Made by a program: the position numbers and the translations under genes
Shown here: one piece after another, positions 1-42,196 of the stretch
How the letters are laid out: every line of letters starts with the position of its first letter
Numbering within the stretch: position 1 is the first letter of the stretch
Origin: a virus
Taxonomy: Duplodnaviria; Heunggongvirae; Uroviricota; Caudoviricetes
IMG/VR virus record: IMGVR_UViG_2609460218_000018
Span: 1 to 42,196 of that record
Strand: one strand, 5' to 3'
Length of the DNA: 42,196 nucleotides
The notes under the pieces: generated by a model
The model's database searches: none
Told to the model about the DNA's origin: nothing
The model's input: the letters and a program-made list of their open reading frames with translations, nothing else

Positions 1-433
1 AGCCAGAAGCGTCCAGTTGATGCAGTCGTTGTACGACTGGATACAGTTGCAGAGGAAAACGCTGTCGAAACATGCGGAGATGGCGAAGGCGTTCGACTAT
101 ATCCTGAATCACTGGAATGCGCTGAACGAGTTCTGTCGTGACGGCTGGGTGGAAATAGACAACAACATCGGTGAAAACGCGTTACGATCGGTGGCGGTTG
201 GAAGNAAGAAAAAATTATCTCTTCTTCGGCTCAGACAAGGGGGGAGAAAGTGCGGCGATCATCTACAGTCTGCTGGTCACCTGTAAACTGAACGAAGTGG
301 AGCCGGAGAACTGGTTGCGCGAAGTGATCGTGAAGCTCAATGACTGGCCGTCAAACCGTGTGCATGAACTGCTGCCCTGGAACTGCTCAACTGTAAAATA
401 ATCCTTACGCTACGTACTTCTCGGGGCGCTTAC
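1..433 (+). mobile_element. IS66-family insertion sequence, 3' portion only (cut by window start); element end about 433
   Basis: ORFs 17..286 and 171..401 translate to the conserved C-terminal region of IS66-family transposases ([39 protein letters not shown]). About 30 bp after the stop, CTCGGGGCGCTTAC reads GTAAGCGCCCCGAG on the other strand, consistent with an IS66-type terminal inverted repeat (from memory). Confidence 0.7.
17..401 (+). pseudogene. IS66 transposase C-terminal fragment, split across two frames at an ambiguous base (N near 205)
   Basis: Two overlapping ORFs give one continuous transposase C-terminus if the N is treated as a one-base indel; the N-terminal part lies outside the window. 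Confidence 0.65.
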
Positions 434-477
434 GTTAAACTCGACCAGTCCGCTCATTGGACCGGCGATGTAAATTT

Positions 478-1005
478 TCATGCAGCCTCCCTTGTGCCGA
501 TCCGCTTTAGTTCTGCCAGCGAAACGGAAGTGATAATGTGCCGTGGTTTGATGAAAGGTCGCCAGATAAACAAAACCGATCCCTTCGGGTTGCTTTTGCG
601 CTTTCCGCCGTCAGTCACTGACACGAAGTTTATGCGTCCGTCGGTAATCAGCCGGAGTTCGTCAGCGGTCTGCATTGCTGCGCTGAACCAGCCTGTAGAA
701 ATATCCGCAGGTAGCAACATCACCACTGGCCGTCGCTGCACCTTGCACTGATCGGCGGCCTTTGCTACCAATGGTGAGATATCGGAATAGGGAGGGTTAC
801 ACCAGATTGCTCCGTATGACGTCCAATCACGATTCAGAGCGTTGTCGCGTTCGGTGAAGTAGTGGGCGCACAGAGCATTGCACTTGCTTGCGGCGGCATC
901 CAACCAGAAGCCAAACTCAATATCTAGTGCGTCGAATACCCACAATGGCGTCTGCCAGCAATCCTTTTCATCCTGTGGTGTTGTTGATCCTCCGTAGTCA
1001 GTCAT
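478..1005 (-). CDS. phage DNA N6-adenine methyltransferase (Dam-like, orphan)
   Basis: 175 aa with an NPPY catalytic motif (CNPPYSD) typical of N6-adenine methyltransferases; start codon overlaps the stop of the upstream gene; no adjacent restriction endonuclease. Confidence 0.75.
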   Translation of the reverse strand: MTDYGGSTTPQDEKDCWQTPLWVFDALDIEFGFWLDAAASKCNALCAHYFTERDNALNRDWTSYGAIWCNPPYSDISPLVAKAADQCKVQRRPVVMLLPADISTGWFSAAMQTADELRLITDGRINFVSVTDGGKRKSNPKGSVLFIWRPFIKPRHIITSVSLAELKRIGTREAA

Positions 1006-1460
1006 GAATCCTCCCGCTCCGGGTTATTTACATCCCATCCATTGCGCTCAATATTCACCTGCAGCCGCTTATCTCCGACCTCTTCGATACTCCGGCCGGT
1101 AATATCTGCTACTTCTGCGTTGGTGTAGCGCATGAGTGCAGCCAGTTCACATGCTGTCCATTCACGCATGGTTAATCCTCCGGAGCGGGCCAGTGAGTTA
1201 CGCTTGCTTCTGACTGAGTAAATGGAGCGACCGGTTGCCGTTGCTATCTCTTCCACTGAGAATCGACCGAACAGATATAGCTCGGCTGCCGTCCATGGCT
1301 TGCCGGTCATCCTGCTGATAAGTGGTGCGCCGATTCGTGATGCCTGGCGGGTGATTGCCGATTCGGAACGCTCAAGCTTTTCTGCTATTTCTGAGCGGGA
1401 CATCTTCATCCCAACCTCGTGTAGAAACAGGTTTTCAAAGGGTTGCCAAAGTTCGCTCAT
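1002..1460 (-). CDS. hypothetical protein with three tandem HTH-like repeats
   Basis: 152 aa; three similar segments (SRSEIAEKLERSESAITRQASRIG / FSVEEIATATGRSIYSVRSKRNSL / YTNAEVADITGRSIEEVGDKRLQV); translationally coupled with the methyltransferase. Confidence 0.5.
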   Translation of the reverse strand: MSELWQPFENLFLHEVGMKMSRSEIAEKLERSESAITRQASRIGAPLISRMTGKPWTAAELYLFGRFSVEEIATATGRSIYSVRSKRNSLARSGGLTMREWTACELAALMRYTNAEVADITGRSIEEVGDKRLQVNIERNGWDVNNPEREDS

Positions 1461-1468
1461 CGCGCCTC

Positions 1469-1951
1469 CTATTTGATAATCAGAGAGGGCTTTCCGAGCT
1501 TGATATGAGCTCCGGGGATATCAATTCCGGCCTCGATCTGGTGTTTAATCGCGAGCTTGTCAGGCTTGATTGTCGTTTCATACTCGACAAAATCAGGAGG
1601 AATGGCGTTAACATCAGTGATTTCAACAGACTTTGACGGGGCTCTAACAGTTACCTGATGCAATCCTGCCTTCATGGATTTCTTCCCGGCAGTTTCAAGT
1701 GATCTTGCGACATACTCTTTAAGGCTTACTACGCGATTCTCAGATGCTTTTGATCTCTCGATAAGTCGTCGAGCCTCTTCCTTGAGCACCTCGGCATAGG
1801 CGAGTTCGTTTTTGCACACGGCAAGTATTTGCTCGACCTTTGCCTCAAGCTCCCACTCAATTCCATCAAGAGTGTCAGCGATCATTTCAGGCGGCATGTC
1901 TGAATCGGTAAGTTTGGCAAAGTCGTTAGCGATCTGGTAAAGAGCGGTCAT
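1469..1951 (-). CDS. Gp157-like protein (siphovirus Gp157 family), recombination-module associated
   Basis: 160 aa acidic protein immediately downstream of RecT with stop/start overlap; composition and context fit the Gp157 family (memory-based). Confidence 0.55.
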   Translation of the reverse strand: MTALYQIANDFAKLTDSDMPPEMIADTLDGIEWELEAKVEQILAVCKNELAYAEVLKEEARRLIERSKASENRVVSLKEYVARSLETAGKKSMKAGLHQVTVRAPSKSVEITDVNAIPPDFVEYETTIKPDKLAIKHQIEAGIDIPGAHIKLGKPSLIIK

Positions 1952-2844
1952 TATGCGGCCTCCTCAAATTTGATTTTGCATTCTGAATAAATGGCCTGAA
2001 TGTTTTGCTGCAACTTCATCCCGGCAGTGAGTCGGTACGCTTCAGCAAAATGACGCTTCAGATCTGCCATGGTTTCGGCATGCGCCATTTCTTCACACAG
2101 CGATTGCGCCTTATCCATGATTTCTTGCTGCTGCTTCTTGGCATCTTCACGAATGTCTTCCTCTGACTTGTGTGCCATAACCGGCTCATGGAAAACCCCT
2201 TCATCTTCATTGATGACGTGGATCGCGTTATCCAGACGCTCTGCGCGGGGCCAGTACTTGCTGGCTCGCTTAACAATGGTCTTACGAGCCATCTCTTCCC
2301 AGAAGTTCTTCCACGGGCCATTCTTGGCTTTACTGGTGGCTTCCGTAGCTTTGATTTCTGCCAGGCTCATTTCTTCCGTCAGGTAATCGCCATCAGCCGT
2401 TTTAACCGTGCAGTATCCACCTACAACTTCACCGCGATCGCCGAATGCGTTGTATTTGTGGGTTGGGGCGGTATCGAGTCCGTTCGATTCGTAGGTGTCA
2501 TTTGAATACACCAGTTTGCACTGTCCCCACTTAATGGAGCCGGTAGACTGCGCAAGATGCAGAAGGCCCATATAGCTGATATCAAGGCACACCATGCCGT
2601 CGCGCGGCACCAGATAAGCCAGCTTGCTTGCCGGGTTAAGAGTGATACCGATCGCCGCAACGTTGATAATGGCGTTCTGTGCGCTGGTAGGGTTTGATAG
2701 CGCCGTCTTGGCTAAGTAGTCGTTACGTTGGAAGTACTGAATAGCGAACTGGCTTTCCTTGGCCCACGTTACTGACTGGTCTGTAACCGCCCCAACAAAG
2801 AGCGGCTCTTGCTGTTTAACGAACTCAACAATGCTCATGCTCAT
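1951..2844 (-). CDS. recT: RecT-family single-strand annealing recombinase
   Basis: 297 aa; RecT/Bet-like sequence (LNPASKLAYLVPRDG, VKTADGDYLTEEMSLAEIK, KNGPWKNFWEEMARKTIVKR); located in the early-left operon. Confidence 0.85.
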   Translation of the reverse strand: MSMSIVEFVKQQEPLFVGAVTDQSVTWAKESQFAIQYFQRNDYLAKTALSNPTSAQNAIINVAAIGITLNPASKLAYLVPRDGMVCLDISYMGLLHLAQSTGSIKWGQCKLVYSNDTYESNGLDTAPTHKYNAFGDRGEVVGGYCTVKTADGDYLTEEMSLAEIKATEATSKAKNGPWKNFWEEMARKTIVKRASKYWPRAERLDNAIHVINEDEGVFHEPVMAHKSEEDIREDAKKQQQEIMDKAQSLCEEMAHAETMADLKRHFAEAYRLTAGMKLQQNIQAIYSECKIKFEEAA

Positions 2845-2846
2845 CG

Positions 2847-3260
2847 TTACTGTCCCTCATCAATATCTATTTGGTGGCGAGCAAATGTCTCTGCCATAAA
2901 ACGAAAGTATTCAGCGGTCATTTCCTGAAACTCGACGTCATCATCGAATGCTCTTGAAATGGCCTTCTTGCTGGCCCCGCGACGTTGCAACTCGTCAACG
3001 CACAACGATTCCAGTTTGCTCTGCGGGAATCCTTTCTCAATGTCATCAGCCAGTTCAGATTCACGCTCTTCTCTGGCGATCTGCTGATAATGGCGCGTCC
3101 AGTTCTGCGCCTCGATACGGTCTTGAACGAGATATGCAGCCATAATCGGCTCCTGAAATTTGTTTGTGCGCTGCCCGTCTGCGATAGCCGGACGAGTAGG
3201 GGGAGTGGATTTGAAATTAGTGCTGGATAGGGTTACCGCGACCGTCGAGAAGGACGTCAA
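2847..3260 (-). CDS. hypothetical early protein (likely true start at the internal ATG near 3143 with a GGAG RBS)
   Basis: ORF in the operon series; a better RBS precedes the internal Met ([15 protein letters not shown]...). Confidence 0.4.
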
Positions 3261-3426
3261 TCACGCAGTCAGTGAGCCGGATAATCTCTGCATCGGTGTG
3301 CAGATACACCCATTTGCGCTCCTGAATGACTGCTGAGACGCGATANGTTCTACCTTCGTGCAATGCCATCATTCCAGGCATCACGCACTGGCGAATCATC
3401 GGCGTCGTTCCGTAATGTCCGATCAT
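3217..3426 (-). CDS. hypothetical small protein
   Basis: 69-aa ORF in the operon; contains an N; no recognisable motif. Confidence 0.3.
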
Positions 3427-3854
3427 GATTTACCCTCCACCTGCTGCAATAACCCGGCAATGTGCATCTGCCAGCGGTTCATTGTGATTTTCTCGCGAGG
3501 CTTATCGACTGATGAGAGTTGCCACTCGTTGTCGTTGAGTTTTGATGCGTGGTACTGCTTTCCGTTGTGGGTGACTGTCACGAGGCCTCCCGGGCGNCGG
3601 AGCATTTCGTTTGCAAACTTATATGCAGCGCTTGCTGCATAATTAACAGCGCCATCAGAATCATTATCGATAATCGACGAATTACTAATCATTGCCTGCA
3701 TCGCTTTCGCAGCGAAGTAGTCACGCAATGTCATGCCGGGTGACGACCATAATTTTTCGTGATTTTCTTCACTTGTCGGGAAGGCTGATTCACATTCTTT
3801 GTTACTCATAATCATCTCCAGAACGTTAAATACTGCTTTCATATCTATCCACAC
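3423..3854 (-). CDS. hypothetical early protein
   Basis: 143-aa ORF whose stop overlaps the next start; contains an N. Confidence 0.4.
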   Translation of the reverse strand: MWIDMKAVFNVLEMIMSNKECESAFPTSEENHEKLWSSPGMTLRDYFAAKAMQAMISNSSIIDNDSDGAVNYAASAAYKFANEMLXRPGGLVTVTHNGKQYHASKLNDNEWQLSSVDKPREKITMNRWQMHIAGLLQQVEGKS

Positions 3855-3872
3855 TCATTGAATGCGGAGAGA

Positions 3873-3894
3873 TATAAAAACCCGCCGGAGCGGG
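3873..3894 (-). terminator. intrinsic terminator on minus strand (hairpin CCCGC..GCGGG plus U-tract)
   Basis: Plus strand reads tataaaaaCCCGCcggaGCGGG; on the minus strand this is a GC hairpin followed by UUUUUAUA, directly after the 3895..4119 gene. Confidence 0.5.
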
Positions 3895-4119
3895 TCATGA
3901 CACTTTCTTTAGTGCTGATGGACGTGGATAGTAAAACTTTGTTTTCGCATTTGATCCTTCCTTCGGTTCAACTCTTACGGTGTACCGCGTTTCTTTTGGG
4001 TGTTTCCACACTTTTGTAATAACACCAGTCTTCGTCTTCCAGAAGCCCGCGGCCTGGCTTGACCACGTAACAACATCTCCTTCCTTAAACTCCATCCTCT
4101 TACCCTCTGTAGTTACCAA
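3895..4119 (-). CDS. hypothetical small basic protein
   Basis: 74-aa ORF followed by a minus-strand hairpin terminator. Confidence 0.4.
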   Translation of the reverse strand: MVTTEGKRMEFKEGDVVTWSSQAAGFWKTKTGVITKVWKHPKETRYTVRVEPKEGSNAKTKFYYPRPSALKKVS

Positions 4120-4146
4120 TAAAAAGGCCGCCAGTTAGGCAGCCTG

Positions 4147-4320
4147 TTAATATCCTGAATATTCACGAAGAGCTTCGATAATCTCCTCGCAGTCGATAAG
4201 CAATTCATCAGGATCATCATCTCGCTCCTTAAGAGCTTCAATGTTTCCCGCTAACTGTCGAAGCATTGTCTGCTGCCACTCGGGATCGAAACTATCTGGT
4301 ATTTCAATATCCATCGCCAT
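4147..4320 (-). CDS. hypothetical small acidic protein (57 aa, below ORF-track cutoff)
   Basis: Hand-translated MAMDIEIPDSFDPEWQQTMLRQLAGNIEALKERDDDPDELLIDCEEIIEALREYSGY; fills the gap between flanking genes. Confidence 0.25.
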   Translation of the reverse strand: MAMDIEIPDSFDPEWQQTMLRQLAGNIEALKERDDDPDELLIDCEEIIEALREYSGY

Positions 4321-4591
4321 TAACCTCTGTATTACCCGTAAAACCTAACCTTGTGAAAAACTCAAGACCGGACTGATATGCATCGATCAACTCTATTGAA
4401 TCTGGTTGTGATCTCATCTCATGAGACCATTGTTTTTGCTCTTCAATCCCGCGCTTTAGCTTTCCTACTACGACCCGCTCGATATACTCACGACGGCTTT
4501 CGAGAAGCTCTGGCGATGCTTGCGTCATGTAGAAATTAAGCTGCTCAATCATTTCCTCACCTCTAAATAAGTGGAGTAGATTTACCGCCAT
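4304..4591 (-). CDS. hypothetical early protein
   Basis: 95-aa ORF in the leftward early operon. Confidence 0.35.
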   Translation of the reverse strand: MAVNLLHLFRGEEMIEQLNFYMTQASPELLESRREYIERVVVGKLKRGIEEQKQWSHEMRSQPDSIELIDAYQSGLEFFTRLGFTGNTEVNGDGY

Positions 4592-4763
4592 ACCCTCGCA
4601 AAGATATGCGGGTAAATCTGTAAACCCCCGACTATGCCGGGGGAGTACACCGCAAGCGCTATAATTAAGCGCCGGGCCGATCAGGTTTGATTAACTCAGG
4701 TGTAATGATGTGCGCCGTCGCATATGCTCTCCTTTGTTGTGTGGGTTGATGAATTTGAATTCG

Positions 4764-4994
4764 TTAACGCGCTGTAATCTGCCCGGATTTACGATGACCT
4801 GCGGCGAATATTGCAACTTCTGGCAAACACGCAGATCCGCCTGCATTGCTGTCACGCAGACTACCGAGCGAAGTGGCGCGGTCTACTCGTGACGGACATC
4901 CGCTAAGAATTTCACCAATGCGATTTGCGAAGTGTTTCTCAGCTGCTTTCTTTGCGTTAAACGCCGCAAGGCGACGAGCCTGATTTCTGTTCAT
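4764..4994 (-). CDS. N: N-like transcription antiterminator
   Basis: 76 aa with an arginine-rich N-terminus (NRNQARRLAAFNAKKAAEKH) like the RNA-binding motif of lambdoid N proteins; C-terminus (AAGHRKSGQITAR) resembles P22 gene 24 as I remember it; first gene downstream of the nutL-like site. Confidence 0.6.
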   Translation of the reverse strand: MNRNQARRLAAFNAKKAAEKHFANRIGEILSGCPSRVDRATSLGSLRDSNAGGSACLPEVAIFAAGHRKSGQITAR

Positions 4995-5097
4995 GATTAT
5001 TCCCCTTGTGAGTTCTTTGGTGGTGTGGCGGTCGGCGCTTATCTTCGACTTGTCTCAATGGACTGCACTTCACCACACCCCGAAGAACTCTCTCCGG

Positions 5098-5131
5098 CCT
5101 CAGATTCTGAGGATTAAATTGTTAATGAGCA
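5098..5131 (-). promoter_or_regulatory. nutL-like site: boxB hairpin CCUCA-GAAUC-UGAGG with degenerate boxA about 10 nt upstream
   Basis: Minus strand reads CCTCAGAATCTGAGG (5-bp stem, 5-nt loop), nearly identical to the nutR-like boxB on the other side of the switch. Confidence 0.55.
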
Positions 5132-5204
5132 GCCTGACTTCATGTCTGGCGCGGCGGGTTATTCTGATTGCCGCATCGATGTTTCGTTTCGATGGGGTAA
5201 CTAT

Positions 5205-5275
5205 AAAACTATGGTTGTATCACTGTCAACAACTAGGGTTGTAATATTTTATGGATTGGTTGTTTTGTGGTTGTA
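5205..5275 (-). promoter_or_regulatory. OL/PL-like operator-promoter region (GGTTGT/ACAACC half-site repeats)
   Basis: Several copies of GGTTGT and ACAAC (atggttgt, caacaactagggttgtaa, ttggttgt, gtggttgtaa), the same half-site as the operators between cI and cro. Confidence 0.45.
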
Positions 5276-5304
5276 ATTTAAAGGAAAATAATTTTATTGA
5301 GGTA

Positions 5305-5330
5305 ATNAAAAAAGCCCCATGAAGGGGCTT
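5305..5330 (-). terminator. intrinsic terminator downstream of cI (minus strand)
   Basis: aaaaaaGCCCCatgaaGGGGCttt; on the minus strand a GC hairpin followed by a U-run. Confidence 0.55.
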
Positions 5331-5349
5331 TAGAATGGAAAAATTTCTT

Positions 5350-6075
5350 TTACCAAAGTGTCGATGACCAGAAAACGCGACCTATTACTTCTACGCTTCC
5401 TATCTCTGCTTCTTCATCGGGCCATTCTGCAGAGTTATAACTACGAATGGTTAACGTTTCTGGTCCAGTTCTGTACAAAAGTTTTAGGCGCTTCCAGCCG
5501 CCCTGGTTTATTGCATACAGCTTGCCATCGACAATCTTTTTATCGTTGCAGTTTACAGCTACTGTTGTTCCTTCCGGGATCACCGGCTCCATGCTATTCC
5601 CATGAGCAGGAAAGCAAAGAACGCCAGATCCATCAGAATTGATGCCTTTGCGTCTTAATGTTGACTTAGAAAAACGAAGCATAAATCCGTTGTAGTCCTC
5701 ATCAGAGAAGCTTCCGTCACCACACGCAAATTCAATATCTTTGAGGAATGGCACTTCCACTTCATCACCGCTAAGAGGGGTTTCATTGTCCCACGGTTCA
5801 ACGGGCTTCCAATCCATTTCTGGAGGAATATCTGAATCAGGATGATGTGGTGTACTTCCATCACCCTTCATCGGCCCAACTTCCTCTGCGAGCCATTCAG
5901 GGCGCACACCTAAAGCTCGAGAGATCTCGATAATCTTAGTTGAGCTTTTGGCGTTCCCAGACGTTAGCTTTTGAATTGCGGCTTGGCTCACACCAGCCAA
6001 CTTAGCCAGGTTCATCTGAGTCATGCCAGCTTCGCGCATGGCAACTTTTAAGCGTTCTGCAAGTGTCATTTTCAT
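5350..6075 (-). CDS. cI: CI-type repressor, HTH plus S24 (LexA-like) autopeptidase domain
   Basis: ORF 5350..6240 trimmed to the internal start MKMTLAERLK... (about 6075): N-terminal HTH (MTQMNLAKLAGVSQAAIQKL), C-terminal S24 motifs (GNSMEP, GGWKRLK); divergent from cro. Confidence 0.85.
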   Translation of the reverse strand: MKMTLAERLKVAMREAGMTQMNLAKLAGVSQAAIQKLTSGNAKSSTKIIEISRALGVRPEWLAEEVGPMKGDGSTPHHPDSDIPPEMDWKPVEPWDNETPLSGDEVEVPFLKDIEFACGDGSFSDEDYNGFMLRFSKSTLRRKGINSDGSGVLCFPAHGNSMEPVIPEGTTVAVNCNDKKIVDGKLYAINQGGWKRLKLLYRTGPETLTIRSYNSAEWPDEEAEIGSVEVIGRVFWSSTLW

Positions 6076-6086
6076 GCCGTGAAAAT

Positions 6087-6145
6087 ACAACCTAGGTTTT
6101 GTTAGGTCAAACAACCAAAGTGGTTGCAAAATAACAACCAAGGTT
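6087..6145. promoter_or_regulatory. OR operator region: three palindromic operators of ACAACC-N-GGTTGT type, with divergent PRM/PR
   Basis: AACCTAGGTT (~6089-6098), AACCAAAGTGGTT (~6113-6125) and AACCAAGGTT (~6136-6145), spaced about 24 bp apart between cI and cro. Confidence 0.65.
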
Positions 6146-6181
6146 TTATATTGTTTAACAGGATACAACGGAGGTGGTTTT

Positions 6182-6409
6182 ATGAATCCTGTAATTAAAA
6201 CCGCCATTGCCATTGTCGGCACGCAGAAGGAATTAGCCAAAGCGTGCGGAGTTAGTCAGGCAGCTGTTCAGAAATGGCTGCACGGCAAGGCAAAGGTGGC
6301 CCCACAAAATGTTGCATCCCTTGTTGATGCAACTGGAGGGAAGGTTAAGGCGTATCAGATACGACCAGACCTTCCAGGCTTGTTCCCAAATCCGGAAAAA
6401 GCCGCTTAG
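6182..6409 (+). CDS. cro: Cro-like HTH repressor
   Basis: 75 aa, HTH (QKELAKACGVSQAAVQKWLHG), GGAGG RBS, divergent from cI. Confidence 0.75.
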   Translation: MNPVIKTAIAIVGTQKELAKACGVSQAAVQKWLHGKAKVAPQNVASLVDATGGKVKAYQIRPDLPGLFPNPEKAA

Positions 6410-6416
6410 TAATACC

Positions 6417-6449
6417 GCTCTTTAAAAATCAGCCCCTCAGAAGCTGAGG
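6417..6449 (+). promoter_or_regulatory. nutR-like site: boxA CGCTCTTTA and boxB CCUCA-GAAGC-UGAGG
   Basis: CGCTCTTTA about 9 nt upstream of a 5-bp stem with GAAGC pentaloop, just downstream of cro; matches the lambda boxA consensus (CGCTCTTA) and the boxB stem-loop architecture. Confidence 0.6.
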
Positions 6450-6518
6450 AAAACTACAAAAGCGCATCGAAAGGTGCGCACGTATTTAACTATTTCAACA
6501 CCAAAGGAATTTTACTCT

Positions 6519-6842
6519 ATGGAAAACTCAATTAACCGCAACAAGGTCAATGCCCGTCGCATTGAGTCCTGGTTGCTAAACCGTATCGCCATGAAAGGTG
6601 GAAGCAACGTAGCTAAAGAGATCGGCGTCGATAAAGCGCAGATAACCCGCTGGAAAGAAAGCTGGCTGCCGAAGATGGCAATGCTGCTGGCAGTTCTGGA
6701 ATGGGGTGTCGTTGATGACGATATCGCAAGAGTTTCAAAGCAAGTTGCTCTCTACCTTGAAGAGAACATTTTGACGAACGTCAGAAAGAAAAAATCCCCG
6801 GCTGCAACCGAGGATTCAGATCAAATCACCATGCAATTCTGA
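6519..6842 (+). CDS. cII: CII-like transcriptional activator
   Basis: ORF 6474..6842 trimmed to MENSINRN...; strong resemblance to lambda CII (RIESWLLNRIAMKGG, VGVDKAQITRWKESWLPKMAMLLAVLEWGVVDDD). Confidence 0.85.
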   Translation: MENSINRNKVNARRIESWLLNRIAMKGGSNVAKEIGVDKAQITRWKESWLPKMAMLLAVLEWGVVDDDIARVSKQVALYLEENILTNVRKKKSPAATEDSDQITMQF

Positions 6843-6875
6843 GACGAATAACTGGATCAATTCACAGGAGTAATT

Positions 6876-7022
6876 ATGCCTAAGAAAACTCGTTTTTACC
6901 AGGTGTCAGTACACAAAAATATTACTCGTGACCGGTTCATCAAATCATGTAACCCGGCTGTCGGCGTAAAGCTGAGAGCCATTCTGGAAGAATTAAAGCG
7001 TAAGGAGAACGGTCATGAGTAA
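6876..7022 (+). CDS. hypothetical small protein (48 aa, below ORF-track cutoff)
   Basis: AGGAG RBS then ATG; [48 protein letters not shown]; ends overlapping the O-like gene start. Confidence 0.3.
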   Translation: MPKKTRFYQVSVHKNITRDRFIKSCNPAVGVKLRAILEELKRKENGHE

Positions 7023-7827
7023 CCTCGCAACAGTTACACCAATCAGGCCGATTCTGGCGGCCGTGGAGCGTCAGGTGGCAGATCTCGATGATGGGTATAC
7101 CCGCATCGCTAATGAGCTGCTGGAAGCGGTAATGGCTGCCGATTTAACGGCTCGCCAGCTGAAGGTTGTTCTGGCGGTGATTCGAAAAACTTACGGGTTC
7201 GGTAAAAAGTTCGACCGCATCACAAACACTCAAATAGCGATGATGACCGGCATTCACCATACGCATGTTTGCAAGGCTAAAAATGAGATGATCGCAATGA
7301 ATATTATCATTTCTAACGGTCAAACAATCGGAGTTAACAAGGTCATTTCAGAGTGGAATTTCGACATTAGCCAACTTAGCGAATCATTAGCTAAAACAGC
7401 TAATAAAACATTAGCCAACTTAGCTAATGACCATAAGCCAACTCAGCTAAACACAAAAGAAACTATTCAAAAGAAAGAAAAGAAAGAAAACACACAGTCA
7501 TCTTGCGATGACCGCGAACCGGTTAAACCTGAAAAGCGAAAACCAGTTAATTTCGACTACGACGAGTATCTGTCGGTCTATAACGAGATCGTCGGCGAGC
7601 GACTACCTCACGCTGTCGAGGCCAACGAAGAGCGCAAGCGTAAAATACGCAAACTGGTTAACTCTCTCGCTACCAAGAACATCGACGGATTCCGCGCCTA
7701 CGTGAAAGCGTTCATGGCAGCTGCAAGACCATTCCATTTCGGCGACAACGATCGCGACTGGGTAGCGAATTTTGATTATCTGCTGCGCCCTAAAGTTCTG
7801 GTGGCAATTCGTGAGGGAACACTATGA
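7015..7827 (+). CDS. O: replication initiator, lambda O-like N-terminal domain
   Basis: 270 aa; N-terminus resembles lambda O ([52 protein letters not shown]); the gene contains iteron-like repeats. Confidence 0.8.
7366..7452. repeat. candidate replication origin iterons inside the O-like gene, followed by an A-rich tract
   Basis: ATTAGCCAACTTAGC appears twice (~7366 and ~7409) with variants (ATTAGCTAAAACAGCTAAT, AAGCCAACTCAGCTAA), then aaagaaactattcaaaagaaagaaaagaaagaaaa. Confidence 0.5.
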
Positions 7828-9191
7828 GACAGGATATCGAGGCCAGTGTGATTGGCGGGTTACTTCTCGGCGGACTTACCCCGGCGGCAACTGACGTTCT
7901 CGCCCGGATTGATGCTGAAGCGTTCACCATCCCACTCTACCGGAAAGCCTTTGAGGTGATCCGCAAGCAAGCCAGAAATCGCAAACTGATTGACGCTCTG
8001 ATGGTCGCTGAGGAATGCGGTGATCAGCATGCTACCGATGTGATGATGACTGCCAGAGCATGCCCCAGCGCTGCAAACCTGACTGGTTACGCAGATATGC
8101 TTGCAGACCAGCATCAGCGAAGATTGTTCCTGCATGCCATAGACGAGCTGCGCGGCGATGTGAGCAACGGAACGCTGGACGGCGCAGCATCGGCAATGGA
8201 CGAGCTAATGCGCCGACTGAGCAACATCAGGAAGCCAAAAGGCGAGGTTAAGCCAGTTAGGTTAGGCGAAGTCTTGAATGACTATGCCGAAACGCTAGAG
8301 AACAGGCTTAAAAACGGTGAAGAGTCGGACACCATGAAAACCGGTATCGACGAACTGGATGCGATCACCGGCGGAATGAACGCTGAGGATTTGGTGATTA
8401 TCGCTGCCCGTCCTGGTATGGGTAAAACGGAACTCTCACTGAAGATTGCTGAAGGTGTGTCGAGCCGANCACTGCCGGGGACTGACACCTTACGCGGGGT
8501 GCTGATTTTCAGCATGGAGATGAGCAACCTGCAGATCGCCGAGCGAAGCATTGCCGGGCGCGAAAACATGTCGGTCAGCGTTCTGCGTAATCCGGCAAAC
8601 ATGGACGACGAAGGATGGGCAAGAGTTTATAACGCCATATGCCACCTGAAAGACCTTGATGTCTGGATGGTTGACGCGTCAAAGCTGACAGTCGAAGAAA
8701 TCCGCAGCATCGCCGAACGCCACAAGCAGGAAAACCCGGCACTATCACTCATCATGGTTGACTACCTTGGCCTGATTGAGAAGCCAAAAGCAGAGCGAAA
8801 TGACCTGGCTATAGNCCACATCTCTGGCAGCCTGAAGGCGATGGCTAAAGACCTGAAGACGCCAGTTATCTCCCTCAGCCAGCTTTCTCGTGAAGTTGAG
8901 AAGCGACCTAACAAGCGCCCGGTTAACGCGGATTTGCGCGACTCCGGAAGCGTAGAGCAGGACGCTGACTGCATCATCATGCTCTATCGAGAAGCGGTGT
9001 ATGACGAGCACAGCCCCGCGGCGAAATTTGCAGAAATCATCGTTACCAAAAACCGGTTTGGTTCTCTTGGCACTGTGTATCAGCGATTTATTAACGGTCA
9101 CTTCATGCCATGCGATCAGGATGAGGCTCGCATGATTTCAACCAGCAAGCCCTCAACTGGAAAACGTTATGCCAAAGGAGCAGATGTATGA
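7824..9191 (+). CDS. dnaB: DnaB-like replicative helicase
   Basis: 455 aa; DnaB N-terminal domain and Walker A ([11 protein letters not shown]), RecA-like core ([31 protein letters not shown]); start overlaps the O stop; two N bases inside. Confidence 0.85.
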
Positions 9192-9493
9192 GTTTCAAAG
9201 AAGCACGTAACACACGGGAAATTATCGAAGCTGAGTACCCGGAATTCCCTGAAACCATCCTCCACGCCGAACTATGCCGGGCATGTGCTCGCGTAGACGG
9301 TCGCAGCATCAAGCAGTCGCTAAAGGCCTTTGCTCTGGCACGTATCGAAAAGGTTGATAGCAAGCCACTTAAAGGAGCACTTGAGCAGATGGCATCCAGC
9401 ATGTTTCCAGAGACAGAGATAGCCCGTATCCGCTCCTGTGTAGGTCGCATGGAGTCGGCACTGGTTAAGACATTCGGAGTGAAGCGAGCATGA
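9188..9493 (+). CDS. hypothetical protein
   Basis: 101-aa ORF translationally coupled to dnaB. Confidence 0.4.
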
Positions 9494-9738
9494 CTGAACC
9501 TTACATAGCAGAGCTATCTGCAAGCGTGGCCGTGATAGTCGGCCNTTTTTTATGGCTGGAGGAAATTGTGAAAGTTGAGATGACCGATGATTTCAGCGAC
9601 AGAAGCGATCACCCACGAAAAGGTTCTCAGATTGAAGTGAGAGATATCGTTTATTCAGATGGTGAAGTTGAGTATTACGAATGTGTATGGGGTGACTCCA
9701 TTCTGGAAATTTACCCGTATGAATGCAGATTAATTTAA
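9490..9738 (+). CDS. hypothetical small protein; true start probably about 9570 (GTG after a GGAGG RBS), downstream of an internal terminator-like hairpin
   Basis: The track ORF contains hairpin GGCCG..CGGCC plus N plus T6 at ~9528-9551, then GGAGG and GTG; the C-terminal 55 aa are the likely product. Confidence 0.35.
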   Translation: MTEPYIAELSASVAVIVGXFLWLEEIVKVEMTDDFSDRSDHPRKGSQIEVRDIVYSDGEVEYYECVWGDSILEIYPYECRLI

Positions 9739-9740
9739 CA

Positions 9741-9763
9741 GGTCCGAATACGGGCCTTTTTTT
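9741..9763 (+). terminator. intrinsic terminator
   Basis: GGTCCGaataCGGGCC (G-U wobble stem) followed by TTTTTTT. Confidence 0.55.
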
Positions 9764-9778
9764 ATGAGGGGGGGGATT

Positions 9779-10073
9779 ATGAAGAAANTTTTTAGCAGTT
9801 GCTATTTGTTTATTTTTATCAGCCTGCGATGAGGATCCGCAACCATCTCGAATTGACGCCATTGTTGGTGCTGATGCGGGGAGATTTAGCGTCACTCAAG
9901 TAGCAAAGTTTTACGACTCTGATGCGTATGGGAATAACAGGAAGATTTTCCTGATTCGAGATAAGCAGACAAACCGGGAATTCGTTGGTGTTTCTGGCGT
10001 AGGCATATCTGAGGTTGGAACTCACAGCCAATCAAGTGGCAAGCAAGTTATTTCAGTAACTGATGAGCGATAG
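9779..10073 (+). CDS. lipoprotein (signal peptide with lipobox LSAC); frame restored if the N at ~9788 is an inserted base
   Basis: After the terminator and a G-rich RBS: ATG AAG AAA (N) then LAVAICLFLSACDEDPQ...; removing the N gives a continuous 97-aa lipoprotein ending at TAG 10071-10073. Confidence 0.5.
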
Positions 10074-10082
10074 GAGAATCAA

Positions 10083-10817
10083 ATGAAACCGACATACGAA
10101 GAACTAGAGCAGAAACTCGAAGAATCCCGTCGCGAGTTCCGTTCAGCAGACGCGACCATTCACAATCTTGAACTGAAGATCACAGACCTTGCAGTACAGC
10201 TCGCTAACGCCGAGAGCAAGTGCAGGGAGCTGGCGGCGGAGAATTCGGGGCTGAAGAACAGCGATTTTTACATCGCGCTTCGAACAGAAAGCGATGCTGA
10301 CATCCTGAATGATAAGCACCTGACCATTTGCTACATGAGCGCTTCGGCAACGTCAAAGCTTGATGTTAACCGCATTATGCCTGAGCAGGCAGAGGCAAAA
10401 ATATCCGCAGTTGAATATTGGGAAAGAGTAAATCTGACAGTAGCTCTAATCGATTCTCCAGATGCTCATGCCGCGCATAAACTATCAAAAATAGCTGGGT
10501 TCACATACGACCTAGAATTCATGCCTCACGTAACACTTGGTTGTGGTGATACGACCAAAGAGCATCAAAATCTTGTCGGGAAGATACTTACTATTGGAAG
10601 TCCTTACATCCGAATCAAGGAAAGCAAGAGGAAAACACCGGACACCGACGCTTTCCTGGCTGAAGTGCGGGCTCAGGGTGTGGAGATGATGGCCGCTGAA
10701 GCTGATCAACTGATGAATGAGTTTGGAGATGACAGCTACAAAGTGATGGTAACATCAGATTTACAGCGTTTCGCCAATGCTTTCGCCGCACAACTTCGCA
10801 AAGGAGCCGCGCTATGA
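10083..10817 (+). CDS. 2H-phosphoesterase-like protein with N-terminal coiled coil
   Basis: 244 aa; two H-x-T-x motifs 70 residues apart (HLTI at ~79, HVTL at ~149) each preceded by hydrophobic residues, as in the 2H (LigT-like) superfamily; residues 1-60 are predicted coiled coil. Confidence 0.45.
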   Translation: MKPTYEELEQKLEESRREFRSADATIHNLELKITDLAVQLANAESKCRELAAENSGLKNSDFYIALRTESDADILNDKHLTICYMSASATSKLDVNRIMPEQAEAKISAVEYWERVNLTVALIDSPDAHAAHKLSKIAGFTYDLEFMPHVTLGCGDTTKEHQNLVGKILTIGSPYIRIKESKRKTPDTDAFLAEVRAQGVEMMAAEADQLMNEFGDDSYKVMVTSDLQRFANAFAAQLRKGAAL

Positions 10818-10978
10818 GTAAGCCAACTTATGAAGAACTGGAAAGCGTACTCAAAGAACTGCGTCGCAGAGCTTTTTCAGAGCGTCGAAATTCACATAAC
10901 TGTGGACCGTTTCAGTATTCGGATTTATGCGAAGAAATTATCGACATGACCGAACTGGTCAAGGGAGAAGCCCAATGA
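10814..10978 (+). CDS. hypothetical small protein sharing the N-terminal motif of the preceding gene
   Basis: 54 aa (MSKPTYEELESVLKELRRRAF...) versus MKPTYEELEQKLEESRREF in 10083..10817; start/stop overlaps on both sides. Confidence 0.35.
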   Translation: MSKPTYEELESVLKELRRRAFSERRNSHNCGPFQYSDLCEEIIDMTELVKGEAQ

Positions 10979-11391
10979 CAGCGCTCAACAAACAGGCGCT
11001 GAAGCCAGGACTCTACGCAATCCTGTTCCGTAACAACTGGGACGGTGAAGGCGACACATACGAAATGCTGGCTAGCCTCGATGAAAACCTTATTTGGCAT
11101 AACTACGAAACAGGAAAAGAGCTGTTTGAGTACGAAGGCGATGAAATTCTCAAGTCGTGGTTGCTGAATGACAGCACCACAACTGATGCGCTGGAAGCTG
11201 CAGAGAAGCGCATAGCAGAACTGGGTGGTCAGAAACGTTTAATCGGGTGGAGAACTGCAGATTATACCGATGAAACCTCAGACCCGGCTCTAGCAAAAAA
11301 CTGGGCCGTCGCGGTTGGCGTACTGCCTATTTTCGAAGGTGATGTGAATACCAAACTTAGCGCCGCTGGCATTGGCGTGAAGGGGGAGTGA
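10975..11391 (+). CDS. hypothetical protein
   Basis: ORF 10927..11391 trimmed to the ATG overlapping the upstream stop (MTALNKQALKPGLYAIL...). Confidence 0.45.
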   Translation: MTALNKQALKPGLYAILFRNNWDGEGDTYEMLASLDENLIWHNYETGKELFEYEGDEILKSWLLNDSTTTDALEAAEKRIAELGGQKRLIGWRTADYTDETSDPALAKNWAVAVGVLPIFEGDVNTKLSAAGIGVKGE

Positions 11392-11588
11392 TCATGTCTG
11401 ATAAATCACCTATAGAGCGCCTGAAGGCTATAAACAAAGAGAATCAGAGAATGGTCATGGTGAGTATCGGAACGCTCAAGTCTGCACGAAGTGAAATACT
11501 GGCTCACGTAGCAGTTAATGGTAAGGGAGTTATGACAGATATCGTTCTCAATAAGCTTAACGCAGCTATCGAAAGGACTAACCCATGA
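11388..11588 (+). CDS. hypothetical small protein
   Basis: 66-aa ORF with start/stop coupling. Confidence 0.4.
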   Translation: MIMSDKSPIERLKAINKENQRMVMVSIGTLKSARSEILAHVAVNGKGVMTDIVLNKLNAAIERTNP

Positions 11589-12274
11589 CAACTAACAACC
11601 ACCCGGCGCACGGTCCTGTATCACTCGAACGCCTGCACCAGATAAGCGAAATACTCAGCAAAGCAGCAGCACAAAGCGACGGAGGTAATCTCGGCTACGC
11701 AATGGCTGATGCTGTGAAGGTGATTGATGTGGCTATTGCGGAGTTTGGCGCTGAGCCTGTGGCAGTCAACGACGACATGGCTTACGCATTCCATCATGCG
11801 TTGTCTGATTCATCGTTAGGCACCGATGAGGTGGAGGAAATTAAGATTGGATTGCGAGCTGCGTTTGCCAATATTGCCGCCCCGCAGACAGCGCCGGTAG
11901 TGTCAGACATCGACACAATCGCGCTTAATACTGCTCGCAATGTCATGTGTGACATTAATCGCATGGAAGGCTGGCCAGGTGGTGACGTCCAGTTGCTGGC
12001 GCACATTCAGAGTCGCATTGAGCAAGCCTGCCGCGCCGCCATGCTTCAGGGCGCCGATAGCAACTCTCCGGTGATTCCGGATGGTTGGATTCCGGTAAGC
12101 GAGCGGGTGCCGGAACAGTATGTTGAGGTAATGGTTTGCACCGATGCTGGGTCAAGGTACATAGCAGCTCTCAATAGACAAATGAATTGGGATGATGGTG
12201 ATTTTTTCGATTACATCCAGAATGTAACCCACTGGATGCCACTACCAGTAGCACCGCAGCAGGAGGTGAAGTGA
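11585..12274 (+). CDS. DUF551-domain protein
   Basis: C-terminus (DGWIPVSERVPEQYVEVMV...VTHWMPLP) matches the DUF551 pattern common in lambdoid nin regions (memory-based). Confidence 0.55.
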   Translation: MTTNNHPAHGPVSLERLHQISEILSKAAAQSDGGNLGYAMADAVKVIDVAIAEFGAEPVAVNDDMAYAFHHALSDSSLGTDEVEEIKIGLRAAFANIAAPQTAPVVSDIDTIALNTARNVMCDINRMEGWPGGDVQLLAHIQSRIEQACRAAMLQGADSNSPVIPDGWIPVSERVPEQYVEVMVCTDAGSRYIAALNRQMNWDDGDFFDYIQNVTHWMPLPVAPQQEVK

Positions 12275-12537
12275 TGGAGGTCAAAGCGAAGATTTTGCAT
12301 GTGATGCGTGCTCGCGCTGCCCGGGAAGAAATAGTGTTAGGAGGTAGATACGCTTTCACAATGGCGACATGGAACCTCCGGTTAGCGATGGAAGCAGAAT
12401 TTCCTGATGAGGAATGGAAGTCGGCAGAACTACGCAAGGTTCTTGCCGAGCTGGCAATGGAAGGTCAAGTATCCAAGGATACCTACCGCAGCCGGATTGG
12501 ACAGGCAGTATGGAAGCTTGAGGTGCGTGATGCCTAA
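12271..12537 (+). CDS. hypothetical protein
   Basis: 88-aa ORF, coupled start. Confidence 0.4.
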   Translation: MMEVKAKILHVMRARAAREEIVLGGRYAFTMATWNLRLAMEAEFPDEEWKSAELRKVLAELAMEGQVSKDTYRSRIGQAVWKLEVRDA

Positions 12538-12574
12538 TCCACAGCAGAACGCAAAGCTGCGCAGGAGGTAACAA

Positions 12575-12997
12575 GTGCAAGAGTTCATCCTGCACGAAAC
12601 GAATAAAACTCAACTCTGGTTACTCCTCAAAGAAATCCTCTCTACCGGCAAACGCTGGCGCATAAAAATATCTGAGTACCGTGAAAAGCGAAGTCTTTCG
12701 CAGAACAACCTTTTGTGGAAATGGAACACCGAAGTAGCTGAGCAGTTAACCGCAACCGGTGCTGACAAATTCACTGACGAGGAAGTCCACGAATGGCTCA
12801 AGGATATGTATTGCCCAGCCAAGCCGGTAACCATCTCAGGAATGACCAGATACGTTAAATCAACCCGGCGACTTGATGTCGGTGAGATGCACAAATACCT
12901 CACCGATATCGACCAGTGGGCGCATCAGAAGGGATTGCGACTAACCATCCCTGACAGTTGCGAATACCGGGAATTACAGCGGAGGCAGAACGAGTGA
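12575..12997 (+). CDS. ninB: NinB (Orf-family recombination mediator)
   Basis: 140 aa with NinB hallmarks (RSLSQNNLLWKWNTEVAEQL, HQKGLRLTIPDS). Confidence 0.8.
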   Translation: MQEFILHETNKTQLWLLLKEILSTGKRWRIKISEYREKRSLSQNNLLWKWNTEVAEQLTATGADKFTDEEVHEWLKDMYCPAKPVTISGMTRYVKSTRRLDVGEMHKYLTDIDQWAHQKGLRLTIPDSCEYRELQRRQNE

Positions 12998-13173
12998 AGC
13001 TAAAAAGCACAACTCAAATTGCACTGGATAATCTGATATTCACTCCCACCAAACGAAGTCGAAACAAACCCAAGCCGATCCCCACGGCATCCGAAGTAAA
13101 AAGCTACGACCCAACATATCCACTTATAGCCAAGCGCTGGTTACGCGTTAAGGCGAGGAGGAAAAATGGCTAA
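12958..13173 (+). CDS. ninE: NinE-like protein
   Basis: PTKRSRNKPKPIPTASEVKSY...RWLRVKARRK resembles lambda NinE as I remember it; alternative GTG start at ~12994 overlapping the ninB stop. Confidence 0.55.
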   Translation: MRIPGITAEAERVKLKSTTQIALDNLIFTPTKRSRNKPKPIPTASEVKSYDPTYPLIAKRWLRVKARRKNG

Positions 13174-13792
13174 GCAACCGAGGCGACGGTGTAAAATATG
13201 CAGTGAGTGGTTTTACCACCGATTCGCAAACGAATGGTGGTGTTGCCCGGAACATGGAGCTGAATACGGAATAATGCTCAGAGAAAAGGAAAAAGTTAAG
13301 AAGGAGCAGCAGAGAAAGAAAGAAGCCCAGCAAGAAAGACGATCCCTTAAAATCCGCAAGTTAGCCCTCAAGCCAGATAGTTACTTCAAAGCCCAAGCCC
13401 AGCAAGCCTTCAACAAGTTCATTCGCCTTCGTGACCATGACCAGCCATGCATCAGCTGTGGAGAAACAAATCCGCCAGACCTGCACGGCGGACAGTGGGA
13501 TTGTGGGCACTTTAAGACAGTTGGCGGTTTCCCTGAACTGAGGTTTGAAGAGCGCAATGCTTACCGACAATGCAAATCATGTAACGCCGGATCTGCAAAA
13601 CACGGAGCAAAGGCCGCAACGGTAGCCCAGCAATATGAAGCAACTCTGGTTGAGCGATTTGGGCAGGAGTTGGTTGACTGGCTGAATGGCCCGCATGAAA
13701 TGACCCGATACCGGCGCGAAGACTTCATCCGGATCCGCGATGAGTACCGGCGTAGATGTCGTGAAATGGAAAAGAAACTGGAGGGCGCATGA
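13166..13792 (+). CDS. ninG: NinG (Rap) recombination protein
   Basis: 208 aa closely resembling lambda NinG (MAKQPRRRCKICSEWF, LKIRKLALKPDSYFKAQAQQAFNKFIRLRD, PCISCG, GHF...RFEERN). Confidence 0.8.
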   Translation: MAKQPRRRCKICSEWFYHRFANEWWCCPEHGAEYGIMLREKEKVKKEQQRKKEAQQERRSLKIRKLALKPDSYFKAQAQQAFNKFIRLRDHDQPCISCGETNPPDLHGGQWDCGHFKTVGGFPELRFEERNAYRQCKSCNAGSAKHGAKAATVAQQYEATLVERFGQELVDWLNGPHEMTRYRREDFIRIRDEYRRRCREMEKKLEGA

Positions 13793-13935
13793 CATTCGAA
13801 TCCTACTTTGCTGATCACCTTCGACTGCGATGGACACGGTTACGCATCTATCGTCGCCCGGGCTCATTTGCCACTGACTACCGGATATTACGCAATTACA
13901 TCAGTCGCTATAAAACATCAGGAGCAGAAGCATGA
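13789..13935 (+). CDS. hypothetical small Arg-rich protein (48 aa, possible NinH position)
   Basis: ATG overlaps the ninG stop and its stop overlaps the next start; MTFESYFADHLRLRWTRLRIYRRPGSF... Confidence 0.3.
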   Translation: MTFESYFADHLRLRWTRLRIYRRPGSFATDYRILRNYISRYKTSGAEA

Positions 13936-14546
13936 AGATAACGCCGATATTCTCAATGGTGAACTTTGTTGATGACGCTCATTTCCGGCGCGTGTGGCGT
14001 CACCCAAAAAAGACCATCACCAAAAAACAGCAGGCATGGGTACATTACATGCTGTCAGTCTGGGGGCGAGTTAATCGTGGTGATGATTCTCCAGCAGGTG
14101 CTATCAACGTTATCGGTCGCCTGATGATTCGCAGCCACTGGAGTGAGGATAAAGCCAACCAGATAGAAAGAGTTGTTATGCGGCTTTATGAAGAGGATGG
14201 CCTGCGTGGTGATGTTCTCTATCAGAAAGCCAGAGAGCTGGTTATCCCTCAATCATCGTTCAGCAATATCATCGCTCTCGCCAAAGAATCAGATGATGCC
14301 GCTTTCGTTGAACGCGTGATGATTAAAACGCTCCACCGGGAAAGCCCAGTTCGTGATGTCGCTATTAAACGATATTGTGATTGCAACAACACGCAAGACA
14401 TCGCTCGACGAATTCAATACCACACTGGTGCTGATATTCAATATTGCCGTAAGCGCGTTGTGTGGTGCGAGAACGTACTCGATGCGGAAATGTTTTACGC
14501 AATGAAGCGCGAATTGGAGAAGGAGATTCCAGAAATTGCAGCGTAA
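13932..14546 (+). CDS. Q: late-gene antiterminator Q-like protein (assigned mainly by position)
   Basis: 204-aa protein as the last nin-region gene, immediately upstream of a promoter plus ~190-nt leader ending in an intrinsic terminator; Cys-rich segment (CDCNN..CRKRVVWC). Confidence 0.5.
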   Translation: MKITPIFSMVNFVDDAHFRRVWRHPKKTITKKQQAWVHYMLSVWGRVNRGDDSPAGAINVIGRLMIRSHWSEDKANQIERVVMRLYEEDGLRGDVLYQKARELVIPQSSFSNIIALAKESDDAAFVERVMIKTLHRESPVRDVAIKRYCDCNNTQDIARRIQYHTGADIQYCRKRVVWCENVLDAEMFYAMKRELEKEIPEIAA

Positions 14547-14568
14547 GTAGAAATATTTTGTAAATATC

Positions 14569-14597
14569 TTGATTTCGGGAAATAGAAGTGTATATTT
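14569..14597 (+). promoter_or_regulatory. candidate late promoter PR' (TTGATT, 16-17 bp spacer, TATATT)
   Basis: About 25 bp downstream of the Q-like stop; predicted start ~14604, about 195 nt before the terminator, a length like the lambda 6S leader. Confidence 0.45.
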
Positions 14598-14772
14598 CCA
14601 TGTATGCTCGGACGTCAAAGGCGAAAGAGCGAGGTGGTGAGATAAGCGAGGCGGCGCTCACCACTGAACCGCCTAGTTGGTATCTTCGACGCATCGTCTG
14701 GTACTCCAACCATCGCAGGCTGAGAGGTTTGCAAAAGTCTAGTCAGTACTGGTTGCGAGAGTGACCATAGAG

Positions 14773-14802
14773 GCCCTGAGTTAATAGCTCGGGGCNTTTT
14801 TT
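14773..14802 (+). terminator. tR'-like intrinsic terminator
   Basis: GCCCTGAGttaatagCTCGGGGC, then N, then TTTTTTATTG. Confidence 0.6.
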
Positions 14803-15296
14803 ATTGATGAAATCTGGTAAGAGCATTAGGCAGACGGCAATCCTCACCACTGAATAGCACATATGCGAAAGATTGGTGTTGAATTGTGACGACGCTCGTC
14901 AGTGCCCTTTCCAGTTTTCGTCAACGTTAGCGACTTTGCGGTGATTTAGAAACTGACCACAAAAATAAATGCAAACGATGATCAATTCCTGGCAGTAGNC
15001 TAACGGCTAAACACCAGTGAGGTCTTCCGATTCCTCATCAACGAATTCGGCGCACTGGCCCGGTGTGATTAATAATGGGCGCACAACAGATAATTGCATT
15101 GGGGTGACCGGTTAATCCCGTTACGCTAACCGAAACAGGCGCAGTGCAATTATCGTTGTGGTGAATGCGCAGGCTGATGCGCGTGCAACAGCTACTCATT
15201 GAAACGGTAGTTATGCCGGAGTTCAGCACCGGTCACCACACACCAAATTCCTACCAGGACCATAAGAGCGAAAGCTCAACGCACTACCCTCATCTT

Positions 15297-15320
15297 GCCA
15301 GCCGCGCCGCTGGCTTTTTT
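15297..15320 (+). terminator. intrinsic terminator in the ORF-poor cargo gap
   Basis: GCCAGCcgcgccGCTGGC followed by TTTTTT. Confidence 0.5.
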
Positions 15321-15398
15321 AAAGCGCATTACCACCAAGAACCAGACCCAACCAACTCATTGCTGAATATCTGTGGCTACGGTGGATTAGTGCGCTTC

Positions 15399-15426
15399 NA
15401 AAAAAGAAAACCCGCGCTATGGCGGG
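15399..15426 (-). terminator. intrinsic terminator on minus strand, convergent with the one at 15297..15320
   Basis: Plus strand naaaaaagaaaaCCCGCgctatgGCGGG; on the minus strand a GC hairpin followed by UUUUCUUUUUU. Confidence 0.5.
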
Positions 15427-15518
15427 ATTCGTGAAAATGGGCGACGGTAAGTAGCGTCAACTACTCACCGCCATCTTGCCCGTGAATCGACTCACGAACA
15501 AAGACCGAAGGCCCATAT

Positions 15519-15532
15519 CGTCTGATCAGACG
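15519..15532. promoter_or_regulatory. perfect 14-bp palindrome CGTCTGATCAGACG about 85 bp upstream of the holin start (candidate protein-binding site)
   Basis: Read directly; flanks ATAT/GTAT extend the symmetry to about 22 bp with two mismatches. Confidence 0.35.
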
Positions 15533-15585
15533 GTATAGACATTAGATCGGATTTGTTCATCTAACAATCACCCGCAATCTTATTT

Positions 15586-15939
15586 TTGAACAAGTCCCCG
15601 AGTCTGGGGGTGGAAATGAACAGAATGCCATACAAAAGCGATCCGAACCTCTGGTCGATCCTCATCGCTTTCGGCATGACCCTAGTCGGCGCAATAGCCA
15701 GTTATTCATTCAAAGTCCTCAACGGTGAAGCATTTAGTTGGAGGACTATGTGCCTACAACTAATCGTGTCGATTTTCGCCGGGCTTATCATGATCATGAT
15801 TGCCATACATTACGCATGGCCGCAGGAAGTAACAGGCGGTGTGTGTGGTATGGCTGGCTGGTCTGGCTCATCTCTCATTAAAGCTCTGGAAGGTCGCTTC
15901 CTAAGCAAAGCGGCGGGGAAAGAAGCTGATAATGAATAA
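15586..15939 (+). CDS. class I holin, lambda S-like, with dual-start motif (MNRM); likely starts are the ATGs at ~15616 and ~15625
   Basis: Three predicted TM segments and C-terminus SSLIKALEGRFLSKAAGKEAD resembling lambda S; GGGGTGG RBS before ATG 15616; Met-Asn-Arg-Met parallels lambda S107/S105. Confidence 0.7.
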   Translation: MNKSPSLGVEMNRMPYKSDPNLWSILIAFGMTLVGAIASYSFKVLNGEAFSWRTMCLQLIVSIFAGLIMIMIAIHYAWPQEVTGGVCGMAGWSGSSLIKALEGRFLSKAAGKEADNE

Positions 15940-16558
15940 AGACCAGTTTATCAAAGCAACAGGTATCACACCGGCTTTAGCCGACAAGTGGTACCAGTGC
16001 ATAGTCGATACCATGAAGGAATTCGGTATTGATACGCCAAAAAGACAAGCTCACTTTCTTGCACAGATTGGCACTGAATCAAATGGGTTCAGGTCGGTGC
16101 AGGAATCTCTTAATTACTCGGTATCAGGCCTGCAGATATTCGGCTCCCGACTGACCGAGCCTCAACGGCAGCATCTCGGGAGAAAGCCTGGAGAAATGGC
16201 GTTATCTCCTGCGAGACAAGAAGCCATTGCGAATATCGTTTACGGCGGCCGGTACGGTAACACTCAAAACGGCGACGGATGGAAATATCGTGGTCGTGGG
16301 CTGAAGCAGATTACCTTTAAGGATAATTACTCAGCATGCGGGAAAGCTCTGAATCTTGATTTGGTGGCCAATCCAGATTTGCTCCTTCAGGACTTAAACG
16401 CGGCTCGTTCCGCTGGGTGGTTCTGGAAAGCCAATAACTGCAATCAGTTCGCTGATACCGGGGACGTTAAAGGTTTAACCAGGCGTATTAATGGTGGATT
16501 CAATGGGCTGCAGGACAGAATCGACCGCACGAATAAAGCGGAGGCAGTTCTGAAATGA
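15932..16558 (+). CDS. endolysin, glycoside hydrolase family 19 (chitinase-like)
   Basis: 208 aa with GH19-type motifs (HFLAQIGTESNGF, GWKYRGRGLKQITFKDNY, NPDLL...AGWFW); overlaps the holin stop. Confidence 0.8.
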   Translation: MNKDQFIKATGITPALADKWYQCIVDTMKEFGIDTPKRQAHFLAQIGTESNGFRSVQESLNYSVSGLQIFGSRLTEPQRQHLGRKPGEMALSPARQEAIANIVYGGRYGNTQNGDGWKYRGRGLKQITFKDNYSACGKALNLDLVANPDLLLQDLNAARSAGWFWKANNCNQFADTGDVKGLTRRINGGFNGLQDRIDRTNKAEAVLK

Positions 16559-16968
16559 GCATCACCACGATTAAAAACCTCATCCCATTCATTTTCGCGC
16601 TGATCATCATCGGCTTCATCGTAAAGCTCGGCGCTGACAACCGGCAGTTGCGCATCAGTAACGCTTCTCTTACCGCAGAATCGAAGCAACTCAACGTCAA
16701 GAATAACGATCTGGCCACAACGCTGCAGAATCTGACCGACGCCGTCACCGACATGAACAAGTTGGTAGATAAAGAGGCCAAGCGACGAGCAGCAGCAGAA
16801 ATGAAATCACAGAGATTGCAGGAAGAGGTGAAAGATGCGCTTAAAAACAACAAGTGCTCTATCGAGCTTATTCCTGATTCTGTCATTGAGCAGTTGCGCA
16901 GACAGGCAGATTCAATACGAAGTGGTAAAGACGCCAACAGTACCGATACCGGCAAATCTTCTGGTTGA
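16555..16968 (+). CDS. i-spanin (Rz-like)
   Basis: N-terminal TM helix then coiled-coil periplasmic domain; overlaps the endolysin stop. Confidence 0.7.
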   Translation: MSITTIKNLIPFIFALIIIGFIVKLGADNRQLRISNASLTAESKQLNVKNNDLATTLQNLTDAVTDMNKLVDKEAKRRAAAEMKSQRLQEEVKDALKNNKCSIELIPDSVIEQLRRQADSIRSGKDANSTDTGKSSG

Positions 16969-17125
16969 CTGCTTCATACCGACCATCAAAGAAGACATGA
17001 CGTTCGGTGACAGTGTGCAGCTAAACGTTGCTCTGCTTGGTGCGCTGGATACCTGCAACGGACAGGTTCGAACCATCCGAGAAATAGAATCCTCCCGACA
17101 AGGAAAGATTGCTCAACCCCAATAA
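16835..17125 (+). CDS. o-spanin (Rz1-like lipoprotein) overlapping the Rz 3' end in another frame
   Basis: Lipobox LSLSSCA and Pro-rich mature region (PTVPIPANLL); starts inside Rz and runs ~157 bp beyond it. Confidence 0.6.
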   Translation: MRLKTTSALSSLFLILSLSSCADRQIQYEVVKTPTVPIPANLLVDCFIPTIKEDMTFGDSVQLNVALLGALDTCNGQVRTIREIESSRQGKIAQPQ

Positions 17126-17212
17126 GGCGGTGATCAAATCTTGCTGACGGGTAAGCCGTAAGTGACCAATCACTACTGAGAAGCAGAGAAACCGTTGCGC
17201 TAAGGAGAAGGT

Positions 17213-17713
17213 ATGTCGCTTTATCCATTTGGTAGTGTGCCAGGGCCAGCGGGTCCGGCTGGACCATCATTAGTAAGACAGAAATCAGAGTGCTACTTCA
17301 GCGGTTTAAGCCTGGTAATTCCAACCACGCCAACCAATCTGATTAACCTAATTAAAAACCTGGCGCACAGCGGATCACTTGCACCGTTCTTTAACACAAC
17401 GACTAACAAGCTGAACGTGTTCAACCAGAACACTACGGTAACGTTCAAGGTTAACGTGATCGGCACATGGTCTGGTGCTTCAACCAACAGAAGTATGACA
17501 GTCGACTTTCCGCAGACCAACGGTAACTCGCTCACCAAGACGCGAGATGCACAGGTCACGACAGACATTCTTTCTTTCCCGACGTTCTTCAGTGTCGACA
17601 AGGACGGGAATCTGGCAACCAGCGGTAGTGACATCACCATCGTATCGAACGGCGCGACATTTACTGCCACAGCAATTCTTCTCGTAGCTGAACAGATGGT
17701 TCCTAACCCTTAA
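17213..17713 (+). CDS. hypothetical protein with short collagen-like motif (PGPAGPAGP), beta-rich
   Basis: 166-aa ORF with GAGAAGG RBS; Thr/Asn/Ser-rich. Confidence 0.45.
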   Translation: MSLYPFGSVPGPAGPAGPSLVRQKSECYFSGLSLVIPTTPTNLINLIKNLAHSGSLAPFFNTTTNKLNVFNQNTTVTFKVNVIGTWSGASTNRSMTVDFPQTNGNSLTKTRDAQVTTDILSFPTFFSVDKDGNLATSGSDITIVSNGATFTATAILLVAEQMVPNP

Positions 17714-17721
17714 GGTGAAAC

Positions 17722-17970
17722 ATGCAATTACTAAACGTACCCGCACCTAAAGGCGTGTGGACTCAGGCCTATGATGGAACCGCAGAGGCAACCATCGCTA
17801 TCTCTGGTACTGAGGCATATATCTGCCAGTCAACATCAGCACCGGGAAACCTCATTGGTCTCCCATTTAGCGGATCCTCTTTGACTCAGTACATTTACCA
17901 CGCCTCTTCTGGCACTCCTGTATACGTCAAGCCACTTAACGCTGACGCAATCATTATCGTTAACGCATAG
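17722..17970 (+). CDS. hypothetical protein
   Basis: 82-aa ORF, tightly packed. Confidence 0.4.
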   Translation: MQLLNVPAPKGVWTQAYDGTAEATIAISGTEAYICQSTSAPGNLIGLPFSGSSLTQYIYHASSGTPVYVKPLNADAIIIVNA

Positions 17971-17978
17971 GTGAAATC

Positions 17979-18182
17979 ATGCCAGCAATCGTAGTCGCTC
18001 AGTCGGGCGAAGCAGTAAGCGTAGCAAAAGCATCAGAAACCCCAGTTGCAGCAACTACCTCCACTGCAGGCACAGTTAAGCAGATGACATTCACTGCTCA
18101 GTTAACAGCAGCGCCTACTCAGGCAGACTTCAACTCCCTGCTGACGAAGCTGATCGCGGCCGGTCACATGGCCTCAAGCTGA
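17979..18182 (+). CDS. hypothetical protein
   Basis: 67-aa ORF, Ala/Thr-rich. Confidence 0.35.
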   Translation: MPAIVVAQSGEAVSVAKASETPVAATTSTAGTVKQMTFTAQLTAAPTQADFNSLLTKLIAAGHMASS

Positions 18183-18190
18183 GGTGAGAA

Positions 18191-18376
18191 ATGGCGAAAA
18201 ATAATAAATTCCTGATTTCCGTTCACCAGGATGGATTTAGTTGGGAAAACTTAGAGTCGAAGGTTGAGCCGGTTATTAAAGACGGGTTTCTGACCGTTAA
18301 ACTCACAAACGGAACACGCAGCTATAACCTGCAGAAGGTCAATCAGTACACAGTCCAATACGAAACTGAAGAGTAA
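18191..18376 (+). CDS. hypothetical protein
   Basis: 61-aa ORF. Confidence 0.35.
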   Translation: MAKNNKFLISVHQDGFSWENLESKVEPVIKDGFLTVKLTNGTRSYNLQKVNQYTVQYETEE

Positions 18377-18381
18377 TTAAT

Positions 18382-18984
18382 ATGGCAACTCCGGATTGGG
18401 AGGCCATCGAGTCGGCTTACCGTGCCGGGGTGTTGAGNCTCAGAGAGATAGCATCGCAGCATGGCATAAGTGAAGGTGCCATACGTAAGCGTGCAAAGCG
18501 AGATGACTGGTCAAGAGACATCTCTGCAAAGGTAAAAGAGCGAGCAGATGATCTGGTACGCAAAGCAGAGGTACGCAAGCAGGTACGCGCTGAATCGGCG
18601 CTCTCTGAACGCGTACTGATAGAGTCAACTGCTGAAGCTATTGCCAATGTCAGGATGGAGCATCGCGGAGATATCAGAAGGGCAAGAGAGTTAGCCAACC
18701 TGCTGTTTGAAGAGTTGTCTGTCGATTGCACTGATATTGAAATGATGAAAAAGCTTGGCGAGTTCATGTTTGAACCGGATGAGAAGACGGGTCGCGACAA
18801 GCTTAATGAGATTTACCAAAAGACAATCAGTCTGCCTTCACGCGTCAAATCCATGAAAGACCTTAGCGACACCCTCAAGACATTAATCGGCCTTGAGCGT
18901 GAAGCTTACAGCATCAAAGAGGATGAGCCTTCAAGCGTCAACAAAGGAACCAGCCTCAATGACTTCTACAACACCAACTCTTAA
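18382..18984 (+). CDS. terminase small subunit (putative)
   Basis: 200 aa; N-terminal HTH-like segment (LREIASQHGISEGAIRKRAKRDDW), charged middle; immediately upstream of and overlapping the large terminase. Confidence 0.6.
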   Translation: MATPDWEAIESAYRAGVLXLREIASQHGISEGAIRKRAKRDDWSRDISAKVKERADDLVRKAEVRKQVRAESALSERVLIESTAEAIANVRMEHRGDIRRARELANLLFEELSVDCTDIEMMKKLGEFMFEPDEKTGRDKLNEIYQKTISLPSRVKSMKDLSDTLKTLIGLEREAYSIKEDEPSSVNKGTSLNDFYNTNS

Positions 18985-20332
18985 CCCGGTATTGCGAGAC
19001 TTCTGGACTACGCAATCACGCAACAAGATTCTTTACGGTGGTCGGGCAAGCTCAAAGTCATGGGATGCAGCAGGTTTTGCTATCTACCTGGCAAACAATT
19101 ACAAGCTGCGCTTTCTCTGTGCTCGTCAGATACAAAACAAGATCGCCGAGTCGGTCTACGCGCTGCTGAAAATTCAGATTGAGCGCTTTGGCCTGCAGCC
19201 TCGTTTCCGTGTGCTGAAAGACAAGATAGTCAATCGCGTTACCGGCACGGAGTTCATCTTCTACGGACTTAAGAACAGCGTTGATGAGATTAAGTCGCTT
19301 GAGAGTATCGACGTGCTCTGGCTGGAGGAAGCCCACGCTCTAACTGAAGAACAGTGGGAGATACTGGAACCAACTATTCGTAAAGAAGGCTCTGAGTGCT
19401 GGTTTATCTTCAACCCCAATCTCTACACCGATTTCGTATACCAGAACTTCATTGTTAACCCACCGCCAAGAACGCTGGTTCGCAAGATTAATTTTGATGA
19501 GAACCCATTCTTATCGAAGACGATGCTTGAAGTCATCGACGCGGCAAAAGAGCGAGACGAGGAGGCGTTTGAGCATGTCTATCTCGGCGTGCCGCGTTCC
19601 GATGATGATGCGACGGTAATTAAACGCTCCTGGATAGAGGCATCCATCGATGCGCACATAAAACTAGGATTCGAGCCAGAAGGCATGAAACGCATCGGAT
19701 TCGACGTTGCTGATGACGGTGAGGACAAGTGTGCGATGGTGTATGCGCATGGCTCTGTGGCGTTCTGGTGTGATGAATGGTCCGCTAAAGAGGATGAGCT
19801 CAGCAAATCATGTTCTCGCGTTTATGGCGAGGCGCTTAAGCGTGATGCTCACATCACTTATGACTCTATCGGTGTTGGTGCATTTGCTGGTAGCAAGTTC
19901 GGCGAGATTAACGTAGAGCGTAAAACCCGGATCCAGTATGCGAAGTTCAACGCCGGAGACTCGGTGCATAACCCTGAAAAGCTCTACGTCGAGAAGATAA
20001 CCAACAAGGACTACTTCTCAAACATCAAGGCCCAGTCATGGTGGAGTCTTGCTGACCGGTTCAGAAATACATTCAACGCCATTAAGCGTGGTGAACCATT
20101 CAAACCAGAGAAGATGATCAGCATTTCCTCTGATATGCCATTTCTGGAAAAGCTCAAGACTGAACTTAGCACCCCCAAACGAGACTTCGATAACAACGGA
20201 CGTGTAAAGGTTGAGAGCAAAAAAGACCTGGCTAAACGCGAAATAAAGTCACCCAACCTGGCTGACGCTTTCGTCATGGCTTACGCCCCGATTAATCGAT
20301 CCCTTCTCGTTGGTAAAAACTCAGGCTGGTAA
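18959..20332 (+). CDS. terminase large subunit
   Basis: ORF 18893..20332 trimmed to MTSTTPTL...; Walker A-like (LYGGRASSKSWD), Walker B-like (IDVLWLEEAH), C-terminal nuclease region; 457 aa. Confidence 0.85.
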   Translation: MTSTTPTLNPVLRDFWTTQSRNKILYGGRASSKSWDAAGFAIYLANNYKLRFLCARQIQNKIAESVYALLKIQIERFGLQPRFRVLKDKIVNRVTGTEFIFYGLKNSVDEIKSLESIDVLWLEEAHALTEEQWEILEPTIRKEGSECWFIFNPNLYTDFVYQNFIVNPPPRTLVRKINFDENPFLSKTMLEVIDAAKERDEEAFEHVYLGVPRSDDDATVIKRSWIEASIDAHIKLGFEPEGMKRIGFDVADDGEDKCAMVYAHGSVAFWCDEWSAKEDELSKSCSRVYGEALKRDAHITYDSIGVGAFAGSKFGEINVERKTRIQYAKFNAGDSVHNPEKLYVEKITNKDYFSNIKAQSWWSLADRFRNTFNAIKRGEPFKPEKMISISSDMPFLEKLKTELSTPKRDFDNNGRVKVESKKDLAKREIKSPNLADAFVMAYAPINRSLLVGKNSGW

Positions 20333-20333
20333 C

Positions 20334-21820
20334 ATGTCAAAACGAAAAACTAGCGCCGCACAAAAGCAGCGCAAGCTTGCTGTGGGCCAGTCATGGGCAT
20401 CTGACAGTGAGATGCAAAAAAGGAAGATTGATCAGCACTTCTCAAACATGAAGCATGGTGCTTACAAGCCACCTGCTGGAGTTGTTCCTGATAATGTTGT
20501 CGTCGGTGATAGCGTCGATTATGGCATGCTGAACAGCGTGTTTGTTTCTTCTGATTCTGTGTTCATGGGGTATCCACTACTGGCTACCCTAGCTCAGAAA
20601 TCAGAGAACCGCGTCGCTTGTGAGCAGTCAGTTAATGAGGTGTTCCGCAAAGGCTTCAAAGTAAAGTCCAACGATACCGAAAATGACCGGTCAAAAATCA
20701 TCGGTCAGATTGAAGATGCGTTTGAGAAATACGCAGTAGAGAAGCACCTTAAATTGCTCGGATTCAACGCTGAGGCATTTGGTAACTCATTCCTGTTCGT
20801 GAAAATGAAAGGCGATGAGAACGAGCGCGACAAAGAGTTGCTGCTTGACCCAACGAAGATTAAGAAAGGCGATCTGGAAGGGTTTCGCGTAGTTGAGCCA
20901 TGTGGACCTATCCGCAGGCATACAATGCTATTGACCCGATCAGTCCTGATTTCTTCGTGCCGCAGCAATGGTATGTGATGGGGCGCATTGTAAGCGCCAG
21001 CAGAATGAAGTCTCTGGTGCTGTACTCAGTGCCGGACATGCTGAAGCCATCTTATAACTTTGGCGGCCTGTCACTAATTCAGATGATGCTTCCCTATGTA
21101 ACGAATTGGGAGAGCGTGCGCGACGACATCCCGAGAATTATAACGTCATTCAGGACGTACATCTGGTCTACGGATATGGAAACGTATCTGCAGGATCGCA
21201 ATGAGTTTGACAAGCGACTCGACACTCTGGTGTACGGCAAGGACAACCACGGCGTTCTGGCAATCGATAAGACTCAGGAAACTCTGGAGCAGATGAACAC
21301 ATCGCTAACCGGTTTGCATGAGCTACAAGCTGAAATGCTGCGTCTTATTTGTGTTCCATCTCGACTTAGTGTCACAAGCCTGACAGGAAGCCAGCCAAGC
21401 GGCATGAACGCCAGTGGTGAAGGAGAGCGTGAATCACAGCACGAGAACATCTCCAACAAGCAGAAGAACAGCTACAAGCCCGTTCTTGACTGGGTGCTGA
21501 AAATCCTCTGCCTGAATGAGTTTGGTGAGTTCTATGAAGACCTGTACATCGACTTTAACCCGCTGGATGAGCTGAGCGATCTGGAAATTGCTGACATCAA
21601 CAACAAGAAGGCTGACACCTACGTCAAGCTGATTGATGCTGAGGTCGTAACACCAGAGCAGGTGTGTAATGTGATCGCTGCAGATGATGATTCCGAGTTC
21701 AATGGCATCAAATATGAAGTCGTGAGCATTTACCCTGAAGGTGATCCTGATGAAGATAAAGACCCTTCGCAGGGTTCACTACAACGCGACGATAGCAAAT
21801 CAATACGCGATGTCGCTTAA
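20334..21820 (+). CDS. portal protein, interrupted by an apparent one-base frameshift near 20895-20900 (ORFs 20310..20978 and 20900..21820)
   Basis: Two overlapping ORFs total about 500 aa in the portal position after the large terminase; the second frame opens only 2 codons before its ATG. Confidence 0.55.
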
Positions 21821-22517
21821 AGAGCTTATCTCTGAAATGGTCAAGAGTGCTGATTATTGGGCTCGAGCTCAGTACAACTCACATCAGTCCGGCGAGCGAG
21901 GTATGAATGACATCGCCGAACGCCTGATTGACCTCAGAGATAGATGGGTGGCTCGTTTTTCGGATGCGGCAGTCACTATTGCGCCAAGGTTTGTTAAAGC
22001 CATCGATAGCACAGCGACCAAATCACTGAAGCGATCTCTGGGAGAAAAAGATATTCCCCGCGTGAAGTTCACAATGACACCGGAGATGACGCAAGCTGTT
22101 GATGGAATTGTCGCTGAAAACGTCAACCTGATTAAATCCATTCCTGAGAAGTATTTCACCCAGGTGCAGACGATCACCCTCCAGTCGATTACGCGAGGGC
22201 GTGACCTGCATTACATGACCGAAGAGCTTCAAAAGCAATTCGGCATCACCAGACGCCGGGCTGAAAGAATTGCTATTGACCAGAACAACAAGGCTACGGC
22301 TGAGTTATCAAGAGTCAGGCAGAAATCGCTGGGCATCACTAAAGGCATATGGATCCATTCGGGTGGCGGTAGTCATCCTCGACCCAAGCATGTGAAAGCA
22401 AACGGTCAGGAGTTCGATTTGGATAAAGGTCTGCCGGTTGGTGATAACGGTGAATACGTGTTACCAGGGCAGGAAATAAACTGCGGGTGTAGTTGGAAAC
22501 CGAAGCTTCCTTTCTGA
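21810..22517 (+). CDS. head morphogenesis protein (Mu F / SPP1 gp7 family)
   Basis: C-terminal motif HSGGGSHPRPKH...NCGCSW typical of the F-like family; start ambiguous (21741, 21750 or 21810). Confidence 0.7.
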   Translation: MSLKELISEMVKSADYWARAQYNSHQSGERGMNDIAERLIDLRDRWVARFSDAAVTIAPRFVKAIDSTATKSLKRSLGEKDIPRVKFTMTPEMTQAVDGIVAENVNLIKSIPEKYFTQVQTITLQSITRGRDLHYMTEELQKQFGITRRRAERIAIDQNNKATAELSRVRQKSLGITKGIWIHSGGGSHPRPKHVKANGQEFDLDKGLPVGDNGEYVLPGQEINCGCSWKPKLPF

Positions 22518-22526
22518 GTCAGAGAA

Positions 22527-22616
22527 ATGACAGAATTATTTTATTGGTTCGGAGCAACGCTGATATTTGGCGGATTTCTGATAGCCGGTCTGGCTATTGC
22601 AGCCATGAAAAAGTGA
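22527..22616 (+). CDS. hypothetical 29-aa hydrophobic peptide (below ORF-track cutoff)
   Basis: MTELFYWFGATLIFGGFLIAGLAIAAMKK; a single TM helix; AT-rich context. Confidence 0.25.
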   Translation: MTELFYWFGATLIFGGFLIAGLAIAAMKK

Positions 22617-22651
22617 TAAAATAAACAACTAAATCCAATTTAAGGATGACC

Positions 22652-22840
22652 ATGCAAATCCCAAAAGAATGGCGGTGGTGTAATGAGAAACGTCACTTAG
22701 TTGCTGAGATAAAGGATGGCGAAACAGAACTGGTTGTCTATAAATACTGGATTAACTCAAAGCAGAGATGGTGCTACAAAACCGACACCAGGAAGATAAT
22801 TGAATACGAGCTTGAGTTAATGGCTCGAGATAACAAATAG
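22652..22840 (+). CDS. hypothetical small protein (AT-rich moron)
   Basis: AAGGA RBS 5 nt before ATG 22652; 62 aa (MQIPKEWRWCNEKRHLVAEIKDGETELVVYKYW...); followed by its own terminator. Confidence 0.4.
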   Translation: MQIPKEWRWCNEKRHLVAEIKDGETELVVYKYWINSKQRWCYKTDTRKIIEYELELMARDNK

Positions 22841-22861
22841 GTCGCTTAGGCGGCCNTTTTT
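22839..22861 (+). terminator. intrinsic terminator
   Basis: GGTCGCttagGCGGCC, then N, then TTTTTTATTG. Confidence 0.55.
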
Positions 22862-22885
22862 TATTGCCTGAAGAAAGGTAAATCC

Positions 22886-24166
22886 ATGCCAGTACATCAA
22901 AAAGATGGCAAATGGTACTGGGGTAGCAAAGGACCGTTTGTGTCGAAAGAAAAAGCCGAAGAAGTAGAGCGAGCGGCATACGCCAATGGCTATCGAGGCG
23001 ATTCCTACGACATGGGCTCCTCCGTTCGTGCGTATGACGATTACGGACGGATGAACATCACCCAGTGCAACATCAGCAAAGAATGTGTTAGCCCATACAG
23101 GGGGTCAAGTTTGCCGGGATGGAAGGTTTTAGGACTCAATCCTGATCGCCTCTATTACATCTACCGGCCTGCAGAAGAACTTATCCGCGCCGCTGACTCG
23201 TTCAATAACGTGCCAGTGACCATTGAGCACCCCAATCAGTTAGACACGCCTGACACTCCACAGGAGCGGGTAGGCACAACCGGGACGGATACGCGATTCG
23301 AATCTCCTTACCTCGTTACCAGCATGAAGCTGTGGGACAAGGACGCGATCGAAGGTGTGGAAAATTCCACGCGGCGCGAGCTTTCCATCTTCCCTTCATT
23401 CTTCGACCTGGATATGACCCCAGGCGAGTTCATGGGTCAGGCGTATGACGGCGTTGCCAGAAACATTTCAGGTAACTCTGTCGCGCTGACCATTAAAGGC
23501 CGTGTTGGCGCTGAATGCGCCGTAGGCGATTCACAAGACCAAGAGGAAACTTTGATGGAAGGCTTGACCGACCTGATTAAAACCAAATTTGCCACAGCAT
23601 CTGATTCAGACGCTGATGAACTGGCAAAGGGCATCATGGAGCTTATGGCTCAGCATGAGCAGAAAGAAATTAACTCCGGCGATGAGGGTGAAGAAAAAGA
23701 CCTCAAAGACAAGGAAGAACGCGAACGTGCTGAGCGTGAAAAGCTGAAGAAAGAAGGCAAGGACAAGGAAGAGCAGGAAGACCTTGAGAAAAAAGAATAT
23801 CGCGAAGATTACGAGCGTAAAAAACTCGAAGGTGACGAGGAAGACAACAAAATGGGTGATAGCGCCATTCGAGATCTGGTGAGCAAAGCAAAAAATGAGG
23901 CGCTTGCAGAAGCCCGCCGTGAGTTTGCTGCAACCAGAGAAGCAATGCGTACTGTTGAGCCAGTTTATGGCCACGTATCAGGCGACTCCGCAGACGACAT
24001 CTACAAAGCTGTGCTGAAGCAAGAAAAGGTAAACATCGACGGTGTTCACCCATCAGCCTACAAAGCTCTGGTGCAGATGGCTATTCATGGCAAGACCAGC
24101 AAACAACCAGTCGGTGACTCTGCTGAGAAGCAGGCAAGCGCTGCTGACTTCAAAGACTATTTCTAA
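22886..24166 (+). CDS. head scaffolding / capsid assembly protein (DUF2213-like) with highly charged Glu/Lys-rich C-terminal region
   Basis: 426 aa; N-terminus MPVHQKDGKWYWGSKGPF; long E/K/R/D-rich segment; position between the F-like gene and the capsid gene. Confidence 0.5.
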   Translation: MPVHQKDGKWYWGSKGPFVSKEKAEEVERAAYANGYRGDSYDMGSSVRAYDDYGRMNITQCNISKECVSPYRGSSLPGWKVLGLNPDRLYYIYRPAEELIRAADSFNNVPVTIEHPNQLDTPDTPQERVGTTGTDTRFESPYLVTSMKLWDKDAIEGVENSTRRELSIFPSFFDLDMTPGEFMGQAYDGVARNISGNSVALTIKGRVGAECAVGDSQDQEETLMEGLTDLIKTKFATASDSDADELAKGIMELMAQHEQKEINSGDEGEEKDLKDKEERERAEREKLKKEGKDKEEQEDLEKKEYREDYERKKLEGDEEDNKMGDSAIRDLVSKAKNEALAEARREFAATREAMRTVEPVYGHVSGDSADDIYKAVLKQEKVNIDGVHPSAYKALVQMAIHGKTSKQPVGDSAEKQASAADFKDYF

Positions 24167-24178
24167 GGGAAACCGAAC

Positions 24179-24667
24179 ATGACTTTTCAGCAAACCGTAA
24201 CTCTGTACCCGGCTCCGGGCAAAGAAGGCGATCTGGCATCACTTAACCCTACCGCTGTAGCACTGCCGCCTGAAGGTTCTTATAAGGCTGGCGCAAGTGG
24301 TGTCTATCAGGCTCGTTGGGTGTGGGTGGATGGCACTGATCCGACTCTGGTGAATAACACTGGCACTGGACTTCCTTTAGGTTGGGTGATGAATACCGGT
24401 AAGGGTGTTCTGCCACTGAATACTACTGGTTCAATGCTGGTAGAGCCAGGAACCGATCTGGGTGTTTTCACGGTCGGTGACTTCTGGGTGCGTACCGCAA
24501 CAGCAGCAACCAAAGGACAGAAGATCTTTGCTGTTCTGGCTGATGGCACATCTAAAACCGGTGCTGCTGGTGCAACCATTTCCGGTGCAATTGAAACGCC
24601 TTACTGGGTGGCTTCTGACGCCGACGCCAACTCAATTATCAAAATGACCAAGCAGGGGGTTCTGTAA
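24179..24667 (+). CDS. hypothetical head protein (possible decoration protein)
   Basis: 162 aa, Gly/Thr-rich beta-type composition, in the head module. Confidence 0.45.
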   Translation: MTFQQTVTLYPAPGKEGDLASLNPTAVALPPEGSYKAGASGVYQARWVWVDGTDPTLVNNTGTGLPLGWVMNTGKGVLPLNTTGSMLVEPGTDLGVFTVGDFWVRTATAATKGQKIFAVLADGTSKTGAAGATISGAIETPYWVASDADANSIIKMTKQGVL

Positions 24668-25697
24668 TGGAGCTTAATCAATCCACGCTGCCGCAATATC
24701 TGAAAGTGCTGGCAGACAAGGGCGTAGTCTTCGAGAAAACCCCTTCTTATCTTTCCATGAAAGGCGTAGTTGGTGACTCCGCAGTAGATATGGCAACCGT
24801 TGCAAACGGCGGCATTCCTGCCGCGGCTGCACAGGTCATCGACCCGATGATCATCAAGCAACTTTTCGCGCCTACTGTGGCAACACAGATTTACCCGGAA
24901 GTGAAGAAAGGAACCTGGGCTGTGCAGGATGTTTTGTTCCCGCGCACTGAAGAAGCGTATGAAATCGTTGCTTATGACGACCGTTCTCGCGCTGGCTCTA
25001 CCCACGTAAACTCCAACTGGGAACAGCGTCGGCAGATGCGATTCCAGGGTATGAACGAATGGGGCGATCTGGAACAAGAGAAGTACGGCATGGCGCTGAT
25101 TCCTTATGTTGCCATGAAGCAAGCGGCTGGTGTTGATGCAATCAACCGTTTCTTTAACAAGTCCTATATGTACGGTATTTCTGGTGCGCCAAACTTCGGC
25201 ATCATGAATGACCCGGCACTCCCTGCAGCGTTGACCCCGATCACCACCGCTGACGGTAAAGTGAAATGGCTGACAAAGACGCCGTTGGCATCTTCAACGA
25301 TGTGAAGAAGATGTTCACAAATCTGGCGGCAAAAAACCAAGGCCTGGTGCAGGAAACCAGCCCGATGAAACTGGTTGTTAGCCCAAGCGATAACGCTTCT
25401 TTGGGCGCAATCAACGCACTGGGTACGGCTTCCGCTATCGACCTGATTAAGAAGACCTATACCAGCCTGACCGTTGTTGTCGTTCCTGAGTTTGGCACTC
25501 CATCAGGCGGCCTTATTCAGCTGATCGCCGAAAGTCTTGGTGGCACTCCTGTCGGCAATACCGTCTATACCGAAAAAATGCGTGCATTCCCGGTATTCGT
25601 TGAGCACTCAATGACCAGCCAGAAACTGGCAGCCGGTACTCTCGGCACCGTTATCTACCGCCCATCAGGCGTTGTTCAAATGACAGGGACTCTCTAA
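24667..25697 (+). CDS. major capsid protein (putative), interrupted by an apparent one-base frameshift near 25262-25266 (ORFs 24667..25305 and 25266..25697)
   Basis: Two overlapping ORFs total about 343 aa in the capsid position; the second frame opens 3 codons before its ATG inside an A-run. Confidence 0.5.
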
Positions 25698-26017
25698 TGG
25701 CTAACGTAGTAGTAAGTAGCAAGCTCATTCACGGCACCGTTTTTGAAGTTAACGGTAAAGAGATCGTGGTAAACGGGCAGAATAGCAGCGAACTCGTTGC
25801 TGTTCGCGGTTACGAAGGCGTGTGCGGTTTGACTCATATGCCTGAAGAACTGTGGCAGGCCATTGAAAGCAAGTACGCCGGAATGACAGCCATCAAAGAC
25901 GGTTTTATTTTCGCTCAGAAAAACGAGGCTAACGCTAAAGCTGCAGCAGAAGACAAAAAAGACCTGAAGACTGGCGGTGAGCAACACGTTCTGAAGAAAG
26001 GCGAAAAAGAGGAATAA
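25697..26017 (+). CDS. hypothetical head-associated protein
   Basis: 106-aa ORF whose ATG overlaps the upstream stop. Confidence 0.45.
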   Translation: MANVVVSSKLIHGTVFEVNGKEIVVNGQNSSELVAVRGYEGVCGLTHMPEELWQAIESKYAGMTAIKDGFIFAQKNEANAKAAAEDKKDLKTGGEQHVLKKGEKEE

Positions 26018-26020
26018 CAC

Positions 26021-26422
26021 ATGGGCGTGGTAACTCTGGATGTGGCTGAGTGGAAGTCGAAATATCCACAATATAACGCGCTGACAAACCAGCAGGTAGA
26101 AGACCTGTTTTACGCCGCAACTACCTATCTGGAGAACACGCCTCAATGTGTGATTAGCGACGAGGAGAAGAGGAAGTATTTTCTCTATCTCCTGACAGCC
26201 CACATTGCTTACTTATTCTACGTTGATGCAAATGGAGATGGCGGCTTAACCGGTATGGTTGGCCGCCTTACTTCTGCGACAGAGGGTAGTGTAAGCGTGG
26301 GATCATCAATGGCTAATGTCCCCTTCAATGCTGAATTCTTCCTCCAGTCCCCATACGGTTTTATGTTCTGGCAAGCCACGAAGATTTATCGAATGGGATT
26401 CTATCGTGGGAGGCGAAAATGA
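26021..26422 (+). CDS. head-tail connector protein (DUF4054-like)
   Basis: 133 aa; position and composition fit DUF4054 head completion proteins (memory-based). Confidence 0.5.
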   Translation: MGVVTLDVAEWKSKYPQYNALTNQQVEDLFYAATTYLENTPQCVISDEEKRKYFLYLLTAHIAYLFYVDANGDGGLTGMVGRLTSATEGSVSVGSSMANVPFNAEFFLQSPYGFMFWQATKIYRMGFYRGRRK

Positions 26423-26871
26423 ATGACAAGGTGATGGATGCTCTTGATGAAATTGCTAACTCTTTATCCGACAAGCAACTAAAAGTTGGGTTTATCGACG
26501 GAGCAACATACCCGGATGGAACGCCTGTGGCTATGGTGGCGGCTACAAACGAGTATGGGAATCCGGCAAATAACCAACCCCCAAGACCATTCTTTCGCAA
26601 TGCAATTGCAGCTCATGAAACCGAATGGTCAGAAGATATTGCAAGAGGTCTTGGAAAAGGGATTGAGTTAGAACACGTCCTGTCGGTAGTTGGTGAAAAA
26701 ATTGCAGGGGATGTCGTCCAGTCAATTTCCTCGTTAATGGGTCCGCCGTTGTCAGCGGCGACAATCGCTAGCAGGAAATCTAAAGGCAATGAGTCAACAA
26801 AACCTCTTGTTGATACCAAAGTCATGATCCGCGATGTGCATTATGAGGTAGGAGACATTGAACCTTCATAA
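26419..26871 (+). CDS. hypothetical head-tail joining protein
   Basis: 150-aa ORF with coupled start. Confidence 0.45.
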   Translation: MNDKVMDALDEIANSLSDKQLKVGFIDGATYPDGTPVAMVAATNEYGNPANNQPPRPFFRNAIAAHETEWSEDIARGLGKGIELEHVLSVVGEKIAGDVVQSISSLMGPPLSAATIASRKSKGNESTKPLVDTKVMIRDVHYEVGDIEPS

Positions 26872-27229
26872 AATTGCCAACAGCGCCATTAGGCGAGTAA
26901 ACCCCAATATCTCAGCAATCCTGAAGAAATACGCAGGTGAAACCATCGGACCCGGTCGCAAGCCAGTTCCGTCTTACCTTCCTGACCAGAACGTCACCAT
27001 TCAGTTGCAGCCAATCAGCCGTGGCGACATGCAACACGTCGACGGCCTGAACATCCAGGGGCTGGCAAAGGTGATTTACGTCAATGGCAACTACTTCAGC
27101 GTGCAGCGTGAAATGGAGCAGGGTGGCGATATCTTCGTGATTAATGGCGAGCAATGGCTTGTCGTTGAACCCGTTGAACTATGGCCAAATTGGTGTCGTC
27201 TGATTGCTGTTTTGCAGGTGAGCCCATGA
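26858..27229 (+). CDS. hypothetical structural protein
   Basis: 123-aa ORF with coupled start. Confidence 0.45.
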   Translation: MNLHKIANSAIRRVNPNISAILKKYAGETIGPGRKPVPSYLPDQNVTIQLQPISRGDMQHVDGLNIQGLAKVIYVNGNYFSVQREMEQGGDIFVINGEQWLVVEPVELWPNWCRLIAVLQVSP

Positions 27230-27741
27230 ACGACTTCACCGTAGATGACGTGATCGATGTGCTGGCTGGATACATTGAGCCGATCGCCGGTACATGCCAG
27301 CAAGCTCAGGCCAATCGCGTGCCGATGCCAAAAGGACAGTTCTGCATCCTGACCCCTTTGCGATTTACCCGGTTATCCACGACGAGAGACATCAAGCAGG
27401 ACACAGGCTCTCCGGCAACAAGCGCCATGGGATACACCGAAGTTCGCCACGCTGATATTCAGGTGGATATCTACGGTCAGGGTGCAGGGGATCGGGCCAT
27501 TGCACTGGAAACCACGTTCGCGAGTAGTTATGGCTACGACACCATCAAAGCCATTGATGCCCGGCTTGCCCCGCTTTACTCATCACCTGCCATTCAAGCG
27601 CCGATGATCGACGCTGAGAGACAGTGGCAAGAACGCTACACAATTACGCTATCCCTGCAGGCGCACATTACCGTGTCATTCCCGCAGGACTATTTCGACA
27701 AAGCAGAAATTACAACCCAACAGGTGGATGGACGCCAATGA
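27226..27741 (+). CDS. hypothetical structural protein (possible tail completion)
   Basis: ORF 27181..27741 trimmed to the ATG overlapping the upstream stop (MNDFTVDDVIDVL...). Confidence 0.45.
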   Translation: MNDFTVDDVIDVLAGYIEPIAGTCQQAQANRVPMPKGQFCILTPLRFTRLSTTRDIKQDTGSPATSAMGYTEVRHADIQVDIYGQGAGDRAIALETTFASSYGYDTIKAIDARLAPLYSSPAIQAPMIDAERQWQERYTITLSLQAHITVSFPQDYFDKAEITTQQVDGRQ

Positions 27742-29228
27742 GCACAATCCCTTTATCCGTAGATTTCAATATCACGCCCAATGTCGTTACGCCTGCCGGT
27801 TCTGCGGTTGATGCTAACGGCCTGATGCTGACCGATAACGAGCTTATCCCGGTCGGCGCGGTGCAATCTTATTTTTCATCCTCTGATGTCTCTGCTCTGA
27901 TGGGCAGTGAATCAAAAGAATTCCTCGCCGCGCAGCAGTATTTCAACGGCTACGAAAACTCATCCGTTATTCCTGGTGAGTTGCTGATGTATCGCATCGT
28001 TACTGCTGACGTTGCTGGATATTTGCTGTCCGGTAATCTGAAAGGTGTGGCACTGGCTACCCTGAAGGCAATCCCGTCCGGAACCATTACGCTGTCAGTT
28101 GATGGCGTATCGGTAACCAGTACGTCAATCGACCTGTCAACGGCTACCAGTTTCAGCGACATTGCATCAAAGCTGCAGGTTGGTATCGGGGCAAGCAAAG
28201 TCGCGGTCGAATGGTTGCCAATTGCTAATCGCTTCATCATTCGCTCTGCCACTACCGGCGCGGATAGCGAAGTGTCTTATGCGTCCGCTGGCGCACTGGC
28301 AACCGGCCTGTTGCTGACTCAGGCTACTGCTGCAATCGTATCCCCGGGTTCAGATGCTGTAACGCTGACAGACACGATGAATAACATCATCAACGTCAAC
28401 CAGAACTGGATCCTGTTTAACTCGCTGGTCGAACTTACCGATGACCAGAAAACAGAGCTGTGCGCATGGGCAAGCAGCAGCAAAAACCGCTTTGGCTATG
28501 TTGTGCATGACACTACGGCTGAAGGTACTGTCGCCAACAATGCTAACTGCTTCGTGCAGAAAGTGGTTGTGGCTAATGGTTACGAGAACATCTTCCCGGT
28601 GTACGGTACTTATCTGTACAGCGTAACCGCGCTGGCTTATGCCGCTTCGGTAGACTTTGCTCGCACCAACGGACGTATCTCATTCAAGTTCCGTGGCTTC
28701 CCCGGACTGACACCTAACGTGAGCGATTTGGCTACGGCTCAAGCTCTGAAATCGAACGGTTACAACTTCTATGGTGCGTATAGCCTGAATAAGACCATGG
28801 CTCAGTACGCATCTGACGGTGCTATTACTGGTAAATTCGTCTGGCTGGATACCTTCATCGATCAGGTATGGATTAACGCCAATCTGGTCAGTGCATACGC
28901 AAACCTTTTTACCAACAATCAGTCCTACCCGTTCAACCAAAACGGCTATGGCGCGATTCAGGCGGCCACAATTGACGTTGCTAACCAGGCTCTGACGTTC
29001 GGCGCGATTCAGAAGGGTGTTGTGCTGGACAATGCGCAGATCCGCATCGTGAACAACACAGTTGGCAAAGATATCTCCGCGACGCTGTATTCCGAGGGAT
29101 GGTATCTGTATATCCCTACGCAAACCGGTGCAGCTCGTCTTGAGCGTCAGTTGCAGGGGGCGATCTTCTACTGGGTTGACGGGCAGTTAATCCAATCCAT
29201 CAGCATGTCTTCAACCGCTATTCTGTAA
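27738..29228 (+). CDS. tail sheath protein (DUF3383-like)
   Basis: ORF 27624..29228 trimmed to MSTIPLSV...; 496 aa, immediately upstream of a ~144-aa tube-sized gene. Confidence 0.55.
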   Translation: MSTIPLSVDFNITPNVVTPAGSAVDANGLMLTDNELIPVGAVQSYFSSSDVSALMGSESKEFLAAQQYFNGYENSSVIPGELLMYRIVTADVAGYLLSGNLKGVALATLKAIPSGTITLSVDGVSVTSTSIDLSTATSFSDIASKLQVGIGASKVAVEWLPIANRFIIRSATTGADSEVSYASAGALATGLLLTQATAAIVSPGSDAVTLTDTMNNIINVNQNWILFNSLVELTDDQKTELCAWASSSKNRFGYVVHDTTAEGTVANNANCFVQKVVVANGYENIFPVYGTYLYSVTALAYAASVDFARTNGRISFKFRGFPGLTPNVSDLATAQALKSNGYNFYGAYSLNKTMAQYASDGAITGKFVWLDTFIDQVWINANLVSAYANLFTNNQSYPFNQNGYGAIQAATIDVANQALTFGAIQKGVVLDNAQIRIVNNTVGKDISATLYSEGWYLYIPTQTGAARLERQLQGAIFYWVDGQLIQSISMSSTAIL

Positions 29229-29238
29229 GGACGACAAA

Positions 29239-29673
29239 ATGCCAATTGACATTACAAGTGCTAATTCCAAGCTGCGCATCGTCGTACCTGCTTACTACCC
29301 CGGCGGTTTTGACGTTGATGATTACGCAGCCGACAACATGTTTGAAACCGGAGCGCTGCAGAACAAGGAAGACATGATGTCTGCGGATGGTAAATACCAC
29401 GCTGGCTTCATCTTCAACCCGACAGAGTTCACCATTAACCTGATGGCTACATCGAATGCCAGCAGCCTGATTGATGACTGGTTTGCTGCCGAGCGAACGG
29501 CAATTTCTGCGTTTGCATGCAACGCCACGTTGACCGTACCGGCGCTGGGCGCGAAGTGGAACTTCGTTAACGGTGTTCTGTACACCTGGACCCCGACGCC
29601 TCCGGGTCGCCGCGTTCTTCAGCCACGCCCGGCAGTATTCCACTTTGAGACCGTCACACGGAGCGCAATCTGA
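29239..29673 (+). CDS. tail tube protein (putative)
   Basis: 144 aa immediately after the sheath gene. Confidence 0.5.
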   Translation: MPIDITSANSKLRIVVPAYYPGGFDVDDYAADNMFETGALQNKEDMMSADGKYHAGFIFNPTEFTINLMATSNASSLIDDWFAAERTAISAFACNATLTVPALGAKWNFVNGVLYTWTPTPPGRRVLQPRPAVFHFETVTRSAI

Positions 29674-30083
29674 TGGCACGTAAAGAGATCCCCTTCATTG
29701 TTGAAGAAGAAGGCCGCGATAAGGGTAAGGAATTTCTCATCACTGAGATGTCGGCGTGGGATGCCGACACCCTGGCACAGGATATTTTCCGAGCTATGGG
29801 GGATTCTAATTACAGCAGCATTCCGGCTGATGTGATCGCCATGGGGTGCGCCGGGCTGGCAACAGTTGGCCTGAGCGTCATCTCTGCATCATCTCCGGAA
29901 GTCGCTCGCCAGTTGCGAGATCGCCTGATGTCGACGGTGGACATCATCATCACCAGTGAAGGCCAGCGCCAGCAGCGCAAGGTGAATGGTTCTCTGGATT
30001 TCGAAGAGGTGTCGACCATTCGCTCCCTGCTGGACAAGGTGTTTGAGATTAATTTCAATTTTTTAACGATCGCCGGAGAGTAA
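29673..30083 (+). CDS. tail assembly chaperone (putative)
   Basis: 136 aa acidic protein between the tube and tape measure genes. Confidence 0.4.
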   Translation: MARKEIPFIVEEEGRDKGKEFLITEMSAWDADTLAQDIFRAMGDSNYSSIPADVIAMGCAGLATVGLSVISASSPEVARQLRDRLMSTVDIIITSEGQRQQRKVNGSLDFEEVSTIRSLLDKVFEINFNFLTIAGE

Positions 30084-30301
30084 AGTATCCCTTCCTTGAG
30101 GAAGATGCTCTACCGGCTAAGTTAGTCTCCCCAGTCAATATCTCATCAACCATCAACGCCATTATCTGCTCTGGAAAAGCCTCTTACCTCGATTTACAGG
30201 AGAGGCTTTCCGTAGCGGATATGTACAACCTGCTCGAGATTATCTCAGTGGAAAACTTCAATCAGCGCGTGTGGCATAAGCATCAGGAGAAATAATCCAA
30301 C

Positions 30302-30785
30302 ATGAATTATTGTGACTATTTTTCTTATGAGAATGAAACAGGCATTCTTAGATGGAAAGTAAGAATTTCTCAGGGAGTTCATATTGGAGATGAGGCAGGG
30401 AAGAGCAAAAACAACGCCTATGCCCAAGTTAGATTGAACGGAAAGTTGACAATGGTTCATCGAATAATCTGGGAAATGCACAATGGCGCAATAGATAGCG
30501 GAATGTATGTTGATCATATTGATGGCAATACATTCAATAACAGATTGTCGAATCTCCGTCTTGTTACACACCAGGATAATCACAGAAATCAGNAAAAAAC
30601 GCTCAACTAATAAGTCAGGATATCTTGGCGTATCATGGAACAAGCAGCATCAGAAATGGCAAGCATCAATTAAGTTAAGCGGAAAGGTAAAATATCTTGG
30701 ATGGTTCGATGATATAAAGGATGCAGCCAGAGCAAGAAAGGCCGCAGATATTGAGTTTGGGTTTCATGAGAATCATGGTAGGTAA
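30302..30785 (+). CDS. HNH homing endonuclease with AP2-type DNA-binding domain; frame broken at an N (~30593)
   Basis: HNH region (VHRIIWEMHNG...VDHIDGNTFNNRLSNLRLVTHQDNHRN) in ORF 30302..30610 and AP2-like region (SGYLGVSWNKQHQKWQASIKLSGKVKYLGWFDDIKDAARARKAAD) in ORF 30507..30785; AT-rich. Confidence 0.7.
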
Positions 30786-30788
30786 CCA

Positions 30789-32552
30789 ATGCTCATAAGT
30801 GAGTTGGCCTATAAGGTCACAATCAAGGCTGACGAGTTCCTGAATGGCAAACGTAAGCTGAAAGATGAGGTGAAGCAGCTGGAGGGGGATTTTGACCGCT
30901 CCGGCAAAAACATCAGCCGCACTCTGAAATCGAGCACTCTTGATGTAACGCAGTTTGGCAGCGCAGCGGCGTCTTCTTTTCGTGGCGCTTACACCGCCGC
31001 CGCCGGATTTCTCGGTATCGGTGCCGGTCTTTACGGTATCAAGCAACTATTCACCTCAACTTCAAACGAAATCGTTCGTGCTAGCAATCAGGCGAAGTTC
31101 TTCGGCACTGACGTGAACAAGATGTTTGGCATGCGGCGCGGATTCCAGCAGGCCGGGTTAAACGGTGATGCGTTCATCGGTGCTTCTGGTAATGCTCGCA
31201 TGGCGCTGGCTAACATCAAAGACCCGACAATCTTTGGTGGGCTCACCGGCGCGGCGCAAAACCTGATGGTGTTGGGCGCCCGCACCGGTCTGAACATCAA
31301 TAACCTTGGCGACCCTAACAAGGCGCTGGGGGAATTCACCCGCTACGGCAAATCACACTCTCAGGAAAATCTGATGCAGGTGATGGCGGCCGCCGGGTTC
31401 GACCCGACAGACGCAGCCAAGATTAAATCTGGTGAGCTAAAGTCTCTGGTCGACTCGGAAACGAAGAAGTCGCAGATCACCGCCGCTCAGGTGAAAGAGC
31501 AGGAAAACCTGCTGGTTACCCTTGGGCAACTCGACGCGCAGTTTGAACGTATTCGGCAGGATATAGCCATCGCCTTTGCGCCTGAAGTCATGAGCGCGCT
31601 GAAACAGTTTGGCGACTGGATCAAAGACCACCATGGCGACATCATAGGGTTCTTTCGCGATGCCGGAGAATCAGTTAAGAAACTGACAGAATCTGTTGGT
31701 GGGGCGAATGCGCTTCTTCTGTTACTGGCCGCAGGGCTAAGAGCTAATCCATTGGTTATGGCTGCTATCGCGGCCACAACAGCCGCCAATGCTATAGATA
31801 AAGCCAATGCAGAAGCTAAAGGCGAAGGCAAAAGTGTTGGCAGCTATATGTATGACAAGGTGCACGGAGAGAAAACACCATTCATCACATGGGATTCTTT
31901 AAAGTCATTTTTCGGCATTGACGAGCCAGCACAACACGCACAGTCAGCAAGAAGAATGCAGCAGGCACCGGGAGAAATNGATGATCTGCTCCACGGCGTG
32001 ATGATGACTGAATCAAGCGGGAACCCACTGGCGTACAACACCAGCTCAGGGGCTGCCGGTGCGTATCAGTTCATGCCAGCAACCGCCAGAGACATGGGGT
32101 TGCGAGTGGACTCAACGGTTGATGAAAGACTCGACCCAGAGAAGTCTCGCGCTGCTGCTTCCGTTTACATGCGCCAGTTACTGAAGCGCTACGATGGCAA
32201 CGTCGACAACGCTCTCAGAGCCTATAACTGGGGGATGGGTAACGTTGATAAGTGGATCGCCAATGGCAGTGATATTTCACAGCTACCAAAAGAAACGCGC
32301 GAATACACCGGCAAGGTCTATGGAAACATGGGGAATGCCCGCAACTATTACGCGACGCAGGGAAGAATGGCAGATAACAGGCCATATCAACTGGCATCAA
32401 GCGGCGGACAACCTCAGATACAAAACAGTACGCACATCAACACAGTGAATGTGAACAGTAATCCGACAACAGTTGACGCATTGACAAAGAGTATCAATCA
32501 ACAAGCAAGCCGCGCATCGACAAACGCAGCATTCTCAAGTTCGGTAAAATAA
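30789..32552 (+). CDS. tail tape measure protein with C-terminal lytic transglycosylase (SLT) domain
   Basis: 587 aa; SLT-like motif (MMTESSGNPLAYNTSSGAAGAYQFMPATARDMGL); Gly/Ala-rich hydrophobic segments. Confidence 0.6.
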   Translation: MLISELAYKVTIKADEFLNGKRKLKDEVKQLEGDFDRSGKNISRTLKSSTLDVTQFGSAAASSFRGAYTAAAGFLGIGAGLYGIKQLFTSTSNEIVRASNQAKFFGTDVNKMFGMRRGFQQAGLNGDAFIGASGNARMALANIKDPTIFGGLTGAAQNLMVLGARTGLNINNLGDPNKALGEFTRYGKSHSQENLMQVMAAAGFDPTDAAKIKSGELKSLVDSETKKSQITAAQVKEQENLLVTLGQLDAQFERIRQDIAIAFAPEVMSALKQFGDWIKDHHGDIIGFFRDAGESVKKLTESVGGANALLLLLAAGLRANPLVMAAIAATTAANAIDKANAEAKGEGKSVGSYMYDKVHGEKTPFITWDSLKSFFGIDEPAQHAQSARRMQQAPGEXDDLLHGVMMTESSGNPLAYNTSSGAAGAYQFMPATARDMGLRVDSTVDERLDPEKSRAAASVYMRQLLKRYDGNVDNALRAYNWGMGNVDKWIANGSDISQLPKETREYTGKVYGNMGNARNYYATQGRMADNRPYQLASSGGQPQIQNSTHINTVNVNSNPTTVDALTKSINQQASRASTNAAFSSSVK

Positions 32553-32563
32553 CAGCTAACTTC

Positions 32564-32592
32564 ATGTATTATAGTGAAAATTGCCGTATAAT
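32564..32592 (+). promoter_or_regulatory. candidate promoter with perfect -10 TATAAT (~32587-32592) for the small membrane-protein gene
   Basis: TATAAT about 30 nt upstream of ATG 32623, which has a GGGGAA RBS; the -35 is weak. Confidence 0.35.
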
Positions 32593-32622
32593 TTACTCAT
32601 GAAAAACACGGGGAATCGTGAT

Positions 32623-32805
32623 ATGAGACGCTCGCTGCTGTATTTATTTATCTATGTTTTCACATTGATGTTCTTCGCTAAACCAATCGACATAATGATG
32701 GGGGTTGATGCCTGGTACGCGCTGATGTTAGTGGCGCTATGGGTGGTGATTTCTGCAGCCATTGTTCACATCATTCATTTTTGGCCTACGAAAATTTCCA
32801 ATTAG
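32623..32805 (+). CDS. small two-TM membrane protein (self-contained moron)
   Basis: ORF 32581..32805 trimmed to MRRSLLYLFIYVFTLMFFAK...; two hydrophobic helices; own promoter-like element and terminator. Confidence 0.45.
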   Translation: MRRSLLYLFIYVFTLMFFAKPIDIMMGVDAWYALMLVALWVVISAAIVHIIHFWPTKISN

Positions 32806-32810
32806 ATAAA

Positions 32811-32830
32811 CCCGCTCCGGCGGGTTTTTT
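32811..32830 (+). terminator. intrinsic terminator
   Basis: CCCGCtccgGCGGG followed by TTTTTTATTG. Confidence 0.6.
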
Positions 32831-32846
32831 ATTGCCCGGAGAACCG

Positions 32847-33662
32847 ATGAGCATTCTCAGTCTCAACACAGCAGACATATTCAACGCGATCGGTGGCGGC
32901 TCTCCGCTCTCCATAATCGACAGCGTTCTCCACCCTCAGTACGTGATCCGCAACAGCAAAACCAATGCAGTGGCGCTTGAGTTCAGCGGCATGGCATCTA
33001 TTCAACCTGGCGGACGGGCACAGATCACCAACGCTCCGGTGGAGAATGGTAAATACCAGTCAATCAACAAGGTGAAAGAGCCATCTCTTGTCAGGTGCGA
33101 GATCATCATTACTGGCCTGACGGGTCTGACTGGCAGCATTCCAAACATCTTCGATCTGACGTTTACCAGCCAAAGCAGTGCTCTTGAAACCATCAAAACA
33201 ATGCTGGAAACGGCAAACACATATGACATCGAGACGCCGAAAGAAACGCTGCAGAGTTATGACCTTGTTGATCATGATTACAACGTAAACTCTCAGCGCG
33301 GCGTATCCATGCTGACGGTGTATCTGGTGTTTCAGGAGGTTATGCAGCAGATGGAAGTTGTTCTCTCTGGCTCACAGTCGAACAGCAAGCCAACTAACGA
33401 TGAAATCAGCCAGGGTGTAACAGGAACCGGGTCCGCAACAAAGGATGCTGGCTCTACACCATCGACAGTCGATGAGCTTGGTAAATCATGGTCATCACTA
33501 AAAACTTCTGTAGGCGATATTGCCGGAAAGGCAACAGATGCCATCACAACAGGCTTTCAAAGCGCTCTGGATACCGTTTCGAAGCCAGTTCTTGACGTAA
33601 CCAACAGTGCAACGCAGAAAGCAGCGGAGCTGGCTAAGGAAATAAACGAGAACATCACATGA
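32847..33662 (+). CDS. hypothetical tail/baseplate protein
   Basis: ORF 32739..33662 trimmed to MSILSLNTADIF... after a GGAGAA RBS; 271 aa. Confidence 0.45.
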   Translation: MSILSLNTADIFNAIGGGSPLSIIDSVLHPQYVIRNSKTNAVALEFSGMASIQPGGRAQITNAPVENGKYQSINKVKEPSLVRCEIIITGLTGLTGSIPNIFDLTFTSQSSALETIKTMLETANTYDIETPKETLQSYDLVDHDYNVNSQRGVSMLTVYLVFQEVMQQMEVVLSGSQSNSKPTNDEISQGVTGTGSATKDAGSTPSTVDELGKSWSSLKTSVGDIAGKATDAITTGFQSALDTVSKPVLDVTNSATQKAAELAKEINENIT

Positions 33663-33964
33663 GAACTGTTTCCCTTGTTCCTCAGAAATCGCAATCCATA
33701 TCCGTAAACTTAGCCGGCCAGCAATGCACTATCCGCTTAATTCAGCGCGAAAGCTTTATGTATATGGACTTAACGGTTAACGGCAACCCAATCATGCAGG
33801 GGGTTCCGTGTTTATACGGTAACCGGATGGTCAGATATTCCTATCTTGGATTCGTTGGCGATCTGGTCTTCCTTGATAACGTGGGACAAACAGACCCTTA
33901 CTGGGAAGGTCTTGGTAGCAGATACATTCTTTACTACATAGAGGAGGGCGAGCTTGTACAGTAA
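33659..33964 (+). CDS. hypothetical baseplate-region protein
   Basis: 101-aa ORF with coupled start. Confidence 0.4.
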   Translation: MRTVSLVPQKSQSISVNLAGQQCTIRLIQRESFMYMDLTVNGNPIMQGVPCLYGNRMVRYSYLGFVGDLVFLDNVGQTDPYWEGLGSRYILYYIEEGELVQ

Positions 33965-34817
33965 ACGATCTCTCCGCTTTGAGTTTGTGAATGAAACATC
34001 CTCATTCGATGATTCTGGCAATAACACCATTTCCATCAGCGAAGCCCGGGCTACGGTTTCATTTCAGTCTGCAGGGAACCTGTTCGGTACGCAGATTAAC
34101 GTAAGCATTTTCGGATTGGGTATTGAGATGCTGGCGGCGCTGTCGTCGAAGGCTATGGGATTATTTGGTAGCGATACTGAGCGGATCAGTATGAAAGTAT
34201 TTGTCGGTGAAACGGCTATATTCGCTGGTTACATGACATCATCTATTGCGAACATGAACGCAATACCAAATGCCGCATTGGTGATTACAGCCACAGCAAA
34301 CGCTGGCCTACAGAACAAGCCCGCATCACCATTCTCGTTTAATGGTGCGACGCCGGTTCCTGACATCATTAACGCAATCTGTAACGCAGCAGGGTACAAA
34401 GCATACATCACCGGACTCGATGGACTGGTAGTTACCAACCCTCATTATGAGGGAAGCATTTTCACTCAGTTAGAATCACTCTGTAACGATGTTAATGTGG
34501 CGATGTCCGTCGCTCCGCCATCAATTTCTTTCTGGCCTCAGGATAGCACCAGAGACGATGTAATGCCGTTCATCTCCCCGGAATACNGGCTCATTGGATA
34601 CCCGATATTTTCAAACGGCGGCCTGATGTTTCAGACTCAATTCTCAACGCTGCTAACTACCGGAAGAAACGTGCAGATAGAGACATCACTTCCTCATGCT
34701 AGTGGAGTTTACAAGTTGACCAGCGTTAACCATGAGCTTTCATCATGGATGAATGATGGTCCGTGGCATTCAATATGTATCGCTTACAGAGTTCAGAGCG
34801 AGGACGGCAATGGCTGA
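33954..34817 (+). CDS. hypothetical baseplate protein (non-ATG start per track)
   Basis: 287-aa ORF; contains an N; start uncertain. Confidence 0.4.
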   Translation: MYSKRSLRFEFVNETSSFDDSGNNTISISEARATVSFQSAGNLFGTQINVSIFGLGIEMLAALSSKAMGLFGSDTERISMKVFVGETAIFAGYMTSSIANMNAIPNAALVITATANAGLQNKPASPFSFNGATPVPDIINAICNAAGYKAYITGLDGLVVTNPHYEGSIFTQLESLCNDVNVAMSVAPPSISFWPQDSTRDDVMPFISPEYXLIGYPIFSNGGLMFQTQFSTLLTTGRNVQIETSLPHASGVYKLTSVNHELSSWMNDGPWHSICIAYRVQSEDGNG

Positions 34818-35520
34818 AAACTTATTCACACCAACCAGCGCTCAAGTAAATGAACCCGAATCGTTGAAATTCACATTTGAAAGGCTCCTGTCAGGGGCCT
34901 TTTTTATTGAGCTTGTGAAAGTACAGGATGTGAGAGGGGCCGCTCCCAACCTTGTTGTGGATGCAATTCCGCTGGTAACCCGAACGGATCAGAGCGGGGC
35001 GATGATTCAGAACTCGACCATATTCAATATCCCGGTATTTCGTCTGCAGCGAGGAAGTAGCGCAATCATCATGAATCCGGTAGTTGGTGATATTGGGATG
35101 ATCGCCATATGCGACAGAGACACAACACTTGTGCGGGCAAACCGTAAAGAATCGGTACCCGGCAGCGGCAGAAAGCACAGCAAATCTGATGCGTTATATC
35201 TTGGCGGCTTCCTCAACGATCAGCCTACTCAGTTCATTGAATTTGCTGACGGCGCGATAAATATCACAACTCCGAATCCGGTAAATATCACATGTTCATC
35301 TGCAACAGTTACTGNCCCTGATGGCGTGACGATGACGACACCAACGCTACATGTAACCGGAAACATCACGGCGGGCGGGAATATCACGGACAACAACGGA
35401 ACACAGAGCGCATCGCTCAAGACCCTGCGTGACAACTACGACCAGCATAAGCATTCAGTTGAAGGTGTACAGACTGGCGGATCTACAGTCACATCCAACG
35501 TAACGGATAAGCCAACATGA
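34810..35520 (+). CDS. baseplate spike / assembly protein V-like
   Basis: ORF 34753..35520 trimmed to MAENLF...; N-terminal OB-like region and C-terminal repetitive segment (NITTPNPVNIT...NITAGGNITDNNG); a terminator-like hairpin plus T6 lies ~75 nt inside, so the start may be further downstream. Confidence 0.45.
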   Translation: MAENLFTPTSAQVNEPESLKFTFERLLSGAFFIELVKVQDVRGAAPNLVVDAIPLVTRTDQSGAMIQNSTIFNIPVFRLQRGSSAIIMNPVVGDIGMIAICDRDTTLVRANRKESVPGSGRKHSKSDALYLGGFLNDQPTQFIEFADGAINITTPNPVNITCSSATVTXPDGVTMTTPTLHVTGNITAGGNITDNNGTQSASLKTLRDNYDQHKHSVEGVQTGGSTVTSNVTDKPT

Positions 35521-35876
35521 CATACAGAACCATGCAATTAGACACGTCTACGTGGGATTTGACGCTGGACGGGAACGGGAATCTGGCAATCGCCGATGAA
35601 TCGTATTCTGTAGCGCAGGACGTTGCCAGCGCATGTCTGGTGTTCTCTGGTGAATGCTACTACGACAACACGCTCGGTATTCCGTGGAAAACTGAGGTGC
35701 TTGGCAGGCGACCGTCGCCGGGGTTCATTGCGCAAAAGATGCAGACGGAGGCGCTCAAATTGCCAATCGTTGATCAGGCCATGGCGTCCGTATTCTTCGA
35801 TAAAAACACCCGCACAACTCGCGGCACGATCCGCGTTACCGATATCAACGGGAATATTGCACAGGCCACTTTATGA
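35517..35876 (+). CDS. small baseplate protein (W/gp25-like position)
   Basis: 119 aa, between the V-like and J-like genes. Confidence 0.4.
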   Translation: MTYRTMQLDTSTWDLTLDGNGNLAIADESYSVAQDVASACLVFSGECYYDNTLGIPWKTEVLGRRPSPGFIAQKMQTEALKLPIVDQAMASVFFDKNTRTTRGTIRVTDINGNIAQATL

Positions 35877-37102
35877 CGACATTAAACACAGCCGTTCCGG
35901 ACGTCACCATAACCGAGAATGGCCTGCTGGTACCGGATGTATCGGATGTGCTTGCTGGTCGACTAACTGACATGTCGACGGCGCTCGGGGGCGGGGCCAG
36001 CCAATCTCTTAGCTCACCACAGGGGCAGATCGCACAGTCCGATACAGAGATTATCGCACAGGAATATGACAAGCTCCTTTGCCTGTTTAATCAGGTAAAC
36101 CCTGATTACGCAACGGGAAGGTTTCAGGACGGAATCGGTCAGATTTACTTCATGGACCGGATTTCGGCGCAAGGAACAGTGGTTACTGCGACGTGCATTG
36201 GTCAGGTCGGCACCACAATTCCCGCGGGCAGCACAGCCATTGATACCAACGGATATATTTACCGGTCTATCGACATTGCAACGATACCAGCATCAGGCAG
36301 TATTGATGTTCAGTTTGTGAATAACACAACCGGACCAATACCCTGTGCCGCAGGTGCATTAAATCAGATTTACCGGGCAGTATCTGGATGGGATTCGATC
36401 ACAAACGCGAGCCCCGGCGTTGTTGGCGTTGATGTTGAATCACGTATTGCGTTTGAAACGCGTCGCAAGCAGTCGGTCGCGAGAAATAGCCGCAATCAGG
36501 ACGCCTCGACACTATCTGCTTTGCTGGCTACGGATGGCGTACTTGATGCCTATGTGTGGTCAAACAGAACAGCAGCCACGGTAAATCAGGGAACGACCAA
36601 CTTCCCGGTGCTGGCGCACTCGATTTATATCTGCGTGTATGGTGGTACCGATGAGGATGTTGCCGAGTCCATTTTCCAGACGTACAACCCGGGCGCAAAC
36701 CTGAATGGAGATACCTCTTACACGGTTTACGACAATGTTAACTATCTCCCGCCATATCCATCCTATGTAATGCAATGGCAAAAGGCATCACCAACCCGCG
36801 TTTACTTTAGAGTTGAGCTGGACAGCTCGCTCAACCCTCCCAGTGATATTTCTATTCAGGTAAAGAAGATGATCGCCTCAGTTTTCAACGGCGGGTATGA
36901 GGGGATAGGGAAGGCGAGAATATGGTCAACCATTAACGCCGGTAAGTATTATGCTCCGGTTATCTCAATATCACCTGATACCGTTGGTATTTTATCACTT
37001 GAAGTTTCAATTGATGGTTCAAGCTATGGACCAGCTATAACAATGGGGATAGACCAGGTTCCAACTATTCAGGAATCAGATATTACCGTAACTCTTTCGT
37101 AA
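35873..37102 (+). CDS. baseplate J-like protein
   Basis: 409 aa; size, position and composition fit the baseplate J family. Confidence 0.6.
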   Translation: MTTLNTAVPDVTITENGLLVPDVSDVLAGRLTDMSTALGGGASQSLSSPQGQIAQSDTEIIAQEYDKLLCLFNQVNPDYATGRFQDGIGQIYFMDRISAQGTVVTATCIGQVGTTIPAGSTAIDTNGYIYRSIDIATIPASGSIDVQFVNNTTGPIPCAAGALNQIYRAVSGWDSITNASPGVVGVDVESRIAFETRRKQSVARNSRNQDASTLSALLATDGVLDAYVWSNRTAATVNQGTTNFPVLAHSIYICVYGGTDEDVAESIFQTYNPGANLNGDTSYTVYDNVNYLPPYPSYVMQWQKASPTRVYFRVELDSSLNPPSDISIQVKKMIASVFNGGYEGIGKARIWSTINAGKYYAPVISISPDTVGILSLEVSIDGSSYGPAITMGIDQVPTIQESDITVTLS

Positions 37103-37112
37103 GGGGTGAGGC

Positions 37113-37754
37113 ATGTGGGAAGACACAATACTTACCCAATACTCAGCAAGTAAAAAATTACTTTCTATTATTGAAACATTTAATCAGGCCGTAAGTCTTG
37201 ATGATTTTACCGACGAGTTTCTAACTAAAGTATGGGACTTAACAACCTGTGAGACTTTTGGTCTTGATATGTGGGGTAAAATTGTTGGAGTAAGCAGATA
37301 TATTATTGCACCAATAGATAGTGATTCATTTGGATTTAGTGAAGCAGATGATGGAAGCCCTGATTACCCGACCCCGTTCAATGACTCTCCTTTCTTTGGA
37401 GGGGTGCAGGAAACAACTAATGTAAGGCTTGGTGATGATGCGTACAGGACTTTAATATTCTGCAAAGCATTCACCAATATAAGCATAGCAACAATACCTG
37501 ATATAAATAAGTTTCTTAAAATACTCTTTTGCCAAAGAGGAAGGGCTTATTGCGTTAATTACCGCGACATGACGATAGGAATGACATTTGAGTTCGAGCT
37601 TGCGCCATACGAAGAGTCAATCTTGACAAATTATGATGTCACACCAGTTCCAAGCGGTGTCCTTGTAAAGATAAATCAAATTATCAGTCNCTTNNATTTC
37701 GGATTTTCAACAGATGCCTATCCGTTTAATGACGGAACATTTTATAGAGATTAA
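37113..37754 (+). CDS. tail protein (DUF2612-like / baseplate wedge-associated)
   Basis: 213 aa; AT-rich; contains three N bases; lies between the J-like and tail-fibre genes. Confidence 0.4.
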   Translation: MWEDTILTQYSASKKLLSIIETFNQAVSLDDFTDEFLTKVWDLTTCETFGLDMWGKIVGVSRYIIAPIDSDSFGFSEADDGSPDYPTPFNDSPFFGGVQETTNVRLGDDAYRTLIFCKAFTNISIATIPDINKFLKILFCQRGRAYCVNYRDMTIGMTFEFELAPYEESILTNYDVTPVPSGVLVKINQIISXXXFGFSTDAYPFNDGTFYRD

Positions 37755-37756
37755 AT

Positions 37757-39016
37757 ATGAATCGTTCTGATGCTCCAGCAAAACAATCCAAGCCATTCGC
37801 CATCAATGGTCAGAGGGAGGCAATTTTGCCAACCACTCCACCTGGTGATAACACAGCGTCATATGAACTTGGATTTCCTCCAATTACAATGATTCTAAAA
37901 TCAGCGGGAGGGCTACCACCAAAAGGCCAGGACATGAATCAGATACTCTATGAGTTGTCTAATCTGGCGAGATGGAGTAGCTCTGGTGCCATTAACTATT
38001 ATGATGCTGCATTCTCATCAGGGATTGGTGGATACCCAGCAGGTGCAGTTTTATTAAGCAATGATAATCTTAATATTTACTTCAATAAGCTGGATGCTAA
38101 TACATCAGACCCAAACTCTGGAGGGGCTGGATGGGTGGATTTAAAGACATATTTAAATCTACAATTCTTCCAATCTGCTCCTTCTGTTGCCGAAGACTCT
38201 TTCACTCGCATTTCATCTCCTGATGAAGGATCGTTTCTTTTCCTGAAGAATAATGGAGAGTGGGGTGTTCTGAATTCAACAGGGAGCGCAATTCCTCTTC
38301 CTATTAATCAAGGTGGCATTGGTGCTACTACCCCCGAAGAGGGCGTTAAAAACCTTGGCCTATCTGATTCAGAAGGGAGAGTGGGGCGTCTGATTAATGT
38401 CAGGGTTATCACATCTTCAGGAACTTACACCCCAACCGCTGGAACAAAATCAATAGTGGTAGAGGTTCAGGGCGCTGGAGGGGCAGGTGGGGCAGCCGGT
38501 CTTGTTGCCGGTGGTAATATAGCAATGGGGGGCGGCGGTGCTGCTGGGGCTTATGCCCGCGCTCGTTTGACATCAGGGTTTTCTGGACTTCCAATTACTA
38601 TTGGTGCAAAGGGATCTGGTAAAAATCCAGATTATTCAGGGAAAAGTGGTGGGGCAACATCATTTGGCACTATTACAGCAGGAGGTGGTAGTGGTGGGCC
38701 AGCAGTTGGAGCTACACCTCCTTTTATTATTACTGCTGTTGGCGGTGCAACTGCATCTGGTGGGAATATCGTTTCCATTACTGGATCCAGCTCGTTAACC
38801 GGAATCGCCCTAAGCGCTTCATCCGTATCGTCAGGAACTGGAGGAACGTCCCCCCTTGGGTCTGGAGGAGGTCCACGCTCAGCAACTATTGCTGGCGATA
38901 ATGCTTCAGGGTTTGGATCTGGAGGAAGTGGAGCACTAAACCTTCCTGGGGCTACGGGGGATTTGCTCGGCGGTGACGGTTCTGATGGTGTTGTAATTGT
39001 GTGGGAGTATGCGTGA
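37757..39016 (+). CDS. tail fibre protein with glycine-rich C-terminal region
   Basis: Tail-fibre-type N-terminus (ILPTTPPGDNTASYELGFPPITM...GGLPPKGQDMNQILYEL); C-terminal ~200 aa dominated by G/A/S repeats (GAGGAGGAAGLVAGG, GGGGAAGAYA, GGGSGGPAVG). Confidence 0.65.
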   Translation: MNRSDAPAKQSKPFAINGQREAILPTTPPGDNTASYELGFPPITMILKSAGGLPPKGQDMNQILYELSNLARWSSSGAINYYDAAFSSGIGGYPAGAVLLSNDNLNIYFNKLDANTSDPNSGGAGWVDLKTYLNLQFFQSAPSVAEDSFTRISSPDEGSFLFLKNNGEWGVLNSTGSAIPLPINQGGIGATTPEEGVKNLGLSDSEGRVGRLINVRVITSSGTYTPTAGTKSIVVEVQGAGGAGGAAGLVAGGNIAMGGGGAAGAYARARLTSGFSGLPITIGAKGSGKNPDYSGKSGGATSFGTITAGGGSGGPAVGATPPFIITAVGGATASGGNIVSITGSSSLTGIALSASSVSSGTGGTSPLGSGGGPRSATIAGDNASGFGSGGSGALNLPGATGDLLGGDGSDGVVIVWEYA

Positions 39017-39405
39017 TGAGCAATCTTTATGCTGTAATTGAAAATAATATAGTAACCAATATCGTATTATGGAATGAAAATACAGACTGGTCACCAGCTA
39101 AAGGATTTGCAGTCAGGTGTGGGAAAGATGTTGGAATTGGATGGAAATATGAAAATGGAAATTTCATTCCACCAACCATACCGGAACCAACAAATGCAGA
39201 GAAAAGGAAAAAAGCGCTTTCTGAGCTTGGTGATGCCTATCAGTATGATATAACAAAATTAAATACATCATGGTTGGCAGCTGCTGTGAGTGATGGAATC
39301 AACGAAACTGCTAAAAAAGATGCTGTAATAGCTCAGATTAATGAACGGAAAGAAAAATACTCCCAAGACCGTGCCGCTATCATAGCTCAGTATCCAGAGG
39401 ATTAA
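39016..39405 (+). CDS. tail fibre assembly / chaperone protein (by position)
   Basis: ORF 39001..39405 trimmed to the ATG overlapping the tail-fibre stop (MSNLYAVIENNIVTNIVLW...). Confidence 0.4.
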   Translation: MSNLYAVIENNIVTNIVLWNENTDWSPAKGFAVRCGKDVGIGWKYENGNFIPPTIPEPTNAEKRKKALSELGDAYQYDITKLNTSWLAAAVSDGINETAKKDAVIAQINERKEKYSQDRAAIIAQYPED

Positions 39406-39407
39406 TC

Positions 39408-39566
39408 ATGGCAAATGAAAATGAAGTTCCTGACGGTAAAGAAAATCAAGTAAACCTGGCGACTGTACGATTCTGTCCGATTTGTGGTGAGCAGATGTAT
39501 CAAGGAATGCGATACGGATTTTTATGCTGGATTTGCCCTGAATGCGATTTTGATGAACCAGTTTAA
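39408..39566 (+). CDS. small zinc-ribbon protein (52 aa, below ORF-track cutoff)
   Basis: Two CxxC pairs (CPICGE...CWICPEC); ATG 2 nt after the upstream stop. Confidence 0.3.
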   Translation: MANENEVPDGKENQVNLATVRFCPICGEQMYQGMRYGFLCWICPECDFDEPV

Positions 39567-39571
39567 CAAAT

Positions 39572-39590
39572 GGGAGGGTGACCCCTCCCA
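39572..39590. terminator. hairpin between convergent genes (GGGAGGG tgac CCCTCCC), possible bidirectional terminator
   Basis: 7-bp perfect GC-rich stem with 4-nt loop between the plus-strand zinc-ribbon gene and the minus-strand acyltransferase; weak T-tracts. Confidence 0.35.
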
Positions 39591-39596
39591 TCCATT

Positions 39597-40707
39597 CTAT
39601 AAAAGAATGTAAGCCAGAACAGAAAACGGCAGGATGAATACTACTGGCATAGCCAGGTATTTTGCTACCTTTGAAACCATCGTGTTATGATCGCCAGTTA
39701 GTTCTTCATGTCTGAACTTATCAATTTTACGCTCCATCGTCATATATAACACCATACCCAACAAGCAACTGCATATTGAAACCATAGAACCTATTGATAT
39801 GTAACTAAAAAGTCCTTTCAGGTGTTCTGCGTTTCTTTCAAAATAAGTAAGAATTGGGAAGTGCAAAATATATGCAGGGAAGGACATTTCCCCCACCATT
39901 CTGTCAAACTTGTTTTTTCTTGTAATTGAAAAAAGAGCAGGGATAGCCATACCTATTGCTGCCATTTGCCACAATGGCATTATTGTAACTGTATATGACG
40001 CAGCAACAAAAGAAGCAATTGCAAGTATGTAATAGTTATTAACCATTCCCTTGCTAAATTGATACCCAAAGACTCCCATCGCNAAAAAATACGAATGAAG
40101 AAGGGTACCAATAATAGAAGAATGAAGCGCCCTGTGCAATGCTGAAATGGGTTATAGATATTGGATAAGTTAATTTGTTAATAACCAACAAGTAAAAAAT
40201 ACCAGTGGCGAAGTAAATAAAAGTTCTTTTTGGTGATTTTACTATGAATGGTGCTACTACATAAAAAATAAGCTCAACACTCAATGACCATGCTGGAGGG
40301 TTGATTGTCATTGACACTGGATTCTGACAAGCGCCTGACTTCATCGGCGAGCAAACAAGATAGACCGCATCCTGACCAAATATGAAGAAATTCTGTAACA
40401 GGAAGAATATTTTTGATTTGTCTACTAAAGAAATAAATGCGTCATAATAAAATCCACCCGAAATAATTAATGATAATAATATCCCAACAAAATATGTAGG
40501 ATATAATCTAAGAGCGCGACTTTTGTAGAATGTGACTACTGGAGTGTCTTTGTATTTTTCATTGAGAACCATCGCCATATAGAAGCCTGAGATGATAAAG
40601 AAAAGATTAACTGCATACCAGGCTCCAATACCATTAAAATAAAAAACAGTACTCCTTGAGTGTCCAGCTATTACAGAAAGAGCCAAAAATATCCGCAAAA
40701 ATCCCAT
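39597..40707 (-). CDS. acyltransferase family 3 membrane protein (putative O-antigen or surface-polysaccharide O-acetyltransferase); frame broken near an N (~40083)
   Basis: ORFs 40054..40707 and 39597..40139 together give a ~370-aa multi-TM protein with the acyltransferase-3 N-terminus (FLRIFLALSVIAGHS); strongly AT-rich. Confidence 0.65.
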
Positions 40708-41038
40708 TATTCACCAACCGTTTTGTTTAGTTTAAAAAATAATCAAACTTGTGTTAGGAAGTTATTACAAAGAGCAAATAGTAGCACTATGTAATAGTTA
40801 GTTTAAGTATGAAGCCAATGAGTTATCAGAAATAATGATCAAGATCACGATAAAATGCGCGCCATGAAAAGTGAATATGTGAGCATATTTTCTTGGTTGC
40901 CATCACCAAACCCTTGGCACTCACTTTCCGTGCCACTCTAAAGATAAGAGTAAAATAAATTGTCAATATAGGGATGAATGAGACAAAAACGGGACACACA
41001 AAGCTTTGCATCGGTTTGCAAGGCTTTGTGCTTCTTTA

Positions 41039-42196
41039 CTATGACACCTTCTCGTCAATCCAGTCTGCCCACCACTGCATCATCTCCCGGCGTTTATCCA
41101 TGTACTGGGCGTGATTGTATATCCCACGTATAGAACCGCTGTTAGCATGTGCCAGTTGTTTCTCAATGGCGTCTGCAGGCCACTCATGCTCATTCATGAT
41201 GGTACTGAACTGGTGTCTGAAACCGTGACCGCTTGCTAGCCCTTCATATCCTATCTGACGAATAACCAGTAATACGGCGTTCTCGCTGATTGGCTTTGTT
41301 TTATCATTGCGCCCGGCGAACACGAAGCTTGATATCTGCTGCGTTACCGGCTTTAAAGTCTCAAGCAGGGATATCACCTGGTCAGACATTGGGACAAGGT
41401 GAACGCGGCGCCCTTTCATAACCTCTTCCCCGATCGTAATCGTCCTGGTTTCAAAGTCGACGTTCGCCCATTGCATAGACCTGAGCTCTTTAGTTCTGAG
41501 CGCCGTGTATTGCAGAACCTGCGTTGCTATGCGTGAAACGATGCTTCCAGAGAAACCAGAAAGTGCCTTATTGAATGCTGGTATCTGATCAGCCGGAAGG
41601 AAAGGGTAGTTCTTCTTCCGGTATCCCTTCATNGCATCAGNCAAGTCAGGGGCTGGGTTATACTTAGCTCGCCCGGTTACTATCGCGTACCTGAATACTT
41701 CCCCGCAACGCCTACGAGCTTTATTGGCTCTCTCCATTGCCCCGCGCTCTTCGAACCTGCGGATCACTTCCAGTATCTGCATTGGTTCTATCTCGTGAAT
41801 TTCCATCCCGCCAATTAACGGCAGAATGTCATCCTTGAACATGCGTGACAGTTCTGTGCTGTATACCTCTGACCATACTTGTTTTTTATGCTCGTACCAT
41901 TCCTGGTATATGGAGCCGAACGAGTTGTCTTTTACTGACAGCTTTTTAGCCTTTACCGGATCGACACCGACAGACACATCCTTTTTGGCAAGCCACGCTT
42001 TGTCTCTGGCTTCCTGCAATGACATGAGTGGGTATTTACCTACTGTCAGCACTTTCTCTTTACCATCGAGCTTATAACGAAGTTGCCAGACTTTCTTTCC
42101 GGTAACCGGCACATAAAGGTACAGCCCGTTGCTGTCGAGCAGCCGGTACGGTTTATCTTTCGGCTTTGCCGCGTCTATCTGCTTAATGGTAAGCAT
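41039..42196 (-). CDS. int: tyrosine integrase, P4-like (N-terminal arm-binding DUF4102-type domain); start codon is the last triplet of the window
   Basis: 385 aa; N-terminus LTIKQIDAAKPKDKPYRLLDSNGLYLYV...; C-terminal catalytic region (HGFRHQFSTIMNE...LAHANSGSIRGIYNHAQY). Confidence 0.85.
   Translation of the reverse strand: MLTIKQIDAAKPKDKPYRLLDSNGLYLYVPVTGKKVWQLRYKLDGKEKVLTVGKYPLMSLQEARDKAWLAKKDVSVGVDPVKAKKLSVKDNSFGSIYQEWYEHKKQVWSEVYSTELSRMFKDDILPLIGGMEIHEIEPMQILEVIRRFEERGAMERANKARRRCGEVFRYAIVTGRAKYNPAPDLXDXMKGYRKKNYPFLPADQIPAFNKALSGFSGSIVSRIATQVLQYTALRTKELRSMQWANVDFETRTITIGEEVMKGRRVHLVPMSDQVISLLETLKPVTQQISSFVFAGRNDKTKPISENAVLLVIRQIGYEGLASGHGFRHQFSTIMNEHEWPADAIEKQLAHANSGSIRGIYNHAQYMDKRREMMQWWADWIDEKVS

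What the first reader, a model, noticed from the sequence alone, without database searches (positions are those of the whole stretch)
9528..10073. Terminator-delimited lipoprotein moron in the replication-to-nin interval
Two hairpin-plus-T-tract elements (~9528-9551 and 9741-9763) flank a small gene, and directly after the second a lipoprotein gene begins (signal peptide MKKFLAVAICLFLSAC). Small phage lipoproteins in this kind of position are classically superinfection-exclusion factors that block a receptor (Cor, Llp). The reading frame is only continuous if the N at ~9788 is an inserted base.
Basis: partly seen in the sequence, partly recalled or inferred. Interest (0 to 1): 0.45.

Follow-up and report, generated by a model that had tools for sequence, protein, structure and literature searches.

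The report
Inner-membrane phage lipoprotein, unnamed family
The gene is real once a sequencing-artefact N is removed, and it encodes a small lipoprotein probably kept in the inner membrane; it belongs to a large, uncharacterised phage family, is not a Cor/Llp-type receptor blocker, and is not a self-contained moron.

Summary
Two hairpin-plus-T-run elements (9528-9551, 9740-9763) flank a small gene (9568-9738). A lipoprotein gene (9779-10073) starts 16 nt after the second. It reads through only if N9788 is dropped. In this window every N that sits in front of an A/T run inside a gene behaves as an inserted base, and intact 97-aa homologues (92% identity, Salmonella prophages) lack that base.

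Both hairpins lie upstream of the gene. No promoter-like site precedes it, and the next gene follows 9 nt later. It therefore looks like the first gene behind terminators placed where lambda has tR2, in an N-antiterminated early operon.

The protein is not related to Llp beyond its signal peptide. Asp follows the lipid-modified Cys in all enterobacterial homologues, which predicts inner-membrane retention. Cor and Llp act in the outer membrane.

It belongs to an unnamed family: 428 cluster representatives, no Pfam or PDB match, six-stranded beta domain ending in DER. Members occur in lambdoid, T1-like and jumbo phages, either among early genes or between endolysin and Rz.

Function is unknown. 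My best guess (about 30%) is exclusion of superinfecting phages after adsorption, at the periplasm or inner membrane. A role in lysis is a close rival.

The parts
9490..9571 (+). Possible 26-aa small ORF ([26 protein letters not shown] if N9545 is dropped). It overlaps the stop of the upstream gene (ATGA) and the GTG start of the next gene (GTGA), and it contains hairpin 1. Status uncertain.
   Evidence: Sequence. The same ORF start and first 21 codons occur in Salmonella prophages L001-3 behind a different upstream gene. Not called as a gene there.
9528..9551 (+). Hairpin 1 plus T run: stem GGCCG/CGGCC, 7-nt loop, N9545, then 6 T. Candidate intrinsic terminator.
   Evidence: Stem, loop and T run identical in L001-3, except that the T run there has 6 T and no extra base.
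9568..9738 (+). Small gene of 56 codons (GTG start, Shine-Dalgarno GGAGG at 9558-9562), phrog_14198. It is absent from the Salmonella relatives, where the two hairpins lie about 25 nt apart.
9740..9763 (+). Hairpin 2 plus 7 T: 7-pair stem, 4-nt loop, -10.7 kcal/mol. Candidate intrinsic terminator at the position of lambda tR2.
   Evidence: In L001-3 the stem sequence differs but stays paired, at -13.7 kcal/mol.
9766..9776 (+). G-rich Shine-Dalgarno (GAGGGGGGGGA) for the lipoprotein gene.
   Evidence: Sequence. Conserved in L001-3 as GAGGGTAGGA.
9779..10073 (+). Lipoprotein gene: 97 codons plus TAG, once the inserted N at 9788 is removed.
9788..9788 (.). N that acts as an inserted base (uncertain homopolymer length at an A3/T5 junction).
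9779..9827 (+). Lipoprotein signal peptide MKKFLAVAICLFLSAC: basic n-region, 10-residue hydrophobic core, lipobox LSAC, lipid-modified Cys16 at 9825-9827.
   Evidence: Sequence. Cys16 is invariant in the seven close homologues (A1) and at least 90% conserved in 150 family members. About 80% of family representatives carry a lipobox.
9828..9830 (+). Asp17, the residue after the lipid-modified Cys (+2), followed by Glu. This is the Lol-avoidance signal that predicts inner-membrane retention.
   Evidence: Invariant in the 7 close homologues. Asp at +2 in 31 of 50 lipobox-bearing loci, including all those I could assign to enterobacterial phages or prophages. The rule itself is described in PMC6469965 and PMC5727369.
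9864..10070 (+). Conserved periplasmic domain: six antiparallel beta strands, motif RFxVxxVxxFxDxxAYxxxRxIFxIxDxxTxxEFxGVSGVGISExGxH...GK...DER, ending at the C-terminus.
10083..10817 (+). Next gene in the operon (244 aa, coiled coil plus a 2H-phosphoesterase/Acb1-like region). It starts 9 nt after the lipoprotein stop, so no terminator separates them.
4764..4994 (-). Context: lambda-type N antiterminator peptide, which makes read-through of the hairpins plausible.
   Evidence: Pfam N_peptide PF25694, 45.4 bits against a cutoff of 27.9.

Best explanation
What it is. The segment is the boundary between the replication genes and the nin-type genes of a lambdoid early (PR) operon. Two hairpin-plus-T-run elements stand where lambda has tR2. 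RNA polymerase modified by the phage's N protein would read through them. The first gene behind them (9779-10073) is intact once the artefactual N at 9788 is removed.

The protein. It is a 97-aa prolipoprotein. After signal peptidase II cleavage, the lipid-modified Cys16 is followed by Asp-Glu. The mature protein of about 81 residues should therefore escape LolCDE and stay in the outer leaflet of the inner membrane. It would display a small six-stranded beta domain, ending in an invariant DER, in the periplasm. It belongs to a large, unnamed, uncharacterised family of phage proteins. That family is carried either among early genes (lambdoid, T1-like and jumbo phages) or between endolysin and Rz in lambdoid lysis cassettes.

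Expression (inferred). It is made during lytic growth, not from the repressed prophage.

Function (inferred, about 30%). It acts on a conserved component at the periplasmic face of the inner membrane. There it would block a post-adsorption step of superinfecting phages: peptidoglycan penetration or DNA transit across the periplasm and inner membrane. This is the manner of T4 Sp/Imm or streptococcal Ltp, not outer-membrane receptor masking.

Shown here: gene integrity, lipobox, Asp at +2, family size, genomic contexts, lack of homology to known exclusion proteins. Inferred: membrane location, timing of expression, function.
For: Gene integrity:
- Full-length homologues of 60-92% identity span the N position.
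- The window carries one extra base relative to them.
- Every N that precedes an A/T run inside a gene acts as an insertion.
- dN/dS is 0.20.

Lipoprotein and inner-membrane sorting:
- Lipobox LSAC and Cys16 are conserved.
- Asp at +2 is invariant in enterobacterial members, including the T1-like and lysis-cassette clades.
- Other members replace the lipobox with a transmembrane helix or a prepilin N-methylation motif, which are also inner-membrane anchors.
- Some members carry a CxxxC pair in a loop, which fits an oxidising compartment.

Family:
- 428 cluster representatives at E<=1e-3 and 226 at E<=1e-10.
- 671 clusters at 90% identity, none carrying an informative or consistent name (two bear a JGI 'secreted trypsin-like serine protease' label), none with a Pfam domain.
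- AlphaFold2 model with mean pLDDT 85, with no significant PDB or viral-structure match.

Operon context:
- CI, Cro, CII, O, DnaB, NinB, NinG and an N peptide are all present.
- No promoter-like site lies between 8426 and 13000.
- The next gene follows 9 nt after the stop.

Lytic-cycle role:
- Homologues occur in virulent Drexlerviridae and in jumbo phages.
- Others are translationally coupled inside late lysis cassettes.

Conserved target:
- The same domain occurs in phages of Enterobacteriaceae and Burkholderia and in a Pelomonas genome, next to different holins, endolysins and neighbours.
Against: - No experiment and no homology links the family to exclusion.
- The Asp +2 rule is a prediction. 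Outside enterobacterial phages the +2 residue is often Gly or Ser.
- About a third of the sampled loci place the gene between endolysin and Rz. There it would be made only late, which is a poor time for exclusion and points towards lysis.
- Hairpin 1 is weak (z -0.3) and may lie inside a small ORF.
- Termination and N-dependent read-through were not tested.
- A promoter that the simple sigma-70 scan misses cannot be excluded.
Confidence: 0.45

Rival explanations
1. Lysis accessory or regulator. The inner-membrane-tethered periplasmic domain modulates the lytic endgame. It might restrain or release membrane-tethered (SAR) or leaked endolysin, act on the Rz/Rz1 spanin, or neutralise a host envelope factor that resists lysis.
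For: About 19-20 of 59 distinct loci have the gene exactly between endolysin and Rz. Of these, 12 have an R21-like Phage_lysozyme with a SAR-type N-terminus and 5 have GH19. In the 14 loci with the commonest Rz type the stop overlaps the Rz start (ATGA), and the cassettes use four different holin families. A SAR endolysin and an inner-membrane lipoprotein would share compartment and topology. Early-made protein would persist until lysis, so both genomic contexts fit a late function.
Against: In the window, in T1-like phages and in jumbo phages the gene lies far from the lysis genes. The window's own cassette (holin 15586, GH19 endolysin 15932, i-spanin-like 16555) has no such gene and no room for one. 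One member sits in a bacterial chromosome with no lysis genes nearby. The partner proteins vary, so no specific phage partner is implied. The endolysin-to-Rz junction could simply be another place where accessory genes get inserted.
Confidence: 0.25
2. Other envelope target. The protein might counter an envelope-based host defence or stress response, or reprogramme cell-wall synthesis or division during infection.
For: It is an early gene among anti-defence-like neighbours. The next gene in the window has a borderline Acb1 match, and one homologue is followed by an Acb2/Tad1-hairpin protein. The conserved polar residues D46, Y50, R54, D61, S72, E78, H82 and the DER tail suggest a specific ligand or partner.
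Against: No PADLOC or anti-defence family match. The neighbours are not consistent between loci.
Confidence: 0.15
3. One reading: a Cor/Llp-type outer-membrane lipoprotein that masks a receptor such as FhuA or BtuB, carried as an autonomous moron expressed from the prophage.
For: It has a lipoprotein signal peptide much like that of Llp (LSAC in both), it is small, and its distribution is patchy.
Against: Only the signal peptide aligns with Llp. No fold or sequence match to 8a60 or 7qjf. Asp at +2 here against Ser in Llp. The gene is not next to a receptor-binding gene, whereas cor sits next to J (PMC13164509). No promoter and no downstream terminator. The same domain occurs in phages of Burkholderia and of Enterobacteriaceae, which have different receptors.
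Confidence: 0.05
4. The extra base at 9788 is real. This copy would then be a frameshifted pseudogene, or a gene switched on and off by slippage in the A/T run.
For: The sequence as written stops after 17 codons. A3/T5-6 runs can slip.
Against: All four Ns that precede A/T runs inside genes behave as inserted bases, while Ns elsewhere preserve frames. That pattern is an assembly signature. The rest of the gene shows purifying selection and has no other defects.
Confidence: 0.05

Closest known systems
T5 Llp (and Cor of T1/phi80/N15): outer-membrane lipoproteins that block FhuA
   Same: Small phage lipoprotein made during lytic growth. The signal peptide is nearly the same type, with LSAC in both.
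   Different: No similarity beyond the signal peptide and no fold match. Ser at +2 sends Llp to the outer membrane, whereas Asp is found here. llp and cor lie next to receptor-binding tail genes (PMC13164509 for cor; my own knowledge for llp), while this gene lies among early genes or in lysis cassettes.
T4 Spackle (Sp) and Imm: early periplasmic or inner-membrane exclusion proteins
   Same: Small (Sp is also about 97 aa as precursor), exported, made early in lytic growth, and acting after adsorption in the periplasm or at the inner membrane. Sp also links exclusion to lysis phenotypes, which would fit the two genomic contexts seen here. This description rests on my own knowledge of the literature.
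   Different: Sp is soluble and helical, whereas this protein is lipid-anchored and all-beta. No sequence or fold relation. The function of this protein is untested.
Ltp of Streptococcus thermophilus phage TP-J34: lipoprotein on the outer face of the cytoplasmic membrane that blocks DNA injection
   Same: The predicted topology is the same: lipid-anchored to the cytoplasmic membrane, with the domain outside. This rests on my own knowledge.
   Different: Ltp comes from a Gram-positive host, is helical, belongs to a Pfam family and is expressed from the prophage. No Pfam match was found here.
Rz1 o-spanin and lambda Bor: lipoproteins of lambdoid late regions
   Same: Small phage lipoproteins. 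Some relatives of this gene sit in the lysis cassette directly upstream of Rz/Rz1.
   Different: Rz1 and Bor are outer-membrane lipoproteins. In L015 the homologue coexists with a complete Rz/Rz1 pair. No match to the Pfam Rz-lysis (Phage_lysis) family, and, if Pfam's Bor family is as I recall it, none to that either.
Lambda tR2-tR4 terminators of the nin region
   Same: Hairpin-plus-T-run elements just downstream of the replication genes, in a phage that encodes an N peptide.
   Different: No sequence relation was tested. Hairpin 1 is weak and may lie inside a small ORF. Activity was not tested.
Pfam DUF6440 (small uncharacterised proteins; Firmicutes and their phages, from memory)
   Same: 2 of 150 family members match weakly, with a best E-value of 2.4e-4. 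A DUF6440 phage protein appears among the non-significant structural hits. From memory, the two share an RF...D..TG..Y...G.G core.
   Different: The window protein itself gives no Pfam match at E<=0.1. DUF6440 has no known function.

Membership tests
Bacterial lipoprotein (signal peptidase II substrate) | Basic n-region, hydrophobic core, lipobox [LVI][ASTVI][GAS]C with the Cys within about the first 35 residues | tested here: met
   MKK / FLAVAICLF / LSAC with Cys16. The Cys is at least 90% conserved in 150 homologues. 123 of 155 representatives carry a lipobox, and LPAM_1 hits occur in some members. No dedicated predictor such as LipoP or SignalP was available.
Inner-membrane-retained lipoprotein (Lol avoidance) | Asp at +2, strongest with Asp/Glu/Gln/Asn at +3 | tested here: met
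   The window has C-D-E. Asp17 is invariant in 7 close homologues and in the T1-like and lysis-cassette enterobacterial clades. The rule is described in PMC6469965 and PMC5727369. Actual localisation was not tested.
Cor/Llp receptor-blocking exclusion lipoproteins | Sequence or fold similarity of the mature domain to Llp or Cor | tested here: not met
   hhalign against Llp aligns only 18 signal-peptide columns. There are no PDB sequence or fold hits to 8a60 or 7qjf. The only PHROG hits are two unknown-function families.
Cor/Llp receptor-blocking exclusion lipoproteins | Outer-membrane sorting (a non-Asp residue at +2) | tested here: not met
   Asp at +2 here, Ser in Llp.
Cor/Llp receptor-blocking exclusion lipoproteins | Gene adjacent to the receptor-binding tail gene | tested here: not met
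   The gene lies between DnaB and the nin genes. Cor lies next to J (PMC13164509).
Cor/Llp receptor-blocking exclusion lipoproteins | Expression blocks adsorption or infection through a specific receptor | not testable with these tools
   Needs experiments.
Moron (autonomous promoter-gene-terminator unit expressed from the prophage) | Own promoter directly upstream | tested here: not met
   There is no sigma-70-like site near the gene. Only 16 nt separate the T run from the ATG.
Moron (autonomous promoter-gene-terminator unit expressed from the prophage) | Own terminator directly downstream | tested here: not met
   The next gene starts 9 nt after the stop, and its Shine-Dalgarno overlaps the stop codon. 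No + strand terminator-like site lies between 9763 and 11311.
Moron (autonomous promoter-gene-terminator unit expressed from the prophage) | Present or absent between otherwise related genomes | tested here: met
   The gene sits in different operons and beside different neighbours in related phages. The small gene 9568-9738 is itself an insertion relative to L001-3.
Unnamed phage family (phrog_16585; GVSGVGISE...DER domain) | Full-length profile match, with the invariant D46, Y50, R54, D61, G70, G73, G75 and the C-terminal DER | tested here: met
   phrog_16585 at 5.8e-14. All invariant columns are present in the window protein. The family profile finds 428 representatives.
Pfam DUF6440 | Match above the Pfam gathering threshold | tested here: inconclusive
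   The window protein gives no hit at E<=0.1. 2 of 150 relatives hit, with a best E-value of 2.4e-4.
Lambda-type N-sensitive intrinsic terminators (tR2 position) | G+C-rich hairpin followed by a U run, downstream of the replication genes, in a phage with an N antiterminator | tested here: met
   Termination and read-through activity cannot be tested here.
o-spanin (Rz1) | Outer-membrane lipoprotein gene embedded in, or overlapping, an i-spanin gene | tested here: not met
   No i-spanin lies next to the gene in the window. The window's i-spanin-like gene is at 16555-16968. In L015 the homologue precedes a separate Rz/Rz1 pair.

The most novel reading that the evidence does not exclude
The gene represents a new, widespread class of phage envelope effectors: small beta-domain proteins anchored to the periplasmic face of the inner membrane by a Lol-avoiding lipid anchor, a transmembrane helix or a pilin-like anchor. 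This class would perform a function not yet described in Gram-negative infection. One possibility is an extra component of lysis cassettes that controls endolysin or spanin action or removes a host barrier to lysis. The other is a new post-adsorption exclusion mechanism shared by temperate, T1-like and jumbo phages.
Probability: 0.3. Interest if true: 0.65.

Novelty: new variant of a known kind. Interest (0 to 1): 0.42.

Why it matters
Small phage lipoproteins are usually filed by analogy under 'Cor/Llp-like exclusion'. This case shows the analogy fails on sequence, predicted sorting and gene position. It also brings to light a family of several hundred sequence clusters that has no name, no Pfam model and no solved structure. 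That family recurs in well-studied phage groups (lambdoid prophages of Salmonella, Enterobacter and Klebsiella; Drexlerviridae; jumbo phages) and sits inside phage-21-type lysis cassettes between R and Rz. If it proves to be a lysis component or a new exclusion mechanism, it would add a player to two textbook pathways. It is cheap to test, because T1-like phages and inducible prophages carrying it are already in culture. On the practical side, the N-before-homopolymer pattern explains several apparent frameshifts in this assembly.

Tried and rejected
Searches that found nothing:
- Megablast of 9480-10090 against the phage and E. coli genome collections: no match.
- Pfam, NCBIfam and PADLOC scans of the repaired protein: no hits.

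Structure:
- The first AlphaFold2 run used only 6 sequences and was poor (pLDDT 59). A 150-sequence alignment gave pLDDT 85.
- The afdb50 library was unavailable.
- The profile search against PDB sequences returned only one chance hit.

Readings considered and rejected:
- o-spanin: Asp at +2, and the homologue coexists with Rz/Rz1.
- Bor-like: no Pfam hit.
- Serine protease, as two JGI records label relatives: there is no GxSxG register, and a 65-residue domain is too small.
- Mu releasin and T4 RI analogies: considered only as functional parallels.

Other:
- The literature searches found no paper on this family.
Full report
OBSERVATION

The region was read directly. The terminator scan lists two elements on the + strand. 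The first has stem 9528-9544 (five G-C pairs, 7-nt loop) followed by N9545 and six T. The second has stem 9740-9757 (seven pairs, 4-nt loop) followed by seven T.

Taken alone their energies are ordinary: -10.0 and -10.7 kcal/mol, with z-scores of -0.3 and -2.0 against shuffles. In the 6-kb scan, 10 terminator-like sites were found against 5.7 +/- 2.2 expected. A stricter scan of the whole window finds only seven hairpin-plus-T(>=6) elements on the + strand. Among the other five are 14796, just upstream of the lysis genes, and 22856, immediately before a 426-aa ORF; the rest lie in the late region.

Both elements are also present in three Salmonella prophage loci that carry the closest homologue. 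Hairpin 2 has a different stem sequence there, but the stem stays paired (-13.7 kcal/mol).

Between the two hairpins lies a small gene. It starts at GTG 9568, ends at 9738 and has a GGAGG Shine-Dalgarno at 9558-9562. It matches phrog_14198 at 2.2e-18. In the Salmonella loci this gene is missing and the hairpins are about 25 nt apart.

THE N AT 9788

The lipoprotein ORF starts at ATG 9779, behind a G-rich Shine-Dalgarno. As written it stops after 17 codons. Without N9788 it runs for 97 codons to TAG 10071-10073.

The window contains 23 Ns, and 8 of them directly precede an A/T run. Deleting an N that is not next to a run shortens the ORF through it, so those Ns are substitutions. Four run-adjacent Ns appear to fall in genes: 205, 9788, 30593 and 40083. 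Deleting any of the four lengthens the ORF. The three control repairs give sensible proteins:
- an IS66 transposase C-terminus, matched as one Pfam stretch across the junction;
- an HNH_3 domain followed, after the junction, by a weak AP2 match (E 0.0048, below the Pfam cutoff);
- a 369-aa Acyl_transf_3 protein, matched as one stretch from residue 3 to 316.

The Salmonella genes have one base fewer at exactly this spot, and also at the T run of hairpin 1. Between the window and the Salmonella copy there are 11.5 synonymous and 8.5 non-synonymous differences, giving dN/dS 0.20. I conclude that the N is an assembly artefact of homopolymer length and that the gene is intact.

THE PROTEIN

The sequence MKKFLAVAICLFLSAC|DEDPQ... 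has a basic n-region, a hydrophobic core and the lipobox LSAC. Cys16 is at least 90% conserved across 150 relatives.

Asp17 follows the lipid-modified Cys and is invariant in the seven close homologues. Asp also follows the Cys in the T1-like coliphage version (LTGC|D) and in the Enterobacter and Klebsiella prophage clade (LSAC|D). Asp at +2 is the LolCDE-avoidance signal that keeps lipoproteins in the inner membrane (PMC6469965, PMC5727369). The Glu at +3 in the window is, from my own knowledge, among the strongest contexts for retention.

Among more distant relatives the anchor varies:
- about 80% have a lipobox;
- five have a prepilin N-methylation motif;
- others have a plain transmembrane helix.

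All of these place the domain on the periplasmic side of the inner membrane. Several members carry a CxxxC pair in a loop.

THE FAMILY

A word-indexed search found only six close clusters, in Salmonella, Citrobacter and metagenomes. A profile search without a word index found far more: 428 cluster representatives at E<=1e-3 and 226 at E<=1e-10. Most are 90-110 aa. A second indexed search with the broad profile found 671 clusters. None carries an informative or consistent name (two have a JGI 'secreted trypsin-like serine protease' label) and none has a Pfam domain.

The consensus is RFxVxRVxxFxDxLAYxxxRGIYxIxDxxTGxEYxGVSGVGISExGSHxxGK...DER. Columns D46, Y50, R54, D61, G70, G73 and G75 are invariant, and DER forms the C-terminus itself.

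The window protein has no Pfam, NCBIfam or PADLOC match. It matches phrog_16585, a family of unknown function. Two of 150 relatives match DUF6440 weakly.

GENOMIC CONTEXT

The window is a classical lambdoid early region. In order it carries an N peptide (4764-4994, - strand), CI, Cro, CII, O and a DnaB-type helicase. Then come a 101-aa gene, the two hairpins, the lipoprotein gene and a 244-aa 2H-phosphoesterase-like gene. Further on are DUF551, NinB and NinG, then a holin, a GH19 endolysin and an i-spanin-like gene.

The hairpins therefore stand where lambda has tR2, at the start of the nin region (my own knowledge). No promoter-like site lies near the gene. Only 16 nt separate the T run from the ATG, and the next gene starts 9 nt after the stop. 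So the gene is not delimited by terminators. It is simply the first cistron behind them, and it should be made when N-modified polymerase reads through, that is, during lytic growth.

Homologues occupy the same replication-to-nin slot in Salmonella prophages, in Enterobacter phage vB_Ecl_MII_001 and in Hafnia phage Pocitis76. In the last there is no intergenic gap on the upstream side, the start abutting the preceding gene. Homologues also lie among small early genes of some twenty virulent T1-like phages, of jumbo phages of Burkholderia, Serratia and Pectobacterium, and of uncultured phages.

A survey of 59 distinct loci gave an unexpected second context. In about 19-20 loci, all from one enterobacterial sub-clade, the gene sits between the endolysin and Rz. 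In the 14 loci with the commonest Rz type its stop overlaps the Rz start (ATGA).
- Among the upstream neighbours, 12 are Phage_lysozyme proteins with an R21-like SAR N-terminus and 5 are GH19 endolysins. They come with four different holin families.
- Among the downstream neighbours, 11 are Rz and 2 are DUF2570.
- In L015 a complete Rz/Rz1 pair follows the gene, so it is not the spanin.

One member lies in a bacterial chromosome, among housekeeping genes.

COMPARISON WITH COR AND LLP

The T5 Llp sequence was verified against PDB entry 8a60_B. A profile comparison with the family aligns only the 18 residues of the signal peptide. Llp has Ser at +2 and acts in the outer membrane on FhuA, and cor lies next to the tail-tip gene J (PMC13164509). 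The present gene fails each of these tests. The same domain also occurs in phages whose hosts and receptors are unrelated, which argues for a conserved envelope target rather than a particular receptor.

MECHANISM

Shown here:
- an intact, selected gene;
- a lipobox followed by Asp at +2;
- a large, conserved beta-domain family with invariant polar residues;
- carriage by temperate and virulent phages, in early or late operons.

Inferred:
- location in the inner membrane, facing the periplasm;
- expression during the lytic cycle;
- a conserved host or phage-entry target.

I rank the functional readings as follows:
- About 0.30: post-adsorption exclusion, or protection against muralytic entry and lysis from without, analogous to T4 Sp/Imm or Ltp.
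- About 0.25: a lysis accessory or regulator.
- About 0.15: another envelope target, such as counter-defence or control of wall synthesis.
- About 0.05: Cor/Llp-type receptor masking.
- About 0.05: a true frameshift.

The two leading readings are not exclusive. T4 Sp shows both exclusion and lysis phenotypes (my own knowledge).

VERDICT

The element is a new variant of a known kind, namely phage accessory lipoproteins. It is of moderate interest, mainly because it exposes an unnamed, widespread family with a recurring place in lysis cassettes.

Noticed in passing
window 10083-10817 (+): The 244-aa gene directly downstream has an N-terminal coiled coil and a borderline match to Pfam Acb1, the anti-CBASS 2H phosphodiesterase (26.3 bits against a cutoff of 27). 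It also matches phrog_755 'RNA ligase' at 1.4e-8. It may be a 2H-phosphoesterase or anti-defence candidate.
   Followed up: no
window 205, 30593, 40083 (also 5307, 9545, 14796, 15399, 22856): Ns placed just before A/T runs act as inserted bases and split genes. Removing them restores an IS66 transposase C-terminus (N at 205), a 160-aa HNH_3 endonuclease with a weak AP2 match in the tail region (30593) and a 369-aa Acyl_transf_3 membrane acyltransferase on the - strand (40083). The last could be an O-antigen acetylase-type conversion gene.
   Followed up: partly
window 9490-9571 (+); L001 about 5875-5960: If N9545 is dropped, a 26-aa ORF ([26 protein letters not shown]) overlaps the upstream stop (ATGA) and the next start (GTGA), and it contains hairpin 1. 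A 28-aa version with the same first 21 codons follows a different upstream gene in Salmonella prophages. Both have a GGAG or GAGG about 10 nt upstream. It could be a small membrane peptide or merely a conserved terminator module.
   Followed up: partly
window 9568-9738 (+): The small gene between the hairpins (phrog_14198, whose 'exonuclease' label is implausible for 56 aa) is an insertion relative to Salmonella prophages L001-3. If anything here is flanked by terminators, it is this gene and not the lipoprotein gene.
   Followed up: partly
L015-L017, L024-L052, L089-L090: In one enterobacterial sub-clade the family gene sits between the endolysin (R21-like SAR lysozyme or GH19) and Rz, coupled to Rz by an overlapping stop and start in most of these loci. 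This arrangement recurs across cassettes with four holin families.
   Followed up: partly
P0035, P0052, P0101, P0105, P0140 (family members): Five relatives replace the lipobox with a prepilin-type N-methylation motif (G|FTxxE; Pfam N_methyl at 1.2e-8). This suggests display as a pilin-like inner-membrane protein.
   Followed up: no
window 4764-4994 (-) and 13932-14546 (+): A lambda-type N peptide is present (PF25694, 45.4 bits). The 204-aa ORF that occupies the place of Q, upstream of the strong hairpin at 14796, has no Pfam match.
   Followed up: no
L018 7001-7300 (MAG GCA_034680565.1): One family member lies in a bacterial chromosome among housekeeping genes (prfB, ftsEX, pyrD, rpiB), in a small island of four genes with no Pfam match and long intergenic spacers.
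   Followed up: no

Follow-up and report, generated by a model that had tools for sequence, protein, structure and literature searches.

A phage-borne relative of the tmRNA message half in a small-RNA locus between a Q-like gene and the holin gene

The window analysed here is a 42,196-nucleotide stretch of DNA from a virus of the Caudoviricetes (IMG/VR record IMGVR_UViG_2609460218_000018), in which an interval of 813 bp (14803-15615) separates a tR'-like terminator from the holin gene. Upstream lie an ORF for a Q-like antiterminator (13932-14546; PHROG 753, E 2.6e-64), directly followed on the plus strand by a PR'-like late promoter found in a consensus scan (TTGATT-16-TATATT, 14569-14596), and then the tR'-like intrinsic terminator, with a 10-bp stem and a T run (plus strand, 14773-14795, or to 14803 with the T run). 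The leader RNA that ends at this terminator is predicted to be about 200 nt long, of the lambda 6S or StxS type, and a leader and terminator of the same kind are present in Salmonella phage SI8. On the 3' side are a LydA-type holin beginning at ATG 15616, a GH19 endolysin and NinG. A plus-strand CCCC..GGGG hairpin over the ribosome-binding site of the holin, in a stretch (15596-15618) that also includes its ATG, is conserved in seven phages. Three N bases fall inside features, at 14797, 14999 and 15400.

A preliminary description of this DNA had listed two terminators, a palindrome and a direct repeat in the interval, all of which are present within a few bases of where they had been placed. 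It had also seen no credible protein gene there, and this holds: the ORFs are purely mechanical (89 aa on the plus strand, 63 aa on the minus strand) and match nothing in Pfam or PHROG, so that protein-coding cargo was rejected. The plus-strand intrinsic terminator (15297-15314, to 15320 with its T run) closes an array of RNA elements and aligns with a terminator of HK620 annotated as 'tQ', with compensatory stem changes between the two. In the region 13800-16500, five terminator-like sites are observed where 2.3 +/- 1.7 are expected. The proposal that this is a cargo site is borne out in the sense that the slot is swappable: between the same flanks, SI8 carries a tRNA-Gln-like gene in place of the RNA found here. 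The 12-bp direct repeat CTCACCACTGAA (14657-14668 and 14843-14854) lies two bases from its first placement and is only weakly beyond chance, because one of 100 shuffles yields two or more matches; its presence is all that was upheld.

On the minus strand, the facing terminator (15426-15411, followed by a T run) closes a candidate small RNA of about 15531-15401. This candidate comprises the hairpin of the palindrome, two further short hairpins, a covarying hairpin of 12 bp (15477-15448) and the terminator itself. The terminator and its U tract are preserved in all seven phages compared, and six of the 12 pairs of the 12-bp hairpin show compensatory change. Some pairs are G-U and fit the minus strand only, being mismatched on the plus strand, and the folding z-scores of the region are -5.1 (minus) and -3.2 (plus). 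A weak match to a promoter, TTGTTA-17-TAATGT at 15567-15539, was seen by eye and not reported by the promoter scan. These features support the earlier suggestion of an RNA that is antisense to the late transcript on the 5' side of the holin, as a candidate second conserved element that is independent of the plus-strand RNA described below. The perfect palindrome CGTCTGATCAGACG, which forms the hairpin at the 5' end of the candidate, lies exactly where it had been reported (15519-15532), is unique in the window and is found in none of 100 shuffles. Its reading as a conserved protein site did not stand, as of the seven phages aligned only Pantoea phage PA-1 shares it, and it sits in a 22-nt indel; it is a lineage-specific hairpin.

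The main occupant of the interval is a conserved core (14913-15080, plus strand) that resembles the mRNA domain of a tmRNA and has no tRNA-like domain. Homologues occur in 785 phage records, including P1, HK620, Felix O1-like, ViI-like and N4-like phages and Klebsiella siphoviruses. Of 5426 E. coli genomes, 686 contain a homologue, which is about one in every eight complete genomes. The homologues are almost never annotated, and PGAP leaves the core blank. The core is 72-94% identical across unrelated temperate and lytic phages, and its flanks are mosaic and exchangeable. The element is usually found among phage tRNA genes. In lytic phages it lies in or near tRNA gene clusters, with promoters immediately before its 5' end, and it is predicted to form its own transcription unit.

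A GCA resume codon opens a 10-codon tag frame, ANDDQFLAV(A), which ends in a TAA stop (14971-15003, plus strand; the N at 14999 falls within it). The codon is preceded by U(-5) and A(-4), the latter four nucleotides upstream, and these positions fit the U85/A86 spacing required before the resume codon in E. coli tmRNA (PMC2481249). Among 75 diverse cores, AUAAAU-GCA is invariant or nearly so. The frame runs for exactly 10 codons before a stop in all 177 copies read, and the other two reading frames vary in length among copies. Codon 10 is always Ala in these copies, with four synonymous codons in use, and the entropy by codon position (0.58 / 0.49 / 0.97) is a coding-type substitution pattern, some of the third-position variation falling in helix 5, where it could be structural. 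The stop may be TAA, TGA or TAG, always at one position, and is followed by a second in-frame stop in 13 of 52 distinct tag sequences. The tags have conserved, degron-like ends (LAVA, LMAA, LAAA or MVAA). Tagged proteins would end, for example, in AANDDQFLAVA, in AANDDVVLMAA, in AANDDLMMVAA (P1), in AANEEMYLAVA (HK620) or in AANDNVFLAVA (Felix O1), where the host tag is AANDENYALAA.

Three helix systems with compensatory changes surround or follow the end of this frame, all on the plus strand. The first is a hairpin resembling helix 5, whose loop holds the stop codon (14989-15017; helices 1 and 2, with 97.6% and 83.4% of cells paired). The second, pseudoknot a (15018-15050; helices 3-5, 98.6-99.1% of cells paired), has a UGAGG/CCUCA stem and a CCGA loop that pairs with a downstream UCGG, and the loop pairs covary (CCGA/UCGG, CCAA/UUGG, CCAG/CUGG). 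Pseudoknot b (15051-15080; helices 6-7) has a CGCAC/GUGUG stem and a GCCC loop paired with a downstream GGGC; its sequence differs in the P1, Felix O1-like and Kuttervirus copies, and complementarity is kept. Over helix 5 and the two pseudoknots, 94.5% of cells are paired, versus 24-46% when the partners are slid, and 16 of 26 pairs show compensatory changes; none of 500 shuffles comes up to this. Used by itself, RNAalifold recovers two nested helices and no more, since the remaining helices are pseudoknotted. On the 5' side of the resume codon, where tmRNA has its pseudoknot 1, many copies are predicted to form a hairpin CUUUG-c-GGUU..GACC-a-CAAAG; the 5' AGUUUU is complementary to its loop, and it shows almost no covariation. 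No covariation was found for the CUUUG/CAAAG stem or for an extension of the 5' stem beyond GUUUU/GAAAC.

Given this occupant, conserved in 785 phage records with both covariation and a coding signature, the interval is not a scar of cargo loss, as had been suggested at first; it is a small-RNA locus in the late-operon leader, and the accompanying expectation of non-coding RNAs is borne out by the covarying structures. An inert remnant of a captured tmRNA gene, or a cis-acting spacer for processing, stability or termination of the late transcript, would suit a core that is predicted to lie in a transcribed leader between two terminators and whose flanks are so readily exchanged. Either is very improbable in view of the high identity between unrelated phages, the compensatory changes and tag coding signature, the promoter that serves the core itself in lytic phages, and the terminator that closes it in at least one of them. 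The core is also unlike the host's own ssrA, and most E. coli genomes (all except the 686) have no match to it of any kind.

A tRNA half was sought in several ways. ARAGORN detected the E. coli ssrA control and called no tRNA-like domain of this kind in the window or in nine related loci. Both a custom T-arm/acceptor scan and a blastn-short search with ssrA, each covering the whole window, gave chance-level matches only, and the scan revealed no tRNA-like domain; the combination of a 7-bp acceptor stem with G3-U70, a T arm and a 3' CCA is absent, in keeping with the promoters that directly adjoin the core's 5' end in lytic phages. The covariance-model search that had been proposed returned nothing in the window at the Rfam gathering cut-offs. 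Below them it gave the sole RNA-family signals, weak matches to permuted tmRNA families that are centred on AUAAAU-GCAAACGA and score 11-25 bits (best 16-25) against cut-offs of 47-84. A tRNA, a tmRNA or a known RNA family was rejected as annotated identity, both ARAGORN and Rfam at its gathering cut-offs being empty. Also rejected were a copied host ssrA and an attP fragment, since the window has no ssrA similarity and the core does not match E. coli ssrA. A literature search for phage tmRNA-like, mimic or anti-tmRNA RNAs turned up nothing that matched. The tmRNA-like nature of the main occupant had been missed by the preliminary description.

A comparison with bacterial tmRNA (SsrA, Rfam RF00023; permuted forms RF01849-RF01851 and RF04321) shows which half is preserved. 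Both have a GCA resume codon with U and A at -5 and -4, and a 10-codon tag of the form AND..(hydrophobic)..[A/V]A with an often doubled stop; the frame of the core begins with the same eight bases (GCAAACGA) as that of E. coli ssrA. Also shared are the placement of the stop in a helix-5-like hairpin and the H-type pseudoknots 3' of the frame. Unlike tmRNA, the core lacks the acceptor stem, the T arm, G3-U70, the CCA end and helix 2, and it has only two downstream pseudoknots; it is about 170 nt long rather than about 360, falls short of the Rfam gathering cut-offs, and has a 5' end antisense to the host tag frame. The core is a phage-borne relative of the message half of tmRNA, without the tRNA half.

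Phage-borne tmRNA derivatives are known from the mycobacteriophage Bxz1 group and Bacillus phage G, and mycobacteriophage DS6A carries one half of tmRNA alone, as a TLD-only molecule (PMC4131195). Those molecules are complete or consist of the tRNA-like half only, whereas the core is the message half only. The exhaustive search of Hudson, Lau and Williams in 2014 did not detect ssrA in any other viral or plasmid record (PMC4131195), and thus no enterobacterial phage is on its list. The lambdoid PR'-tR' leader RNAs (lambda 6S RNA, LPR2, StxS) occupy the same position downstream of Q and PR', and the first terminator of the window would give a leader of their type; however, those RNAs stop at tR' and have been found in complex with Hfq, whereas the core sits beyond tR' and in lytic phages has no link to a late operon. 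The tRNA cargo downstream of PR' in lambdoid phages offers another parallel, with an exchangeable slot (as in SI8) and, in lytic phages, the proximity of the core to tRNA gene clusters, but the occupant of the slot in the window is not a tRNA.

The core is flanked by hairpin modules, all on the plus strand. Module A (14814-14914), read from the sequence, is a hairpin CUGG-U-AAGAGCA/UGCCCUU-U-CCAG with a 77-nt insert; hairpins of the same type in homologues show compensatory stem variants, and the module is a candidate site of processing, at which the core's 5' end would be released. Module B (15082-15159), also read from the sequence, pairs CACAAC-AG-AU-AAUUGCA with UGCAAUU-AUC-GUUGUG around an insert, and its AAUUGCA/UGCAAUU stem is a compensatory variant of the common AAGAGCA/UGCUCUU. 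Module C (15154-15251) combines a closing helix GUUGUGGUG/CACCACA with hairpins GCGCA-GGCUGA-UGCGC and GCCGG-AGUUCAGCA-CCGGU, whose loops are complementary; one homologue has the compensatory loop pair GUCGA/UCGAC. A strict pattern for the module B stems recovers only 27 of 166 loci, so that module statistics, such as the 44 of 177 copies that fit a strict module C pattern, are illustrative only.

These modules, or adjacent tRNA-like genes, might supply a tRNA-like partner in cis or from a neighbouring phage gene, in which case the core would belong to a rearranged complete tmRNA of a new one- or two-piece permutation. That the weak Rfam matches are to permuted families agrees with this, as do the T-loop-like hairpins (GGTTCGAnTCC) in the flanking modules of some homologues and the tRNA-like arrangement of the closing helix and kissing loops of module C. 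In Felix O1-like phages, a D-armless tRNA-like gene with G3-U70, A73 and CCA even lies directly 3' of the core. We consider such a rearrangement unlikely, because the core has no partner that is conserved along with it. The element with G3-U70 adjoins the core in Felix O1-like phages only and occurs independently in 263 phage records, including genera absent from the matches to the core, and a conserved partner of alanine identity was rejected on these grounds. The modules of the window have no Ala identity and are called neither by ARAGORN nor by the Rfam tRNA model, and at one homologous locus (L117) an intrinsic terminator, and not a CCA end, closes the unit.

The 5' end of the core may point to the host's own tmRNA. 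Its first ten nucleotides, the seed AGUUUUCGUC (14913-14922, plus strand), are perfectly complementary to nt 96-105 of E. coli tmRNA (tag codons 3-6). A perfect helix of at least 10 bp (10-11 bp) to ssrA 96-106, which we take to lie in the unpaired part of the tag frame, is found in 124 of 170 unique loci, with E. coli K-12 ssrA as the target (the host of the window may differ). This match was found post hoc. It comes from an ungapped-helix scan, used in place of a global RNAduplex comparison of the core with E. coli tmRNA, in which energies lay within the shuffled range and long meaningless duplexes dominated. No other site in K-12 ssrA was matched systematically in the scan, and other helices between the window and ssrA (15114-15122, 15245-15254 and 15294-15302) were rejected as not conserved in the family and near chance expectation. 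In lytic phages the seed lies at the predicted 5' end of the transcript. All 75 aligned cores share the seed core GUUUUCG, but the seed is also complementary to the core's own loop AGAAACU, in a pseudoknot-1-like fold, and its conservation could therefore be structural. In Salmonella the tmRNA tag is ANDETYALAA, so that the duplex would contain one mismatch or more; even so, the seeds of the many Salmonella phages that carry the RNA are no different.

The function that we favour, although it is improbable on balance, is a split form of trans-translation. As the core lies between two late terminators, it would be made in this phage when Q-modified polymerase reads through tR', and it would probably be cut out at modules A and B; in lytic phages, its own promoter would place the 5' end of the RNA at the conserved AGUUUUCG. 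The 10-11 nt seed would then dock on tag codons 3-6 of host tmRNA, so that the host template is masked and the phage template is tethered to the tRNA-like domain and SmpB of the host. Ribosomes being rescued would go on to read the phage tag, the phage RNA supplying or replacing the tag template of host tmRNA, perhaps to the benefit of the phage. Such an RNA would act as a parasitic template for ribosome rescue in P1, HK620, Felix O1-like, ViI-like and many further enterobacterial phages. We know of no precedent for a template acting in trans on the tRNA-like domain of another RNA. The helicase activity of the ribosome could simply unwind a 10-bp duplex.

The missing tRNA-like domain and the 5' end antisense to the host tag codons would also suit an untranslated inhibitor or decoy, which would block host trans-translation by its antisense pairing or by titrating factors that recognise the message domain of tmRNA (S1, SmpB, RNase R). 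Such an RNA would mirror the DS6A molecule, which Hudson et al. in 2014 list as 'TLD only', citing evidence for the inhibition of tmRNA by a molecule of this kind, perhaps through titration of SmpB (PMC4131195). This reading is doubtful: a pure decoy leaves unexplained the invariant 10-codon length, the stop kept as TAA, TGA or TAG at one position, the frequent tandem stops, the last codon that is Ala by way of four synonymous codons, and the conserved degron-like end. The explanation as a whole, namely a small-RNA locus whose tmRNA message-half relative plugs into host trans-translation through 5' pairing, together with a separate minus-strand candidate, is one to which we give a chance slightly short of even.

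tmRNA is regarded as a single or tightly paired two-piece molecule, in which the tRNA and mRNA functions have to be physically linked. A relative that consists of the message half only is carried by hundreds of well-studied phages, and has gone unreported by ARAGORN, by Rfam at its gathering cut-offs, by PGAP and by the 2014 tmRNA census. Ribosome rescue matters for the growth of lambda-P22 hybrid phage (PMC2481249). Should the phage RNA serve as a template, it would show that tags can be templated in trans and that phages redirect what becomes of the proteins made on stalled ribosomes; should it inhibit instead, it would be a new anti-host RNA directed against ribosome rescue. The annotation of the 'empty' interval between Q and the holin, and of unannotated stretches in phage tRNA clusters, would change accordingly.

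The window region follows a lambdoid late-region arrangement, with NinG (a Pfam PF05766 match), a Q-like antiterminator (13932-14546; PHROG 753, E 2.6e-64), a PR'-like promoter (14569-14596, plus strand) and a strong plus-strand terminator, tR' (14773-14795). An 813-bp interval without a protein gene precedes a LydA-type holin (ATG at 15616), which is followed by a GH19 endolysin and an Rz-like gene. The features listed for this gap in the preliminary description, namely a plus-strand terminator (15297-15314), a minus-strand terminator (15426-15411), a palindrome (15519-15532) and a 12-bp direct repeat, CTCACCACTGAA (14657-14668 and 14843-14854), were each found in the window sequence. The gap also holds no credible ORF, as had been stated there, the mechanical ORFs being without any protein-family match. 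The window as a whole is a new mosaic, which resembles P22-like Salmonella phages and Edwardsiella phage Edno5 only in part.

Neither ARAGORN nor Rfam at gathering cut-offs returned anything in the gap, and a permissive Rfam scan gave weak tmRNA matches alone (beta_tmRNA, tmRNA_permuted), centred on AAAAAUAAAU-GCAAACGAUGAUCAAUUCCUGGCAGUAGNCUAA. Translation from the GCA of this site yields ANDDQFLAV(A) followed by a stop, equal in length and like in pattern to the E. coli SsrA tag ANDENYALAA. The surrounding tmRNA-like RNA (14913-15080, plus strand) is referred to here as the core.

About 180 core copies were gathered from IMG/VR and GenBank, and 75 diverse ones were aligned. In this alignment AUAAAU-GCAAACGA varies hardly or not at all, and U(-5) and A(-4) of the core have the spacing of U85/A86, by which the frame is set in E. 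coli tmRNA (PMC2481249). The tag frame is exactly 10 codons long in 177 of 177 copies, and the two alternative frames vary in length. Of 52 distinct tag sequences, 48 stop with TAA, two with TGA and two with TAG, and 13 have a second in-frame stop. The first two codons never vary, acidic residues prevail at codons 3-4, 48 of the 52 have Leu at codon 7, either Val or Ala stands at codon 9, and codon 10 is Ala throughout, via four synonymous codons; entropy at the three codon positions is 0.58, 0.49 and 0.97. The stop codon lies in the loop of a helix-5-like hairpin, which is followed by two H-type pseudoknots. The proposed structure pairs 94.5% of alignment cells, compared with 24-46% once the partners have been displaced by 1-3 columns, and compensatory changes affect 16 of 26 pairs (189 cells), a result reached by none of 500 shuffles. 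Covarying loop/downstream pairings include CCGA/UCGG, CCAA/UUGG and CCAG/CUGG, and the sequences forming the second pseudoknot in P1, Felix O1-like phages and Kuttervirus are unrelated yet complementary. The 5' domain (~55 nt) shows hardly any variation and may adopt a pseudoknot-1-like fold. It is highly probable that the core is a functional RNA, structured and related to the message domain of tmRNA.

Megablast detected the conserved core (~175 bp) in 263 phage records and blastn in 785, with 72-94% identity and almost always without annotation. Carriers include HK620 and HK633 (P22-like), P1 and D6, as well as Felix O1-like phages, Kuttervirus and Taipeivirus (ViI-like), one N4-like Gamaleyavirus, Klebsiella siphoviruses of ~46 kb, and Erwinia, Serratia and Hafnia phages. 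The core is also present in 686 of 5426 complete E. coli genomes, at 586 plasmid and 150 chromosomal places, in a search that did not match the host's own ssrA (the tmRNA gene); PGAP, the annotator of nearly all these genomes, leaves the place unmarked in most of the records listed. An exact-pattern scan of 185,579 species-representative genomes found only five places, of which two are contigs belonging to Enterobacterales genomes. The core is thus essentially phage-borne. A further locus collected, at about 3116-3181 of IMGVR_UViG_3300025120_012822, is by appearance an ordinary bacterial-type tmRNA (5' GGGGGUG..., tag ANDEVFALAA) and was left out of the core family.

The core has no tRNA-like domain. 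ARAGORN, which detected E. coli ssrA as a positive control, called no tmRNA in the window or the related loci, only ordinary neighbouring tRNAs; a custom scan that required a T arm and then an acceptor strand gave chance-level matches only, as did a blastn-short comparison of ssrA with the full 42-kb window. An exhaustive plasmid and viral search by Hudson, Lau and Williams (2014; PMC4131195) found ssrA in mycobacteriophages only, with Bacillus phage G and DS6A ('TLD only', the tRNA-like domain alone) named there from outside that dataset. No description of the tmRNA-like core element was found in the literature. In Felix O1-like phages only, a D-armless tRNA-like gene lies 3' of the core (2116-2197 in contig L130, also about 1686-1770 in locus L006), with acceptor CGGGGCG/CGCCUCG (G3-U70), A73, encoded CCA and an anticodon-like loop CUUCUAA; it was not called by ARAGORN. 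This gene was rejected as a dedicated partner because it occurs in 263 phage records, 83-100% conserved, in genera that include some without core matches; its carriers include Sugarlandvirus (tRNA-OTHER in one record), ~350-kb jumbo phages and Justusliebigvirus.

In lytic phages a strong sigma-70 promoter lies directly 5' of the core (TTGACA-17-TATAGT, ending 7 nt before it, in a Felix O1-like contig; TTGACA-17-TAGATT in a Klebsiella siphovirus), so the transcript is predicted to start at AGUUUUCG or a few bases 5' of it. An intrinsic terminator closes the unit ~355 nt downstream in one contig. CACUGAA, related to CTCACCACTGAA, occurs just 3' of promoter-like hexamers near the expected Kuttervirus/Taipeivirus transcript start; in the window, a PR'-leader hairpin (GGCGG...CCGCC) has the first copy of CTCACCACTGAA within its loop, and the second copy lies within the insert of module A.

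The core sits within an array of hairpin modules. Modules A (14814-14914) and B (15082-15159), both on the plus strand, share a common plan, in which an outer helix and a U lead to a 7-bp helix around an insert that varies from 40-176 nt. This inner helix is AAGAGCA/UGCUCUU in most phages, with compensatory variants AAUUGCA/UGCAAUU (window), AAUGGCA/UGCCAUU, AAUAGCA/UGCUAUU and, in P1, AAGGGCG/CGUCCUU. We infer that A and B are putative processing sites, which would free a core with the lytic-phage 5' end. Module C (15154-15251, plus strand) comprises a closing helix and two conserved hairpins with complementary loops, GCUGA/UCAGC, where one homologue has a compensatory pair. A stretch spanning the last part of module B and the first part of module C (15139-15181, GTTGTGGTGAATGCGCAGGCTGATGCGC) recurs at ~92% identity in phages HK629 and PDP46, in which BLAST gave no core match, and the modules therefore seem to move independently. 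The array of core and modules ends at the second terminator, whose aligned counterpart in HK620 is annotated there as 'late terminator tQ'; that phage differs in having no earlier terminator, so that the entire array lies within the PR' leader. In Salmonella phage SI8 the leader, tR', distal flank and terminator are the same, and a tRNA-Gln(CTG)-like gene (1805-1877 of locus L003), overlapped on the opposite strand by an annotated 'hypothetical protein', replaces the array in the Q-to-holin slot. Identical flanks with another occupant indicate that this slot is a swappable small-RNA cargo site. The preliminary description had suggested small non-coding RNAs, one antisense to the holin leader, and/or a scar of cargo loss; the non-coding RNAs are borne out, the antisense one as a candidate, and the scar is dismissed, the main occupant being conserved in 785 phage records with covariation and a coding signature.

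Positions 15371-15600 are 72-92% conserved, from late terminator to holin, in many lambdoid phages, including HK544, HK106, HK140, mEpX1/2, Sf101, ES18, g341c, HK620, SI8 and Pantoea phage PA-1. In a seven-phage alignment the minus-strand terminator hairpin and U tract are preserved in 7/7 phages, and a 12-bp minus-strand hairpin (15477-15448) has compensatory changes in six of 12 pairs; some of the G-U pairs of this hairpin would be mismatches if read on the plus strand. Folding also favors the minus strand (-58.1 kcal/mol, z -5.1, versus -45.3, z -3.2). The conserved terminator, covarying hairpin and better fold support a minus-strand small RNA candidate (about 15531-15401), ~130 nt long and antisense to the late transcript. 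The candidate promoter of this RNA is a weak by-eye match (TTGTTA-17-TAATGT), absent from the promoter scan output. The palindrome is the first hairpin of this candidate; because it is restricted to the window and PA-1 in the alignment, within a 22-nt indel, it is a lineage-specific addition. The spacer between the convergent terminators (15321-15398) is conserved among lambdoid phages, e.g., CTGTGGCTAC and CCAGACC..CCAAC. Three N bases fall within functional elements, at 14797 (tR' T run), 14999 (tag codon 10) and 15400 (minus-strand terminator T run), which are occupied in homologues by T, by C or T, and by T or A, respectively.

Downstream, a motif trio, GGATTTGTTC / GAACAAATCC / TTTGTTCGTGA, is invariant or nearly so in seven lambdoid phages (15494-15504, 15550-15559 and 15589-15598; UCACGAACAAA, GGAUUUGUUC and GAACAAGUCC) and allows two alternative pairings, and a CCCC..GGGG hairpin (15596-15609) lies over the holin ribosome-binding site. 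Speculatively, alternative pairings of these elements could control holin translation. The holin N-terminus, MNRM, may provide a dual start.

The coding signature implies that the tag frame of the core would be translated, yet it lacks both a start codon and a tRNA-like domain, and a link to host tmRNA was therefore sought. In an ungapped-helix scan, the invariant 5' end, or seed, AGUUUUCGUC (14913-14922), proved to be a perfect complement of E. coli ssrA nt 96-105, GACGAAAACU, which are tag codons 3-6 (Asp-Glu-Asn-Tyr); this match was found post hoc, with E. coli K-12 ssrA as the sole target. A perfect 10- or 11-bp helix with this site is formed by the 5' end of 124 of 170 unique loci, across which the remaining tmRNA positions had no systematic match, only scattered ones below chance expectation. 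CGAAAAC is absent from the phage tag frames in the codon table, so the seed would discriminate the host from the phage template. The Salmonella tag, ANDETYALAA, entails at least one mismatch in the seed duplex, and the seed is also complementary to a loop of its own RNA, AGAAACU. A second perfect complement, between AAAUUCCUAC (15245-15254) and E. coli ssrA 321-330, is probably due to chance, as AAAUUCCUAC is shared with SI8, which has no core, and is not conserved in HK620.

In our working model the phage RNA would dock onto the message domain of host tmRNA and so mask the host tag frame; the phage frame, which has a frame-setting U and A of its own, would thereby be tethered to SmpB and the tRNA-like domain of the host. 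We know of no trans-acting tmRNA template, and this docking-and-template mechanism is considered rather doubtful; the statement combining tmRNA-like identity with docking is given slightly less than an even chance. The leading alternative is that the RNA goes untranslated and acts as an inhibitor or decoy, a mirror image of the TLD-only RNA of DS6A; this agrees with the missing tRNA-like domain but leaves the coding signature of the tag frame unexplained. Chief among the results is a tmRNA-like RNA, borne by phages and lacking a tRNA-like domain, widespread and strongly constrained and with a conserved seed against the host tag frame, that every detection and annotation resource consulted in this analysis has missed.
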